A stretch of 64,000 nt of DNA from Octopus vulgaris (taxonomy: Eukaryota). The stretch is from assembly GCA_951406725.2 (NCBI GenBank), contig OX597816.1:157170001-157234000 (forward strand), in the 5' to 3' direction. The notes below the pieces were generated by a model. The model was not told the DNA's origin, searched no databases, and saw only the letters and a list, made by a program, of their open reading frames with translations. The translations under genes were made by a program, and so were the position numbers. Shown in pieces: positions 1 through 64,000 of this stretch. Every line of letters starts with the position of its first letter. The first letter of the stretch is position 1.

Positions 1-484
1 ACATATATGATGTCAAAGGCCACAAAAATATGTTGTTTCTTAACATATAATTGTATAAAGGACACTTCTGTCAACATCATGACATTTGAAGCTGGTTAGG
101 TTGAAAATAGTGAAAATTGCACGAGTTTGATACTTTTTATTTACTGAAGATACTTAAATCATGACTTTTGTTTTCACTTTTGTACTTGCTTTAACTTTAA
201 ATGACATTGAAGAAACTGTTTTCAAAGCTATGTCAAGTTCTACACATGGGTTTGCATTTGATGAAGTAAAATCTATGCTTAGTGATGGGGACAATGCCAA
301 AACATTTGAGTTCGTGAAAAGTTTTGATGTGATAGAGAAAAATGGATTTTGTTTTTAAAAACAGTACCCAACAATTAGTAGGAAATATGTCTCCAGCATC
401 AGATAACAAAAACCAGTGTCCCCAGTGTAATTGCTTGATTGCGAGCCTGTATGCGCTTATGTTAATGAAGTTATGTTATTGTAA

Positions 485-487
<3 letters not shown>

Positions 488-544
<57 letters not shown>

Positions 545-562
545 ATGTGTGTGTGTGTGTGT

Positions 563-610
<48 letters not shown>
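488..610. repeat. (TG)n microsatellite
   Basis: Near-perfect TG run; explains the CVCVCV ORF at 342..677. Confidence 0.97.
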
Positions 611-614
<4 letters not shown>

Positions 615-1189
615 TCGTGCGTGTCTGCTCGAATGAGCTTTAATAAACTAAGAATTTTAAAATTTGATAGATTGTAAATTGCAGGCTGGAATATTCACGG
701 TTGATTATTCATATTCATTTGATTTTTCGCATATCATCCGTAATATCATTACGTACGGTATGCGTTTGACCTCATGTCCTCTTCATATTGTTTTACGTCA
801 TGCAATGTATTCTTATAAAAATAGACAATAAAAATGTAAATACAGCTATAGAAACCGTTAAATATTGTATCGATTTATAAAAATTATAAACGTTATACAA
901 GTATTATAGGATATCGCTGCAGTATAATGGGCTTATGTGGTTGTTCTGCTTTATACTGATACATATCATAGAGTGATATGAGGGCAGCAATTACATTCTA
1001 AACCTCGAATGATATGAGAATATTTAGATTCTATTTAAATTGTGCTATCGAGTGAGATTAATATATCATTTAAGAGTTCTAATGAAGACGTTGATGAAAC
1101 TGAATTATATTCTAGACGCATGAAATTGTTTTTGCGTGTTTATTGATAGTGTTAATTAGTAGTTTGGGTTATTCGAATAGTGGGTTATA

Positions 1190-2416
1190 TTAGGTTGTTC
1201 CGAAAATAATGGCCGATTTCAGAAACATAATTTTATTCTGGAAAAATTAACAATAGAAATGTTTTGATTAGTCAAAGTATGAGACGCGAACATCTGTGCA
1301 TCTCTGCCATCGATCAATGAGATTATTTATGCCTCGTTGATTAAATATCATTGGCTTTGATGCTAAGAAATCTTAGAAAGCTGATTCCACGTCTGGTTTG
1401 GACCTGACAGTTTTATCTCTTAAAACTATGTTTAAATGTTTTAAAAAATGGTAGTCACTGGGTAAATGATCAAGGAAGTATGGAGGATGTCGTAAAGTCT
1501 AGCATGCCACGGTTGTGAGTTTCTGCAGCGTCATTCTTGCAACATGTGGCTTAGCATTATTGGACCACGCTGATTCACCAATGCAGGTCTCATGTTTTGC
1601 AAGTGAGCATGTATTTCAGCGAGTTCATTACAGTAAACCTCTGCTGTAATGCTGTGATTGGTTTCCAGAAAGCTGTAATGGACAACACCAATTTCAGATC
1701 ACCAGACAGTCACCATAGTCTTTTGCTGATGCTTTGGGGAATGTTTGGTGAACTCATCACGATCAAGTCATGAGAAGTGGATCCTTTATGATAACCGTAA
1801 ACGATCACGTTTACGGTTATCATAAAGGATCCACTTCTCATCACAAGTGACTATTTGGTCAAGAAAGGGATCATTGATGTATCGCCGAACTTTTTCATTT
1901 TCACTGAGTTCATGCGGTACCCATTTATCAAGCTTTTTAACCTTACCAATCTTCTGTAGATTGTATGAGACCGTTGCAATACCGACATTAGGTACTTGAG
2001 ACATTTCTCTGACACTTTGACGTGGGTTTTTTCAACAATTGCTTTCAATTGTTCATTGTCAAGACTGCGGACTGTCTTCCATCTTCAAGGCTCTCATCAC
2101 CACGACGGATTTTCTGAAACCACTTTCTCCCTCTCCTTATGCTCTGTTGATATTGGCAGCAATTATGGAAGCATTGTTCCCAAACTTAAAGTCATGCAAG
2201 AAAAGTAAACGAAGGTCCTTTTTTGTCAGGTTAATATTTAGGGGCGCCTATGCTTCAATAATGTTTTCTATCTGAAATAAGTAGAGAATTATTAAAGAGC
2301 ATACATCAATAATTAAGTATGTCGAAATTCACCTAAAATATAATTAAAAATACTATGATAAAAATACATTTCAAAACACAGCACTTAGACCAGCCATTAT
2401 TTTCGGAACAACCTAA
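1190..2416 (-). mobile_element. Mariner (Tc1/mariner) DNA transposon, near full length, decayed transposase
   Basis: 24-bp TIRs ttaggttgttccgaaaataatggc (1190) / gccattattttcggaacaacctaa (ends 2416); TA on the left side; minus-strand WVPHEL and IVTCDEKWILYDN motifs; ~1.23 kb. Confidence 0.93.
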
Positions 2417-3398
2417 TTAGATGGCGCATTATACTTTACTTTCTATGCTTTAATCATAGAGGGTAATTCAACGGAGTTAATTTAATAATGTCAAGTATTG
2501 TTTATAATTTATACTAAAAATCAGGTGTCGTGGAAACAAGATTTTAGCAGATCGCTATCACTATTCAGACCGTTTATAGTTTGGAAAATTATGATAACGT
2601 TGTCTGCTACACAAATCTAGCACTAACGGTTTGTTGTTGTGTTATCTGTATCTAAAGGTGTAGGCCAAATATGCGCCTGTAAATATTTATCATTCTGACA
2701 TTTTCCTGAAATGTGTACGGCCGGAATATATATATGAACACTTGACAGGGCTTTCCGACTTTGCAATTAATCATCACCCCCACTTTAGTTTTACTTCCAA
2801 GCGACAGTGAACACATCATTGTACAAAAATATCCTCTTCATACACTCCTCGGTGATTACAAGAAAAATAATTTTTCCTTTTTCTGTTCAACTTATTTATC
2901 TGCATTTTATACACACAGTTTATTTTATGTTTCAGTAGCAACTACCCGATATATTCAGAACAACTGACTTTAGTACAGCTCCTATTGAATTTGATGATCG
3001 GAAATTTAAAATTCCAATAATCTGGATATGGAGTATTAAATATTACAATAAAAACTAATTTTCGCCATTTGCTATTGAAAGCTGTTTCACCAGGTTTTTT
3101 TGTCTCTATTTAAATAATATATACCAGCACACACAGACACATACACAAACACGCATACACAAACACACACTCATACACACACGCGAACAGACACACACAC
3201 AACTACTATATAAAATACACTTTGTGTGTGTATTCGCTTTTCACACAAAAACAGCTGCACGAATTGATTCCATATTTGGGGTGCTCGAATAATTTGACCT
3301 CGGATACGTAACAGGGTCTTCATTTATTTTTTTATTAAAACTAAATAAAATAAATATTATTGCTTTATATACATATGTATGATTCACTTCTTTAAAAA

Positions 3399-3475
3399 GG
3401 TTTTTCAATGTCAACTTCCGGTATTGATGCAGCAACAGGGTTTTCAATGATTAGTTCCGGTATTGACGTAGCAAG
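3399..3475. repeat. Two-copy ~39-bp tandem duplication
   Basis: ggttttcaatg..ttccggtattga..agcaa occurs twice in tandem. Confidence 0.7.
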
Positions 3476-3654
3476 TACCGCTACCAAGACACGCACATGT
3501 ATGTATAACCGCTTCTGTTTCATTTCAGAACCTGCATTGTTGAGTATTAAAAGTAAGTATTACTTTCTGGGTAATACACTAATATTACACTACGAGCAAA
3601 CAGTGCTATGTTAAAGCTATGAGTTTATAATCCGAGTGAAACTGAGTCCTTCTG

Positions 3655-4018
3655 CTACGACGATGACGGTTCCAGTTGATCCGATCAACGGAACAGCCCA
3701 CGAGTGGAATTAACGTGCAAGTGGCTGAGCACTCTAGACACGAGTACTCTTAACGTAGTTCTCGGTGAGATTCAGCGTGACACAGTGTGTGACAAGACTG
3801 GCCCTTTGAAATACAGGTACTACAGAAACAGGAAGAAAGAGTGAGAGGACGTTAGGGTGAAAGAGTACAGTAGGGTTTGCCACCACCCCCTGCCGGAGCC
3901 TCGTGGAGCTATAGGTGTTTAGCTCAATAAACACTCACAACGCCCGGTCTGGGAACCGCAACCGCGATCCTACAACCGCAAGTCCGCTGTCCTAACCACT
4001 GAGCCATTACACCTCCAC
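3655..4018 (-). mobile_element. tRNA-derived SINE, family B
   Basis: Minus-strand head gtggaggtgtaatggctcagtggttagg with A-box and degenerate B-box; collinear with the copy at 44459-44838. Confidence 0.88.
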
Positions 4019-5189
4019 TCTGCTTGTATACATCTAAACCATACGGTGTTGTTAGTATGTGTGTGTCTGGATGTGTTAGTATTGTGCACTTATGTAATTT
4101 GACGGACGAGTGCTTACATGTTTCATTACTCCATTGTGCTCCTAGTAAGCACTGTCCGACAGTAACTGTCAACATCGTGATTACTAATTTAAACATTTTT
4201 TCATGCATCGTATTTCTTGGGCGACATTATCAAATAATTCTTTCTGCTATAAAATAATACTTTTATGATTCCATTCTGTGATTCCATTGACATTTTTACT
4301 ATTATGATCATTTGCATAAAAATTCTGTAAAAGTTCTCATTGGCAGGTCATGAAGATGGTGCTGGATTAAATGGTTACTTGTTCATCAGATCAGATTGCT
4401 CAGACCTCAAATCAAAATATTTCCAGCTCATAGCCATCTAATTTCCTATTTCAGCATCTATTATATGATGTGTCCTTTTTATCTTAAATCAGATATATGT
4501 ACGTTGACAGAAACTTTGCTGTTGTTTTTAGCAAACTGAATGACCACGTACAAGTTCATTTGGTTTTTCATGTGTATGAGTGTTGATGTGTGTAGTGTGT
4601 TTATATGGTCAAGTAAGGGACGTGTGAATGGGAAGGAGCGGGGTGTATTCGCGTTGGAAAAAGTGTTAAATCTAAATATAGTTCACGCTTGTTTACGTTT
4701 AATCTTAATTTAAAGAAAATTGATTCTTGTTTTTCTGATATCTCGTTCATGTATAATTTTTGTGTGATTTGTTTTTTATTATATTTCACTGTCATTTCCG
4801 AAATTGAATTCCAAAAGCAATAAATGAATTAATAAATAAAACGAAAACAACTTAATTTTTAATAATAGCAAAGAATTATAAAGATTAAGTATACAAGGAA
4901 TAAAAAGCATCGCCTGAATGACAATCAAAGATTGAAAACAAACCACAAATAAATAAATAAATAAATAAATAAATAAAGATACGATTATAGAAAGATGTGT
5001 GATCAGTTCAGCTTGATCAAAATAGAAATAATTGTGAAAAATGAAATTAAAACGCACAAAGTGAAATAAACGAAAATAAACTGGGCCAGCTTAACAAGAA
5101 TTAACAAGAAGTTTCCTCCTGTGTACGAGAAAATAAACATATACAAATATCATATGGAAGTAATTGTAACGAATAATAATAAAGTTGGT

Positions 5190-6470
5190 TTCATATTTTG
5201 GTCGAAGGCAACTTAATGGGGTGTAAGTCGATTATACCAACCCCAATGCTGACCTGGTACTTAGTTTATCGACCCCGAACGGATGAAAGGTAATGTCGAC
5301 CTCGGCGGAATTTGAACTCAGAACGTAAAAACGGATGAAACGCCGCTAGGTATTTTGTCCGGTGCGCTAATGATTCTTCCGGTTCGCCACCATTTTGGCA
5401 CAAGGCCAGCAATTTCGGGGTTAGGAATAAGTCGATTACATCCAACTCATTGTTCAACTGATTCTTATTACATCGGCTCCGAAACGACGAAAAGCAAATT
5501 CGACCTCGGTGGAATTTGAATCCTGAACGTAAATACGAATGAAATGCCGCTAAGAATTTTGTCCGGCATGATAACGATTCTGCCAGCCCGCCATCTTACG
5601 AATAACAATATTATTGCTTTCCTTACGGTGACACTCTGGCATACTCAATAGCACGCCGGACAAAATGCTTAACGGCATTTCATCCGTCTTTACGTTCTGA
5701 GGTGAAATTCCGCCGAGGTCCACATTTCCTTTCATCACTTCGGGTCGATAAAATAAGAACCAGTTGAATACTGAGGCCGATTTACAGCTCTCCAAAACTT
5801 GCTGGCCCTGTGCCTAAATTTCAAACCAATTTTATTGATTGGGGAAGGCGATGATCAATCCCATTGATCCAGTGCTCGACTGGACCTTATTTCATCGACT
5901 TCCAAATGATGAAAGTTAAAATTGACCTCGTCGCAATTAGAACTCAGTACTTAAAGTCGGAAGAATTGCTTCCAGCGTACTAACAATTCTTCTTGCTAAC
6001 CGCCTAATAATAAATGATAATAATCCTTCCTAATATTGTCACAAAGATAACAATTTCGGAGGAGTGGGTCACTTGATTACAATGATCACAGTACTCAAGT
6101 GGTATTATTTATGGACACTGTGAAGATGAAAACCAAAGTAGACCTCAGCAGAATTTGAACCCAGAAATTAGAGTGCCGGAAGAAATGCCACTAAGTATTT
6201 TCTCCGATGTGCCAATTATTCTGTAACCTCGCCACCTATTTCTTTACTACCCACAAGGGGCTAAACACAGAGGGGACAAACAAGGACAGACAAACGGATT
6301 AAACCGATTATATCGACCCCAGTGCGTAACTGGTACTTAATTTATTGACCCCGAAGGGATGAAAGGCAAAGTGATCCCCGGCGGAATTTGAACTCAGAAC
6401 GTAACGGCAGACGAACTACTGCTAAGCATTTCGCCCGGCGTGCTAACGTTTCTGCCAGCTTGCCGCCTTA
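5190..6470. mobile_element. Cluster of about 6 SINE family C copies (Meta/MESC-domain-like), mostly on - and one on +
   Basis: Repeated core atcgaccccgaaaggatgaaaggcaaagtcgacctcggcggaatttgaactc; its reverse complement resembles the MetaSINE central domain (from memory). Confidence 0.8.
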
Positions 6471-6980
6471 ACGATAGTAGTATTTCATTGAACTGTAGGC
6501 ACAAGACATGAAATTTTTTTTTTCCGTCGAGAGCATATATGCCCCAATATTAGACTATTTTCTTTAGTCAGACCACGGCTTTAAGCTTATAAAATATTAC
6601 GATATATATATATAGAGAGAGAGAGAGAGGGGAGGGATACAGACAGATAAATATGACTATAATTAAGGGCAGAGAAGCCACTATGTCTTCATGCTACAAA
6701 AAGACGCCAAATACGTCCAACCACTACAAGATTCATTTCAATATCCTGGCCATTGATAAAATTCATTAATTTTTAATGATTTTATCCTTTAATTATGTTT
6801 AGATGTATTTCATTCACTTCGGAACAGTTTATTTACTTCAGTACTATTCTAACCAAATACACACGTGTAGAGGTGGACTACGAAATTCGATTCGTATATT
6901 TTTGTGGATATTTATATTTACTCGTATTTATGCGTGTGCATTTATATGGATATGTATAAATGTTTTCATTTATTGAGCTC

Positions 6981-7046
6981 GATATGTTCTACTGATGAAG
7001 GAAGAGTTATTATACTTATCTAGAAATTGATCAATCTAGGATCATC
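6981..7046 (+). ncRNA. Type I hammerhead ribozyme motif (Penelope-type)
   Basis: ttcta-CTGATGA-stem II-GAAA-TTGATCAA (palindrome)-TC-tagga; stem I extends to gatatgttcta/taggatcatc; AUC cleavage triplet. Confidence 0.8.
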
Positions 7047-7275
7047 CGAATTATTTTACGAATTTTTGGTCTGTCCACTTTTTCCCGATTTCAACCTGTT
7101 CGCACGTGATATGAGTACACACTGCTCCTGAACCAGTTGTTGAGTGTCCCACCCAAGAGGAATCTATAGTAGATGTGTCGAAACAATTGTCGTGATTAAT
7201 AATAAATTCTCGTATATTCCATCTTCTGTCATTCATTTGCCTTATGTGTGTGTATGTCTGTGTTTGTGTGTATGT

Positions 7276-7325
<50 letters not shown>

Positions 7326-8001
7326 CATGCCCACAAACACACATTCATTATATATACATTTATAAATAGAAGTACTGACGCATGCACACAGAAACACACA
7401 AACGCACATATGTATATATACATTCACACACACACACACCACATATATATTTATTTCTGCATGCATTGATAAACATATTAACATACCTATATATGTATCG
7501 TCGTGTCTGTATGCATGCTTATATATGTATAGCTCTCTTTGAAAGGCCGTCTTTTGAAGTGTGTCCCTGATTGAAGTGAAATTAGACACTTTGCAAACAG
7601 GCTTCCTAATTGTGACTTGCGGGTATATTTTTGTATGTATACGAAGTTCTGCTTTGTTTTTCTGTATGGAGAGTATCAATCTATTTAAATCTACTGTTTA
7701 TATTTATTTTATATATATTCATATTTATTAAAGCACCATTCATTTAGTTTTAATAGTTTCATATATATAATTGGTTATAGGATTCAATGGAATCTAGGCA
7801 CATTAACACATAGGTCCCCAGAAATGGCTGGGTACAATAACATAGGATTCACAGTGAGACAGACATCAAGGAAGGGATTAAGTATTGGCGGGATACTGTA
7901 GATATGTAAATAATAAATCCAATCTAAAACGTTGATCCGACTCAGGATCTGGTTAAATGTGTGGGGCAACAATAAAAAGAAAACAGGAATGGAATTTAAA
8001 A

Positions 8002-8084
8002 TTCACGACAGCTGTTTTTGTAGAATTTTATTGATGTGTCCATAGATTACATCACATCAAATAATCCAGAATCTTCAGGTACAA
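8002..8084 (-). ncRNA. Degenerate hammerhead ribozyme motif
   Basis: Minus strand gtac-CTGAAGA-long stem II (ttgatgtg/cacatcaa)-AAAA (GAAA mutated)-CAGCTG-TC-gtga. Confidence 0.6.
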
Positions 8085-8964
8085 TTTTAATCACGTATGA
8101 AACAGCTGAGATACAGCGAACAGTATTGGATAAGTCTGAAACGTATAAAAGAATAAAATAATATATATATAAACTCAATAATTTTGAGATATATGGATAA
8201 GAAATTTAATAAATGTAATTGCGTGAACTGCATAAAATGGTCTCATTTTGATACATTGGAAACTTCTTAATCAAGGGGTGACTGCACTTCCATATTAAAT
8301 CTCCGCGAAAATACTCTTGCTCTCTATTCCCTATTGAGTACTGATGGGATTGGCTCTCCTGCATTTGTAAATGGAGAGAAAATTAGCTTCGTGCTCGCTA
8401 AGATTTGGTTTTCCATAGTATCATTCTCTACCTGCGAATCTTATATCTTTGTTTCTGTATTTCGGTAGTTTTAGGCACCAGATGGATGTTTTCATTTATT
8501 TTCATTTTTTGCCGAGGGTGGAGCAGAAATTTTGAGTGCTTATTGGGCTTTTATTTCGTATTACTAACTTCTTTATCTGTATTTATATGTCGGAGAATTA
8601 TTTGAATTCTTGTAATCATTCCGGGTAATTGAGTATAGTGTGAGAATTTTACCCAGATGATCTGTTTGATTATGGCATATTCGAAATTCTCAATGGATTT
8701 TAGAACAGCCTGCAGTATCACTTTAATTCAAATCCTATATATATAATCTGGTTGTTCTCTAAGTACAATTCTTAGGAAAGCAGCTACCATATCTTTCAAA
8801 ATCCCATGGTTGGCCACATAAAAGGCAACAAAAGAGTCGTGGAGGAAGCTACCCTCATGAGGGTAATTTCACGTCTAAACTGTAGCTAACGGGAAATATA
8901 ACTGGAGTGTGTACACTCTTTGGGTGAAAATCTGAGGATTAATACATACATTCGTAATAAATAT

Positions 8965-9312
8965 TCTTTTCTACTCTAGGCAGAAGGCTCGAAATTCTAG
9001 GGGAGGGGTCAGTCGATTAGATCGACCCCAGTACGTAACTGCTACTTAATTTATCGACCCAAAAAGGATGAAAAGCAAAGTCGAGCCAGGCGGAATTTGA
9101 CCTCAGAACGTTAAGATAGACGAAATACCTATTTCTTTACTACGCACAAGGAGCTAAACACAGAGGAGACAAACAAGGACAGACAAACGGATTAAGTCGA
9201 TTATATCGACCCCAGTGCGTAACTGGTACTTAATTTATCGACTCGGAAAGGATGAAAGGCAAAGTCGACCTCGGCGGATTTTGAACGGCAAACGAAATAC
9301 CTATTTCTTTAC
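8965..9312 (-). mobile_element. Two head-to-tail SINE family C copies
   Basis: Same core as 5190-6470; the junction aaatacctatttctttacta is repeated. Confidence 0.8.
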
Positions 9313-9984
9313 TATTGCTTCGATAGGTCCCCATGTACGGAGAACAATTGTATATTATGTAGGATGAACCCACAGGTGAACTGTAAGACGAGGAATGTAG
9401 TCTGTAGCTTACAGTTTACTGAATGATGGTGCAGAAACAAAACAACTTACATTGCGGAGACAGGAGACACATAGACACACGTGCGCATACACACACACAG
9501 ACAAACGCACACACAGACAAACACACATACACACGCACACACAAGCGCACAAGCATACGCACACACACACACACACAGATGCAGACGCAAACGTATGTGC
9601 AGATAAAGATACAGCAAGAGTGGCAGTTTTTTATTAATTCTTTCAAGATGCGCTCCGCCATCTTGTTGAATTATAAGTCATTCCATGCCCACCGAACTTA
9701 TTTAGTGGGCCGAATATGGCCCCACGAAGGGCTAAACAAGCAGAAAAACATGTGATGAGTCCTTGGTGTTTCAGTTAACAAGATGGAACAAATGAACAAC
9801 GAAACAGCGTCACCAAACGGGAGTAAACAAATGTTTTCAAAACGAACTTACTTGGAGCGTTCGAAGACATCCAATGTCAACAACAACAATAATAATAATC
9901 ATAAAAGCAATGATAATACGAGCCAATCCCGCAACACAACCCTAAACTATAATTTGTCTATGAATAGTACAGCATCTTCCCTGT

Positions 9985-10102
9985 CCACAACTGCCGGTCC
10001 GAGACTGAATGCCCGCTGCAAGCCAACTCCAGACGGTTTAACGTAGAAAACAAATGCATGTCCACAACATATTACATAATTCTACTATTAATTTTAAACA
10101 GA
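9985..10102 (+). mobile_element. Penelope-like (Neptune-type) linker/GIY-YIG fragment, 5' part
   Basis: HNCRSETECPLQAN (CxC..CPL motif) and degenerate YYI.STINFK; continues at 12648. Confidence 0.55.
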
Positions 10103-10141
10103 TAGGCGCAAGAGTGGCTGTGTGGTAAGTAGCTTGCTTAC

Positions 10142-12256
10142 AGGTTGCTTCTGCTCATGTGCAAGTCAGTGTTGTACTTGACACCGAAGATGTAAGACGT
10201 GTTTTTGAAAGCCGTCTTAAATTAAGGTAAGAATTTTGGGGGTCTAGTGGGGACCTGTTGTATGTTGCAAATTATTTTTACAAGCAACAAGTCCTCACTA
10301 GGGTGTAGTCTGCCGGAGGCTGAGTGAAAATATTATTCACTTAATTGTGAAAATTATTAGTTTGGTAGGCGTATCCTGCCAAACTTCTGTTTGAAAATAG
10401 TGTTGTTCCTGTTAAGGAGTACCTAGAAGAAATTTAGAATGATTTTTAACTGTCTTACAGTTGTGTTAAATTTTGGCCGTAACGGTTAATTGAGAATTTT
10501 TTTGAAAATTCCTCTTGTGAATTCTAGTGGGCGTATCTCGCCAAAAAAATAAGAATAAACCATTTGGATTACCTTTTTGGAGTATTATACAAAGGATTCC
10601 CTGTCTGTGCTATTTGTGAGATTTTTCTTTTACTTTTCCCTTCTTCTATTATTTCTTTCTTTCTAAAAATTTTTGATTCATTCTTTTCATTACTTTAATT
10701 TCAGTTTCTTACCCTCCTCTTTTATTTTGTTTTATTTTTATTCGGTTTAATTTTTTGGCAGACTGTCTTTTGAACTACTTTTGAACTGTTTTTTGACATG
10801 GCAGAGAAGGAATTTAACAAGAAAAACTCTGTCTTAGAGTGGGAAATTAACCCGCCTAAGCAATGGTTAAAAGATATGGAAGAGAAGACGGTGGTACGTA
10901 AAACATATTCTAAAGTTCTTAATTCCATCACCGTCTTCCCAAAACAAGTAATAAAAAATGAACTTAAAGAACATTTGTCCTCTGTAAAATATATATCCCG
11001 TGGTGTCAAACATGCAACCGTATGGTTGCTGTTTGACAACGGGGAAAAGGCTAGCCAGTTTGCGAGTCAGCCTTTAGAAGGCAAGGAAATCCTGTTTCTC
11101 CCGTCATATTGTGGAAGAAAATTAATACGAGCCTGGATATGTGGCCTCCCCCCGGGCACCGAAGCGGATTGAATTGAAGATACCATCCGGCGGGGACTGG
11201 GAGATGGCGGGCCCAGGCTCTTAAATATAAGAGTATTGCCGGCGGCCGATTGGAAAGGGTCAAAAGCGATTTTGACCCTGTGGACCCCATCGGCAGCAAC
11301 AGAACTGGTTTTTCCAGATTTCTTGAAAATGGCTGGCTGCAGGTATCCGGTGATACTTGAGGGACGTCCCCCAACGTGTCACTCGTGCCTGCAGCCAGGC
11401 CACATTAAAAGGAACTGCCCCCAGGACCATGGTAAGGTCCTGGAACAGTCACCAGATGCCACCTCCCCTACCCGGTCAAAGGGAGAGGTGCATGTGGTCG
11501 AGGAGGCTTCAGCCTCCTCAACTCAAAAAGGATTAAAAAGGAAGAAGGCGGGGCAACAATAGTTGCCCGCCGAAAGAACCTAAGGCTTCGGGAGGCGGGG
11601 GAGAGTCTCCGGACAAAGCGGAAGGGCTCCACTCTCCCGAAGCCAGGAAGAAAAGAAAGAAGAACGGGTCATCTCAGCAGGGAGATGTGCTGACTGCATG
11701 TCCCGAAGTTGTGCCACCCACGGTGGAAGAAACCACCCCCACCCTTAAAGATGATCAATTAATTATCTTTTTCTACAAGGGCGGGGAGGTGGAAAAAATA
11801 GTAGAAGAACTTAAAGAAACAGTAGATATGCCCTTCACACGGGATCCCGAATGAGGCATGGGAAATGGCGGGATACAGGAACTCAAGCGGCATTGAAGAT
11901 AATGATGAATATATCGATGTATATATCGAAGAGTAGGAGGTGAAAGACCCTCGTTACAGAGTTTGAAACCTCACCTTATTGGATTATTTTGTAGTGGTTT
12001 ATAACCCAAATTTTGTGTTTTAAGAAAGAAAAAAGAAAATATGTTAAGTAAGAGGTTTTAGTGCCTCCTCATTGTAAAAGGTTCGAAACCTTATATTGAT
12101 TTTTAAAAAACAGAAAATGTGTTTTCGAGAAAAATCCAATCGGCGGGTGTTGGGTTTCGTCTCTCATTTATTCATTATAATTCATTTTCATTCATTAATG
12201 TGTTTGTCCAGCCCGCAAAGCTATTTGTACTGTCTATATGACAAATTTATGAAATA
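10142..12256 (+). mobile_element. ORF1-only non-autonomous retroposon (HAL1/Tx1-ORF1-like)
   Basis: Flanked by 15-bp TSD aagtagcttgcttac (10127-10141, 12257-12271); ends in aataaa; carries a gag-like ORF; no RT or endonuclease motif seen. Confidence 0.8.
10798..11940 (+). pseudogene. Gag/ORF1-like nucleic-acid-binding protein with CX2CX4HX4C zinc knuckle, disrupted
   Basis: ORFs 10798-11172 and 11236-11562 are in the same frame across one TGA; CHSCLQPGHIKRNC knuckle; RRM-like ATVWLLFDN.EKA; basic KRKK tracts; frameshifted continuation to about 11940. Confidence 0.8.
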
Positions 12257-12647
12257 AAGTAGCTTGCTTACGAACCACATGGTTCCGGGTTCAGTCCCAC
12301 TGCGTGGCACCTTGGGCAAGTGTCTTCTACTATAGCCTTGGGCCGACTAAAGCCTTGTGAGTGGATTTGGTAGACGGAAACTGAAAGAAGCCCGTCGTAT
12401 ATATGTATATGTATATATGTATGTGTGTGTGTATACATTTGTGTGTCTGTGTTTGTCCCCCACCCCAACATCACTTGACAACCGATACTGGTGTGTTTAC
12501 GTCCCCGTAACTTAGCGGTTCGGCAAAAGATACCGATAGAATAAGTACAAAGAATAAATCCTGGGGTCGATTTGCTCGATTAAAGGCAGTGCTCCAGCAT
12601 GGCCACAGTCAAATGACTGAAGCAAGCAAAAGAGTAAAAGAGGAAAG

Positions 12648-12940
12648 AGATATTCTGCACATCTAAACTCATTTAGATATGAAGAGCATGGCAAATCCAC
12701 GTCCCTAGCCAACTACATACACCATCTGATAAATAGAAAAGTGCCATGCAGGATATTCTGGGCCATAATAAATTCTGGTGCCCCACACAAGGCCAGCGCT
12801 CCACTTGTGGGCTCTGCCTGAAAGAAGCCCTCCAAACATTAATTCATAATTCACTACAGTTACTCAATAAACAACACGAAGCATTTTCTACTTGTAAGCA
12901 TAAGTTCTTTCACAACTTTAGATTCTTCCATAGGCCCAAA
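12648..12940 (+). mobile_element. Penelope-like GIY-YIG endonuclease C-terminal fragment
   Basis: RYSAHLNSFRYEEHGKSTSLANYIH...CGLCLKE...LLNKQHEAFSTCKH. Confidence 0.75.
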
Positions 12941-13277
12941 TGCAAAATTAACAGTCATAATATACGTAGGTTTCTCCTTTCCTTTTCTTCTATATCAACA
13001 TACGTACCATTAGAATCTAGCTAGCTTTAATTCCTTAAATTATAAATTTCAAATTTTTAATCTTTAATTTTTAATTTAAATTTTTAACTTTTAACTTTTA
13101 TTTTTTAAATTTTAATTCTTTAATTTGTTTCCTATATCCATTTAATTATAGTTTTATCCTATATATACCCTCTTGTATGTATGTATGCATGTCTACGTAA
13201 TATGTATATGTATATGTATGTATATATATATGTGTGTATGTGTGTGTATATATGTGTATGTATATATATATGTATAA

Positions 13278-13383
<106 letters not shown>

Positions 13384-13384
13384 A

Positions 13385-13805
13385 CATACAAAAATGGGAC
13401 GAGAACACAAAACATCCAGATAGATGGGTGACACAAAAAAGGGACAACAAAACATCCAAGCAGACGATACAAAGAAAAACAAGGACAGGTCATTCGGAGT
13501 TTTCTATCCTCAGTCGAGTTCCAGATTATCTTTGCAATTTCGGCTGGTTATACTCGAGATTGCTCCAATCTGGCCAGCCCAAGAAAAAAACTAAGCTAAG
13601 TGAATTAGTTTCCTTGGAAGAAAGCAGCGAATGTATACAAAAACAAGGACGCTGGCCAGATTGGAGTAATCTCGAGTATAACCAGCCGAAATTGCAAAGA
13701 TAATCTGGAACTCGACTGAGGATAGAAAACGCCGAATGGCCAGTCCTTGTTTACTTTGGATCGTCTGTTTGGATGTTTTGTGTTCTTGTCCAATTTTTGT
13801 ATTTT
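13385..13805. repeat. Long inverted repeat (Penelope pLTR-like palindrome) between (TA)n runs
   Basis: Arms about 13385-13578 and 13651-13805 are reverse complements; a CTGAGGA-TA-GAAA motif lies in each arm. Confidence 0.85.
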
Positions 13806-13843
13806 TATATATATAAAAGATAGCGGCATACGTACACTTTGTT

Positions 13844-13875
<32 letters not shown>

Positions 13876-14073
13876 TCCTCTCTCTTTCTCTCTTCCTCTC
13901 TCTTTCTCTCTTCCTCTCTCTTTCTCTCTTCCTCTCTCTCTCTCTCTCTTTATATATATATATATATATATATATAAACAACTTTTGTTTATATAAACAA
14001 CCTTTAAAGGTATTTTAATATGCAGGCCATTGATAACATTTTTTTTTCGAAAAATTTTATCCTACATTAGGTG

Positions 14074-14121
<48 letters not shown>

Positions 14122-14193
14122 GACAGAGACAGAGAGAGACAGACAGAGACTTACATATATATGCATGTTATATATGTATGCACATATATGAAA

Positions 14194-14287
14194 ACACACA
14201 CTCAGATGTACGCACTCACAAATACACACACTCAGATGTACGCACTCACAAATACACACACTCAGATGTACGCACTCACAAATACAC
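14194..14287. repeat. 30-bp minisatellite, 3 copies
   Basis: acacacactcagatgtacgcactcacaaat x3. Confidence 0.92.
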
Positions 14288-15344
14288 TTGATACGTATGT
14301 ATGTAATATGTTTAAGCACGCAAATTCTCAGATATGCACAAACACGTTTCTGTGTATGTGTATGCGTATGAATACATGTTTGTTTTAGTATATTCCATAT
14401 TGTATTGTGACATGCTATGTAATATGCTATGCTATACAATAACGTATATTATAACGTATTTTTAAATAATTGCAATTCAATCAATATACTCCAGTTAAAT
14501 AATACTGAATATGTAGTGTACCTTCAGTTGAAGTGAATTTTAATGTCTTTGGACCAGCCCCTCTTTTGATATTTCTAGATATTTCAATGTATTTGCAACT
14601 TAATTGATTCCATAAAGCTTTAAAAAATTATTCTTCAAAGATTTGATTTACGTTTGTAAAGTAAATCTTCAGCAGCTATATTGTTTGATGGATAAGTTCT
14701 CAATAATAGAAAGATAAAATGCTTAATCTAATAGCTTTCTAACATGACATAGTGAAGATCGAGCAAGAAACGTCATGTAGAAAACTTGTGAGTGGAAATC
14801 CTATTATATATTAAGAAAGAGCTTTTATCTCAAGTGCGTTTTTGAAAATATTTAATGTCGTTTTCTGACTGTATATGGAAGATTCAAAGAAATGTTTCAT
14901 CTTACATTGCTACACGCATAGATATACTTCGTAATATGCAGGTGTACGCACACGCCCACACGCACACATATACAAGCATGCCCTCACAACACAACACTCA
15001 AGCACACACGCATATATATATATATATATATATATATGCATATATCCTTATGTGTATAAAGCAAGCACACATATATGTATGCGTGTATAAGTGTATATCT
15101 ATAGTGTGTATATATTTGTACACTTGTGTTATAATCTGCGTGTGTGTATGTGTGTGTGTGTGTGTGTCAGTGTGTGTGTGTGTGTGCAGTGTGTGTGTGT
15201 GTGTGCAGTGTGACGATTGTTTGCAAAGACAAAGCGATTATAAGCAAGTATTTGTAGCGGTATACACGTTTAGAAACATCTTTCTACTTCTCTCTCAGCT
15301 TTACAACTCAGGTACTCTCTCTTATTTTTTCTAACGTATACGTA

Positions 15345-15437
15345 CATAGATAGATAGATAGATAGATACATACATACATACATACATACATACAACCATA
15401 CATACATACATACATACATACAAACATAGAGAGATGC

Positions 15438-15528
<91 letters not shown>

Positions 15529-15774
15529 TATGGATGGATGGATGGATGGATGTATGGATGGATTGATGGATGGGTGGATTGGTATGTAGGTAGGTAGATA
15601 TTGAGAGAGAGAGGCAGACAGACATTAGGCAGACACATAGAGAGACAGAGACAGGTAGGTATGTAGGTAGGTAGGTATGTAGGTAGGTAAGGAGTGGAGG
15701 TGGTATGTAGGTAGGTAGGTAAGTAGGTAGGTAGATAGGTAGGTATATGGATAGATAGATAGATAGATAAATAA

Positions 15775-15866
<92 letters not shown>

Positions 15867-15870
15867 GTAA
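15345..15870. repeat. Compound tetranucleotide microsatellite (GATA/CATA/GATG/GTAG)
   Basis: Direct reading. Confidence 0.95.
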
Positions 15871-16244
15871 GTAGGGAGGCAGACAGATATATACAGCGAT
15901 CTGTTTATACATACTTAAATCCAAATAATCATACAAATATTTATAGATATGCATACCTATATCCATATAGGTCAATGTCTGTGTATTTGTGTTTATACGT
16001 CTGTATGTCAATAAGCATGTGCAATTATATATTGGGATTTTGAACCAATCACTGAATCTCTGCATTGTGAATTGTAGCTACACTGGCTTAGTCAAGAGGA
16101 GAGGAGCGCGAAGGTCATAGGCAGAAGATGGTATTCGTGAATAATGAGGTTGATGCCAGTGGACTCGCTGCAGATCGATAACAGCAGAAGAAATATGAGC
16201 AGGGAAATAAATGCAGGAGGCTGAAGTTCGGACGAATATCCTTG

Positions 16245-16593
16245 ATTTCTACATTATTTACATTATTTACATTCGACGGATATTTGTCCTCATCTTGTTT
16301 GTTGTTAACACAATGTTCCTGCTGATATACCCTCCAGCCTTCTTCAGGTGTCTTGGGGAAATTTCGAACCTGGATTCTCATTATTGTTGTTGTTGTAGTA
16401 GTTGTTGTCGTTGTTGTTGTTGTTGTTGTAGTTGTTGTTCTTGTTCTTGTTCTTGCTGAGGTCGCTGCTTGGAATCGAACTCGAAATCTTGGGGTTAGTA
16501 GCCCGCGTTCTTAGCCACTACGTCATATGCGCCAAGATTCCGAGTTCGATTCCAAGCAGTGACCTGAACAATAACAATAATAATAATAATAGC

Positions 16594-16640
<47 letters not shown>

Positions 16641-16832
16641 CAACAACAACAACAACAACATCGAAAAATACCTTAGGAATGAGAACCCAGGTTCAAAAAT
16701 CCCCCAAGACTCCTGATGAAGTCTGGAGGGTATATCAGCCGAAACATTGTGCTAACAACAAACAAGATGAGGACAAATATCCGTCGAATGTAAATAATGT
16801 ACATAATTCTTCATCTCTTAAATAAAGAACTG
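16245..16832. mobile_element. Palindromic composite element: tRNA-like head + (AAT/AAC)n + hammerhead-bearing tail, two divergent copies
   Basis: Minus-strand tRNA-like head 16459-16531; partial plus copy 16532-16565; tails about 16245-16382 and 16678-16805 are reverse complements. Confidence 0.8.
16707..16752 (+). ncRNA. Minimal hammerhead ribozyme motif, partly decayed
   Basis: CTGATGA-a-gtctg..cagcc-GAAA-CA-TT-gtg; the other arm supplies ggctg/cagc for stem II and acac/gtgt for stem I. Confidence 0.62.
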
Positions 16833-17236
16833 TTTCCTGGACTTCTGCTTAATGAGTGGAAAAGGTATGGGCGCTATGTGGTTGACAGGGATCAGTGAAT
16901 GTTGACTGTGTTTGACAGTGACTCGTATAGCTAGCTTACAGTAACAGAAACCACTGCATTATTGCAGAGAAAGCATGGGAAATACTTGTCTGTGTGTCAT
17001 AGGTCAATGTGTGCTTTGAGCGTTTTCAAGCCAGGCAGCCGAATGGTCTTGTAGCAGAACTGTCTCAGATGTGAGAGCAATATTCTACAGTGGATTTCAC
17101 ATGAAGTTTAAGATTAATAGTTGCTGAGCTCTACAGTATTTTCAAGATTTTCAGAAAGATACATGACCGATCTGTTCTGCTAGGCAGAGATGCTATCTGG
17201 TCAGATATGCTTTGACGGTTAAATATTTCTATTACA

Positions 17237-17347
<111 letters not shown>

Positions 17348-17566
17348 AAAATATTAGGGAATAAATCCAAACTTACAGGGAAAAATCAGATTTAGGATTA
17401 AATCCAATTTTATAGTAAAATATTATATTATATTAAATTAGAGATAAAACCACTATTAGGCAAATCAAACAATGAAAAACTTAAGCCAATACATAAAATT
17501 AATTAATTTATATTATTTTAAATAAATATCAAAAGTATTAAAAGTTTAATAAAAGATAATGAGTAA

Positions 17567-17640
17567 AACACTACGATCGTTTCATGGCTGTCCAATTCGT
17601 AATAATTCGAGTTATGGTTACAGTCAATCTTCAGGTAATT
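17567..17640 (-). ncRNA. Type I hammerhead ribozyme motif
   Basis: Minus strand attac-CTGAAGA-tgactgt...acagcca-GAAA-CGATCG (palindrome)-TA-gtgtt; GUA triplet. Confidence 0.8.
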
Positions 17641-17849
17641 GAAATATTTATCTTAGCGAGGTTTAGCAATATATAAGAAGCGCACTCTAAGTTATAGAGC
17701 GATCGTGATAAAGATATTCATGGTTGGTCTGTGACCTCTCTAGAAAATGGAAGGAGAAAAAATTTCGTTACTGGTTGTTGACCACATGGGCAAGGTAGAG
17801 GGATTGTTTTCCTTAGACTTCAATCCGTAATCGGCCCTGTTTGTTGGTG

Positions 17850-18185
17850 GGACCCAGAACTTCAATATGAATCTCCTGGAATGTAAGCAGGGTCCAAAGA
17901 CTTCCGTCCTGGAGTTTAGGATGTTTTCTGGTTCGAGGGACTTCTTTAATATCTTCGTCCGTTCAGCTAAGCACAGCTTACAACGCTTGCTCTCATTGAT
18001 GTAGAGGCCTAGTTTTTCTGGGACCTTCTATGAAATTATGTGTGGAGCGCCTTCGTTTTTCAGCTGCCATACATGGTTGGCTAAGAATGTAGCGTGTTTC
18101 TTCTCAGAGATTTTGAATGAGGATGTGTTGTTGGAGAGGCGCTCCTTGAATGTGTTTCCGGAACATCCGGTGTATCGTCGTGTAC
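17850..18185 (-). mobile_element. Penelope-like GIY-YIG endonuclease fragment
   Basis: Minus strand RRYTGCSGNTFKERLSN..SF..HATFLANHVWQLK..CKLCLAE..ILNSRTEVFGPCLH. Confidence 0.8.
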
Positions 18186-18469
18186 TGCTGCTGGTGACTA
18201 TGCTTCTGTTAATGTTGACGTGCTACTACTGCAGCAGCACCATCGCCAATGATAACAACAATAACAACGACAACAGCCACCACGATAGCGCCGATAACAG
18301 CTCCAACTGCAACAACGATTGCTATAGTAGCACTGAGAGTGCCAACACCAACAACGCCACTGATGATGTCCCCTATGCCAGCATTAAGGAAGCCAGCATC
18401 TACACCAACACCAACAACACCAGCAACAGTATAAGTGTCAGTGTCAACAGAAACAGCGTCATCAGCAGT

Positions 18470-18655
18470 AGTACACGAAGATACACCGAATGTTCCGGAA
18501 ACACATTCAAGCAGCGCCTCTCCAATCACAGATCCTCATTCAGGATCCCGGATAGGAGATACGCTAAGTTCTTAGCCAGCCATGCAAGGCAGCTGAAAGA
18601 CGACGAAGGAACTCCATACGTAATCTCGTGGGAGATGCTAGAAAAACCAGATCAA
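18470..18655 (+). mobile_element. Second, inverted Penelope GIY-YIG fragment
   Basis: RRYTECSGNTFKQRLSNHRSSF..FLASHARQLK..ISWEMLEK inside ORF 18038..18712. Confidence 0.78.
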
Positions 18656-18809
18656 TGGGAGCAAGAGTTTTTAAACGCAAATGATAGCGATCAATGCAGG
18701 GTTCCATACTAATATGAAAGTAGATGGAGGTAGAATATTATTTGATCCTAAATCCATTGCTTTTTTTAAAGTTTTTTTATTTTTTGTTTTCATGCATTAT
18801 CTTTTTGTT

Positions 18810-19095
18810 ATCTTTTACTTGTTTCAGTCAATTGATTTCACCTATGCTGGAGCATCGCCTTCAGGGGATTTTTAGTCCAATAAATCAACCCTAGTACTTA
18901 ATATATCGCTCTCTTTTTGCCCGACTTCTAAGCTACGAGGACGTAAATACACCAACACCGGTTGTCACGCGATGGTGGCGTACAAACACAAATACAAAGA
19001 TGCATACTCACACATAGATACACACACACACATATATATAATACACACACACATATATATATATAGTGTGTGTGTGCGTGGTGTGTGTGTGTGAG

Positions 19096-19191
<96 letters not shown>

Positions 19192-19488
19192 GTATTAAAA
19201 TAAGGATTCAGATAGAATCAGATACTTGAAAAGATTGCACCATGTAGGGCTGGATGAACCTGTTATTCCGTCCATGTTTCGTAAATATCACATAGAATAC
19301 TCCGGTTGTGTACACAGAGAATAACCAAACCTATGAGTATTTAGCGCCTAGGGGCTGGTCCAAATTACACGTTACGTTGGATAGTCTGTTTTTGGTACAC
19401 TGTAGGGTGTTCGACAAGTTGTAAATACTCTTGGTATATTATAATCATATGAATAACATACGACGGATAATTGTCAGCTTATTCATTT

Positions 19489-19579
<91 letters not shown>

Positions 19580-19757
19580 CGTGTGTGTGTGTGTGCGCGC
19601 GTATATATATACGATAGGCTTCTTTCAGATTCGGTCTACCAAATCCACTCCCAAGGCTCTGGTCGGTCCGAGGCTATCGTAGAAGACAGTTATCTAAGGT
19701 GCGACAGAGTCGGACTGAACTCGGGCCCATGTGGTTTGTAAGCAAGCTTTTCACCAT
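18810..19757 (-). mobile_element. SINE family A, diverged, with expanded internal microsatellite and an extra ~300-bp insert
   Basis: Tail half at about 18810-18990 and head half at about 19610-19757 match the other family A copies. Confidence 0.75.
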
Positions 19758-20119
19758 AAATCCACTATATTATTGTTTTGATTCCCGTTTTACTTATGTT
19801 TACCAGTGACCTCGCAATATATAAGGTTTCTCAGAGTGACTCATAATATTATTGAATATTATCGAATATTACTGAATATCAAAATAGATATAGAGATCGA
19901 GTGATTTCTACATTTGGGATTAGTCTCTCAAGTATAAATTCGCTTATATTACCGACGTCAATCTAACGGTATTAATTAATGAGGTGGGTGGCAATTTAGA
20001 TAAACATTTAAAGCATAAATTGCGGTATTACGGCCTCATTTTAAGTAACGATACCATCACAATTTTAAATACTCAGATCTGTCAAGTCGGCGTTCTAACA
20101 GAGTCATTAGTACTCCGAA

Positions 20120-20320
20120 ATGCCTAGTGACATTTCGTCTGTCTATAAGTTCTGAATTCAAATTCCTTCGAGATCGACTTTGCCTTTCATACTTTCGACA
20201 TCGACTTTGCCTTTCATACTTTCGACATCGATAATGTTAGTACTAGTGGAGCACTGAATTCGATGTAATCAGCTTACCCCTCCCCAGAAATTGTTGGCTT
20301 TGTTTCAATATTTAAATCCA
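20120..20320 (+). mobile_element. SINE family C, degenerate, with a 27-bp internal duplication
   Basis: tcgactttgcctttcatactttcgaca occurs twice; family C core. Confidence 0.65.
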
Positions 20321-21587
20321 ATATTCAGTTATTTTGAAACCTTCAATCCGCTGTGTGAACGTTCCTTAAACAAAAATCTTTTATGATATTCAGTTTTGGC
20401 AGAGTGTTAAACACAGTATTTGAAACGTTTGTAGTCTAATTGATGTAGGTTTCTAGTTTTAAAGAACTGTATGTTGTTGGAATCGTAAACTGGTATTTTG
20501 ATCTCTTTGTAAGATATTACAGATTTCACTACATAAAAATTTTATATTTTCAGGCATGAGAAAAATTCTTAGTCAGGTAACTTGAACAATATGTCGCTGG
20601 GTGGACGTTCAAGGGATTTAAATATGGCGTTGGGTTTGTCGTTCGACTTATATTTTAAATTGTATGCCCACCATTGTAATGTTGTAAGAAATAAAAATGT
20701 GTTAAGTTGAAATAGTTTGAACAAAATCTGTCTTGGAAGATATTGAGAAGCTTTTAGTTGATGTATCACTAAATTGCCTTAACATATTTCTTTTAAAGTG
20801 ATTCACATTAGGAGGGTGTAACGTTGTTGCTGATATAGTTCGTGAACGACGTTTAATGCGGCCTATGCAAATGACAAGGCTCCGATAAGCGGAATACACA
20901 TACACACACACACATGCTACATATGTATGTAGCTTAAATATACCCATTCCACTCTTTATAAATTGTGGACTTTTATTCGCATTTTTAGCCACATTAATTT
21001 CTGTTAGTTGTATATATGTAGGATCTAGGGATCCGACTATAGGAAGTTAATTAGCTTCAAGCGACGGGAAGCTATAATAGAGAGAACAAAAAGTGGACAG
21101 TACAGGATTAAATAAAAATTCATTAAGACCGTGGCATATCGAAGTTCCCGTATCGAAGCTGCGAGGAATTTCGATTAGCTGTTGCTTCCATACAACTAAC
21201 AGTATGAGGAATCAAATTTTTAAGTGCTTAGGGCCTCTAAACATCTTAATCTCACCCTGGTGGCGATGCACCGAAAAGTGAAGTAAGGTTACAACTTAGG
21301 TAAGCTATAGCAAACTTTGCACTTAGACCTACAAAAAGAGACGTAAAATCTACTCTAATTCATTCGGTCCGGCATTCTTACCGCCAATCCATTGTTTTAG
21401 ATTCGTATATATTTTATCAACTCCGATTTAAATAAGTCAAAACGTCCTTTTCCTTTTACTAACAGACTCTGCCACTTTTCCAGCCGACATCACAGCTTTT
21501 AGCCAATACTTTCGTTTCTAAGGTGCCTTCTAGTCATCCCATTCCTGTAATAACTGAAATAAAATTTCTATGTATAAAACATCACCT

Positions 21588-21979
21588 ATTTTTTTATTGT
21601 TTTATTTGTTTCAGTCATTTGACTGCGGCCATGCTGGAGCACCGCCTTTAGTCGAGCAAATCGACACCAGGACATATTCTTTGTAAGCCTAGTACTTATT
21701 CCATCGGTCACTCTTGTCGAAACTCTAAGTGACGGGGACGTAAACACACCAGCATCGGTTGTCAAGTGATGTTGGGGGGATAAACACAGACACACAAACA
21801 TATATATATATATACGACGGGCTTCTTTCAGTTTCCGTCTACCAAATTCACTCACAAGGCTTTGGTCGGCCCGAGGCTATAGTAGAAGACACTTGCCCAA
21901 GGTGCCGCGCAGTGGGACTGAACCCGGAACCATGTGGTTGGTAAACAAGCTACTTTACCACACAGCCACTCCTACGCCT
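21588..21979 (-). mobile_element. SINE family A, full length
   Basis: Complete reverse-complement match to head, internal (TA)n and tail. Confidence 0.92.
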
Positions 21980-22229
21980 AATTTCTAATTTTCTAACGTC
22001 CAAATTTCTTTTCAATAACCTTAAATAGTCTTATTTATTACCTCTTTTTCATTTTCTTATTGGTTCTATTTACAATCTTAGGTTATGTATATGGATTCTC
22101 TGTGTGTACATGTATGTAAGTATGTATGTATGTATGTATGTATGTATGTATGTATGTATGTATGTATGTATGTATGTATGTATGTATGTATGCTTGTGTG
22201 GGTATGTTTATGCACTTGTGCTCGTGTTT

Positions 22230-22570
22230 TTATATGTATAATAAACACATTTTATTCCCAATATTATAGGAGTGGGCTCTACCTATAAAACTCCTGTTAT
22301 GGGTGTACTCTCTTTTTCTGGATTTTAATTCCCATATATATTTTCTTAAGCCTGTGAACTTACTTAAATTTGGATTTTTAAAGGTCTGGTAATGTTGGGA
22401 TATTCTTTTTTCAATTTCATTAGCTGTTGATCCACTATAAACCTTATCTATAATTTTAATTTTTTTGTTCTTAGAGCTAACTATACATTTATAAATTACA
22501 TTATCGATATTACAATTATTAGAGACCTTACATTTAGTCTTATCACGACATGAACATTTTTCTATACATT
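22230..22570 (-). mobile_element. Penelope-like (Neptune-type) GIY-YIG endonuclease fragment
   Basis: KCSCRDKTKC..NNC..VIYKC...VYSGSTANEIEKRISQH..F..TGLRKYIWELK. Confidence 0.85.
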
Positions 22571-22663
22571 GATTAAGAAATCTATATATATATGTATGTA
22601 TGCGTGTGTCTTTGTATGTATTTATATGTATGTACATATGCATGTACATTTGTGTGTATATGA

Positions 22664-22704
<41 letters not shown>

Positions 22705-22847
22705 TATTTATTTATTTATATATATGTACATGTGTGTGCATGTACAGGTATGCGCATGTTTATGTTCTATGCATGTGTTTGTAGGAATGTGTATGTATAT
22801 ATGTGTGTATATATGTATATGTTTATATATATATATATGTATGTATA

Positions 22848-22891
<44 letters not shown>

Positions 22892-23267
22892 TGTACATCT
22901 TATGTGAATACGTACTTCTTTATTTTACTTGCATCTTTCCGCATACTTGTATGTATATGTGTGTGTGTGTGTATGCATGTGTTGTGTATGTATATGTGTA
23001 TCACTGTATATCCTAATGTGTTGTGTGAATACGTTTTCTCTATCACTTGTAAATTTATAATCTTCTCCTTCATATATACGTTCTTGTTCCTACTATTTTC
23101 TGATTGTCTCCCCTACTCCAGTCTACTTTTTGAGGAAGGTAACTCTCTTGAATACACGGCCGGTCTTGTCTGTGATCGATGTTTTTTCTTAAGTTCTCTT
23201 TTTTCACTTAAATATTGTAACTTAGTCTTGCCTGTCATTTTTAGCCTCGTGTAATATATATATATAT

Positions 23268-23494
23268 CGGAGTAAACACATAAATGTGAAACAAGGTGGA
23301 AAAAAGAGTACTCAAATACCAGTGGTAGAGTAATATGCTTTATTCAAAGCAGCAGAAAATTCGACAAAACCTGTTACTCTGAGTTTCCCGTTGCCGTTCG
23401 TCGGACAGTTTTTGCTAGAAAAAACTGTCCGACGAACGGCAACGGAAACTCAGAGTAACAGGTTTTGTTGAATGTTCTGCTGCTTTGAATAAAG
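23268..23494. mobile_element. Asymmetric palindromic mini-element with a hammerhead in each arm, in (TA)n
   Basis: Arms 23338-23413 and 23420-23494; aaaaactgt-CCGACGA-acggcaacg-GAAA-CTCAGAG-TA-acaggtttt. Confidence 0.85.
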
Positions 23495-23540
23495 TATATA
23501 TATATATATATAATTAAAAATGAGGGTGTCTCAAAGACAC

Positions 23541-23590
<50 letters not shown>

Positions 23591-24356
23591 TCGTTTTTCA
23601 ATATTAATATATATATATGTATAACTCTCTGTGGGTTTTTCCTGCTAGTGCACTTGTTACGTTATATTCTACTATATTCTACTATAATGTAAACGTGGCC
23701 CTATTTACATTATACTTCGTCTCGACCTGTTATCACTTTTTTTTTAATCCGTTAGATTTTTATTCTTATTTTTATTTTATAGTTTACTGCTCATTTACAC
23801 GTGCATACACATTGATATGTCTGTCTTTTTTTCTCTTTCGTCACTCTCACTATTATTATTACTGCTATTTTTTCCCTTTTCACTATTGTTTTCCCTTTTA
23901 CAACTTACTTGTAAATATCCGATTTTTTCCAATTAACCCATTTGTATTCTGTCTTATTGTATCTTACGTTAATTTACATTATTTCATTGAACCTTTTTTG
24001 ATGCCCTTCCAAAAATTCATCACACTGATTGGAGTGACAGTACATAAATATAGTTATAATTACTATGATTATAATTTTTTCTTACATATTTGTATTGACC
24101 TTTGAAACACGCGTATCTATTAAATCTAATTTTGATTCAACACCTTTTTCTCCTCCATTTTTCTAAAATTGTTTATGGTATATTTATACCTATAACGATA
24201 TTTTTCAACTACTATTTTCATATTCTTATTACTTGCTCTGGCTGTTTTTTTATGGACATGGTGAATCTTTATTAGAAATCACTCTTTCTCTCTTTTTGAA
24301 CCTCTCAAAAAAATTTTATTGTTCTGTTTTGAACTTATTTTTCCCATATATATATA

Positions 24357-24414
<58 letters not shown>

Positions 24415-26594
24415 TGTGTATGTATACGAAACTAAAAACAAATCGAAAATGCACTAAACCATTTTTTGTAAAATAAATTATCACATTGTATTATTAAATA
24501 TATTTCTATTGATTTCGGTATACAATCATATCAACAACGATCAACAAAAGTAATACGCAGATTCCCGCCGGTTTCAAATCAAATTAATTATTTTCTTGTT
24601 TACAGCTAATTTTATTTAGTGTCTTACACAAAATCTAAAATAAAAGAAAACCCATAGACTCCTATTGTTTTATCACAATAATAATTCGAAAATGTAATCA
24701 CTAGACTCCTATAGGACAGAATGACATATTTTATAGAACGCGAATAAGTCAGTCAAGTTCCGTAATAAACTTATGTCAACAAATTCACAAAGAATTTTAC
24801 TTCGGCCGCTATTTGTCTGAAAATTGCAATTTTTGTATTTATACTTGTGGTTCCATTGTTGAATTACTACACTGTTGATAACTAATATGCGGTAATTTTC
24901 AGGAAACTTTAGATCGCATAGTTACAAATATTTCTTTTTCATAGTTATTCTCTTTGTGAATGGCTGCATTATTTCCTTATATTTTAGTGTCATTTTCTTA
25001 CCAAACGTTTCAACATTCTGGCCAATACAAGGTTCTCGGCGAACTTTGCATGATTTAGGATTTTATGATAATGATTTAAGATTTAATGACCGGGAAAAAA
25101 TTAATATTGATATTTGAGTCCTCTTTGACATACATCTCAGAAACGCTTTGTAAATAAATGCATACATCAAGATTATGTCAGTTATATTTTCTGGTCTATT
25201 TCCCAAGATTTTGTATGTAGGTTTGTGTGAACTTCTACTTTTTGCTTGATATTTTCCTTCAATGACTGGATTTTTTTCAATTAAATTTTCATCTTTTGAC
25301 CTCAAAAACATAGAGGTAGGATTTGAGGATAATTACCATACATTTCGCTGTCATTTACATTGAGAGTTGGCGCATACATCATGGTATTTTTCAAGCTTAT
25401 ATGAGGTTCCACAGCATCAATTTGTTTCGCTTTTTCAGTTCCGTTATTGATCAACTTGAAAAGCTATTTTGTTTTAATAATTATATCTCTCTTTCACTAT
25501 TTGAGACATTTAAGACTCTTGAACAGTTTTGTTTTCCTAAGAGATATGGAATATTTACACGATTCACACATTGTCACTCCAAATTCTCATTATCAAAACC
25601 TAAACACTTAAAATATATGATTATTTAATTAAATTGCAGCTATTCGAGTTCATTTCAAATTACATGATAATGAAGAATAATATCGTAAACGACATTTCTA
25701 AGAGTGGATTTTATCGCGTTCCTAATTACATTATGATTCCTAAATGGACCAATTTATAAGCTAAGTATAAATTACTTAAGATTTTACACTACAAAACTGT
25801 ACAGAAGACTCTCTGATTTTATATATCTTTCAAATTATGCAGACGCCTGTGTACTCATGAATCAGTACATTTTGAGTACTTTATTGTAGATGCGTTGCTG
25901 GTAAAAGTTGCATTAAATTTGTAGTCGGGAAATTTGCGAATGAGTACAGCGACACGACGTACGCTCATCCATTTGAGTGAGTGTTTGAGTCAATGGAAGA
26001 TTGCACGGTATATGTCTTCTTACACACACACGCTTATATATATAAATACATGTATAGTTATATTTATGCGTGTGTATAAATATATGAATGTGAGCCAGTA
26101 TGAAAGTAAATAATTTTTACATAATATAATTTACATTATATAACGATGCCGATTTGTCAATGGGAAAATACGTACACATCTAAATATATTTATTTTAATG
26201 GAAATGATAACGTTTTTCTGTTACATAAAATTTTGAATGTAAAGCAACTTGTTTTTCGGCGCATATATAAGACACGAATGTAGAGGAAATTATCGTAAAA
26301 TTATTGAAATCTCTAAAACATGAAAACTATAAAGCCTCAGGTTTTGTAGAAAATTACTGCTGTATCTCTTTGTTATGCATTCAAAAAAATAATTATTTCC
26401 TACATTTCATTAATATTTGAGATATTATACATTTCTGAGATATTTTACATATATATACATGTATGTATGTATGTACGTATATATATATAAGCGTGTGCGA
26501 GATTTTTATATATATGTAAATAGATATGTGTGCATATGCGCGCACGTTCTATTGCATATACGTGTGTGTGTCTGTATGCGTCGGTGTTTCTGTG

Positions 26595-27617
<1,023 letters not shown>

Positions 27618-27655
27618 TGAATATATGTATATATATACATATATGTATATACATA

Positions 27656-27693
<38 letters not shown>

Positions 27694-27820
27694 ATTTAAA
27701 CAATGAGGGTGATAAATTGAATATTAATTTAATTGACATCAATTTAGAACGAGTGGCTTAGCAAATAGATAAATCTGAAAATTCAGAAAAAAATTGTATT
27801 ACATGCGTATAAGAAGAGAC

Positions 27821-27979
27821 GACGACTAAGTGGACATCCAATATGCTAGAAATAAATCACCTACGATCTAACCACAAAGAAAAGAATGTTCTCTAGAAAA
27901 ATTCAGCAACCACCTGAACATAGGCGGGTAAGATCGTAGGTGATCTATTTCTAGCATATTGGATGTCTACTTAGTGGTC
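27821..27979. repeat. Inverted repeat, ~53-bp arms
   Basis: gacgactaagtggacatccaatatgctagaaata..cacctacgatct vs agatcgtaggtg..tatttctagcatattggatgtctacttagtggtc; a related single arm lies near 47885. Confidence 0.8.
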
Positions 27980-27995
27980 ATCCCACCTTATAAGC

Positions 27996-28035
<40 letters not shown>

Positions 28036-28135
28036 ATATATATATATATATGTATATATTTTTCAAATTGTAACCACAATTGTTAATCGTTGGCGATTTT
28101 TTCCTCTGTCTTCCTTTTGTATTGGACTTTCCTCT

Positions 28136-28170
28136 GTTTCTGAAGAAGAGCTTTTCTCGAAACGTCAAAT
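28136..28170 (+). ncRNA. Minimal hammerhead ribozyme motif in a ~165-bp Penelope pLTR-like remnant (28060-28225)
   Basis: gttt-CTGAAGA-aGAGcttttCTC-GAAA-CG-TC-aaat; GUC triplet. Confidence 0.75.
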
Positions 28171-28252
28171 CATGTTTCTTTCCTTCCCTAAGAGCCTGCT
28201 AATACTTTACATGTACCACGTCACACACATACATATATATATATATGTATAT

Positions 28253-28290
<38 letters not shown>

Positions 28291-28291
<1 letters not shown>

Positions 28292-28452
28292 CGCAGGACT
28301 GGCTGTGTAGTAAGTAGCTTGCTTACCAACCACATTGCTCCGGGTTCAGTCCCACTGCGTGACATCTTGGTCAAGTGTTTTCTACAATAGCCTCGGGCTG
28401 ACCGAAGCCTTGTGAGTGGATTTTGAAAGACAGAAACTGAAAGAAGCCCTTC

Positions 28453-28536
<84 letters not shown>

Positions 28537-28736
28537 CTGTTTGTCCCCTAAAATCGCTTGAGAAGAGACACTGCTGTGTTTACGTTTCTGTAACTTAGCG
28601 GTTCCGCAAAAGACACCAATAGAATAAGTACTAGGCTTAAAAAGAATAAATCCTGGGGTCGATTTGCTTGACTAAAGTCGGTGCTCCAGCATGGCCGCAG
28701 TCAAAATACTGAAACAAGTAAAAGAATAAAAGAATA
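28291..28736 (+). mobile_element. SINE family A, full length
   Basis: Head gcgcaggactggctgtgtagtaag; tail ggtgctccagcatggccgcagtc..gaaacaagtaaaaga. Confidence 0.92.
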
Positions 28737-29090
28737 TACATCAAATATCCGCAAATCCATAGCCGCATTTATACATCCAAGTATTACTTGCAGCAATAAT
28801 ACAGTCACCTCGGCCGCAAAGATAGTAACAATACTGCCTGCCAGAGCACATCTTCAATTGAAGTCTCTGTCCACATTGTGCATTAATCTTCTAGAAAGGA
28901 GATGCACCTGTCCGCGGAGCCCAGTAACACCGACGGACCCCTATCCAGCCCACAAGGAGTCCGCGTACCCTCAGTCAATGGCTTTTATAAGTTCTACTGC
29001 AGGACATCTAGAACCTGCCTTCTAAATGGAAATTTTGAGAAGAAAAGTGTAGTCTACAAGTGCATTGTTAAGATAAACAGCCGAGTCTCA
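28737..29090 (+). mobile_element. Penelope-like linker/endonuclease N-terminal remnant
   Basis: FYCRTSRTCLLNGNFEKKSVVYKCIV resembles the CxC..CPLxGxC..VVY motif. Confidence 0.55.
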
Positions 29091-29497
29091 TGAATACAAA
29101 CTCTGGATTTCCACTTTACTAATCGAGAATAACTTCTAACTTAAGTCGAAAGGCGTGGATTTGAAAATCAAATGTCTCTCTCCAATTCTTTAGTGCTAGC
29201 AATCACAAGCTGACAACAGCGCATAACATGCTGCTCAATGGATCACCTGCTAGGAAAGCACCTTCACAATTGGCTCCTCATCCGTTTACGCCGTCAGGCA
29301 TTTCACTCATAGAAGTGGTTTGCGTGGTGGATTTTGTGACACTATCACTGTATGGATTGCCACCCAAGTTAAGAGAGACTCAATCCATCCTCTTTATGAA
29401 GCAGTTGAACCGCGCCAGATCTCACACTCTGATCTGCTACTGCGCTTCATTTAATTTCAAAGTTGTCCTTTTTTCTAGGTTGCCTGCTTTTTATATC

Positions 29498-29661
29498 AGT
29501 CTGCTGAAGTGCATGAATCTATATTTGTAATACAGTACATTTCTATCCCTATATACATTTCAGTATTTTGATACTAGTTTCAATCTATTTGACTATGTAT
29601 AAGTAAATTTGGCCAGCTATGCGTATTTAGTACGTTTGTAAGGTCGTCTGTATTTTGTAGG

Positions 29662-29745
<84 letters not shown>

Positions 29746-29964
29746 TATTTTAAGCAGCAGAAAATTCAACAAAATCTGTTACTCTGAGTTTCTCGTTGCC
29801 GTTCATCAGACAGTTTTTGCTAGAATGTCTGATGAACGGCAACGAGAAACTCAGAGTAACAGATTTTGTTGAATTTTCTGCTGCTTAAAATAAAGCATAT
29901 TACTCTACCAGTGGTATTTGAGTACTCTTTTTTCCACCTTGTTTCACATTTATGTGTTTACTCC

Positions 29965-30028
<64 letters not shown>

Positions 30029-30087
30029 TGTCGGTGTGTGTGTCTGTGCGTGCCCAAATACCTTAATTTACACAAACATATATATAC

Positions 30088-30145
<58 letters not shown>

Positions 30146-31068
30146 TCATAAACACACCCCTTGACCTAGTTAGGCTTCATATGTATTGCTGGGTATCTAC
30201 AAACTATCGATATGGCGAAACCTTTCTCCCTAGAAACTTTGTGCAGTGAAAATAAGTCTTCTTTCTAATCTATTTGACACCAGGTCTTGCGGAGAATAAT
30301 GACATTCTTTTCCAGCAATGCTAGTGACTATATAAAGAAATGGGAATTTCAATTCAATCGCTGCCAACTTTGAAGCAGGAAGTTCCTAATCAAGCTTTAT
30401 AACCAACGTATCTAGCTTTCTCTCGACCAATAAACTGAGTGGTGAGTTTCATGTCAATCTAAATGCTTCTCTATGTAAATACATATTTATACCATTGTAT
30501 CTAAGTGTTCCTATGAAAGCTGTGTTCTGAGTGAATGCACACTTTACCTTTGTATTCGGCATGGTGCAGGCTACGTACCTAACATATACAATTTCACTTA
30601 ACCAGTCTGCTTAGCTGTTTGTTTTGTGCTTATAAACATTTTTGTTCTTGCTTTTTATGTACATACATGTTTTCAATTTGCGTATATCTAAACATTTTTC
30701 TGTATAAATTAGTTTTGTGCGTGGATTTCCATTTACAACATTTTATTTGTCTCCTTGGCATAGCGCAGACTTTGTAAAAGACAAGTGAAAATTTTGCATA
30801 TCGAGTCCATTAAGCTCTTTGTTTTATGCCTATATACTATATAAGTACTTTTTGTATGAATAAACATTTATATTGGTGTATATCTAAGCGTTTATACTAG
30901 TCTGCTAAAGTGCATGAATCTATATTTGCAATACAGTACTTTTGTATCCCTATATGCATTTCAGTATTTTGATACTAGTTTTAATCTATTTGACTATCTA
31001 TGTATAGGTAAATTTGGACAGATATGCGTATTTAGTACGTTTGTAAGGTCGTCTGTATTTTGTAGGAT
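29498..31068. repeat. ~165-bp direct duplication (29498-29663 and 30899-31068)
   Basis: agtctgct.aagtgcatgaatctatatttg...gtctgtattttgtaggat occurs twice with scattered mismatches. Confidence 0.88.
29745..29967. mobile_element. Second copy of the 23268 palindromic hammerhead mini-element, opposite orientation, in (TA)n
   Basis: Arms 29745-29812 and 29826-29893; canonical CTGATGA-acggcaacga-GAAA-CTCAGAG-TA-acag. Confidence 0.88.
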
Positions 31069-31244
31069 TTGTACTGATAGGAAATTTATTATGAGTTCAT
31101 TACTGCCATGAAAAGCACATATCACCCATAACTGAAAGTATTTCATTAGTAAAAATTACCTGTCGGCTCTTTGCCACGATTGATTGGAGTCCATGATAAT
31201 TGATTGGTTCATTGTTTAATTGTGGGATTTATAGTGATCATTGT

Positions 31245-31560
31245 GAAGGCGCGTAGCTTAGAGGTTAGGACATTCGGCTCACGATCGATAGGTCGTAAGT
31301 TCAACTTACGGCGGTGCGTTATGTTCTTGAGCAAGACATTTTATTTAACATTGCTCCAGTCCACTCAGCCTGCGAAAATGAGCAGTACCTGTGTTTCAAA
31401 CGGCCTGCCTTGTCACATTCTGTGTCACGCTGAATGTCCCTGAAAACTACGTTACGGGTACTCGTGACGGTGTAGTGCTCATCCACTTGCACGTTAATTT
31501 CACGGGCAGGCTGTTCCATTGAACGGATCAACTGGAATCGTTATCGTCATACTCGACAGA
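31245..31560 (+). mobile_element. SINE family B-related, variant head and middle
   Basis: tRNA-like head gaaggcgcgtagcttagaggttagg; 3' half shared with 3655 and 44459. Confidence 0.8.
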
Positions 31561-31966
31561 ATAGCGATGCTCAAAGCAACTGCCTCTTCTCTTCTGCTTT
31601 CAAAGCTGCTTCGTATTTTTGCATTTGCAGTAACGTAACCAAACATGACATCCTAATTACATTATGATTAACGTTGAGTTCCCACCAAAATACTTTTGTT
31701 AAATCAAGAGATATGATTTGTCAGTATCCATAGGATTGTGATACTCACTTTTTTTTTTTTTTTTTTTTTCATTTTTTCAGTGGCAGGCATTCTATCCCCT
31801 TCTTCCTTTAAATTAAATACGGGTCATTGATTCTGAACTGAAATGGATGTAGAGCTTGGTGAACGAATTATATTTCCGTAATTAAGCCGCCGAATAACAA
31901 ATTAACAGACGTCGGCGACAACGATGACAACGACAAGGTGATGATGATGATGATGACGACGACGAC

Positions 31967-32006
<40 letters not shown>

Positions 32007-32093
32007 CCGACGTGGATGTAATCGTAATAGATGAATATGCCTGAAAGCAGACACATAGATAGACAAGCAGAAAAGTAAACAGATAAACAAGCC

Positions 32094-32183
<90 letters not shown>

Positions 32184-32927
32184 CAGGAGGTAGATAGATA
32201 GATAGATGGAGAGAGGTAAAGAGAGGGAGGAGAGAAATAGAAATAGAAAGACAGAGAGAGGGAGGTGCAAGTAGACAGACGAACAGACAAACAGAAAAGG
32301 AGGCAAATAAACAGAAAAAGAGCTAGACAAACAGAGATAGTTGGTGAAAGAAATGTTTTGGAAATTATTCACATTTCTCAGCAATTTCGATAGAGCAATG
32401 TCGTCTGCAACAAAGAAAAAAATATAGGCAAAAGTCCTTTTGACTTCCGTTTACAGATTTTTAATGTTTTCTCCTAATCCGCTAAGAGCATTTTATATTA
32501 TTGTGTTATCTTAATTTATTCATGAATTTATTCATCTATTGTAGAAAAAACAAAGAATTGTTTTTAAATCAGTCTAGATTATTTATAATTTCTTTTTCAT
32601 TATTCCACGAGTATTTTCCCTCATTTTGCATTTCATTTGGTTTACTTTTTTATTGGTAGATATATTTTTTCATTTCGACTTGTTTCATATTATTCCTCAA
32701 AAGTATTTAAAGAAAAAAAAACAGTAAAAGCATTGGCACACCTTTTAGCGGGTCACAATATATTTTAAATAATAGTTCGTTCAATTAAATCTATTGCCAA
32801 GGGACGCCACGCAAACATTAAACCGGTAGTCGTATTTATCTCTATCTTTAGGTTTGTGTACATATTCATGTGTATGCATGTGTGTGTGTGTGTGTTTGTG
32901 GGTCTGCACGTGTGTATGTGCGAATAG

Positions 32928-32987
<60 letters not shown>

Positions 32988-33499
32988 CATAGATTAGATC
33001 CTAATATTCTCCGTATGAAATACACTTAATACTGCACGAGATATTTAAACTTGGGAGGTATAGAGGTAAAAGTAGGGATAAGTGAATGCGGCAGATCAAT
33101 ACATAATCAGTATTAAATACATGCAATACAAAAAATGTATATATGTATACCCATAAAAAAATCCATTTTAGCCCTTTAATTCTCTCTATCATTTCTAATC
33201 TGTGTAAGTTGGACCTTTTTATATGAATATGTATATACATATTTTGTATTTCATGTACTTAATACACGCTATATATTGATCTGCCTAATTCGCCTATTCC
33301 TACATTTATCTCTATATTGTGTTATCCCATAAACAATATGTTGCTTTTTTTTTTCATTTGCATGAGCTAAAAGTCGGAGGGAGACAGGATAAAGTACCTG
33401 CATCTACTTGCTATAAGAGCAGGTAGTAATTTTACTATGTCCTTATTCTTAGTGCAAGTTTTGAAGAGTGCAGTTCGATTTTAACAGTAATTTTTTCAG

Positions 33500-34215
33500 A
33501 GCTATAATTGAAGTGAAAAGGGAGCATATTCGGCATATTTTGTTTTATGAGTTAAGCAAGCAGCAACGCAACGTTAAGTACGAAGAATATTAATGAAGTA
33601 TATGGGGATCGGACAGCAAAAACCAGTGTCAATGGTGTTTCCAGAAATTCTGAGCCGGAAACTACAGCCTAGAAGACGAGCCTCGTTCTGAAAGATCTGT
33701 AGACCCCGATGAGAACTTCCTGGAAATCATGGTAGGACAAAATCCCATCGTAGCTGTTGAGGAGCTAGCGAAGAAGCATGGATTTGGTCAATCAACCATT
33801 CATCGACATCAGTGTGCCGTCGGAAACTTCAGTAAATAGGGTCAATGTGTACCTCACAAACTTTTTCCTAGTCTAATCGCGTGTAGAGAGTGAATGTGTG
33901 CTCGTCTTTGCAGTTACATCTCACGAATGAACCGCTTTTGGACTGAATAGCGACTGGTGACGACAAATGAGTTCTCCATAAGAATGCGAAGCGCCGAAAA
34001 CAGTGGGTAGGGAAATGAGATATAAGGTTATGTTATCTGTTTGATGGGATATGAAAGATTTAGTCCACTTTGAACTTTTAAACCCAAACTAAACGATAAC
34101 AAAAGGAGATCAACTGCGAGGAGCTTGAGCAGCTTAAGTCAGCGCTAGAAGAAAAACAACCATCTTCCATCAGTATAATGCTCGATCACATGCTGCGAGG
34201 ATGAGATTCGAAAGG
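33500..34215 (+). mobile_element. Highly decayed mariner transposase
   Basis: EHIRHILFYE, LEDEPRS.R, IATGDDK*, VMLSV*WD motifs with stops and frameshifts. Confidence 0.75.
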
Positions 34216-34835
34216 CTGGAGCAGTGTTTTATTATTACGTTCTGACATTAATTCGTATACTACACGTAGCAGAGGACATGGGATTTTAACACCAGTTAGT
34301 CAGAATTCTGTAGCATGTAATATTCCAGTGACAACAGAAACTAGGTAAGCAATTTGATAAAAGTGGATGAAATTTGATTTCGTGTGATCGTCTTAAATGA
34401 TGGTGCCACTTCAGCATGGAACGATACCGTAGGACTCCAAATACCGTGCAGTACAGAGGATATACACAGGGGCGTTGCGACTTCATTTTGTAAGTAGTGT
34501 TGTAAGGAGATGTGACGTGGAGAAAATTAAAATCCTTCGAGGATCATTAACAAAAGAAGAAAATAAATGGTAAAAAATAGAATTAGCACAGACTAAACGC
34601 ACTTCACCAAAATACATCGATAACTTTAGAGTTTCATTACTTCATTGTTGTGTGATGTGGCAAACAATAGCCTTCTTGCCTAGAAGCTAAATTTGAAAGA
34701 AATAACATAATTACCGAGATGATTTTCAAGAAATACGTACAGTCGAATTGGAGGTGCTCCAAGAAGATAAATAGTTGAACACCGCATTAACCAAACAAAT
34801 ACCAAAAGGATGTGTGAATCTTTTCAAGTTTGGGA

Positions 34836-34847
34836 TCATTATTATTA

Positions 34848-34926
<79 letters not shown>

Positions 34927-34927
34927 C

Positions 34928-34970
<43 letters not shown>

Positions 34971-34988
34971 CTATTATTATTATTATTA
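34836..34988. repeat. (TTA)n / (TAA)n microsatellite
   Basis: Direct reading. Confidence 0.96.
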
Positions 34989-34989
34989 C

Positions 34990-35828
34990 TTTTTTTTTTC
35001 TTCTTTCAAATTTTCTTCCATTTCTTGCCGAGTGTCTTCCCGACTCCTAGGGCAAAGAAACTCATAGTGTATATTGGTAAGCCATTAAACCAAACTCAGT
35101 AGTTCGTTCATTTTTTTTTTTTTTTTTTTTAAGTTAAATTAAAATACATGAGCAGCAACAGTTCTCACATCGACAATGCTCTTCTCAATACGTGTGATGT
35201 ACCAGTTAAGACAATCTTTTGCACTTCTTGCAGGGATGGTAAGCCAGGGATCATTCTCATATAATTTTCGGTTCCCTTCTTGATCATTCCTAATGCTCCT
35301 ACGATCACTGGTATTGTAACCGCCTTGAGATGCCACATTTTCTCAATTTCAATGAGTAGGTCTTTATATTTTCTGAGCTTGTCAAACTCTTTCGCTGAGA
35401 TATTATGATCGCAGGGGATGCTCATGTCGATCAATAAGCAAACTTTATTGTTTTGGTCTTTCACAACAATATCTGGTTTATTGGCCTTGATGGTTCGGTC
35501 TGTATGTACTGGAAAGTCCCACAGAATGGTTACATTTTCTCCTTCAGTTACAGCCTCAGGGTGGTGATTATACCACTTGTCGGCAGTTTTGATATTGTAA
35601 TGCCGACTTATTAGCCAGTGGAGATATTGGCCAACTCTGTCATGTCTTAATTTATACTCCACTGGTGCTAAGACTTTACATCCAGAGATTAGGTGGTCCA
35701 CTGTTTCAATCATGTCGTTGCAGAATCGGCATTTTGGGTCTGCTCCATTTTCATCACATTGGCCTGGTAGTTCCGGGTTAATAGGCTTTGGTCTTGAGCA
35801 GCCAGGATGAAACCTTCGCTCTCTGCTT
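34990..35828 (-). mobile_element. 5'-truncated R4/Dong-like LINE (restriction-like endonuclease)
   Basis: ESEGFILAAQDQ, CRFC..ETVDHLISGC, RHD, KPDIVV..LIDMS, EKxxKY, PVIVGALG; 3' end runs into (TAA)n. Confidence 0.88.
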
Positions 35829-35841
35829 TTTTTTTTTTTGC

Positions 35842-35875
<34 letters not shown>

Positions 35876-35879
35876 GGTT

Positions 35880-36770
35880 TGACTCAGGTTCGGTCTTATT
35901 TCTGGTAGCCTTTATATGGGTAGTGGGTTACTATCTGAAACTTTAGGTATCCACAAGTTTTTGGTAGTCTTTCAAGCGCTTAGAAACTTCCTGATAATCT
36001 TTGCTGCCCCTAAGAGACAAACGTTTTAAAGGAGGTTTGCAGGGCATTCTATTTCAGTCTCCTTCAGCCATTTCTCTATATCTTTGCTTTCTGTTCCCAC
36101 CACACAAATCATTATAGGCACGAGCTCTTTACTGTTCTCATGCTCCAAATTCTTCTTATTGCAAATTTTAAGGTGTTGTATTTTTTCTTTCATTCCTTCA
36201 TTTTGTTTTTGATTTTCGCCTTCTTTACGATCCTGTATGCAAACGAGCATGATGGGTCGATTAGTAAGCAACTGCGCGTTTCCCTATCTATAATTGTTAT
36301 GTCCGGTCTATTATTTTCTAACTTATTGTTCGTTTGAAGAGGAAAGTCACACAAAATTTAACATTTTTTCCGACCCCAGTACTTTTTCGAGCCGATGACT
36401 GTACCCTGTGTTTCCCGCTTCAAATCCCCATTTCTGGCAAGGTTTCCAGTGTAAAACTTTTACAGGTTGGTCGTGCCTCCATTTCCTATACTCTTCCTGT
36501 GCCAACTTGGAGCATTCTACCACAATGTGTGTCACTGTCACGTCCCAAGTTCCACAGGCTCTACATTTTTCTAACACATTCTCTGCATATATATTTTTTT
36601 CTCAAGTTATTTGTTTTTATCGCTTGGTCTTGGGATGCTAGAATTAGGCTCTCTGTTTCTTTCTGTTTTTTAATTGCCCCTTTTTTAACCAAGCTCAGGA
36701 TTTTGTTCCACATACATCTTCAGTGGCTCTCTAAAATTGGCCACACAGAGGTTTCTCTTCAATCTATCTG
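35880..36770 (-). mobile_element. Older, decayed R4/Dong-like LINE fragment
   Basis: KCRACG..TVTHIVVECSKLAQEEYRKWRHD..LHW; RPDI; 3' end runs into (TAA)n at 35845-35875. Confidence 0.82.
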
Positions 36771-37244
36771 ACATGCTCACTATGTATTTCATTCATGTTT
36801 CTTTCTCCTATTATGCACTGAGGTACTGCATGCTGGGACAGAATCCGAAGCTACATGTTTGTAAAGCAAAATTCCCTTGCCTCAAAGCCATGCCCGTGCT
36901 TATTTGTACCTCAAGTAATTTGTATCTCAAGCAATTACCCTACAAAGGGAAAGGTGCGCAAATACCACGGCACGCACCCTTATAAAAATATATATTTGAC
37001 AGCAAGCAGCAACGAGACATTTAACACACGATAAGTAAAAGTTGTTAATAACAGCAATAATAGGATAATGTCTCCAGTAATTAGCTGCAATACAAAAAAA
37101 GAAGGAGCTAAAGAACCAAGAGTCAAATTAAAACACACAAAGCCACCCTCTAGAGAGAACGTAAGGTGTTGGAATTACATTTAACTTCTGACATTTCATT
37201 TTCAAGATCCTTTTCTAGCTATTCTTTTCTGACTATTATATTAT

Positions 37245-37479
37245 TCTTTTATTCTTTTATTTACTTAGTTGTTTCAGTCATTTGATTGCGGCCAATCTGG
37301 AGCACCATTGGATGGTTTTAATCGAACAATCGACCCCCAGGAATTCTGTTTTCAGTCTAATGCTTATACTATCGGAACCATTTGCCGAACTGCTACGTTA
37401 CGGGGATGTAAAAACACACCTGCACCGGTTGTGAAATGGTGATGGGCGGGCAAATAGAAACAAAGACACACACACACAG

Positions 37480-37512
<33 letters not shown>

Positions 37513-37640
37513 CGACAGGCTTCTTTCTGTTTCCGTCAACAAAATCCATTCACATGGCTTTGGTTGGCCCGAGACTATAATAGAAGACATTTGTCCAAGG
37601 TGCCAAGCAGAACCTGAGAATCATGTGATTGGTAAACAAA
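37245..37640 (-). mobile_element. SINE family A, diverged
   Basis: Same architecture as 21588-21979. Confidence 0.85.
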
Positions 37641-38170
37641 CTTCTTAGCACAGAGCCCCGACTGTGCTGTTAGTCCAATAAATGTAGTGTAATCTAGCAG
37701 TTTAGTTTCGTTGTTAACTCACTGAAATCCGTGATAATCGACAGATAGATTTACTGGAAAGATTAAAGACAGAGTCAACAAATATACATATATATGTACA
37801 CCGATGTTTAAAAAAAAATATTGGAAGAGATTCAAGGTGGAAGGGAAAATTCGGAAGAAAGATTTGCTTTAAAAATCGAGTGTTCCTAGAAAAAACAATA
37901 TTGAATAAATTTCACAGAGACAGACAATAATAAAATAGAAATGCTCGATGAATTTCATAACGGTCATGTTTGATTGAAAGTTCAGTGAAATTGATTCATA
38001 TTTACAATTAGATACTATAAAGTTTTAAAAGCGAAAGGAAAAAGAAATATTTTTTAACAGTTTCTGTTGTAGTGCATGAAGTGAGATTTTTTGTCACTGG
38101 TTCTGCTGGTGAGAGCTAGAACTGTTTTAAGTTGAAATTGTTTTGTGTGTGTGTATATATATATATGTGA

Positions 38171-38258
<88 letters not shown>

Positions 38259-38316
38259 GTTTTTAAAATATAGACTTTAGACTCTGATTGGTTATAAGTT
38301 TAATGAGGTCGCTTGA

Positions 38317-38403
38317 TTTTATCTGTCTGTGAAGTATTATTTTTCTCGGAAAACAAGTGACATACTCAGTCACGAGTTGACTTCCGTATGTATGTATGTA
38401 TAT

Positions 38404-38452
<49 letters not shown>

Positions 38453-38546
38453 AATATATATATATATATATATATTGTGGAAGTCAACTCGTGACTGAGT
38501 ATGTCACTTGTTTTCCGAATAAATAATAGTTCACAGGCAGATAAAA
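38317..38546. repeat. Inverted repeat, ~68-bp arms around a (TA)n spacer
   Basis: cggaaaacaagtgacatactcagtcacgagttgacttcc vs ggaagtcaactcgtgactgagtatgtcacttgttttccg. Confidence 0.88.
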
Positions 38547-38720
38547 ATTATGGCATATTCTGTTACGAACGTAGTAGAGTACAGTATAAAGCTTGTCCGC
38601 CTTCAGACTTCACCCTCTGCTATCCAGTAGAAGTATTATACGTACTTCCAGGCTTGCATTAGTGCTTCTGTCGTGTCTGAACAGATTATTGAAAGAATTT
38701 GAGTCAGCAAGTCGGAGTAG

Positions 38721-38958
38721 GGTTGGACCTTTATTTTCAATAATTACAATTGTTTCAACGCAACGTAGTTCTCCAGACATGCAGGTACTTGATTATGAGA
38801 CCGTTTTCCTGCATTATGAGACAATATTTACATATCACCTGAGGAAACACATCTAGATCTCACAAAGCATGAAAACGGTTTCAGAATCAAGTAGCTGCGC
38901 GCCTGGAGAACTACGTTACGTAGAAACAATTGTAGTGATTGAAAATAAATCTCCAACC
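38721..38958. repeat. Diverged ~100-bp inverted repeat with hammerhead-like motif
   Basis: Arms 38721-38822 and 38858-38958; CTGGAGA-actacgttacgta-GAAA-CAATTG-TA-gtg. Confidence 0.72.
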
Positions 38959-39028
38959 GTATTTCTTTTTTTTTACTCCAAATTTGTTCAATTATTCAGA
39001 TATATACGTATATATATATATATATATA

Positions 39029-40254
39029 TTGGAATCCGTGGAAAAGTTCTACACTGGATTAAGTATTTCCTGGCGAATAGAACACAACATGTTGTAGTTG
39101 ATGGAGTCCACTCAAACCCACCAAAAGTCACCAGCGGTGTTCCCCAGGGAACTGTTTTGGGTCCGCTACTCTTCATAATTTACGTAAACGACCTTTCCAG
39201 TGTCGTACATCACTGCAAAGTGAAAATATTCGCTGATGACACTAAGCTCCAGCAAATCGTCAATGAAGAAGCAGACCGAACTCAACTCCAGTCTGATCTA
39301 TATGCTGTGAGTCAATGGGCAGACAGAAACAAAATGCAACTGAATGAGGGAAAATTTGAGCTGATGCATTTTGGAAGAAATTCCTCACTAAAACAACCAT
39401 ACTCTCTTCCTTCAGGGGAACCGCTCACAGCCTCTAACAATATCAGAGACCTGGGTGTAATTGTTGATGACGATCTCAGTTGGAGTGCACACATCAACAA
39501 GAAGGTCGATATAGCTCGTAGGATGAGTTCCTGGATCTTAAGAACTTTCCGGTCCAGAGAACAAGGTGTCATCATACCACTTTTTTCCTCCTTTGTACGG
39601 CCACACCTTGAATACTGCTGCCCACTGTGGTCTCCTCACACAAGACAAAACATCTCCAGAATTGAGTCACCCCAGAGGGCTCTCACTAAACAAATTGAAG
39701 GCATGGCTGCTCTCGATTATTGGGATCGCCTTAAAGCCCTGAAACTTTACTCCCTCCAGCGTCGCCGTGAGCGGTACATCATTTGTACGATGTGGAAAAT
39801 ATACCGCCAACTTTGCCCAAACGACCTAAACATTAGCTTCAAGGTTCATCCAAGACTTGGACCACGGGCTATACGTCCCCTGCCAAATTCAAGATCACAA
39901 CATACATGTACACTGTAACATAATTTCTTTTCCTCAACAGGCCCTGCCCTATTTAACATTGTCCCGAGGGAGATCAAAGAGGAAAAGGATCCCATCAACT
40001 TTAAACAGAGTCTGGATAGATTCCTTCAAAGAATACCAGATAAGCCACCCATAATTGGATACAACTCACCCAACAAGAACTCACTACTTGAACAAAACTG
40101 GATACAACTCACCCAACAAGAACTCACTACTTGAACAAAACTTGACTTAAACAGGATTCGAATAATCCTATCAGGTGGTGCTATTAAGTTAGACATGGCC
40201 TGGACCAATCTCTGGTCGAAACATATCTAAGTTTTATCTAAGTTTCTAAGTTTT
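39029..40254 (+). mobile_element. 5'-truncated CR1/L2-group LINE (RT C-terminal half + 3' UTR)
   Basis: SGVPQGTVLGPLLFIIYVND, FADDTKL, RDLGV, VRPHLEYC, SLQRRRERY; one premature stop at 39918; 43-bp duplication at 40057-40142; tail (tctaagttt)n. Confidence 0.93.
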
Positions 40255-40265
40255 ATATATATATA

Positions 40266-40296
<31 letters not shown>

Positions 40297-40332
40297 ATGT
40301 ATGTATGTATGTATGTATGTATGTATGTATGT

Positions 40333-40443
<111 letters not shown>

Positions 40444-40460
40444 AACAGACAGACAGACAT

Positions 40461-40549
<89 letters not shown>

Positions 40550-42176
40550 CTGAATGGAGTGGGAGCGCTGAATGTGAAGTAAGAGTTTGTTGTAGTTAAG
40601 CAGAATAGATGGGGCGGCAACAGGATAGTCAGTAAAGAATAGTTAGAAAAGGATCTTGAAAATGAAATGTCAAAAGATAAATGAGGGAAGGAAGATGTCA
40701 AAGCTGTAACAGAGAGACGTTTGAGATTAAAATCTCTTCCCTAAAAGTTCGAAGTCTAACAAATGATTATTAGTTTTCAAATCATTAAACTCATTAAACT
40801 GCTAAACACTAACCTTATATACATTGACATCAACTTCACCTCTTTCTCTAAGTCTCTCTTCCTACGTCTCATTCTTCTTTGTACTGCTCTCTTCTGAGTA
40901 TCTCGTTCCCCTTCTCGTTCTTTTTCTTTCTCTCCCAGTGCCTGTATTCACTCTCATCTTTGCTTCTGCCACTGAAGTAGCTACCAAATTCTACAAATTT
41001 AATTCAGTCTTTGCTCCTGACCACACTCTCTATATATTCTTACCCATTCCTTAAACTCAAAATTTCAACCGTTTCAAAATGCTATCAGTTTGTGGTTGTC
41101 GCTTTAATTCTATCTTATCCGGTTCAGTTTTATATTTAGTTTGGAATTTGAAGGATTGCAGCAATCTATTGAACAGTTTTACAATTGTAAGTCATCACCT
41201 GCTAGGTAAATGAAATGGAAACACATTCACATACCTGCACATACCCATACATACATCTGGTTGTTAAACGAAATACAAGCACAAACACATACACATATAC
41301 GTATGCACACACATTATGCATCAGTGTGTGCATGGGTTTGTCTGCGTGTTTATGTATGGGTTATGTATGGATGTGCATTTGTTTACGTAAGCATGATTAT
41401 GAAAATACAACACAAAAAATGTCAGAACTAACAGATACAAAATTTATTTATTTTGTTTATATAACTGAATACACTCCCAGTAAACGATACCTCGAACTAA
41501 AAGTGCATTTCCTTCTCTGGATTTAAACACAGGCTTCCCTTTCGATTTTGATTATTCTTTTCTATTCCAGTCGCTTTCAGTCATTTTCTTAAAAAACATT
41601 TTATTCAACAATTTTATTTACTCAGTTATTTGTTGTTTAGTTTGATGTACTTTTGTAAATATTGTTCTGAAGCCATACTAATATAAAATAAGAAATCCCC
41701 TCACTACGATATAATTCTATAGACTACTTCAGCTAAATACTATTTATTTGTTGATTTCTTTTTCTCAATACACTACGATACTTGACGCAAACTATCTCCT
41801 TTCTTTCCAAAATGGCTGCATATTTTTTCTAATATTTTTTAATACTTCATTCCTTTATATAATAACTTAAATACCCATTCGCCTTTTTTTTGCACTGATT
41901 TCCATACCCTTATTACTATAGAATATTTTTGTTGTTTTCCTTTCTCTTCATTTCCTTCTTCTTTCTTCATTTTCTCCAACTACTGTTACTTTCTTGTAAA
42001 CTTCCTTTTTTACTATGATTGTTTCTTTTATCATTTATTTCTAAGTTTGGTCAAATTTGTGTTTCTTCCGTTTTATTTCTTATTAACCTTTATAATTTAT
42101 ACTTTTGTACTTTGAGCGTTATTTTCTGATCGTTGTTGTTATTCGTTCTTCCGTTCCGTTGGTTCTCTAATTTATT

Positions 42177-42237
<61 letters not shown>

Positions 42238-42341
42238 GTCTTCTCTCTAAACGACGTTCTTTATTTCTTTGTTGTTTTTTCTTGGTTTAGTATTGCTTGC
42301 TTTCCCTTTCTTGATTACGTTCTTCCCCTTCATCCCTATGC

Positions 42342-42451
<110 letters not shown>

Positions 42452-42456
42452 TGTTT

Positions 42457-42490
<34 letters not shown>

Positions 42491-42524
42491 CTTTTAATCC
42501 TCTTCTTTCTTTCCTGGCTCTGTA

Positions 42525-43757
42525 TCAGGTTGAGTAAAAAATAAGCAACGTTTTGAAACATAAACAATTTTACCGGACTTTTGCGGAGCTTTGAATGTTT
42601 TTTTTTTTAACATTTTCTTGCAATTGTCTGATAATACAGACATAGGCTTGCCCAAATGCATCAATAAATTAACATTGGCATTTTTTTCACAGTTGTTTCA
42701 ATCAGCTGAAACAGAACTGCCAAAGCGCGATATTCGAGGAATTTTGCTATTCAACTTCAAAAAAGGACGTAAAGCAGCTGAAACTGATCACGATAACGAC
42801 GAAACGTTTGGTGAGGAAATGACTATTGAGTGGTGAGCTCAGAAATGGTTTAAACGATTTCGCGGTGCTGACTTGAGCCTTGAAGATCATCATTTAAAGA
42901 CCCTCATTGAGAAAGATCCACGTAAAACCACTCGAGAACTGGAAAAGAACTTCAAGTTAACCAGAAAACTGCCTGCAACCATTTGTATACGATCAGAAAA
43001 TCAAAAAAGCTCGACAAATGTGTAACACACGATTTGAATGAAAATCAGAAAATGCGTAGATATGAAATTCGCTCGTCGCTTCTTCTGCGTAACCGGACCG
43101 ATCCATTTCTCGATCGTATTATAACTTGCGATGAAAAGTGGATTCTGTACAATAATATAAAAGAAAAACGTTCTTTGCAGTGGTTGGACCAAAATGAAGC
43201 ACCGAAAATATTCCCTAAACCCGAGCTCTTTAAAAAGAAGTTCATTGTGACTGTTTGGTGATGTACTTAAAACCCGGAAAAACCATTACTACAGAAACAT
43301 ATTGTCATGAAATTACCAAAATGAACGAAAAACTGCTAGTTATCCGTCCCAGACTGATCAACAGAAGAGGGCCAATCATTCTTCATGACAATGCTCTACC
43401 ACACGTTTCATTTATGACGCTCGCTTCAGAAGTTGAGGGACCGTGGCGACCAAGTTCTTCCCCACCCAGCTTATTCCCCAGACCTTTCTTCTACCGACTA
43501 CCACTTTTTCAAGCACCTTGATGGTTTCCTGCGAGAAAATGAGTTAAAAAATCAAACTGATGCTGAAAGTGCATTCAAGGAGTTTATTAGCTCCCAGAAC
43601 TCCAGATTTAAAAATAAAGTTGTAAAAATGTATTGTAAAATGGCAAAAATGTATTGATTATAATGCTACTTACTTTGATGAATAAAATTTCCGAATTTTT
43701 GAAATATATATTGTCATGAATTTTATGTTTCAAAAGGTTGCTTACTTTTTACTCATC

Positions 43758-43761
<4 letters not shown>
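42525..43761 (+). mobile_element. Mariner DNA transposon, full length, decayed transposase
   Basis: TIRs tcaggttgagtaaaaaataagcaac / gttgcttactttttactcatcctga with TA on both sides; ITCDEKW, LHDNA, HPAYSPDLSSTDYHFF. Confidence 0.95.
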
Positions 43762-43820
<59 letters not shown>

Positions 43821-43849
43821 GTATGTATATGTATATATATATATATATG

Positions 43850-43925
<76 letters not shown>

Positions 43926-44458
43926 TGTATGTATGTATACATGGCCACAGCACGTGAGCTGAGACTAGATAAAATAAAAAAATAAAATATATATATACAT
44001 TACAGAAAACAGGAAATGTCGACCGCGGAATAGCTGTGAAAATAGTTTAGAAAATCCGGTAACTAGCCTAAGCAATGCAGGGGGAAAAAGTGGAAAGTAC
44101 AGTGAATAGAACCCTGTACCTCTCCAATTCCTGTTCAGTACATTAAACTAAGTGATCCTTGACAACAGGTACCGTCTTTTATAACGCTAAATAATAGTTC
44201 TTGGAATCTAAGGATATTTTATAGGATAAACTTAGAAGCGCTGAGGGATATGGTATTTTTCAGAAGACTCAGAAAAGATCACCAACACAGAATATCTGTA
44301 AAAACTGAGTCATGGTGCTGTATTCCTCACTGACGGAGCCCAACTAATCCTAATATACTGTGTAGTCGGCGAAATCGAAAATAAACAATGCGCATGCGTG
44401 AAATTAAAAATATAATATGGCAACAATTTACCCATCGCACCCTGTATATATAAATACT

Positions 44459-44838
44459 GTGGAGGCGCAATGGCCCAGTGGTTAGGGCAGCGGACTCACG
44501 GTCATAGGATTGCGGTTTCGATTCCCAGACCGGACGTTGTGTTTTTCGAGCGAAAACACCTAAAAGCTCCACGATGCCCCAGCAGACGTTCGTGGCGAAC
44601 CCTGCTGTACTCTTTCACCACAACGTTCTCTCGCTCTTTATTCCTGTTTGTGTTGTACTTGTATTTCAAAGGGCCGGCCTTGCCACACGCTGTGTTACGC
44701 TGAATCTCTCCGAGAACTACGTTAAGGTTACACCTGTCTGTGGAGTGCCCAGCCATTTGCGCATTAATTTCACGAGCTGGCTGTTCCGTTGATCTGATCA
44801 ACTAGAACCCTCGTCGTCGTAACCGACGGAGTGCCACG
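44459..44838 (+). mobile_element. tRNA-derived SINE, family B
   Basis: gtggaggcgcaatggcccagtggttagg (A box) ... ggtttcgattccc (B box); matches 3655-4018. Confidence 0.9.
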
Positions 44839-45220
44839 AATACATAAGTACTATTATCCTTGTGTATTTCCAGCTTTTCTATCTTTGCTCCGCAATATGA
44901 CCTTCGTTTTCCCATTTCACCAACCTCCATTTTAAGTTTATTTTTGATAATTGTTTTTTCATGTTTTCTTCGGTGTTTTCATAGTCTTTCTTTCTGTTTT
45001 CCACTTGTTTATGATTCCAAGGATTTACCATTTTTTGTCAATATAATCCAATGCCAATACGCATAAACAGTAACATGAAAGTGGTGTTTTCATTTTACTT
45101 TCTTTTTAGATACATTATGACGTACCTCTCTCTTCCCTGTGTAAATAAGATATTCATGTTGCAACGATATTCCCTCTCATACGTTCCGGCAAAAAATATT
45201 CAGCGATATCGTCAGCATCT

Positions 45221-45221
45221 T

Positions 45222-45308
<87 letters not shown>

Positions 45309-45330
45309 GTGGTGGTGGTGGTGATGGTGA

Positions 45331-45399
<69 letters not shown>

Positions 45400-45412
45400 G
45401 TGGTGGTGGTAG
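45221..45412. repeat. (TAG)n/(TGG)n microsatellite
   Basis: Direct reading. Confidence 0.95.
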
Positions 45413-45716
45413 TACACACACACACACACACACTCACACAAACACAACCTATTGAGATTCTCATTCTTTCTGTAGCCTGTTGGCAATGCCATCGAATATT
45501 TTCTCTTCCCGGCTTTTTTGAGGCTTCTCCATTTCAGTTTTCCAGCAGACACCATGTCTTCAACGTTTTGTCTTCTCTTATGATTCCAGTTAACTGAAAT
45601 AATATCTCCTTAACAAAATTCCTAGGGTTTTCTTAGCGTCAACAGACTTGGTCTTTCTCATTACATTCATATAAAATATCTTCAGCTTTCACCTGAATGA
45701 ATACATGCATACAATA

Positions 45717-46136
45717 CAGTTATCACTCACCATATCGCGGTTCCCCTATCGTACTCTCAATACATCGCGGATTTTTCTGGCTAATATATGTAAATTTATA
45801 TCGCAGGTGTCTGCGGCAGAGAAGTATTTACATTACTTTAGATTTTAATTATTTCTGAAGTAAAATAAGCATTTTCACACCTAAAAGTTAATAAACATAA
45901 AATAAGAAAATACGTAGTGTACCGTAGATGAGTAAACAAAGAATAGCACATACTGTATCGAAAATGAAACCTGGGAGGCGAGTGTGTGGTGCTCTGCATT
46001 TATAATAAAATAAATATATACAAATTACAAAAATAATTTTAAAATATATACAGGACAGTACTGTTTCTATTTCGCGGATTTTCACTTATCGCGTGGGTTT
46101 TGGAACGTAATACCCGCGATAGTCGAGGAATTACTG
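45717..46136. mobile_element. pogo/Tigger-like MITE
   Basis: TA-cagttatcactcaccatatcgcgg ... ccgcgatagtcgaggaattactg-TA imperfect TIRs, 420 bp, non-coding. Confidence 0.78.
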
Positions 46137-46389
46137 TATTGAAAATAAGTTGAACTTATGAGAGTATGCAAGGACATAAATGTATGTATATATTATGTAT
46201 GCATGTATGTATGAATGCATTTTTTATGTATGTATGTATGTATGTATGTATGCATGTATGCATGTATGTATGTATGTATGTATGTATGTATGTATGTATG
46301 TATGTATGTATGTAGGTATGTATGTATTTATTTATTATGTATCTATGTATTAATTTTGTATCTATGTAAACTGGCACCCTCACCAGGCT

Positions 46390-46582
46390 ATCCTGAAGAA
46401 GATGTAAAAACAGCCTTTCGTGATTTCATTATCTTTTGCTCTACAGAATTTTTCGCTGCCGGCTTAAATATGCTGCCGATAAAAAGTTGTGTTGATAAAG
46501 TCTTAACTACATTGCTTCTTGCTGATATAAAATAAAACGAACTTTCAGTTCAAAATCGGACATTTCATTTTTAATGACCTTA
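46390..46582 (+). mobile_element. Mariner 3' end fragment
   Basis: EEDVKTAFRDFI..STEFFAAGLNMLP, typical of a mariner C-terminus, followed by TIR-like cggacatttcatttttaatgacct. Confidence 0.6.
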
Positions 46583-46590
46583 TATTTACA

Positions 46591-46643
<53 letters not shown>

Positions 46644-46679
46644 GCATACATATATACACACACACACGCACGCACACAT

Positions 46680-46751
<72 letters not shown>

Positions 46752-46930
46752 AAGGAGAATTCACAAAAAACAAAAGTCGAAGTCAGGTGGTGTAGACAAG
46801 AAACAGATGTATTAGTATAACGCTCGGGAAGTGAAAAAGTCTTTAACGTTTCGAGCCTACGCCCTTTCACAGAAAGGAACACAAAAAGAAACAAGGGGAG
46901 AAAATAAAGAATGTGTAGTGGCTAGCGATC
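46752..46930 (-). mobile_element. Penelope pLTR-like remnant with variant hammerhead (46841-46876), in (TA)n
   Basis: Minus strand cttt-CTGTGAA-aGGGCgtagGCTC-GAAA-CG-TT-aaag; non-canonical core. Confidence 0.62.
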
Positions 46931-47057
46931 TATATATATATATATATGTGTGTGTATGTATGTATGTATGTATGTATGTATGTATGTATGTATGTATGTG
47001 TATATATATATTTATATATAAATATACCTATATATATATTTATATATACACACACAA

Positions 47058-47105
<48 letters not shown>

Positions 47106-47833
47106 AGAGAGAGACACATACATATATAGTACTACACTATATCGATATTCCGTTACGTGTTGCATTTTACTGTGCCCCTCTATACGCATGTACATATGTA
47201 TCTGTGAGTGTATATGTTTGTGTAGGCGTATGTGCATCTGTTTGTGTGCGTGTGTGTTCTAGTATGTATCTGTTTGTGCTTTCTGTGTGTGTGTGTGTAA
47301 ATCAGTTGAATCGCCAGATACAATAAATTATATGACTAAATACGGGTGTGAAGTAATCTCTAATACATTATAACTCAAAGGCTCTAATTTTCAGGCCTCA
47401 GAGTTACCCCTTTCCGTTCACCAATTTTTAAACCGAATTTGGTTTTCTTTACAAATATCCACTGTCTGAATATTTTTTGAAATACAAAATGAAAGTTCGA
47501 AAAATAAACGCAATTTCATGACTTCGCTTGTAACGGAGTTTATGACATTTATATGCAAAGAAAACCCAAAGCGCAAGCTTGAAACAGCTGTTTTCGCACG
47601 TTTCGTTCACAAACGTTTTCAAACAGAAGACCATAAAGATGAGCATTTTTCCAAAATTACATTTCATATTGAAAAACAAATACTCAACAGTGGATATTTC
47701 TAAAGAAACCGAGGCGTGGTTTACCTGCTGACGATGGAAAACCAGTTAAACTGAGTACTGGAAATCAGTATCGGTACCTTTATGTTATAATATAGGTCTA
47801 CAGACATATATCATATATATATATATATATATA

Positions 47834-47877
<44 letters not shown>

Positions 47878-48089
47878 AAATTTAGAGGACTGACCACTAA
47901 AGTGGACAGCCTATATGATAAACATAGACGTCAAATTGCCATTACCACGAAGAATGTGTTCTCAAGAAAAATCTCAGCAAAAAAAAAAACAAAATGTAAA
48001 AGTAAGCAAGACAAATGAAAATATGCGAAATAAAAAACGATTACCGATGTATTATTGGTTTCACTTATTCATAATAACATTTCCTCTAT

Positions 48090-49356
48090 TTCTAATGATG
48101 AAAAGTACAACTACCTCGGAATCGATGAAAATGTTGCATACACTGGTTGCGACTAACGCCAGAACGAAAAAAAATTTGAATACTTCCGTACACTCTGGAA
48201 ACTAGAGACAGACAATTCGTCGACAGACAATTTGCCGACAGACAATTCGCCGACAGACATTTCCCACACGGCCTCAGACACAACACGGAGGCCTACATCA
48301 AGTGCCTGGAGGAGATTATGCTAACTTGGGTCAAGAGGGTGGCTGGTGGAACACCCTGTGTCTGGCAACAGGACTCTGCATCATACCACACAATTGTCCT
48401 GTTTGCAAGTTGTCTGTCGGTCATTTGTCTGTCGGCCAACTGTCTGTCGTCGAATTGCCCGTCTACCGTCTCCATTTAACAAGACCATATCTCACAATGT
48501 TTTTGCAGTGCCAGTGCTAGTGTCAGCGTTTGGGATATTGGAGTGAATACTCGATGAGATACGCATCCAGGAACCAGAAAAGGTGCTGACTACTACTGAC
48601 AGCTTTCACATTAACACCGATAGAATTTATGAGACGAAATTATGACAGTAGAAGCATAAAATCAGTTATTACAGCCTTTGAATGTTGTGTTGTTTCAGAC
48701 AACACCTGCTGAACAGTAAAGAAGGAGATGAGTACATGTCATGTATGCTTAAAAGTGAGAGCAACAACACATTCATAGTTGGAGATCTACTGTGCGACCC
48801 AAAGGAGGCTGGACTGGCCTACCTAAACAGAAGCTTGAGGAAGAAGCAGACATCATACCAGCAAAAAGCATATCATGTAAGCTAGAGGGCAACAACAGCA
48901 TTGACAGGAAGAGTAGCCTTTCCTGAACCTGCAATAGATAGATATATTGCATCCCACCAAGATGAAGTAGTCATTACCATCCAGGAACAAGAGATATCTA
49001 CTAAACACCTGATAAACAAGAAGAATAAATATCGCGCCAAACCTCTACGTTGTGATAAAAAATGTCGGCTCTTCTATACGAGTGTGGAAGATATCACCCA
49101 CATCAGCAGCATCTGACACACGCTGTCTGCAAGGCAGTACTTGCGCCTGAGGCATAATATAGTTTACGAAGACTATTTACAATGCTCTCCGCAGGAAGTA
49201 CTACCCTAGAGTACGCGTATATATCAAAGGCTTATCAGAACCAGCAGGTATTCACACCTTTTAAAATAAGTAATACTGGTGGATGAAACCCAATTCGGAG
49301 CAAACATAACAGGCCTGATATTTTTCTGTGGAACAAGAAACAAAGAGTAATGCACT
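48090..49356 (+). mobile_element. Decayed R4/Dong-like LINE
   Basis: YNYLGIDE, FNK..HNVFAVPVL..FGI, KCRL..VEDITHI, LRHN, HNRPDI. Confidence 0.75.
48197..48473. mobile_element. MITE/foldback-like element with inverted arrays of 15-bp subrepeats, inserted in the LINE
   Basis: (gacaattcgccgaca)x3-4 on the left and its reverse complement x3-4 on the right; ends gga../..tcc. Confidence 0.72.
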
Positions 49357-50280
49357 GTTAGTTAGTTAGTTAGTTAGTTAATTTTTTTGGCTCAAAAAGC
49401 AAAAAGCAAGGCCATGTAGGGGGACATGGAGTTATGTACAGGGTGGTGTTCATGTAAAGAGTTCAGGCCACTTGAGGTCCAGGGAGACTTTGAACAAAGC
49501 GGTCGTCGGCATCTTCACCATCTCGTCTGGCAGCTTGTTCCATGGATCCGCAACCCGGACGGAGAAAGCCCCTCTCCTTCGATTGAGATGAAATCGTCGC
49601 AGATAGAGCTTTTCGGAATGACCCCGCAGCCGACGCTCTGGAGCAGGAGTGAAGAACAGCTCTTTCGAGAGGTTACACTTTCCGCTTATGATGTTTTGAG
49701 CGAGAATGAAATCACCACGGCGGCGGCGTTTTTCTAGAGAAGAAAGGTCGAGCGTCTTCAGCCTTTCTTCATAAGACAAATTCTTGAGACCATGAACCAT
49801 GCGGGTAGCCAGCTTCTGGACTCTTTCGAGATGCTGTATGTATTTGAGGAGATAAGGAGAAGAGGCTTGAATCCCGTACTCCAATGTGGGTCTCACCAGC
49901 GTGACATAGAGCGGTAAGAATATGGCTGCTGTGAGCATTCCGAATGACCGTCGAATCAAGAACAGAATTTCGCGTGCTTTGTTGGCAGCATAGACGCACT
50001 GGGCCGAAGGCGAAAAGGAGAATCCACCAAGATACCCAGGTCCTTTACCTGATCGGTCCTCTCCAGCAGCAGACGACCCGGCTCGAAATCAAGTTGAGTT
50101 GCAGGAGGAGAGCCAACAGGCAGATGACAGCACTTTGACACGTTCAGCACAGGTCCCATTCGTTAGACCACCTCCAAATTTGGTGGAGACATCGACGAAG
50201 ATCCTCTATATCACCGCGAGGAGCGACCAGTTTGACATCGTCGGCAAATAGAAGGGTGTGTTGCGTGAGGTCGAGGTTAT
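49357..50280 (-). mobile_element. 5'-truncated CR1/L2-group LINE
   Basis: LLFADDVKL, KDLGI, VRPTLEYG, LERVQKLATR, LRGH, FSVRV..WNKLP; (TAAC)n tail. Confidence 0.9.
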
Positions 50281-50800
50281 CTGCCCAGTGATATGTATGT
50301 ATAATCAAAAGTCCAGGAAAAATAGAACAGTTATGGTGATTGATATGGAACTTACAGTACATTAGGTTATGTACCCAAAAATTTGCACAAAATCCTTGAA
50401 ATACTCGTTTTCTCAGAGAATGCGGAAAAGAAACTGACGGAGATTCTCAAAATTCAATCTATTGATGTCACAGTCAAGATTTGTAAAATTTGTAAGACAT
50501 TCCAAAAATCCTCCATGTGAGATCCTTATGACAATAGATGCACACATTTGGGTGTGTGCATCGAGAGTTCAACCAACAAACCAATTCAACCACATATTTG
50601 CAAACACCGGGAACTCTCTTAATCCAATAGCGACTGGCTTGAGTTTTCTATCGAGAACTTAAATATGACTTTAAAAAAAAATCATACATACATACATACA
50701 TACATACATACACCAAATCCAACCGCAGATATTTATTCGACCCGGAGATATACCCCAGGTGCCACTTAATGGGACAGACCACAGGACTGCGTAGTGTGCG

Positions 50801-50864
<64 letters not shown>

Positions 50865-51040
50865 TGTGTGTGTGTGTTGTAAGCGTGTTTGTGTTTTGCT
50901 ACTTTTAAAACCTTTGCCTCTGACCAGCATCTATTGTGCTCTGTCTCTTAAAAACCACAATTTGATGGTTATTAAAATTTGTAAGTTTTAATATATTTCT
51001 TACTGCTACTACCACTATACCATATCTATGCCCATTGCTG

Positions 51041-51042
<2 letters not shown>

Positions 51043-51087
<45 letters not shown>

Positions 51088-51125
51088 GATGCTACTTCTG
51101 CTGCTACTACATAAGGAGATGAGAT

Positions 51126-51202
<77 letters not shown>

Positions 51203-51285
51203 ATAGTAGTGCCAGCATTAGTAGTAATAGTGGCAGCGGTACTACTACTGCTACTACTGCTACTACTGTTGTTGCTGTACTACTA
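51043..51285. repeat. (CTA)n / (TAG)n arrays in opposite orientations
   Basis: Direct reading. Confidence 0.9.
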
Positions 51286-52149
51286 ATACCACTCCGATCT
51301 CCATATGCAGATTGTGCCAAACCCACTCCTTATTGTCTGTTATGTGTTCATAGGCTGGGAGATTCTTTTCTCTGATGTTATTAAATTCTGATTATGCAAA
51401 TATGTATAGCGCTCTAAATGAGAGAAGAAATGAAGAATGAGAAATACTTTAACCATAAATTTTAACCAAATGCGAAATGAATTGGCCGTCAATGAACGAC
51501 AGGCGATAATAACCAGAATGACTGACCTACACACACAAGAGAAAGCGATTATATTTAGATACTTCAGATGTATATGCTCTATCTAACAGCTTTACCTAAA
51601 TCCACTTGTATAGGAAATTAATCAGTTATCAGAGGTTAGGTCCCAGAATGATTAGATAAACGAAATTACCAAATTTTGTGAGTTTATGTATGGTTTATAT
51701 GTGCTTTCCAAGCTGCAAGTGTATGTGAGAGTGTGTGTGTGCATATATTCACATACACATATTCACCTATACAGATTCACAGACTCAAACATACGTATTC
51801 AGATACATATAATTAAACGCTTACATACAATTAAATAAACTGAAACAGATATAAGATCTTAGAAACACAGATAAACAAATAAGCCCTGATTTTTTTATTA
51901 TTTTACTTTTTTCTTTGGCATTTATTAATTGACATTGCGCTCTGCACTAAGATGATGGCTTACTGTAATGTATCAGTATACTGAGTTCTAGCGACTGGGT
52001 ATCATAATCACATATGCCTAAGCGGAATCATTATACATTTACATATACATGAGTGTGTGTGTGTGTGCATGTACATAATGTAACTACATGTGAATCGTTG
52101 GCGATTTTGCCCTCCGTCTTCCTTTTCTCTTGGACTTTTCTCTGTCTCG

Positions 52150-52186
52150 TATTTCTGAAGAAGTGCTTTGCTCGAAACGTAACACC
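52150..52186 (+). ncRNA. Minimal hammerhead motif in a second copy (52095-52290) of the 28060 family
   Basis: CTGAAGA-agtgctttgctc-GAAA-CG-TA; flanks homologous to 28085-28225; weak stem I. Confidence 0.6.
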
Positions 52187-52307
52187 ACCTTACTTTCCTT
52201 CCCTGAACGTCTGTTTATACTTTACATGTACCACGTCCACGCGTTGTTGTTTTTATTGTGTTTGTCCTTCGTTTGAGGGGGGAGAGTGGGATTTACCATA
52301 TGTATGT

Positions 52308-52366
<59 letters not shown>

Positions 52367-52519
52367 TTATAAAAGGTAATATTGTCAAGAAGACCCGAAG
52401 GTGTCAGGTAATGTGAGTAAGCGCTATGGACAGACGATAGTTCAGCTCCAGGTTCGGTGTTTATGCGAATGAGGAGTCCAACATAGGTCATATATTAGCA
52501 TACGTATATATAAAAAAAA

Positions 52520-53195
52520 ATCAACAGAATAAGATAAAAATCCAAGGCTGTGAAATATTTCAGAACATTTATAAAGAGAATATCTTACAACTGTTTCCGG
52601 GGGGGATATTTTATATATCCATTCATCGGAGACGGTGTGAGAAAATGGTTAAGCAATAGTTATTCTAGAGAAGATGTGAAATGGAGAGTGAAGTGAAGGA
52701 ATGAAAACAGACGTGAGATATGCAGGGATATTATATCTGAATTTCCATTATTTAAGCAGAATGGTATACATATAATTTGACATATTGACTTCAAAAAACC
52801 CTGGATTCAGTAACACCCTCTACAAACTCTATGCTTGGAATGACCAATTTTAAATAATATTGGAACCTACACACAAAGTACAGGAAACAATGGCGGTGCC
52901 CCAGCATGGCCACAGCTCATTAGCTGAAACTGGAAAAATCAAAATCAAAATCAAATCATGCTTTTCTGCCTAAATAATGGAACTGCAGATACAATATCCG
53001 TGCATATCTCCCGTTTTTCATTCCTCTGCTTCACTCTCTATTTCATATATTCTCTAGACTGACTATTGCTTAATCATTTTCTCACACCGTCTCTGATGAA
53101 GGGATACATAAAATATCTCGGAAACAGCTGTAAGACATTCTCTTTATATATGTTCTGAAAACTCACAGCCTTGGATATTTATCTCATTCTGTTAA
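52520..53195. mobile_element. Palindromic Penelope pLTR-like element, ~240-bp arms, spacer carrying a LINE/SINE-type 3' tail
   Basis: Arms about 52520-52760 and 52960-53195; spacer contains ggcggtgccccagcatggccacagctc..gaaact. Confidence 0.82.
53089..53136 (+). ncRNA. Type I hammerhead ribozyme, intact core
   Basis: gtct-CTGATGA-aGGGATAcataaaaTATCTCg-GAAA-CAGCTG-TA-agac; mirror copy at 52582-52634 on -. Confidence 0.87.
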
Positions 53196-53213
53196 TTGTG
53201 TGTGCGTGTGGAA

Positions 53214-53252
<39 letters not shown>

Positions 53253-53488
53253 CAATTGAGGATAAAATCTTTAAAAGAAATTATCAGTAGTCAGCGTGAA
53301 AAACCTCGTAAGAGAAAAAATCAGTAAATTCTTCCTCTTTGAAAATATTCATTTATATTATATTGAGGGTACTACTATTCGTAGATACCAACACGCTAAG
53401 GGGGACCAATGCGGTCAAAACTACTAAAAATAAACAAAATTTTACCGAATGCAAAACTTCAAACCACATCATTTTAAAAAAGAATTCA

Positions 53489-53554
53489 GTTACATACCAC
53501 ATGTGATTTCGCATTTAAATGCAGAATATGCATTTCTATGTTCATCAGTGCAAC
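53489..53554 (-). ncRNA. Type I hammerhead ribozyme, intact (left arm)
   Basis: Exact reverse complement of 53703-53768. Confidence 0.85.
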
Positions 53555-53702
53555 AAACTCAATTTGTTAACGAAATGCATTGCGAATAAGCCCGCCATTT
53601 TCATAGATATATAAAGATAAACATTCGGACATGCTACGACGAATTCTACGGTTGGCTATCGAGCTTGTAATGTTATGTTTTTCTATTATATTTCTTGAGT
53701 TT

Positions 53703-53768
53703 GTTGCACTGATGAACATAGAAATGCATATTCTGCATTTAAATGCGAAATCACATGTGGTATGTAAC
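53703..53768 (+). ncRNA. Type I hammerhead ribozyme, intact (right arm)
   Basis: gttgca-CTGATGA-aCATagAAATGCAtattcTGCATTTaaATGc-GAAA-TCACATGTGG-TA-tgtaac. Confidence 0.88.
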
Positions 53769-53891
53769 TGAATTCTTTTTTAAAATTATGTGTTTTGGAG
53801 TTTTGCATTCGGTAAAATTTTGTTTATTTTTAGTAGTTTTGACCGCATTGGTCCCTCTTAGCGTGTTGGTATCTACGAATAGTAGTACCCT

Positions 53892-53947
<56 letters not shown>

Positions 53948-56900
53948 GTATATTTAGAGAAAGAGAGAGATCTTCTCCCTATGATTTGTTATTTTAGAAT
54001 ATACTTTATCTCTGCTCTGTTGGGAATTGCTCCACGAGAATAATAAGGCACCCCCAGATCCTCTCTACCCATGCCGGCTTCTGCTTCGACTTGAAACCAT
54101 TATTGAAATATTGGTCCATTTATCCACATAAAAATTCGTTACCTTTCATTTAGAAATACTGAAGGGCAAATATAATAGTTATGTCTTGATACTTCGCTTC
54201 ATTCTGAAAATATAATGCTTACTCATATCTTGTTCTCTTACAGATTTCATAGTCTTCCATAAATAGCAATTTTTTTTCTTTTTTAACTTAGAAAAATGTT
54301 CATCAATATCCACAAGAAAATTACTATTAATTTTCGCATTCTTTTTTCAAATACCCTATTGACTCAATACAAACAGCGATCGAATACATTAACAAGAAAC
54401 AGAGTGAATCCACAAATCACAAGGGAGCCTTCAAACTCAACAACGAGCAACGTTTAATAAAAACTTTGGAGCGAAACATAGATGAACATGGCAAAACAGA
54501 TCAATACACGTATTTCAATAAATAAAAGACGTGTTGGGAATAATTGCAAAGTATCTGAAAGTTGTGAAGCATTTTCTAGAGAAGTAAACGTTGTTGTGTT
54601 TTTTAACATAATTTATTCCGTAAACAAAACGGCATCGATGGAAAATACGTTCGAATGTGTTAAGTAAGCCACCCTTATCCAAATCATCTAAAATTTGAGT
54701 CAATGAATAATATTTTTTAAAAAGCGAAAAATCCAAGTCAGAATGCATTTCCTTTGTCGGTTGGTCAGAAGACAGAAAATCCATTAAAAAAAGTAATTTT
54801 CGCAGACATTGGCAAAAATACTTCTTGAGAAAGCTCCAGTTCTTTTCAATGAAAATAATATATTTGAGACAAATGATAAATTTTCGGTCAATAGAAATAA
54901 TAACAAATAGCACTGGAATGAACCCCGTCATACTGGGATACTATATACAAAGGAAATGAATGGGAGAATAAATAAAACAATACTATTAGTATGGACCAGA
55001 ATAACTACGAAGTGATGAAGTTTCTATAAAGCGAACAATACCATCAATTTGTAAGCTCCTGATGCATATGAAATCGTTATTGGATATATACATGGAATTT
55101 AGCAGCAACCTACAATGAATTATCACATAGATTAATTATCTCAGTTAATGGCTTACTATCAGAAAAATAGACTTTTTGAAACCAAATCTCTCAGGAAGCC
55201 AAAAGAAATAAAATAACTTGTTTAGGAGTATAATATGTATTTAATGCCTTCCTAATAGACAGGCCTCTCGTCTGGAAGATATCTTATCAGAGAAGTAAAA
55301 ACGCGTTTGAAAACGGATATATGGCAACAATTAGCAATTAACATATAACGTAGCAGTTATTAAAAACAAAAACTGAAAAGAGATGAAATGTAATCTTTGT
55401 ATGGGTAACTTCAATAAATGGCTTAACAGCTATCTCAATTACGTATGTTCCAATCACTCAATGAATAGGCTCTCCGTAGTAAGATGAAAGGCTAATATGA
55501 CTGTAATACTTGGAGAGCATAATATGTGCAAATCTACAATCGTATCTGTTACTGTTATACTGTGGATCATAGTTTACAATACTTCACGCAAGTCTAAAAT
55601 CTCTTTCTCTTCTAACTTCGAATGAAATTAAATAGATATCAAAAGCATCAAAAGTAATCTTACCTTTAAAATAGGTAAGATTACTTCAATAACCCTTCAA
55701 AATAGTTGTATATTTTGTGTCTGTATCAAGTTTAGAGAGATTAGTAAGCCGACAATATCGATATTAATCGATTAATCGACATTATCATCTATGTTGTTTC
55801 CACAATTTAACAATTTTTTGAATAACTGGTGGTAATTCTTCCCACGTGGTAAGTTTTTCTACAAGCCTCTCGAAAATAATTCTAAGTATGTTAGCTTTAT
55901 CATGATGTAGATATAGTGGTTTACAAAATGGAGTACTTTGCCTTTTTTTCTCTCTTTTAACTTCACAATTACGGATGTTATTTGTATGTGTGCAAACATA
56001 CATAGATACATATATACATACATATATAACACAAAGTCAATCACGTTTTTCTTTAGATGGATCACATCTTGTTGTCATGCTGAAAGGAGAAAGCAGTGGC
56101 TATGTTGAAAATGTGAAACGATATAAGAAATTATAAAGACAGCTACAGCACATAGATAAACAACCGGTGGGTGACTGACATAGTGAGATAGAAAGAAGCA
56201 CATATTCAACAAAAGCTAGCTTGTGGGGTAATTATGCGAGCAGATAGTGAAATATAGGGGTGTGTAAAAAAGACGTGGAAGAGATCGAGCGAGTGTGATT
56301 AAAATAGTGGAATGAAGAAACAGAGAACTCTAAAATAGCGAGGTGGGTGATTTACAGTGGTAAAGTAATGTAATAAAACACCTGAGGTGTAGAGAGTTAC
56401 AATAATAGAATGTGTGATAGAAGTGTGAATTGGAAAGAGAGAGAGAGAGAGAGATTCGTATATAATATGGAAATGAATGACCTGAATTTGAGAACTAATG
56501 AGAAGAGATGGATATAGATTTTGATTATAAGAAAAAAAATGAAAGAAATTACATGATGAGTGAAAGAGAAGGAAAATAATGTCAATCGGTGAGTATAGTG
56601 AAGAAGAAACATTTGGATAAGATGGATTGGCAATAACTGAAAGACAGAATACAATTCTAGCAGTAAATAGAGTATGACTCGAAGCAAAGTCAACTACTGT
56701 TAGAAAACAGTTAAATAACTCGATTATTTCGCTAGTATGACATATATGTTACGTGACAGTGTGCACGTATGTATATTTGTGCATCTAGAGGCTGGTATAT
56801 ACTTGTTTTTCAACAAAGAATACCAAAACCATAACAAGAACCCGGTACTTATATTGTTTATGTATCGGTTGCTCTTGTTCTGTTTTAAAGTACAATGTAT

Positions 56901-57744
56901 TCATATTCTATTTCTGCCATATATTTGTCTTTGTATAAGAAATCTCCAGACATTCTACAATGTACATTATCTAAGAAATAGTTTCTAAATCTTGTTTCTT
57001 CTTCAAATCTCTTACGTCTTTGCTGTAGGGCAAGTAATGCGTATCATATGGACGGGAAATATGCATACTCAAAAAAGAATGCGCAGCAGGTAATGTTGCA
57101 AAAATTCATAAGAGGTTAATAAAAGTATGAAAAATAAAGTGAAGACAGAACATCCACAGACAAGTTTCTTTGCTTTCAGCTGCACGAATCATCTGCAGTT
57201 TTTGAAAATCTTATTGCAAATGGTTACTCTAATCCACTGATTGTGGATGCCTGAAGCCTTGTTACATTCTCAAGCGAAGTTGTCATGTTAAACAAAAATA
57301 ATGATAAAAATTATTGAATCAGACAAGAGGACAGCAATTTTGAGGGACGGTACATTATTCTATTGACCTCAGAGGAATGATATTCAAAACTGACTGCGGT
57401 GAGATTTAAAACCGGATCTTAACGAGTTGGAAGAAATAATCTAACAATTCTGCCAGTTCACTACCTTATGGTTTCGAATTTAGACATATCCCAGCATTGT
57501 TATGGAAGGAGATCAATCTAATATCATCGACTTAGTACTGGAATGGTACATAATAATGTAGACCCAAACTTCTAGGAGTATAAAATGCGATCTGACTTCG
57601 GCAGAGTTTTACTTCAAATACAGAAGAAAAGCTAGGAATTATTATGAGACTGTAACGATTCTGCCGCTCTCGTAACATGGCGACAAAGAGGCACACATAT
57701 ATATTTATACATATATATGTATATATAATTGTGAGTATATGTAT

Positions 57745-57971
57745 TCTTTCTTTTATTCTTTGTTTCAGTCATTCGACTGCGGCCAACCTGGAGCACCGCC
57801 TTTAGCTGAACAAAACGACGACAGGACTTATTCTTTGTAAGCCTAGTACTTATTCTGTCGGTCCCTTTATGCCGAACTGCTAGATTACGGCAACGTAAAC
57901 ACACCAGCATCGTTTGTCAAGCGATGTTGTGGGGATATACACAGACATACAAGCATACACACACATATGTA

Positions 57972-58012
<41 letters not shown>

Positions 58013-58164
58013 GAAAGGCATCTTTTAGTTTGCGTCTACGAAATCCACTCACAAGGCTTTGGTCGGCCCGAGGCTATAGTAGAAAACACTTGCCCAATGT
58101 GCCACGCAGTGGGACTGAACCCGAAACCATGTGGTTGGTAAGCAAACTACTTCCCACAAACCCA

Positions 58165-58167
<3 letters not shown>
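57745..58167 (-). mobile_element. SINE family A, full length
   Basis: Same architecture as 21588-21979. Confidence 0.9.
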
Positions 58168-58213
<46 letters not shown>

Positions 58214-58295
58214 TATATATTATTTATTATTTAATTGAACGCGACGCATCCATTTCCAAGTAATATTATCACCTTTTTGATGTGACTCTCTATAC

Positions 58296-61237
58296 CATAG
58301 CTTCCCAAAGTGAGTGATGGACGAATTAGTAGAAAATGGTGGGCGATATGAGCATTTTGTGGGTGACAATGAATTTTTAGAAAGTAAGTCTACATTTACT
58401 GATATCTAGGCTTGCTCAGAATATGGATTCACGTTTATCAATTAGATTACTCGCTTGAGACGTCACTTTGTATTTAAAAACGGACTTGTTAATCAATCGA
58501 ATATTTTTGTAGCAGTCATGGCGATGGTTGTCATGTGTGCTAAAAATAGCAGCCAAATGGGCCTAAGCCTTAAATCACACTCCACCACAATTTCTTTTTT
58601 TTTTTTTTCATTTTTAGCATAGTCGTATGAATTCCAGCCTATAGAATTCAAATTTGCAAACATTTTCTGAAAACTTCAAAACATAAAAAGTTTTGAGGGG
58701 TTATGTGTCGTACGTAATTCTGTGGTTTCATACCAAACACAAATGCTATTTTCAGGGTGTTGACAAAATGTGCAGTCACGCACAAATTGACAGCTTTGAA
58801 ATCGTGTTTCTTGACTGGGTGAAACTTTAAACCTCTATAACTTCTTTAAAACATTTTTCTGGAAAAAGTCGAATAACTCTAGCAATTTAATATGGAAAGG
58901 TACATTAATGAGCCAAATGTTAAATTGTTGATAGGATTTAATTTTTTAAATGCTGGCAGCCAAACGAACTAGATCCGTATTTGCTCCAGTAAAGACTATC
59001 ATCTGACTGTGCTCTATTGACTTCTTCTCTTTGGGAGTAGCATACTGACTTTCTAATGCGGTCTGTAGGAATTCGTTTTCACATTTTCACTTTACTGATG
59101 CCTCCAGTCAAGAAGATTTGTCGACAGTACAGTAAGGATTATTTAACATTTGGATTTATTCCCTCTCCTCAGAACTGTCAGTTACCAATGTGCCTTCTTT
59201 GCCACCAATGAAGCAATGAAACCTTCATACTTGAAGTAACATTTTGATGCAAATAATTCTGACAAGAAGGACAAGCCGATATCATACATTTTGCAACTGA
59301 GCTTCTCTTTCGAAAAGCAAATACAAACATTCAACTCGCTACTCCAAGAAACTAGTAAACAGGATAATGACGGGTCGATTGCATCGTACAACATTGCATT
59401 GCTAGTTGCTAAGTTTGGGACGTTTCACACAATTGGAGAAACATTACTTCACCCAGTTATTGAAGAGGTTTTGTCAACCATTATGCTTGAAAAAACCGAT
59501 AACATTACGAAGAAGATACCACTTAGTAATAACACAATTTCTCGACGCATGGCCAACGATGTCAAACCTCAGCTCATTCATATTCTCCAGCTTTCTGAAT
59601 TTTCTATACAAGTGGATGAGTCAACTGTTGAAGACAGTCGATGTTTGATGATGGTATATGTGCAGTATTTCAGTGAAGACCTTCAACCTTGTGAGGAAAT
59701 GCTGTTCGCAGAGAAATTGCCGTTTGATTCAAAAGGTGCAACTATTTTTCTCACACTCAAGTCTTATCTTTTTGAACATGATATCCCACTCAATAATATT
59801 GCTGTGCGTCTGGTGGAGCCCCTTCGATAATAGAAAAACAGAGAGGGTTTTTTTATCTCTCCTAAAGCGTGATATTTCCCACCAGATATTAACAGTTCAT
59901 TACTTGGCACACTGACAAAAAATATGAACAGAATATTGAGTGATGCGCTACAAGTTAGTTATCAAGACTGCGAACAAATTGAAGTCCAGTCCCATGCCTA
60001 ATCAAATTTTCCGTCAAATATGTCTGAGAAATGATGAGGACCATGCAAAACTCTTATACCATACCAAAGTGTGGTGGCTGTCAAAAGGAAACTGTGTTTT
60101 ACGCTTTGTTGAACTGTTTCATATAATTATATCTTTCTTTGAAGATACTCCACTATCCGCTTTATTGATGGCTGCAAGATGCTATGTCTTTTTTCTTTGT
60201 GATATATTCACGAACTTAAATGATTTCAATAAGTTATTGCAAGGAAGCAGAAATCTCTCGTTCATTGTAAATCATTTATCACTACCTTCATTTCGAAATT
60301 GGTGTTGTATAAGACTAACATCTCAAAACGTTAATTCCATCAATTTCCACAATTGAAAGATGAATTGCTTGATGAGGATTTTGCTACATATCGCAACTAT
60401 TTACAATCATTGCACGATAACATGGTGGAGCAATTTCAAGATGTTATTGCACTGAATATTCCAAATTGGTATAGCGATCCATTTAAGGTCGATGCAGTCG
60501 ACTGCAAGGACGACGTTCAGGAGGAATTGATAGAATTACAAAATGACAATGATGACACAATGTGATATCACCGTAATGGCAAAGAAAGTTTGTAGTACCA
60601 TCAGAGTATATTGAATTCCTACCCCAATCTGTGGAAACATCTGATATTACTTTTGCTTACCCTTCCTACCACATACTTAATTGAATCTGGTTTTACCCAT
60701 GTTGGAACTTTACTTTCCCAAAAAACAATTGGACTGGATGTGACAGAACGGGAAAACTTGCGGCTAAAGTTGACAAATTTGAAACCGAATGTATCTGCAC
60801 TAGTTGCATTGCACCAGACACATGGTTCTCATTAAAAACGTTTTATTCTTTTCCTTTATAATACAATCATTAACTATTTTCCATCGGTAGTTCTGATCAA
60901 TAGTTCATTTGGGGAAAATGAAAATTAGTGTAAAAAAAGCGCAAGCTTCCAGAAGTTAATCTGTCTGCATAATATAGAGTTAACGTTAGCATTTTATGCA
61001 CACTAATGGCAAAACTAAACCCATGATAAGAGATTTGTAAAGAACCGCATATTTAGTCCAAACGGCACTAACATGGAAACGAGTCTACGATATAGTGAGT
61101 GTGTGTCAAATGCTACGAGGGGGGAAAGCCCTGGAGGTTTAGTGTTGGGGTCTTTTTATACAAGTGGGCGATGGAGCATTTTTTGGCCGATAGGTGGGCG
61201 ATATTGCAATTTGGTGTGAAAAGTTTGGGAAACACTG
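58296..61237 (+). mobile_element. hAT Buster/Charlie-type DNA transposon, full length
   Basis: TIRs catagcttcccaaa / tttgggaaacactg; 8-bp TSD ctctatac (58288-58295) / ctctatat (61238-61245) with central TA. Confidence 0.9.
59098..60835 (+). pseudogene. Buster-type hAT transposase (ZBED5/SCAND3-like), disrupted
   Basis: RQYSKDYLTFGF, HTIGETL, IPLSNNTISRR, FSIQVDEST, LLYHTKVWWLSKG, PTTYLIESGF, LRLKLT; stops and frameshifts. Confidence 0.92.
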
Positions 61238-62189
61238 CTCTATATAGTTTTCTTGTTCCATCCTTCTAAAATGGTTATACTTAGGGCGTAGAACACTAAA
61301 ATGCTAAAATAGAGTCGACAATACGCTGAACGAAAATGATGTAGTTCGGCAGCAAATGTAATTTCTTTCTCTTCCAGTTAATTAAGGGAAGCAACTTCGG
61401 ACATGTTTCTCTTACGCTAGATTTTATCAGCGGGCAACAACTATGGATATGTTTTCCTTACATTAGACGTTTTCAGCGGAAGAAAGTAACCACACTTTAA
61501 GCTGATGGAATTCTAATGAATAAAGTACAAGATAATGTTTTGCTATGACCACGTTGCTGCAACGATGCTACACGACATGTATCTCCATACCTCTCAGGAA
61601 TTTTACATGTAAATTATCTTATCGGGAACTTCTACCTGGTCTCTTCACGGCATCAGTAGTAAAATGGTACATGGCGCAGTTTAGTTAACCATACATGACA
61701 CGATAGAATAATCATACTTAGAATTTTTACGACCATAAATTAACTCTGTCGGACTTGATCTAGGCTAAATACTAACAACAACAACACATCCAGTTCATCA
61801 CTAGATAATAATACATCCGTACAGGTGTACTAAAGGGCATTTATGATATATAATAAAAGTGCAATATTAGTATGCTTTATTTTGACCCTAACTTAGGATC
61901 ACTAAGCAACATAATACTTTTTACATTTCTATGTACGTTTTATATTTCTATATTTGTTCAAGTCTTTGCTTTTAATATCGTTTTGTATGTTTTCACCTTC
62001 ATAATTATTTACTTGCACGTTAATATATTTCTGTTGATCTGCTTAAAGGCAAACGAACCAAGTAAGTTTATTAATTTTTTTTTATATTTTACTCGGTACA
62101 GAAAGGCCGAAAGGTCATAAAGCTCGAGTGGTCAACTGATATGTGTTTCTGCGCATATTTCAGCATACGTGTTCAAACATGCATTTAGA

Positions 62190-62315
62190 AATATGTGTGT
62201 GTGTGTGTGGATCTGTATATATATTTATATTTATATTCATACTTATATTTATATTTATATGCATGTCCTTACACACACCATGTTTGCACGTGTATATATG
62301 AATACATGCACCTCC

Positions 62316-62381
<66 letters not shown>

Positions 62382-62802
62382 TATGTATATATGTACGTGT
62401 ATGTGTGTATGTACCAATGTGTTTGACATTAGATCGCTGGACCAGAAAATATCTTACTAAATAATAAACAAAAATGATTGAAAAAATGCGAAGGAACGTT
62501 TTTAAATCTTCGAGAAATATTCTAACACAATGGCTTTTTCTTTCTCTGATCTCATCCAAAAATCAATGATGCAAAATTTGAAACTGTATACTTTGATGTC
62601 TTTAAGTAGAAGAAGCTGATGTCTAGATAATTTGAGGAGTCGATCAAATCGAATATCAAAAGCTAGACGGTAAGTTAAAGTAGAAACTGAGTTTATCATA
62701 GTTATTTACAACCATTGATTTATTGAAGATTTTGGCGTTTGATATTAATCTTCAACGACATACATATACACAGACACAGACACACACATACACACATACA
62801 TG

Positions 62803-62893
<91 letters not shown>

Positions 62894-62968
62894 ATACATA
62901 TGTTTCAAAGAAGATTCATATCAAAAGTGTCTCAATTATATGCGTGTGTATGCGTGTGTGTATATACA

Positions 62969-63051
<83 letters not shown>

Positions 63052-63163
63052 TACAAATAAACATATCGATAGATAGATAGATAGATGAACAGACAGACAT
63101 ATATATATATATATATATATATATGCATGTATATGTATATATATATATACACACATATAATTA

Positions 63164-63243
<80 letters not shown>

Positions 63244-63305
63244 TAATTATATGTGCATGTGTGTGTGTTAGTATCTGGTTGTGTATTTGTGAGCGTGTGT
63301 GTATT

Positions 63306-63362
<57 letters not shown>

Positions 63363-63368
63363 CTATAT
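62190..63368. repeat. Dense (TA)n/(CA)n microsatellite field
   Basis: Direct reading; source of the YIYI ORFs. Confidence 0.93.
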
Positions 63369-64000
63369 GAAAATAGTACCTAATCAACATTTAATACGCA
63401 CGTACATACACAAATATAATTGTTGCTTGGTTTCCTTTCGTTTTCTTGGTTTGTTAGTAATAAAATTCGCAGATAGGTATTATCTTTGTTACGTATTCAT
63501 ATACGCCTCTCAACCATTTTGCATTAGCTTTTCGTTAAGAATATTTCTATACAGGAACGTCCACATTCCTTGTTTCCTATATAGATTTCAAGGTATGTGA
63601 GTACGGAAGCGGATTATTGGAAACCGCTAGCAGAAGCTGTTGAATATGATGTTTATGTTGACGTATAATGTAATATATACGTATTTTTGTAGTATTTTAA
63701 CTATATACACATGAAAGTGATAACATCTATTTATATCCCTAATAAATAATTTATAAATAAATATTAATGATTAACTAATATATTTAATTTTCAATCTTCG
63801 AGTAAGAAGAATTGAAATATTTATCTTGATATTAAAAGTGTTATCTGACGGAATCTCCTTGGCAGCGAAAGTGAATTGCATCTATCGTAAGTATTTCAGA
63901 TTCTAACAAGTGTGGCGATCAGCTTAGCATCACAAGAAATGTGCAGGTGTACGAATTAATGCAGAGAAACTGAGAACCAATTAGGCACTGTGTCTTCGTA

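Follow-up and report, generated by a model that had tools for sequence, protein, structure and literature searches.

A decayed retroposon copy in the head of an Octopus vulgaris SINE, probably from an ORF1-only family moved in trans

What kind of element leaves behind a copy with an ORF1 and no ORF2? The question is raised by an insert in the Octopus vulgaris genome, located in a 64,000-nucleotide stretch of contig OX597816.1 (positions 157,170,001 to 157,234,000 of the forward strand). This whole stretch is referred to below as the window; its own numbering is used throughout, and features lie on the + strand unless marked otherwise. The insert is probably an end-to-end, though decayed, copy from a HAL1-like Octopus family of high copy number, which would encode only ORF1 and be moved in trans by an autonomous LINE.

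The boundaries of the insert are well defined. The sequence AAGTAGCTTGCTTAC occurs twice as perfect 15-bp repeats, at 10127-10141 on the left and 12257-12271 on the right, with 2115 bp between them, which agrees with the original prediction, and neither side is extendable. An abundant Octopus SINE is interrupted by the insert within its head. The 5' SINE head (10105-10141), which we take to be tRNA-like with an A-box-like motif, aligns with three other SINE heads of the window at 87-92% identity. The rest of the interrupted host SINE (12257-12641) consists of a B-box-like motif, body, microsatellite and tail, and is 74-83% identical over ~385 bp to four window copies; its body is 96.6% identical to that of the nearest window copy. 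Five uninterrupted SINE paralogues in the window each contain a single 15-mer, either exact or variant, and joints in which the SINE flanks meet without the insert are present in contigs of all four sequencing runs considered below. Because uninterrupted copies hold the 15-mer once and flank-to-flank joints occur, the repeats represent a true target-site duplication (TSD), and because the 15-mer belongs to the SINE head and is single in the five paralogues, a chance origin of the repeat is implausible. The clean 15-bp TSD that had been claimed thus survives scrutiny, with one nuance: the AATAAA at 12253-12258 shares two bases with the right repeat, and therefore the TSD can be read as 13-15 bp and there is no poly(A) tail. 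A search for a poly(A) or simple-repeat tail at the 3' end of the insert found none, and the insert ends within AATAAA. SINE-like matches account for 3% of the window, in which ARAGORN detected no tRNA gene.

The insert opens with a 5' leader of 656 bp (10142-10797), in line with the ~650 bp predicted, with 33% GC and four ATGs upstream of the ATG at 10798. This leader is the presumed internal promoter, and its first 40 bp are also found in contigs of all four runs. The ORF that follows is broken. Its first frame (10798-11562) contains two RRM-like domains and a CCHC knuckle and is interrupted by an in-frame stop at 11170-11172. Past a frameshift near 11550, the second frame (11537-11854) encodes a basic low-complexity linker and the start of a presumed C-terminal domain. 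A frame-changing junction with a 5-bp overlap (11849-11853) then leads into a 38-codon segment in the third frame (11850-11966), which has one internal stop and is probably the end of ORF1. The last stop of the ORF is 11964-11966, and the remaining ~290 bp (11967-12256, 30% GC) form a 3' UTR ending in the AATAAA that overlaps the right repeat, which agrees with the ~300 bp and terminal aataaa expected. When the insert was searched against Pfam in all six frames, with stops read as X, zf-CCHC was the only family detected; RT and EN families were absent at E<=1. Repeats of LTR length are absent from the insert, within which the longest repeat family is shorter than 25 nt, and the description of the insert as lacking RT, EN and LTR therefore holds. 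Folding of the 3' end is no better than that of shuffles (z -0.39), and none of 21 Rfam matches at E<=5 attains its gathering score.

The ORF had been described as a single disrupted frame with an RRM-like domain and a CCHC knuckle. The single broken ORF and the zf-CCHC domain are confirmed, but two RRM folds are predicted, not one. In a structure model of a homologue, built from 37 sequences (mean pLDDT 81), residues 14-102 resemble the La RRM 1zh5_A (Z 8.9, rmsd 2.6, 82 aligned) and residues 103-183 resemble U2AF65 RRM1 5w0g_A (Z 7.8, rmsd 2.8, 74 aligned). Carried from the model to the window via the protein alignment, the first predicted RRM corresponds to 10849-11115, and the second occupies 11116-11370. 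These Z values are middling, and RRMs dominate the match list; a Foldseek search with the same model places tandem-RRM proteins on top (E 5e-6), with low whole-chain TM. A single CCHC zinc knuckle follows at 11374-11424 (PF00098, residues 193-209, 21.6 bits, above the Pfam cut-off of 20.8; E 2.2e-4). Type I LINE ORF1 proteins are described as having a CCHC knuckle directly preceded by one or more RRMs (PMC4120745), and the window ORF, with two predicted RRMs and its knuckle, has the predicted architecture of such a protein. In a sequence search of the PDB, the knuckle region, and that region only, matches retroviral nucleocapsids, as might be cited in favor of a gag remnant of an LTR element or another insertion that did not use target-primed reverse transcription. 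However, the knuckle is preceded by tandem RRM folds and not by a capsid fold, terminal repeats are absent, LTR integrases leave duplications of 4-6 bp, shorter than the 15-bp TSD, and the family displays the 5' truncation gradient described below, all of which render a gag remnant scarcely credible.

Among 316 candidate proteins, the sole match to the window ORF is Octopus sinensis LOC115225585, a protein of 281 aa with 64% identity. It is open at the window's first stop and across the first frameshift, and the second frame prolongs the match to residues 241-280 (47.5% over 40 aa); a one-base gap at 11550 is present in 14, 22, 8 and 2 contigs of the four runs. A profile made from these two sequences recovers 78 proteins at E<=0.001. 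An organism is named for 11 of the 21 relatives that were looked up, and all 11 are from octopods (three Octopus species and Argonauta hians). These 11 are filed as host proteins, mostly uncharacterized or CCHC-type, but are probably transposon ORF1s. Across 37 family members, zf-CCHC is detected in 23 and Transposase_22 in none at E<=0.1. Several relatives (P0003, P0018, P0019, P0021, P0032, P0040, P0068 and P0076) have in common a C-terminal domain of ~85 aa with a Y-x-x-L-K-x-x-F-P-x-D-V-G-like motif, for which there is no Pfam match; its profile also matches eight proteins of the P0036 cluster (E<=1e-14) and does not recognize the tail frames of the window ORF. When 30 candidates (82-263 aa) were searched with the C-terminal frame of the window ORF, none proved homologous. 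The gene model of one further relative, P0009 (O. sinensis XP_029639579.1), combines 46 residues like the N-terminus of the window ORF with an integrase core, and is probably another copy in or beside an LTR element.

The annotation of LOC115225585 as a gene, under three accessions, allows a different interpretation, namely that the insert is a processed pseudogene of a host RRM-RRM-CCHC gene, either ZCCHC3-like or a domesticated ORF1. An intronless insert that is bounded by a TSD and terminated by AATAAA accords with such an origin. ZCCHC3-type proteins (PF23057/PF23058 plus PF00098) likewise contain two RNA-binding domains and a knuckle, as does the Octopus ORF1, and the Atlas feature score against ZCCHC3-type clusters is 0.90 for P0002 and P0040, which is a lead only. 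The PF23057 and PF23058 models match none of the 37 members at E<=0.1, and the literature search yielded nothing linking ZCCHC3 with Tx1. A host pseudogene is nonetheless highly improbable: the nearest Octopus protein is just 64% identical, octopods have many divergent paralogues (17-32% identity), and the sequencing runs contain the insert at hundreds-fold summed depth, with variant contigs numbering in the dozens at single places; each of the three non-RNA runs also displays a gradient of 5' truncation.

This last body of evidence comes from contigs of four public runs (X7, X3, X9 and X15) from three organisms, of which X15 is RNA by guess only. Parts of the insert are present in 20 of the 24 runs listed, with at most 0.42 of the insert's words, and no run catalogued as RNA is among these 20. 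Contigs cover 30 of 30 bins in the three non-RNA runs and 28 of 30 in X15, and up to 66 contigs share one variant at a single place. Depth was expressed relative to the median of eight listed long contigs per run, and the resulting values are to be read as orders of magnitude and not as copy numbers. In the 3' half of the ORF, summed depth is ~495 (X7), ~927 (X3) and ~336 (X9) times the reference median, and near the 5' end it is ~22, ~66 and ~35 times that median, respectively; the climb from 5' to 3' is found in all three non-RNA runs (rho 0.79-0.81). The insert thus belongs to a multicopy non-LTR retroposon family, as had been proposed; it cannot be a single-copy element, and it is unlikely to be a retrocopy of a host gene. 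Four of the 24 listed non-RNA contigs have an internal start other than 11849, preceded by 40-641 unlike letters, as would 5'-truncated copies. Within 10445-10600, all three non-RNA runs display a step in depth, an increase of ~3- to 7-fold located near 10480-10520. Contig X15-1, for its part, has 175 unlike letters before it joins the insert at 10477. In most family copies the 5' end may be shorter than in the window copy, or different from it. The SINE flanks swamped the joints and loose ends, with 14 of the best 15 of 552 joint rows being empty SINE sites. Within the window, no second copy of the insert was detected by blastn or by tblastn with 82 proteins, the latter giving one weak match outside the insert (E 0.002).

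The runs also permit a comparison of the window copy with the remainder of its family. The first stop codon (11170-11172) is missing from >99% of the depth in all four runs and is private to the window copy. Among the best 40 of 208 rows, near-fixed differences in the ORF comprise 6 synonymous and 14 non-synonymous changes, and the synonymous share expected at random is 23-28%, which fits neutral decay of this copy. Because the first stop is private and the synonymous share is near random, the window copy appears to have decayed neutrally from an open source.

The junction at 11849-11853 is more problematic. Contigs with a variant at 11811 (37 in X7, 39 in X3 and 17 in X9) reach at most 43 letters to their aligned end, which is 11853. 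Three of the listed contigs end at this position, and two of them, X3-15 and X7-23, continue with 132 and 128 unlike letters. Two listed contigs begin at 11849; one of these, X9-31, is preceded by 141 unlike letters and then covers 11849-12176, and X15-7 covers 11927-12091. No contig among those listed bridges 11849-11853. The family is therefore not colinear through this point, and the window copy lost a segment there; the 5-base overlap and the change of frame point to a probable deletion in the window copy, and 2115 bp is therefore not the family length. The original prediction of a protein-coding non-autonomous family is accordingly upheld as regards a multicopy retroposon with a type I ORF1 and a window copy without ORF2, but its 2115-bp structure is not family-wide.

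The lost segment could have comprised either the remainder of ORF1 or a whole ORF2. If it was the latter, the family would be an ordinary autonomous LINE of ~5.5-6 kb with both ORFs. A single event in the window copy, either a microhomology-bounded deletion or a template switch, would then have taken away the end of ORF1 together with almost all of ORF2, and the 38-codon segment would be the end of ORF2. The departure of the family from the window copy at the junction, with its frame change, is compatible with this. So are the distant relatives P0068, P0084, P0086 and P0087, which are found on contigs of 5.4-6.2 kb, the size of an autonomous LINE (judged by size alone), and the recent L1-Tx1 insertions of O. 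vulgaris, which total 2,288,644 bp in 421 copies, or ~5.4 kb each (PMC13282606, Table 1). Another cluster of relatives, again judged by size alone, is found on four contigs of 1849-1930 nt. However, there is no step in depth at the junction. The ratio of depth after the junction to depth before it is 0.78, 1.00 and 1.02 in the three non-RNA runs, whereas the ratio expected from the ORF1 gradient (0.7-1.25 per kb) is 1.6-2.4 if the gap measures 150 bp and 19-153 if it measures 3.5 kb. This parity favors a short loss over that of a 3.5-kb ORF2, although the test is not decisive, because the slope minus two standard errors predicts merely 1.4-10.8 for the 3.5-kb gap. It is also improbable that a deletion confined to this copy would take out almost the whole of ORF2 and hardly anything more, as both breakpoints would have to fall in narrow windows. 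Neither the 38-codon segment nor the junction flanks match a Pfam family, and no ORF1-ORF2 fusion turned up in 8000 scored candidates (1508-4305 aa), although this last result carries little weight. We consider a deleted autonomous LINE unlikely on these grounds; were it correct, the insert would be an ordinary deleted LINE copy of little interest. It is likely instead that the family has no ORF2 of its own. When the segments flanking the junction were compared with the C-terminal domain of the relatives, 78 and 105 of 200 shuffles equaled the real score, and searches of metagenome contigs, viral contigs and prokaryote genomes for the DNA context of the relatives returned nothing.

A route by which such an ORF1-only family could spread is suggested by the anatomy of the insert and by HAL1, HeT-A and Ag-Sponge (PMC5786205, PMC5753468). 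The source copy would be transcribed from its leader, and the ORF1p that it makes would coat its own RNA. A foreign ORF2p would then be recruited from an autonomous LINE for reverse transcription. In the ensuing target-primed reverse transcription, nicking at T|AAG by the borrowed enzyme would give rise to a duplication of 13-15 bp, and the 5' end would frequently be lost during copying. Neutral decay, including a short microhomology-bounded deletion, would follow. L1/Tx1, the partner originally predicted, appears to be the likeliest donor, given the long TSD, which fits L1-type insertion, the terminal AATAAA and the active L1-Tx1 families of O. vulgaris. Thirteen L1-Tx1 families are reported as recently active in this species (PMC13282606). 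No partner element sharing the 3' end of the insert is present in the window. The ORF1 protein does not name the partner clade, because type I ORF1 proteins span many clades, including Tx1; I, Jockey, R1, Tad1, plant L1 and L2 are listed among them (PMC4120745).

ORF1-only derivatives have been described from L1 (HAL1), Jockey (HeT-A) and CR1 (Ag-Sponge); in these bipartite elements, the encoded protein probably forms multimers with its counterpart from the autonomous partner (PMC5786205). HAL1, the half-L1 of mammals, is non-autonomous, encodes ORF1p only and has several independent origins (PMC5753468), and the window copy of the Octopus insert is also ORF1p-only. However, mammalian L1 ORF1p is mostly type II, with Transposase_22 (PMC5203782), and a HAL1 in the narrow sense would derive from the L1 clade and have such an ORF1 (coiled coil-RRM-CTD), whereas that of the Octopus insert is type I, with two predicted RRMs and a CCHC knuckle. 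The Octopus insert is therefore not a HAL1 in the strict sense, and, unlike HAL1, this copy has no poly(A) tail. The ORF1 of Jockey is type I like that of the Octopus insert, but has three knuckles and not one (PMC4120745). The insert was compared with HeT-A and Ag-Sponge at the level of published descriptions. HeT-A sits in a telomeric array, whereas the Octopus insert is dispersed and lies in a SINE.

LINEs of the Tx1 clade (Tx1, Keno, Kibi/Koshi and Tx1-Mar) have RRM/zf-CCHC variants of ORF1 (PMC5203782) and share this feature with the Octopus insert, which differs in having no ORF2 and for which one site is known. Many Tx1 LINEs favor targets inside repeats or RNA genes (PMC4494074). The SINE-head site is suggestive of Tx1 because Tx1 families often prefer targets within other repeats, but SINEs make up 11.6% of the O. 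vulgaris genome (PMC13282606), and a single site shows nothing about targeting. In a more elaborate version, to which we give little credence, an ORF1-only family would have reached hundreds of copies across several Octopus species by exploiting a sequence-specific endonuclease of Tx1, whose target would be the tRNA-like head of the most common SINE in the genome. The family would then be just one among numerous half-LINE lineages of octopods that have an undescribed C-terminal domain in common. If true, one parasite, which codes for a protein and lives off a LINE, would be targeting another.

Mammals and insects are already known to have elements with this ORF1-only way of life. To the L1, Jockey and CR1 cases (PMC5786205), a molluscan family of high copy number with a type I ORF1 would contribute a further, independent origin. 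Such a family would also let one ask, in a natural setting, why an element that is not autonomous continues to produce an RNA chaperone of its own. It would matter for annotation as well, as ORF1-only elements are unclassifiable by RT-based pipelines. The literature search found no ORF1-only element described in cephalopods; repeat libraries (Repbase, Dfam and the Zenodo deposit of PMC13282606) lay outside this search and may hold the family under an automatic name. In the text available from each source, the supplement of PMC13282606 does not mention HAL1, ORF1 or non-autonomous elements, and PMC9115989 mentions neither Tx1 nor non-autonomous elements.

Other elements are scattered through the window. 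A LINE ORF2 fragment at 38857-39918 (+) matches RVT_1 (E 4e-13), and a second, at 49450-50088 (-), has no Pfam match and presumably represents a CR1-type C-terminus; neither has DNA in common with the insert by blastn. A 248-aa open frame at 35165-35911 (-) has a weak zf-RVT match (E 0.012), and we take it to be the C-terminus of an R4/Dong-type LINE. Open frames at 18005-18712 (+) and 22230-22703 (-) presumably correspond to Penelope GIY-YIG ends, and that at 59240-59830 (+) to a hAT-type transposase, labels that a Pfam search of these three frames left unconfirmed. Within the insert itself (10142-12256), 14 of the best 40 differences are an A in the window against a G in the reads and 8 are a C against a T, with most contexts of this skew not being CpG. 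Finally, the 5' leader contains an imperfect 19-bp repeat, at 10365 and 10527.

Follow-up and report, generated by a model that had tools for sequence, protein, structure and literature searches.

Neptune and Nematis elements carry a zinc-finger-like linker between reverse transcriptase (RT) and endonuclease (EN), which members of the Penelope/Poseidon clade lack. Three families of octopus tRNA-derived SINEs were reportedly described by Ohshima and Okada in 1994, and we take these to be the families OK, OR1 and OR2, of tRNA-Arg origin, with a 'Twin' SINE besides. As a working rule, in the general accounts of these elements, Pol II serves the autonomous retrotransposons, and Pol III, together with a LINE partner, serves the SINEs (PMC3531059, PMC10886601). 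The hammerhead found in Penelope-like elements (PLEs) is described as minimal, consisting of the core, a bulge after position 9, G10.1-C11.1 and a palindromic stem III (PMC4209133). For the anole element PAc, both DNA strands are reported to be cut and extended in vitro, with reverse transcription starting at two adjacent internal sites and the protein acting as a predicted dimer (PMC11167929); inverted copies have alternatively been read as the result of self-priming on an antisense template (PMC3846280). For the animal non-LTR retrozymes, an origin from PLE pLTRs, as non-autonomous derivatives, has been proposed (PMC7229834, bioRxiv 10.64898/2026.07.22.740005), and the schistosome elements Sm-alpha and Sj-alpha are, by their published descriptions, apparently transcribed by Pol III (PMC2770079, PMC6765202).

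The palindrome considered here lies in a window of 64,000 nucleotides of Octopus vulgaris DNA, the whole stretch that was analysed. The complete two-armed unit occupies approximately positions 16250-16833, with its arms arranged head to head and their junction at 16531-16532, from which the minus arm starts at tRNA position 3 and the plus arm at position 41. On the minus strand, a tRNA-derived pLTR head (16456-16530, tRNA positions 3-77, placed by its boxes, tRNA numbering and alignment with host tRNAs) has T8 at 16525, the A box at 16525-16515, the anticodon ACT at 16499-16497 and the B box at 16480-16472. It is followed by an (AAC/AAG/TAC)n microsatellite (16383-16455), which separates the head from the ORF start, this arm having no 17-nt linker ahead of the ATG, and by the tail (16250-16382), which is the start of a Penelope ORF (ATG at 16381-16379, the frame taken from locus L212) and finishes at a short 3' site. 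The plus arm consists of a 5'-truncated head (16532-16570, positions 41-79) with a B box at 16544-16552 and without an A box, an (AAT)n(AAC)n microsatellite (16571-16660), and the linker with Penelope ORF codons 1-51 (16661-16833, ATG at 16679), finishing at a long 3' site; the stretch beyond the short site, 16808-16833, is the optional Penelope 'tail'. The 3' end of the minus arm falls about 26 nt short of that of the plus arm, and the tails of the two arms are 91.5% identical over 130 nt. An earlier note, made from the sequence alone, had described a minus-strand head with A and B boxes followed by (AAC/AAT)n and a tail, as well as a 5'-truncated copy facing the other way to form a palindrome of ~590 bp, and both are present as described. 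The best candidate for a target duplication around the insertion measures 4 nt. We infer that the window copy, some 5% from the family majority, is a dead relic, and we hold it very probable indeed that the palindrome is a pair of Penelope pLTRs. Our overall reading, to which we assign a probability of roughly 0.75, is of one Penelope-type insertion of two head-to-head pLTRs, in which the tRNA-derived segment likely acts as an internal Pol III-type promoter.

The term 'tRNA-like', as applied to the head, is a qualified one, founded on boxes, numbering and alignment with host tRNAs. In the family majority, the tRNA numbering is exact and the A and B boxes are intact, and in a comparison with 30 host tRNA genes of six isotypes, the head was, among those sampled, closest to tRNA-Arg(TCT) (z 7.8). 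On these features the tRNA-like head of the earlier note stands, but ARAGORN, run on the window and on 51 loci, called no tRNA, and Rfam matched neither a tRNA nor a hammerhead on the unit. The bases of the A and B boxes are only slightly better conserved than the remaining bases of the head. As a separate observation, ORF-linked arms show more C-to-T changes at head CpG sites (76/291) than solo arms do (43/268), G-to-A changes being equal in the two (58/290 and 59/269, respectively).

The pLTR motif in the tail is a minimal type I hammerhead, with the core, the bulged base, G10.1-C11.1 and the palindromic stem III, and the 46-nt motif is unchanged (position 7 free) in 24 arms among the ~370 examined, position 7 being its sole polymorphic column other than CpG. 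In the window, the minus-arm copy (16307-16352) is degenerate, with GGAA replacing GAAA and the first pair of stem II broken, and the plus-arm copy (16708-16753) has an intact core with three mismatches in its stems; the palindromic stem III is lost from both. The hammerhead tail put forward in the earlier note is correct as to the minimal motif carried, but the motif that it quoted is pieced together from both arms, each of them degenerate. Truncated 5' ends that fall between tail positions 63 and 126 number ~56; seven of them are found at positions 89-90, the predicted cut, two of the seven being one fold-back at a palindrome, and positions 96-98 hold 12. Cleavage by the putative ribozyme would require a dimer or the help of protein.

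An autonomous Penelope sharing the tail was found, and the tail is the first 51 codons of its ORF of 833 codons, which encodes RT and GIY-YIG. The order of the element is tRNA head, microsatellite, ATG with hammerhead and tail, rest of the ORF, stop codon, 29 nt, and the head again. At L212 the head, microsatellite, ATG, hammerhead and tail continue in frame into the ORF, which identifies the tail as codons 1-51. At the other end, in a sample of 56 protein-selected loci, 48 of which reach the stop codon, the head begins 29 nt past the stop in one continuous alignment in 44 of the 48. The pLTR is present at both ends of the element, overlapping the ORF start, and the stretch from stop to ATG comprises 130 nt plus the microsatellite and is mostly tRNA-derived. 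L449 and L468 are near-complete natural copies, and L129 and L130 are widely spaced inverted pairs that enclose Penelope coding sequence. In Pfam, a natural open frame of 569 aa at L206 matched RVT_1 with an E value of 2.7e-6, just under the cut-off; the GIY-YIG domain was recognised by motif alignment only, PF01541 giving no match. By eye, the tail peptide can be aligned to the start of P0006, a foreign Penelope protein of 847 aa, at its N-terminus; by BLASTP the peptide alone matches this protein weakly (E 0.007, 9/16). Homologues number 2,923 at E<=1e-20, the relatives P0004-P0010 being 55-68% identical, and no intact natural ORF was present among the matches listed.

The family thus resembles EN+ PLEs in having a single ORF with a predicted PLE-type RT and C-terminal GIY-YIG, a pLTR at both ends that overlaps the ORF start, an optional tail at one end, which in such elements measures 30-40 bp, an inverted 5'-truncated copy and a minimal hammerhead motif. 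Its ORF lacks the linker motif seen in the host Neptunes, and in a quick tree, built without a named Poseidon reference, it lies far from them. Neptune elements were considered as the partner and rejected; these families, found through PF01541, have a hammerhead variant of their own and no similarity to the tail. A head-less Poseidon control was sought in the same genome with a distant protein, and 30 of 30 loci belonged to the tRNA-headed family; a search of viral contigs for a relative found none. The head, microsatellite and hammerhead tail are the entire pLTR of a Penelope element, probably of Penelope/Poseidon type, and the family is an old, high-copy and now decayed retrotransposon. The 29-nt spacer between stop and head looks like an inverted copy, since decayed, of the head's first ~22 nt (for example at L185 and L129:6046-6075), a likeness that parallels the fold-back junctions of the short copies, and the tRNA/Penelope chimera may have been born through the same joining step as those junctions.

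The 5' ends of 87 head-bearing arms bear on the function of the tRNA segment. They fall inside the head in 29 arms, at -7 to +9 in 41, at -20 to -8 in five and further upstream in 12; 41 of the 58 arms that reach +9 hence stop at -7 to +9, and the stop rate is 0.042 per nt at the tRNA start, compared with 0.008 inside the head and 0.002 upstream. A review of 68 junctions, in which apex overlaps are counted twice, gave 33 stopping at -8 to +3 without fold-back, 11 fold-backs, 13 at +4 to +9 and 11 into the ORF. It is probable, in our view, that the tRNA segment is the start site or promoter of at least the short RNAs. For the seven ORF-bearing copies in which the 5' pLTR reaches the head, one starts at the tRNA start (+4), three stop inside the head and three run upstream of the tRNA start, and these last indicate that some ORF RNAs began further upstream.

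These same data could be accounted for by a passive old insertion of a tRNA into the 3' UTR, with transcription by Pol II from a TATA-like word or by read-through, and with a pile-up produced by stalling or fold-back of the RT at a hairpin. The 29-nt spacer does form a hairpin over +1 (-13.4 kcal/mol), which could produce a pile-up of 5' ends with no start site involved, a TATA-like word lies across the stop codon at approximately -34, and both the fold-backs (11/68) and the full-length 5' ends upstream of +1 (3/7) are in line with such an origin. Other promoters have also been described for these elements, namely a TATA-less, LINE-like internal promoter in the Penelope of D. virilis (PMC2377424) and a pLTR with a putative TATA and Inr in rotifers (PMC3846280). 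We nevertheless consider passive insertion unlikely, because 33 of the 68 junctions stop at -8 to +3 without any fold-back, the family majority retains intact A and B boxes and tRNA numbering, there is little other non-coding sequence to hold a promoter, and the sense strand is free of runs of four or more Ts.

This last property had been predicted beforehand, in that an element read by Pol III should be without TTTT; of the 30 host tRNA genes, 23 have a run of at least four Ts within 35 nt downstream. Across its 2,499 coding nt, as across its non-coding part, the column-majority sense strand contains no such run; the expectations for the coding nt were 2.9 from a synonymous shuffle (P 0.028), 3.8 from a T/C redraw (P 0.0095), 5.5 from 15 foreign ORFs with a T content of 19.5-23.5% (P 0.004) and 7.2 from 26 foreign ORFs with a T content of 19-25% (P 0.0008). 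The foreign Penelope set comprised 80 loci, 53 of which had a usable ORF; none of the 29 foreign ORFs of at least 1,500 nt was without a T run, two of the 53 were equally T-run-poor at P<=0.05, and the Neptune elements of the same genome have seven to eight runs. Natural copies of the family contain 0.37 runs per kb, L206 having three in 1.7 kb. The absence of TTTT would fit transcription by Pol III. Runs of at least four As are also 20% under expectation (28 versus 35, P 0.017), which suggests a general avoidance of homopolymers and so speaks for the passive insertion. Low-threshold tRNA and A/B-box scans of the 80 foreign Penelope loci were too noisy to tell tRNA heads. RNA-seq data (three raw runs under one related label) gave no pile-up of starts or ends on the element; the reads lay in both orientations and 69-74% of them continued into unlike flanks, a pattern consistent with passenger copies that weighs neither way. 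The fullest form of the promoter reading, in which the whole ORF element would be transcribed end to end by Pol III from a captured tRNA promoter, with an ORF purged of TTTT terminators and a pLTR doubling as a self-mobilised SINE, we regard as tentative and rather doubtful; the translation of an uncapped Pol III RNA, for which it has no explanation, counts against it.

In the mechanism proposed below, the two internal sites at which cDNA is primed fall within the pLTR; for this reason, any RNA that starts at the head, whether short or full length, would yield SINE-like solo pLTRs, and no separate SINE lineage is then needed. A distinct non-autonomous tRNA SINE lineage, with masters of its own, mobilised in trans by the Penelope protein and leaving the ORF-linked heads as a record of its origin, would explain the ~7 to 1 excess of short over ORF-linked copies and the position, tRNA position 1, at which the short ones start; moreover, at L398, L399 and L404 a pLTR starting at -10 to -1 comes after an ORF fragment, which suggests short RNAs from there. 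We judge this lineage improbable, because the unit is the autonomous element's own pLTR and because, in a comparison of 92 solo arms, a set chosen in part for similarity of the head, with 62 ORF-linked arms, none of 236 columns separated the two after correction and beyond CpG decay (the best P value being 0.003, uncorrected), and divergence was alike (5.9% versus 6.9%, respectively). The short copies, with no column to separate them, behave like a tRNA SINE without standing out as a family in their own right, and we prefer to read them as solo pLTRs derived from RNAs that begin at the head.

The unit shares with SINEs, as defined in SINEBase (PMC3531059), its shortness, its tRNA-derived head and its internal A and B boxes, but it is a Penelope's own pLTR with a PLE as partner, rather than a non-autonomous, LINE-dependent family in its own right. 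The earlier note had proposed a tRNA SINE that borrowed a Penelope tail, and this proposal is not supported, as the tRNA head belongs to the pLTR of the autonomous element and no diagnostic column sets the short copies apart. Neither is the unit, which the same note envisaged as a SINE/retrozyme hybrid, a retrozyme in the sense of tandem monomers each with a complete hammerhead, as tandem tails are rare (L035, L054).

In order to describe the insertions themselves, a sample was taken from the first 100 tail matches on contig 1 and the window, giving 86 loci after five duplicates were removed; the segmental copies L383-L385 were kept in the counts of ends and pairs, and L385 was left out of the count of target duplications. 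Divergent, head-to-head pairs were found at 56 of the 86 loci and a convergent pair at one, most loci being inverted pairs or single arms. The 3' ends are bimodal (n=146; 77 short, 64 long and five other), at two sites ~30 nt apart, and sequencing reads have loose ends at the same two positions. A long and a short end are combined in 49 of the 56 inverted pairs, compared with 27.8 expected (P 2.7e-9), and target duplications of 8-14 bp, lengths inflated by a boundary slack of up to 6 nt, were found in 24 of 53 pairs, compared with ~0.5 in shuffles. In a comparison that bears on whether the two arms of a pair come from a single RNA or from two, the identity of arms within pairs is 91.4%, against 90.7% for shuffled pairs, with partial concordance at one subfamily site. 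The recurrence of long and short arms in pairs at many loci, together with the target duplications, bears out the earlier interpretation of the palindrome as a Penelope insertion signature. In the mechanism that we propose, RNAs would begin a few bases ahead of tRNA position 1, the element protein would nick both DNA strands as a dimer, one cDNA would be primed on each strand from two internal start sites within the first 51 codons, and the two cDNAs would, we infer, be joined at their 5' ends. At L390, L398, L399, L404, L391 and L394 we also observed tandem junctions, in which a 5' fragment of the ORF is followed directly by a new piece of pLTR; this suggests template jumps between RNAs.

Exact genomic matches to 18-mers numbered 9,079 for the tail, 6,004 for the head and 1,172 for the spacer just upstream of the head, and the reversed controls gave none, so that the unit is not a product of chance. 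Corrected by the match rates in protein-selected copies (20/66, 20/62 and 30/64, respectively), these counts correspond to approximately 30,000 tail, 18,600 head and 2,500 spacer arms. The linkage of head and tail, which the earlier note had named as a check, was confirmed at 25 of 30 head-selected loci, where the tail follows the head; in four of the remaining five, two of which appear to be duplicates, the head is accompanied by the microsatellite alone, and the fifth is a truncated palindrome. A fortuitous nesting of unrelated repeats with a later local inversion, in spite of the ~9% difference between the arms and the lack of a clear target duplication at the window insertion, is refuted by the same architecture at 56 of 86 loci with long and short ends, by the target duplications and by the head-tail linkage, and we give it practically no credence. 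The arms lie 5.5% from the column majority, near the SINE/LINE burst reported for O. vulgaris at a distance of 0.065 (PMC13282606). A search with the tail peptide also met gene models of O. sinensis and O. bimaculoides. In the Octopus gene models P0002 and P0003 the N-terminal residues are derived from this pLTR, and one of the two starts at the element's own ATG; these N-termini may represent either exaptation or an artefact of annotation.

Several other elements were encountered. A second inverted pair in the window (18053-18603), with 167-nt arms that are 83% complementary, composed of a GIY-YIG-like coding fragment with an asparagine/serine-rich centre, is probably another Penelope-like insertion, of a different family, and an open frame at 22230-22703 (minus strand) has a Penelope-type GIY-YIG-like C-terminus, recognised by eye. 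Also by eye, fragments resembling LINE ORF1, C-termini of RTE/CR1-type RTs and a hAT-like transposase were noted at 10774-11562 (plus), 35165-35911 (minus), 38857-39918 (plus), 49450-50088 (minus) and 59240-60356. Young Neptune families are represented by L091 (906-4587, and 430-885/5217-5672), L092 and L095, in which open frames of 781 aa are numerous. Upstream of the RT ORF these families have a further open frame, of 359 aa; their 3' UTR contains CCAAT/TGACGTC repeats in tandem, their hammerhead shows a variant core (U3-A8), their 3' ends are of two kinds, and they are targeted to (TA)n. The inverted arms of L095 are 100% identical. Another hammerhead-like repeat, with a different stem II, at L091:6170-6290 possibly belongs to a further PLE-derived family. 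At L129:2160-5075 a non-LTR element of ~2.9 kb with RT and restriction-like endonuclease motifs is inserted in the Penelope copy, and this insert is absent from the duplicate, L130.

Among described systems, the family is most like the Penelope/Poseidon PLEs (PAc, PMC11167929; Pen2, PMC3846280; PMC8557442), with which, as they are described there, it shares a single ORF of RT and C-terminal GIY-YIG, a pLTR that includes the first ORF codons and a minimal hammerhead, an optional tail of ~30 nt, an inverted 5'-truncated copy, solo pLTRs and target duplications, which are of 8-10 bp in those elements. The paired long and short arms and the target duplications also fit the biochemistry reported for PAc (PMC11167929), and tens of thousands of two-armed insertions, with a long and a short end and a target duplication, offer genomic support for its model of two strands and two start sites, independently of the Pol III question. 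The promoters of these PLEs, in the same accounts, are of Pol II type (PMC11167929, PMC3846280, PMC8557442). In contrast, the non-coding pLTR of the octopus family is almost wholly tRNA-derived, with A and B boxes, its 5' ends pile up at tRNA position 1, and its sense strand is without TTTT.

In the literature covered, outside which lie subscription papers, Repbase and Dfam, we found no tRNA-headed pLTR of an autonomous Penelope; hammerhead-bearing tRNA elements and Pol III TRIMs are already known. Like the animal non-LTR retrozymes, the unit has a type I hammerhead, but the available descriptions define retrozymes by units repeated in tandem, each with its hammerhead, and tandem tails are rare here (PMC7229834, bioRxiv 10.64898/2026.07.22.740005); the terms 'tRNA' and 'Pol III' do not occur in the accessible text of the retrozyme preprint (bioRxiv 10.64898/2026.07.22.740005). 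The octopus SINEs, compared by description only, are likewise tRNA-derived and of high copy number, and the head here is nearest to tRNA-Arg among the isotypes sampled; the short form may already bear an octopus SINE name or a name in Repbase or Dfam. A large 'unclassified SINE' fraction has been reported for O. vulgaris (PMC13282606), and, as solo pLTRs are SINE-like, part of it may consist of Penelope ends.

The schistosome elements Sm-alpha and Sj-alpha are similarly tRNA-related, hammerhead-bearing and of high copy number; as described, they are non-autonomous, often tandem, with canonical hammerheads and no attached ORF reported (PMC2770079, PMC6765202), unlike the unit here, which is the pLTR of an ORF-bearing element and occurs mostly as inverted pairs. 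The TRIMp3 elements Cassandra, Helenus and Ajax provide the other parallel, a small-RNA-derived Pol III promoter, putative in our case, inside a terminal repeat; those, by the published account, are LTR elements that measure 311-1,263 bp, are non-autonomous and have a PBS and PPT, and the octopus element is a Penelope with a 2.5-kb ORF (PMC10886601). What departs from the working rule is that a candidate tRNA promoter sits inside an ORF-bearing Penelope, whose solo pLTRs look like SINEs. If Pol III were to make the whole mRNA, this would be a natural case of protein-coding transcription by Pol III followed by translation, and, if true, it would show the birth of a SINE inside its own partner.
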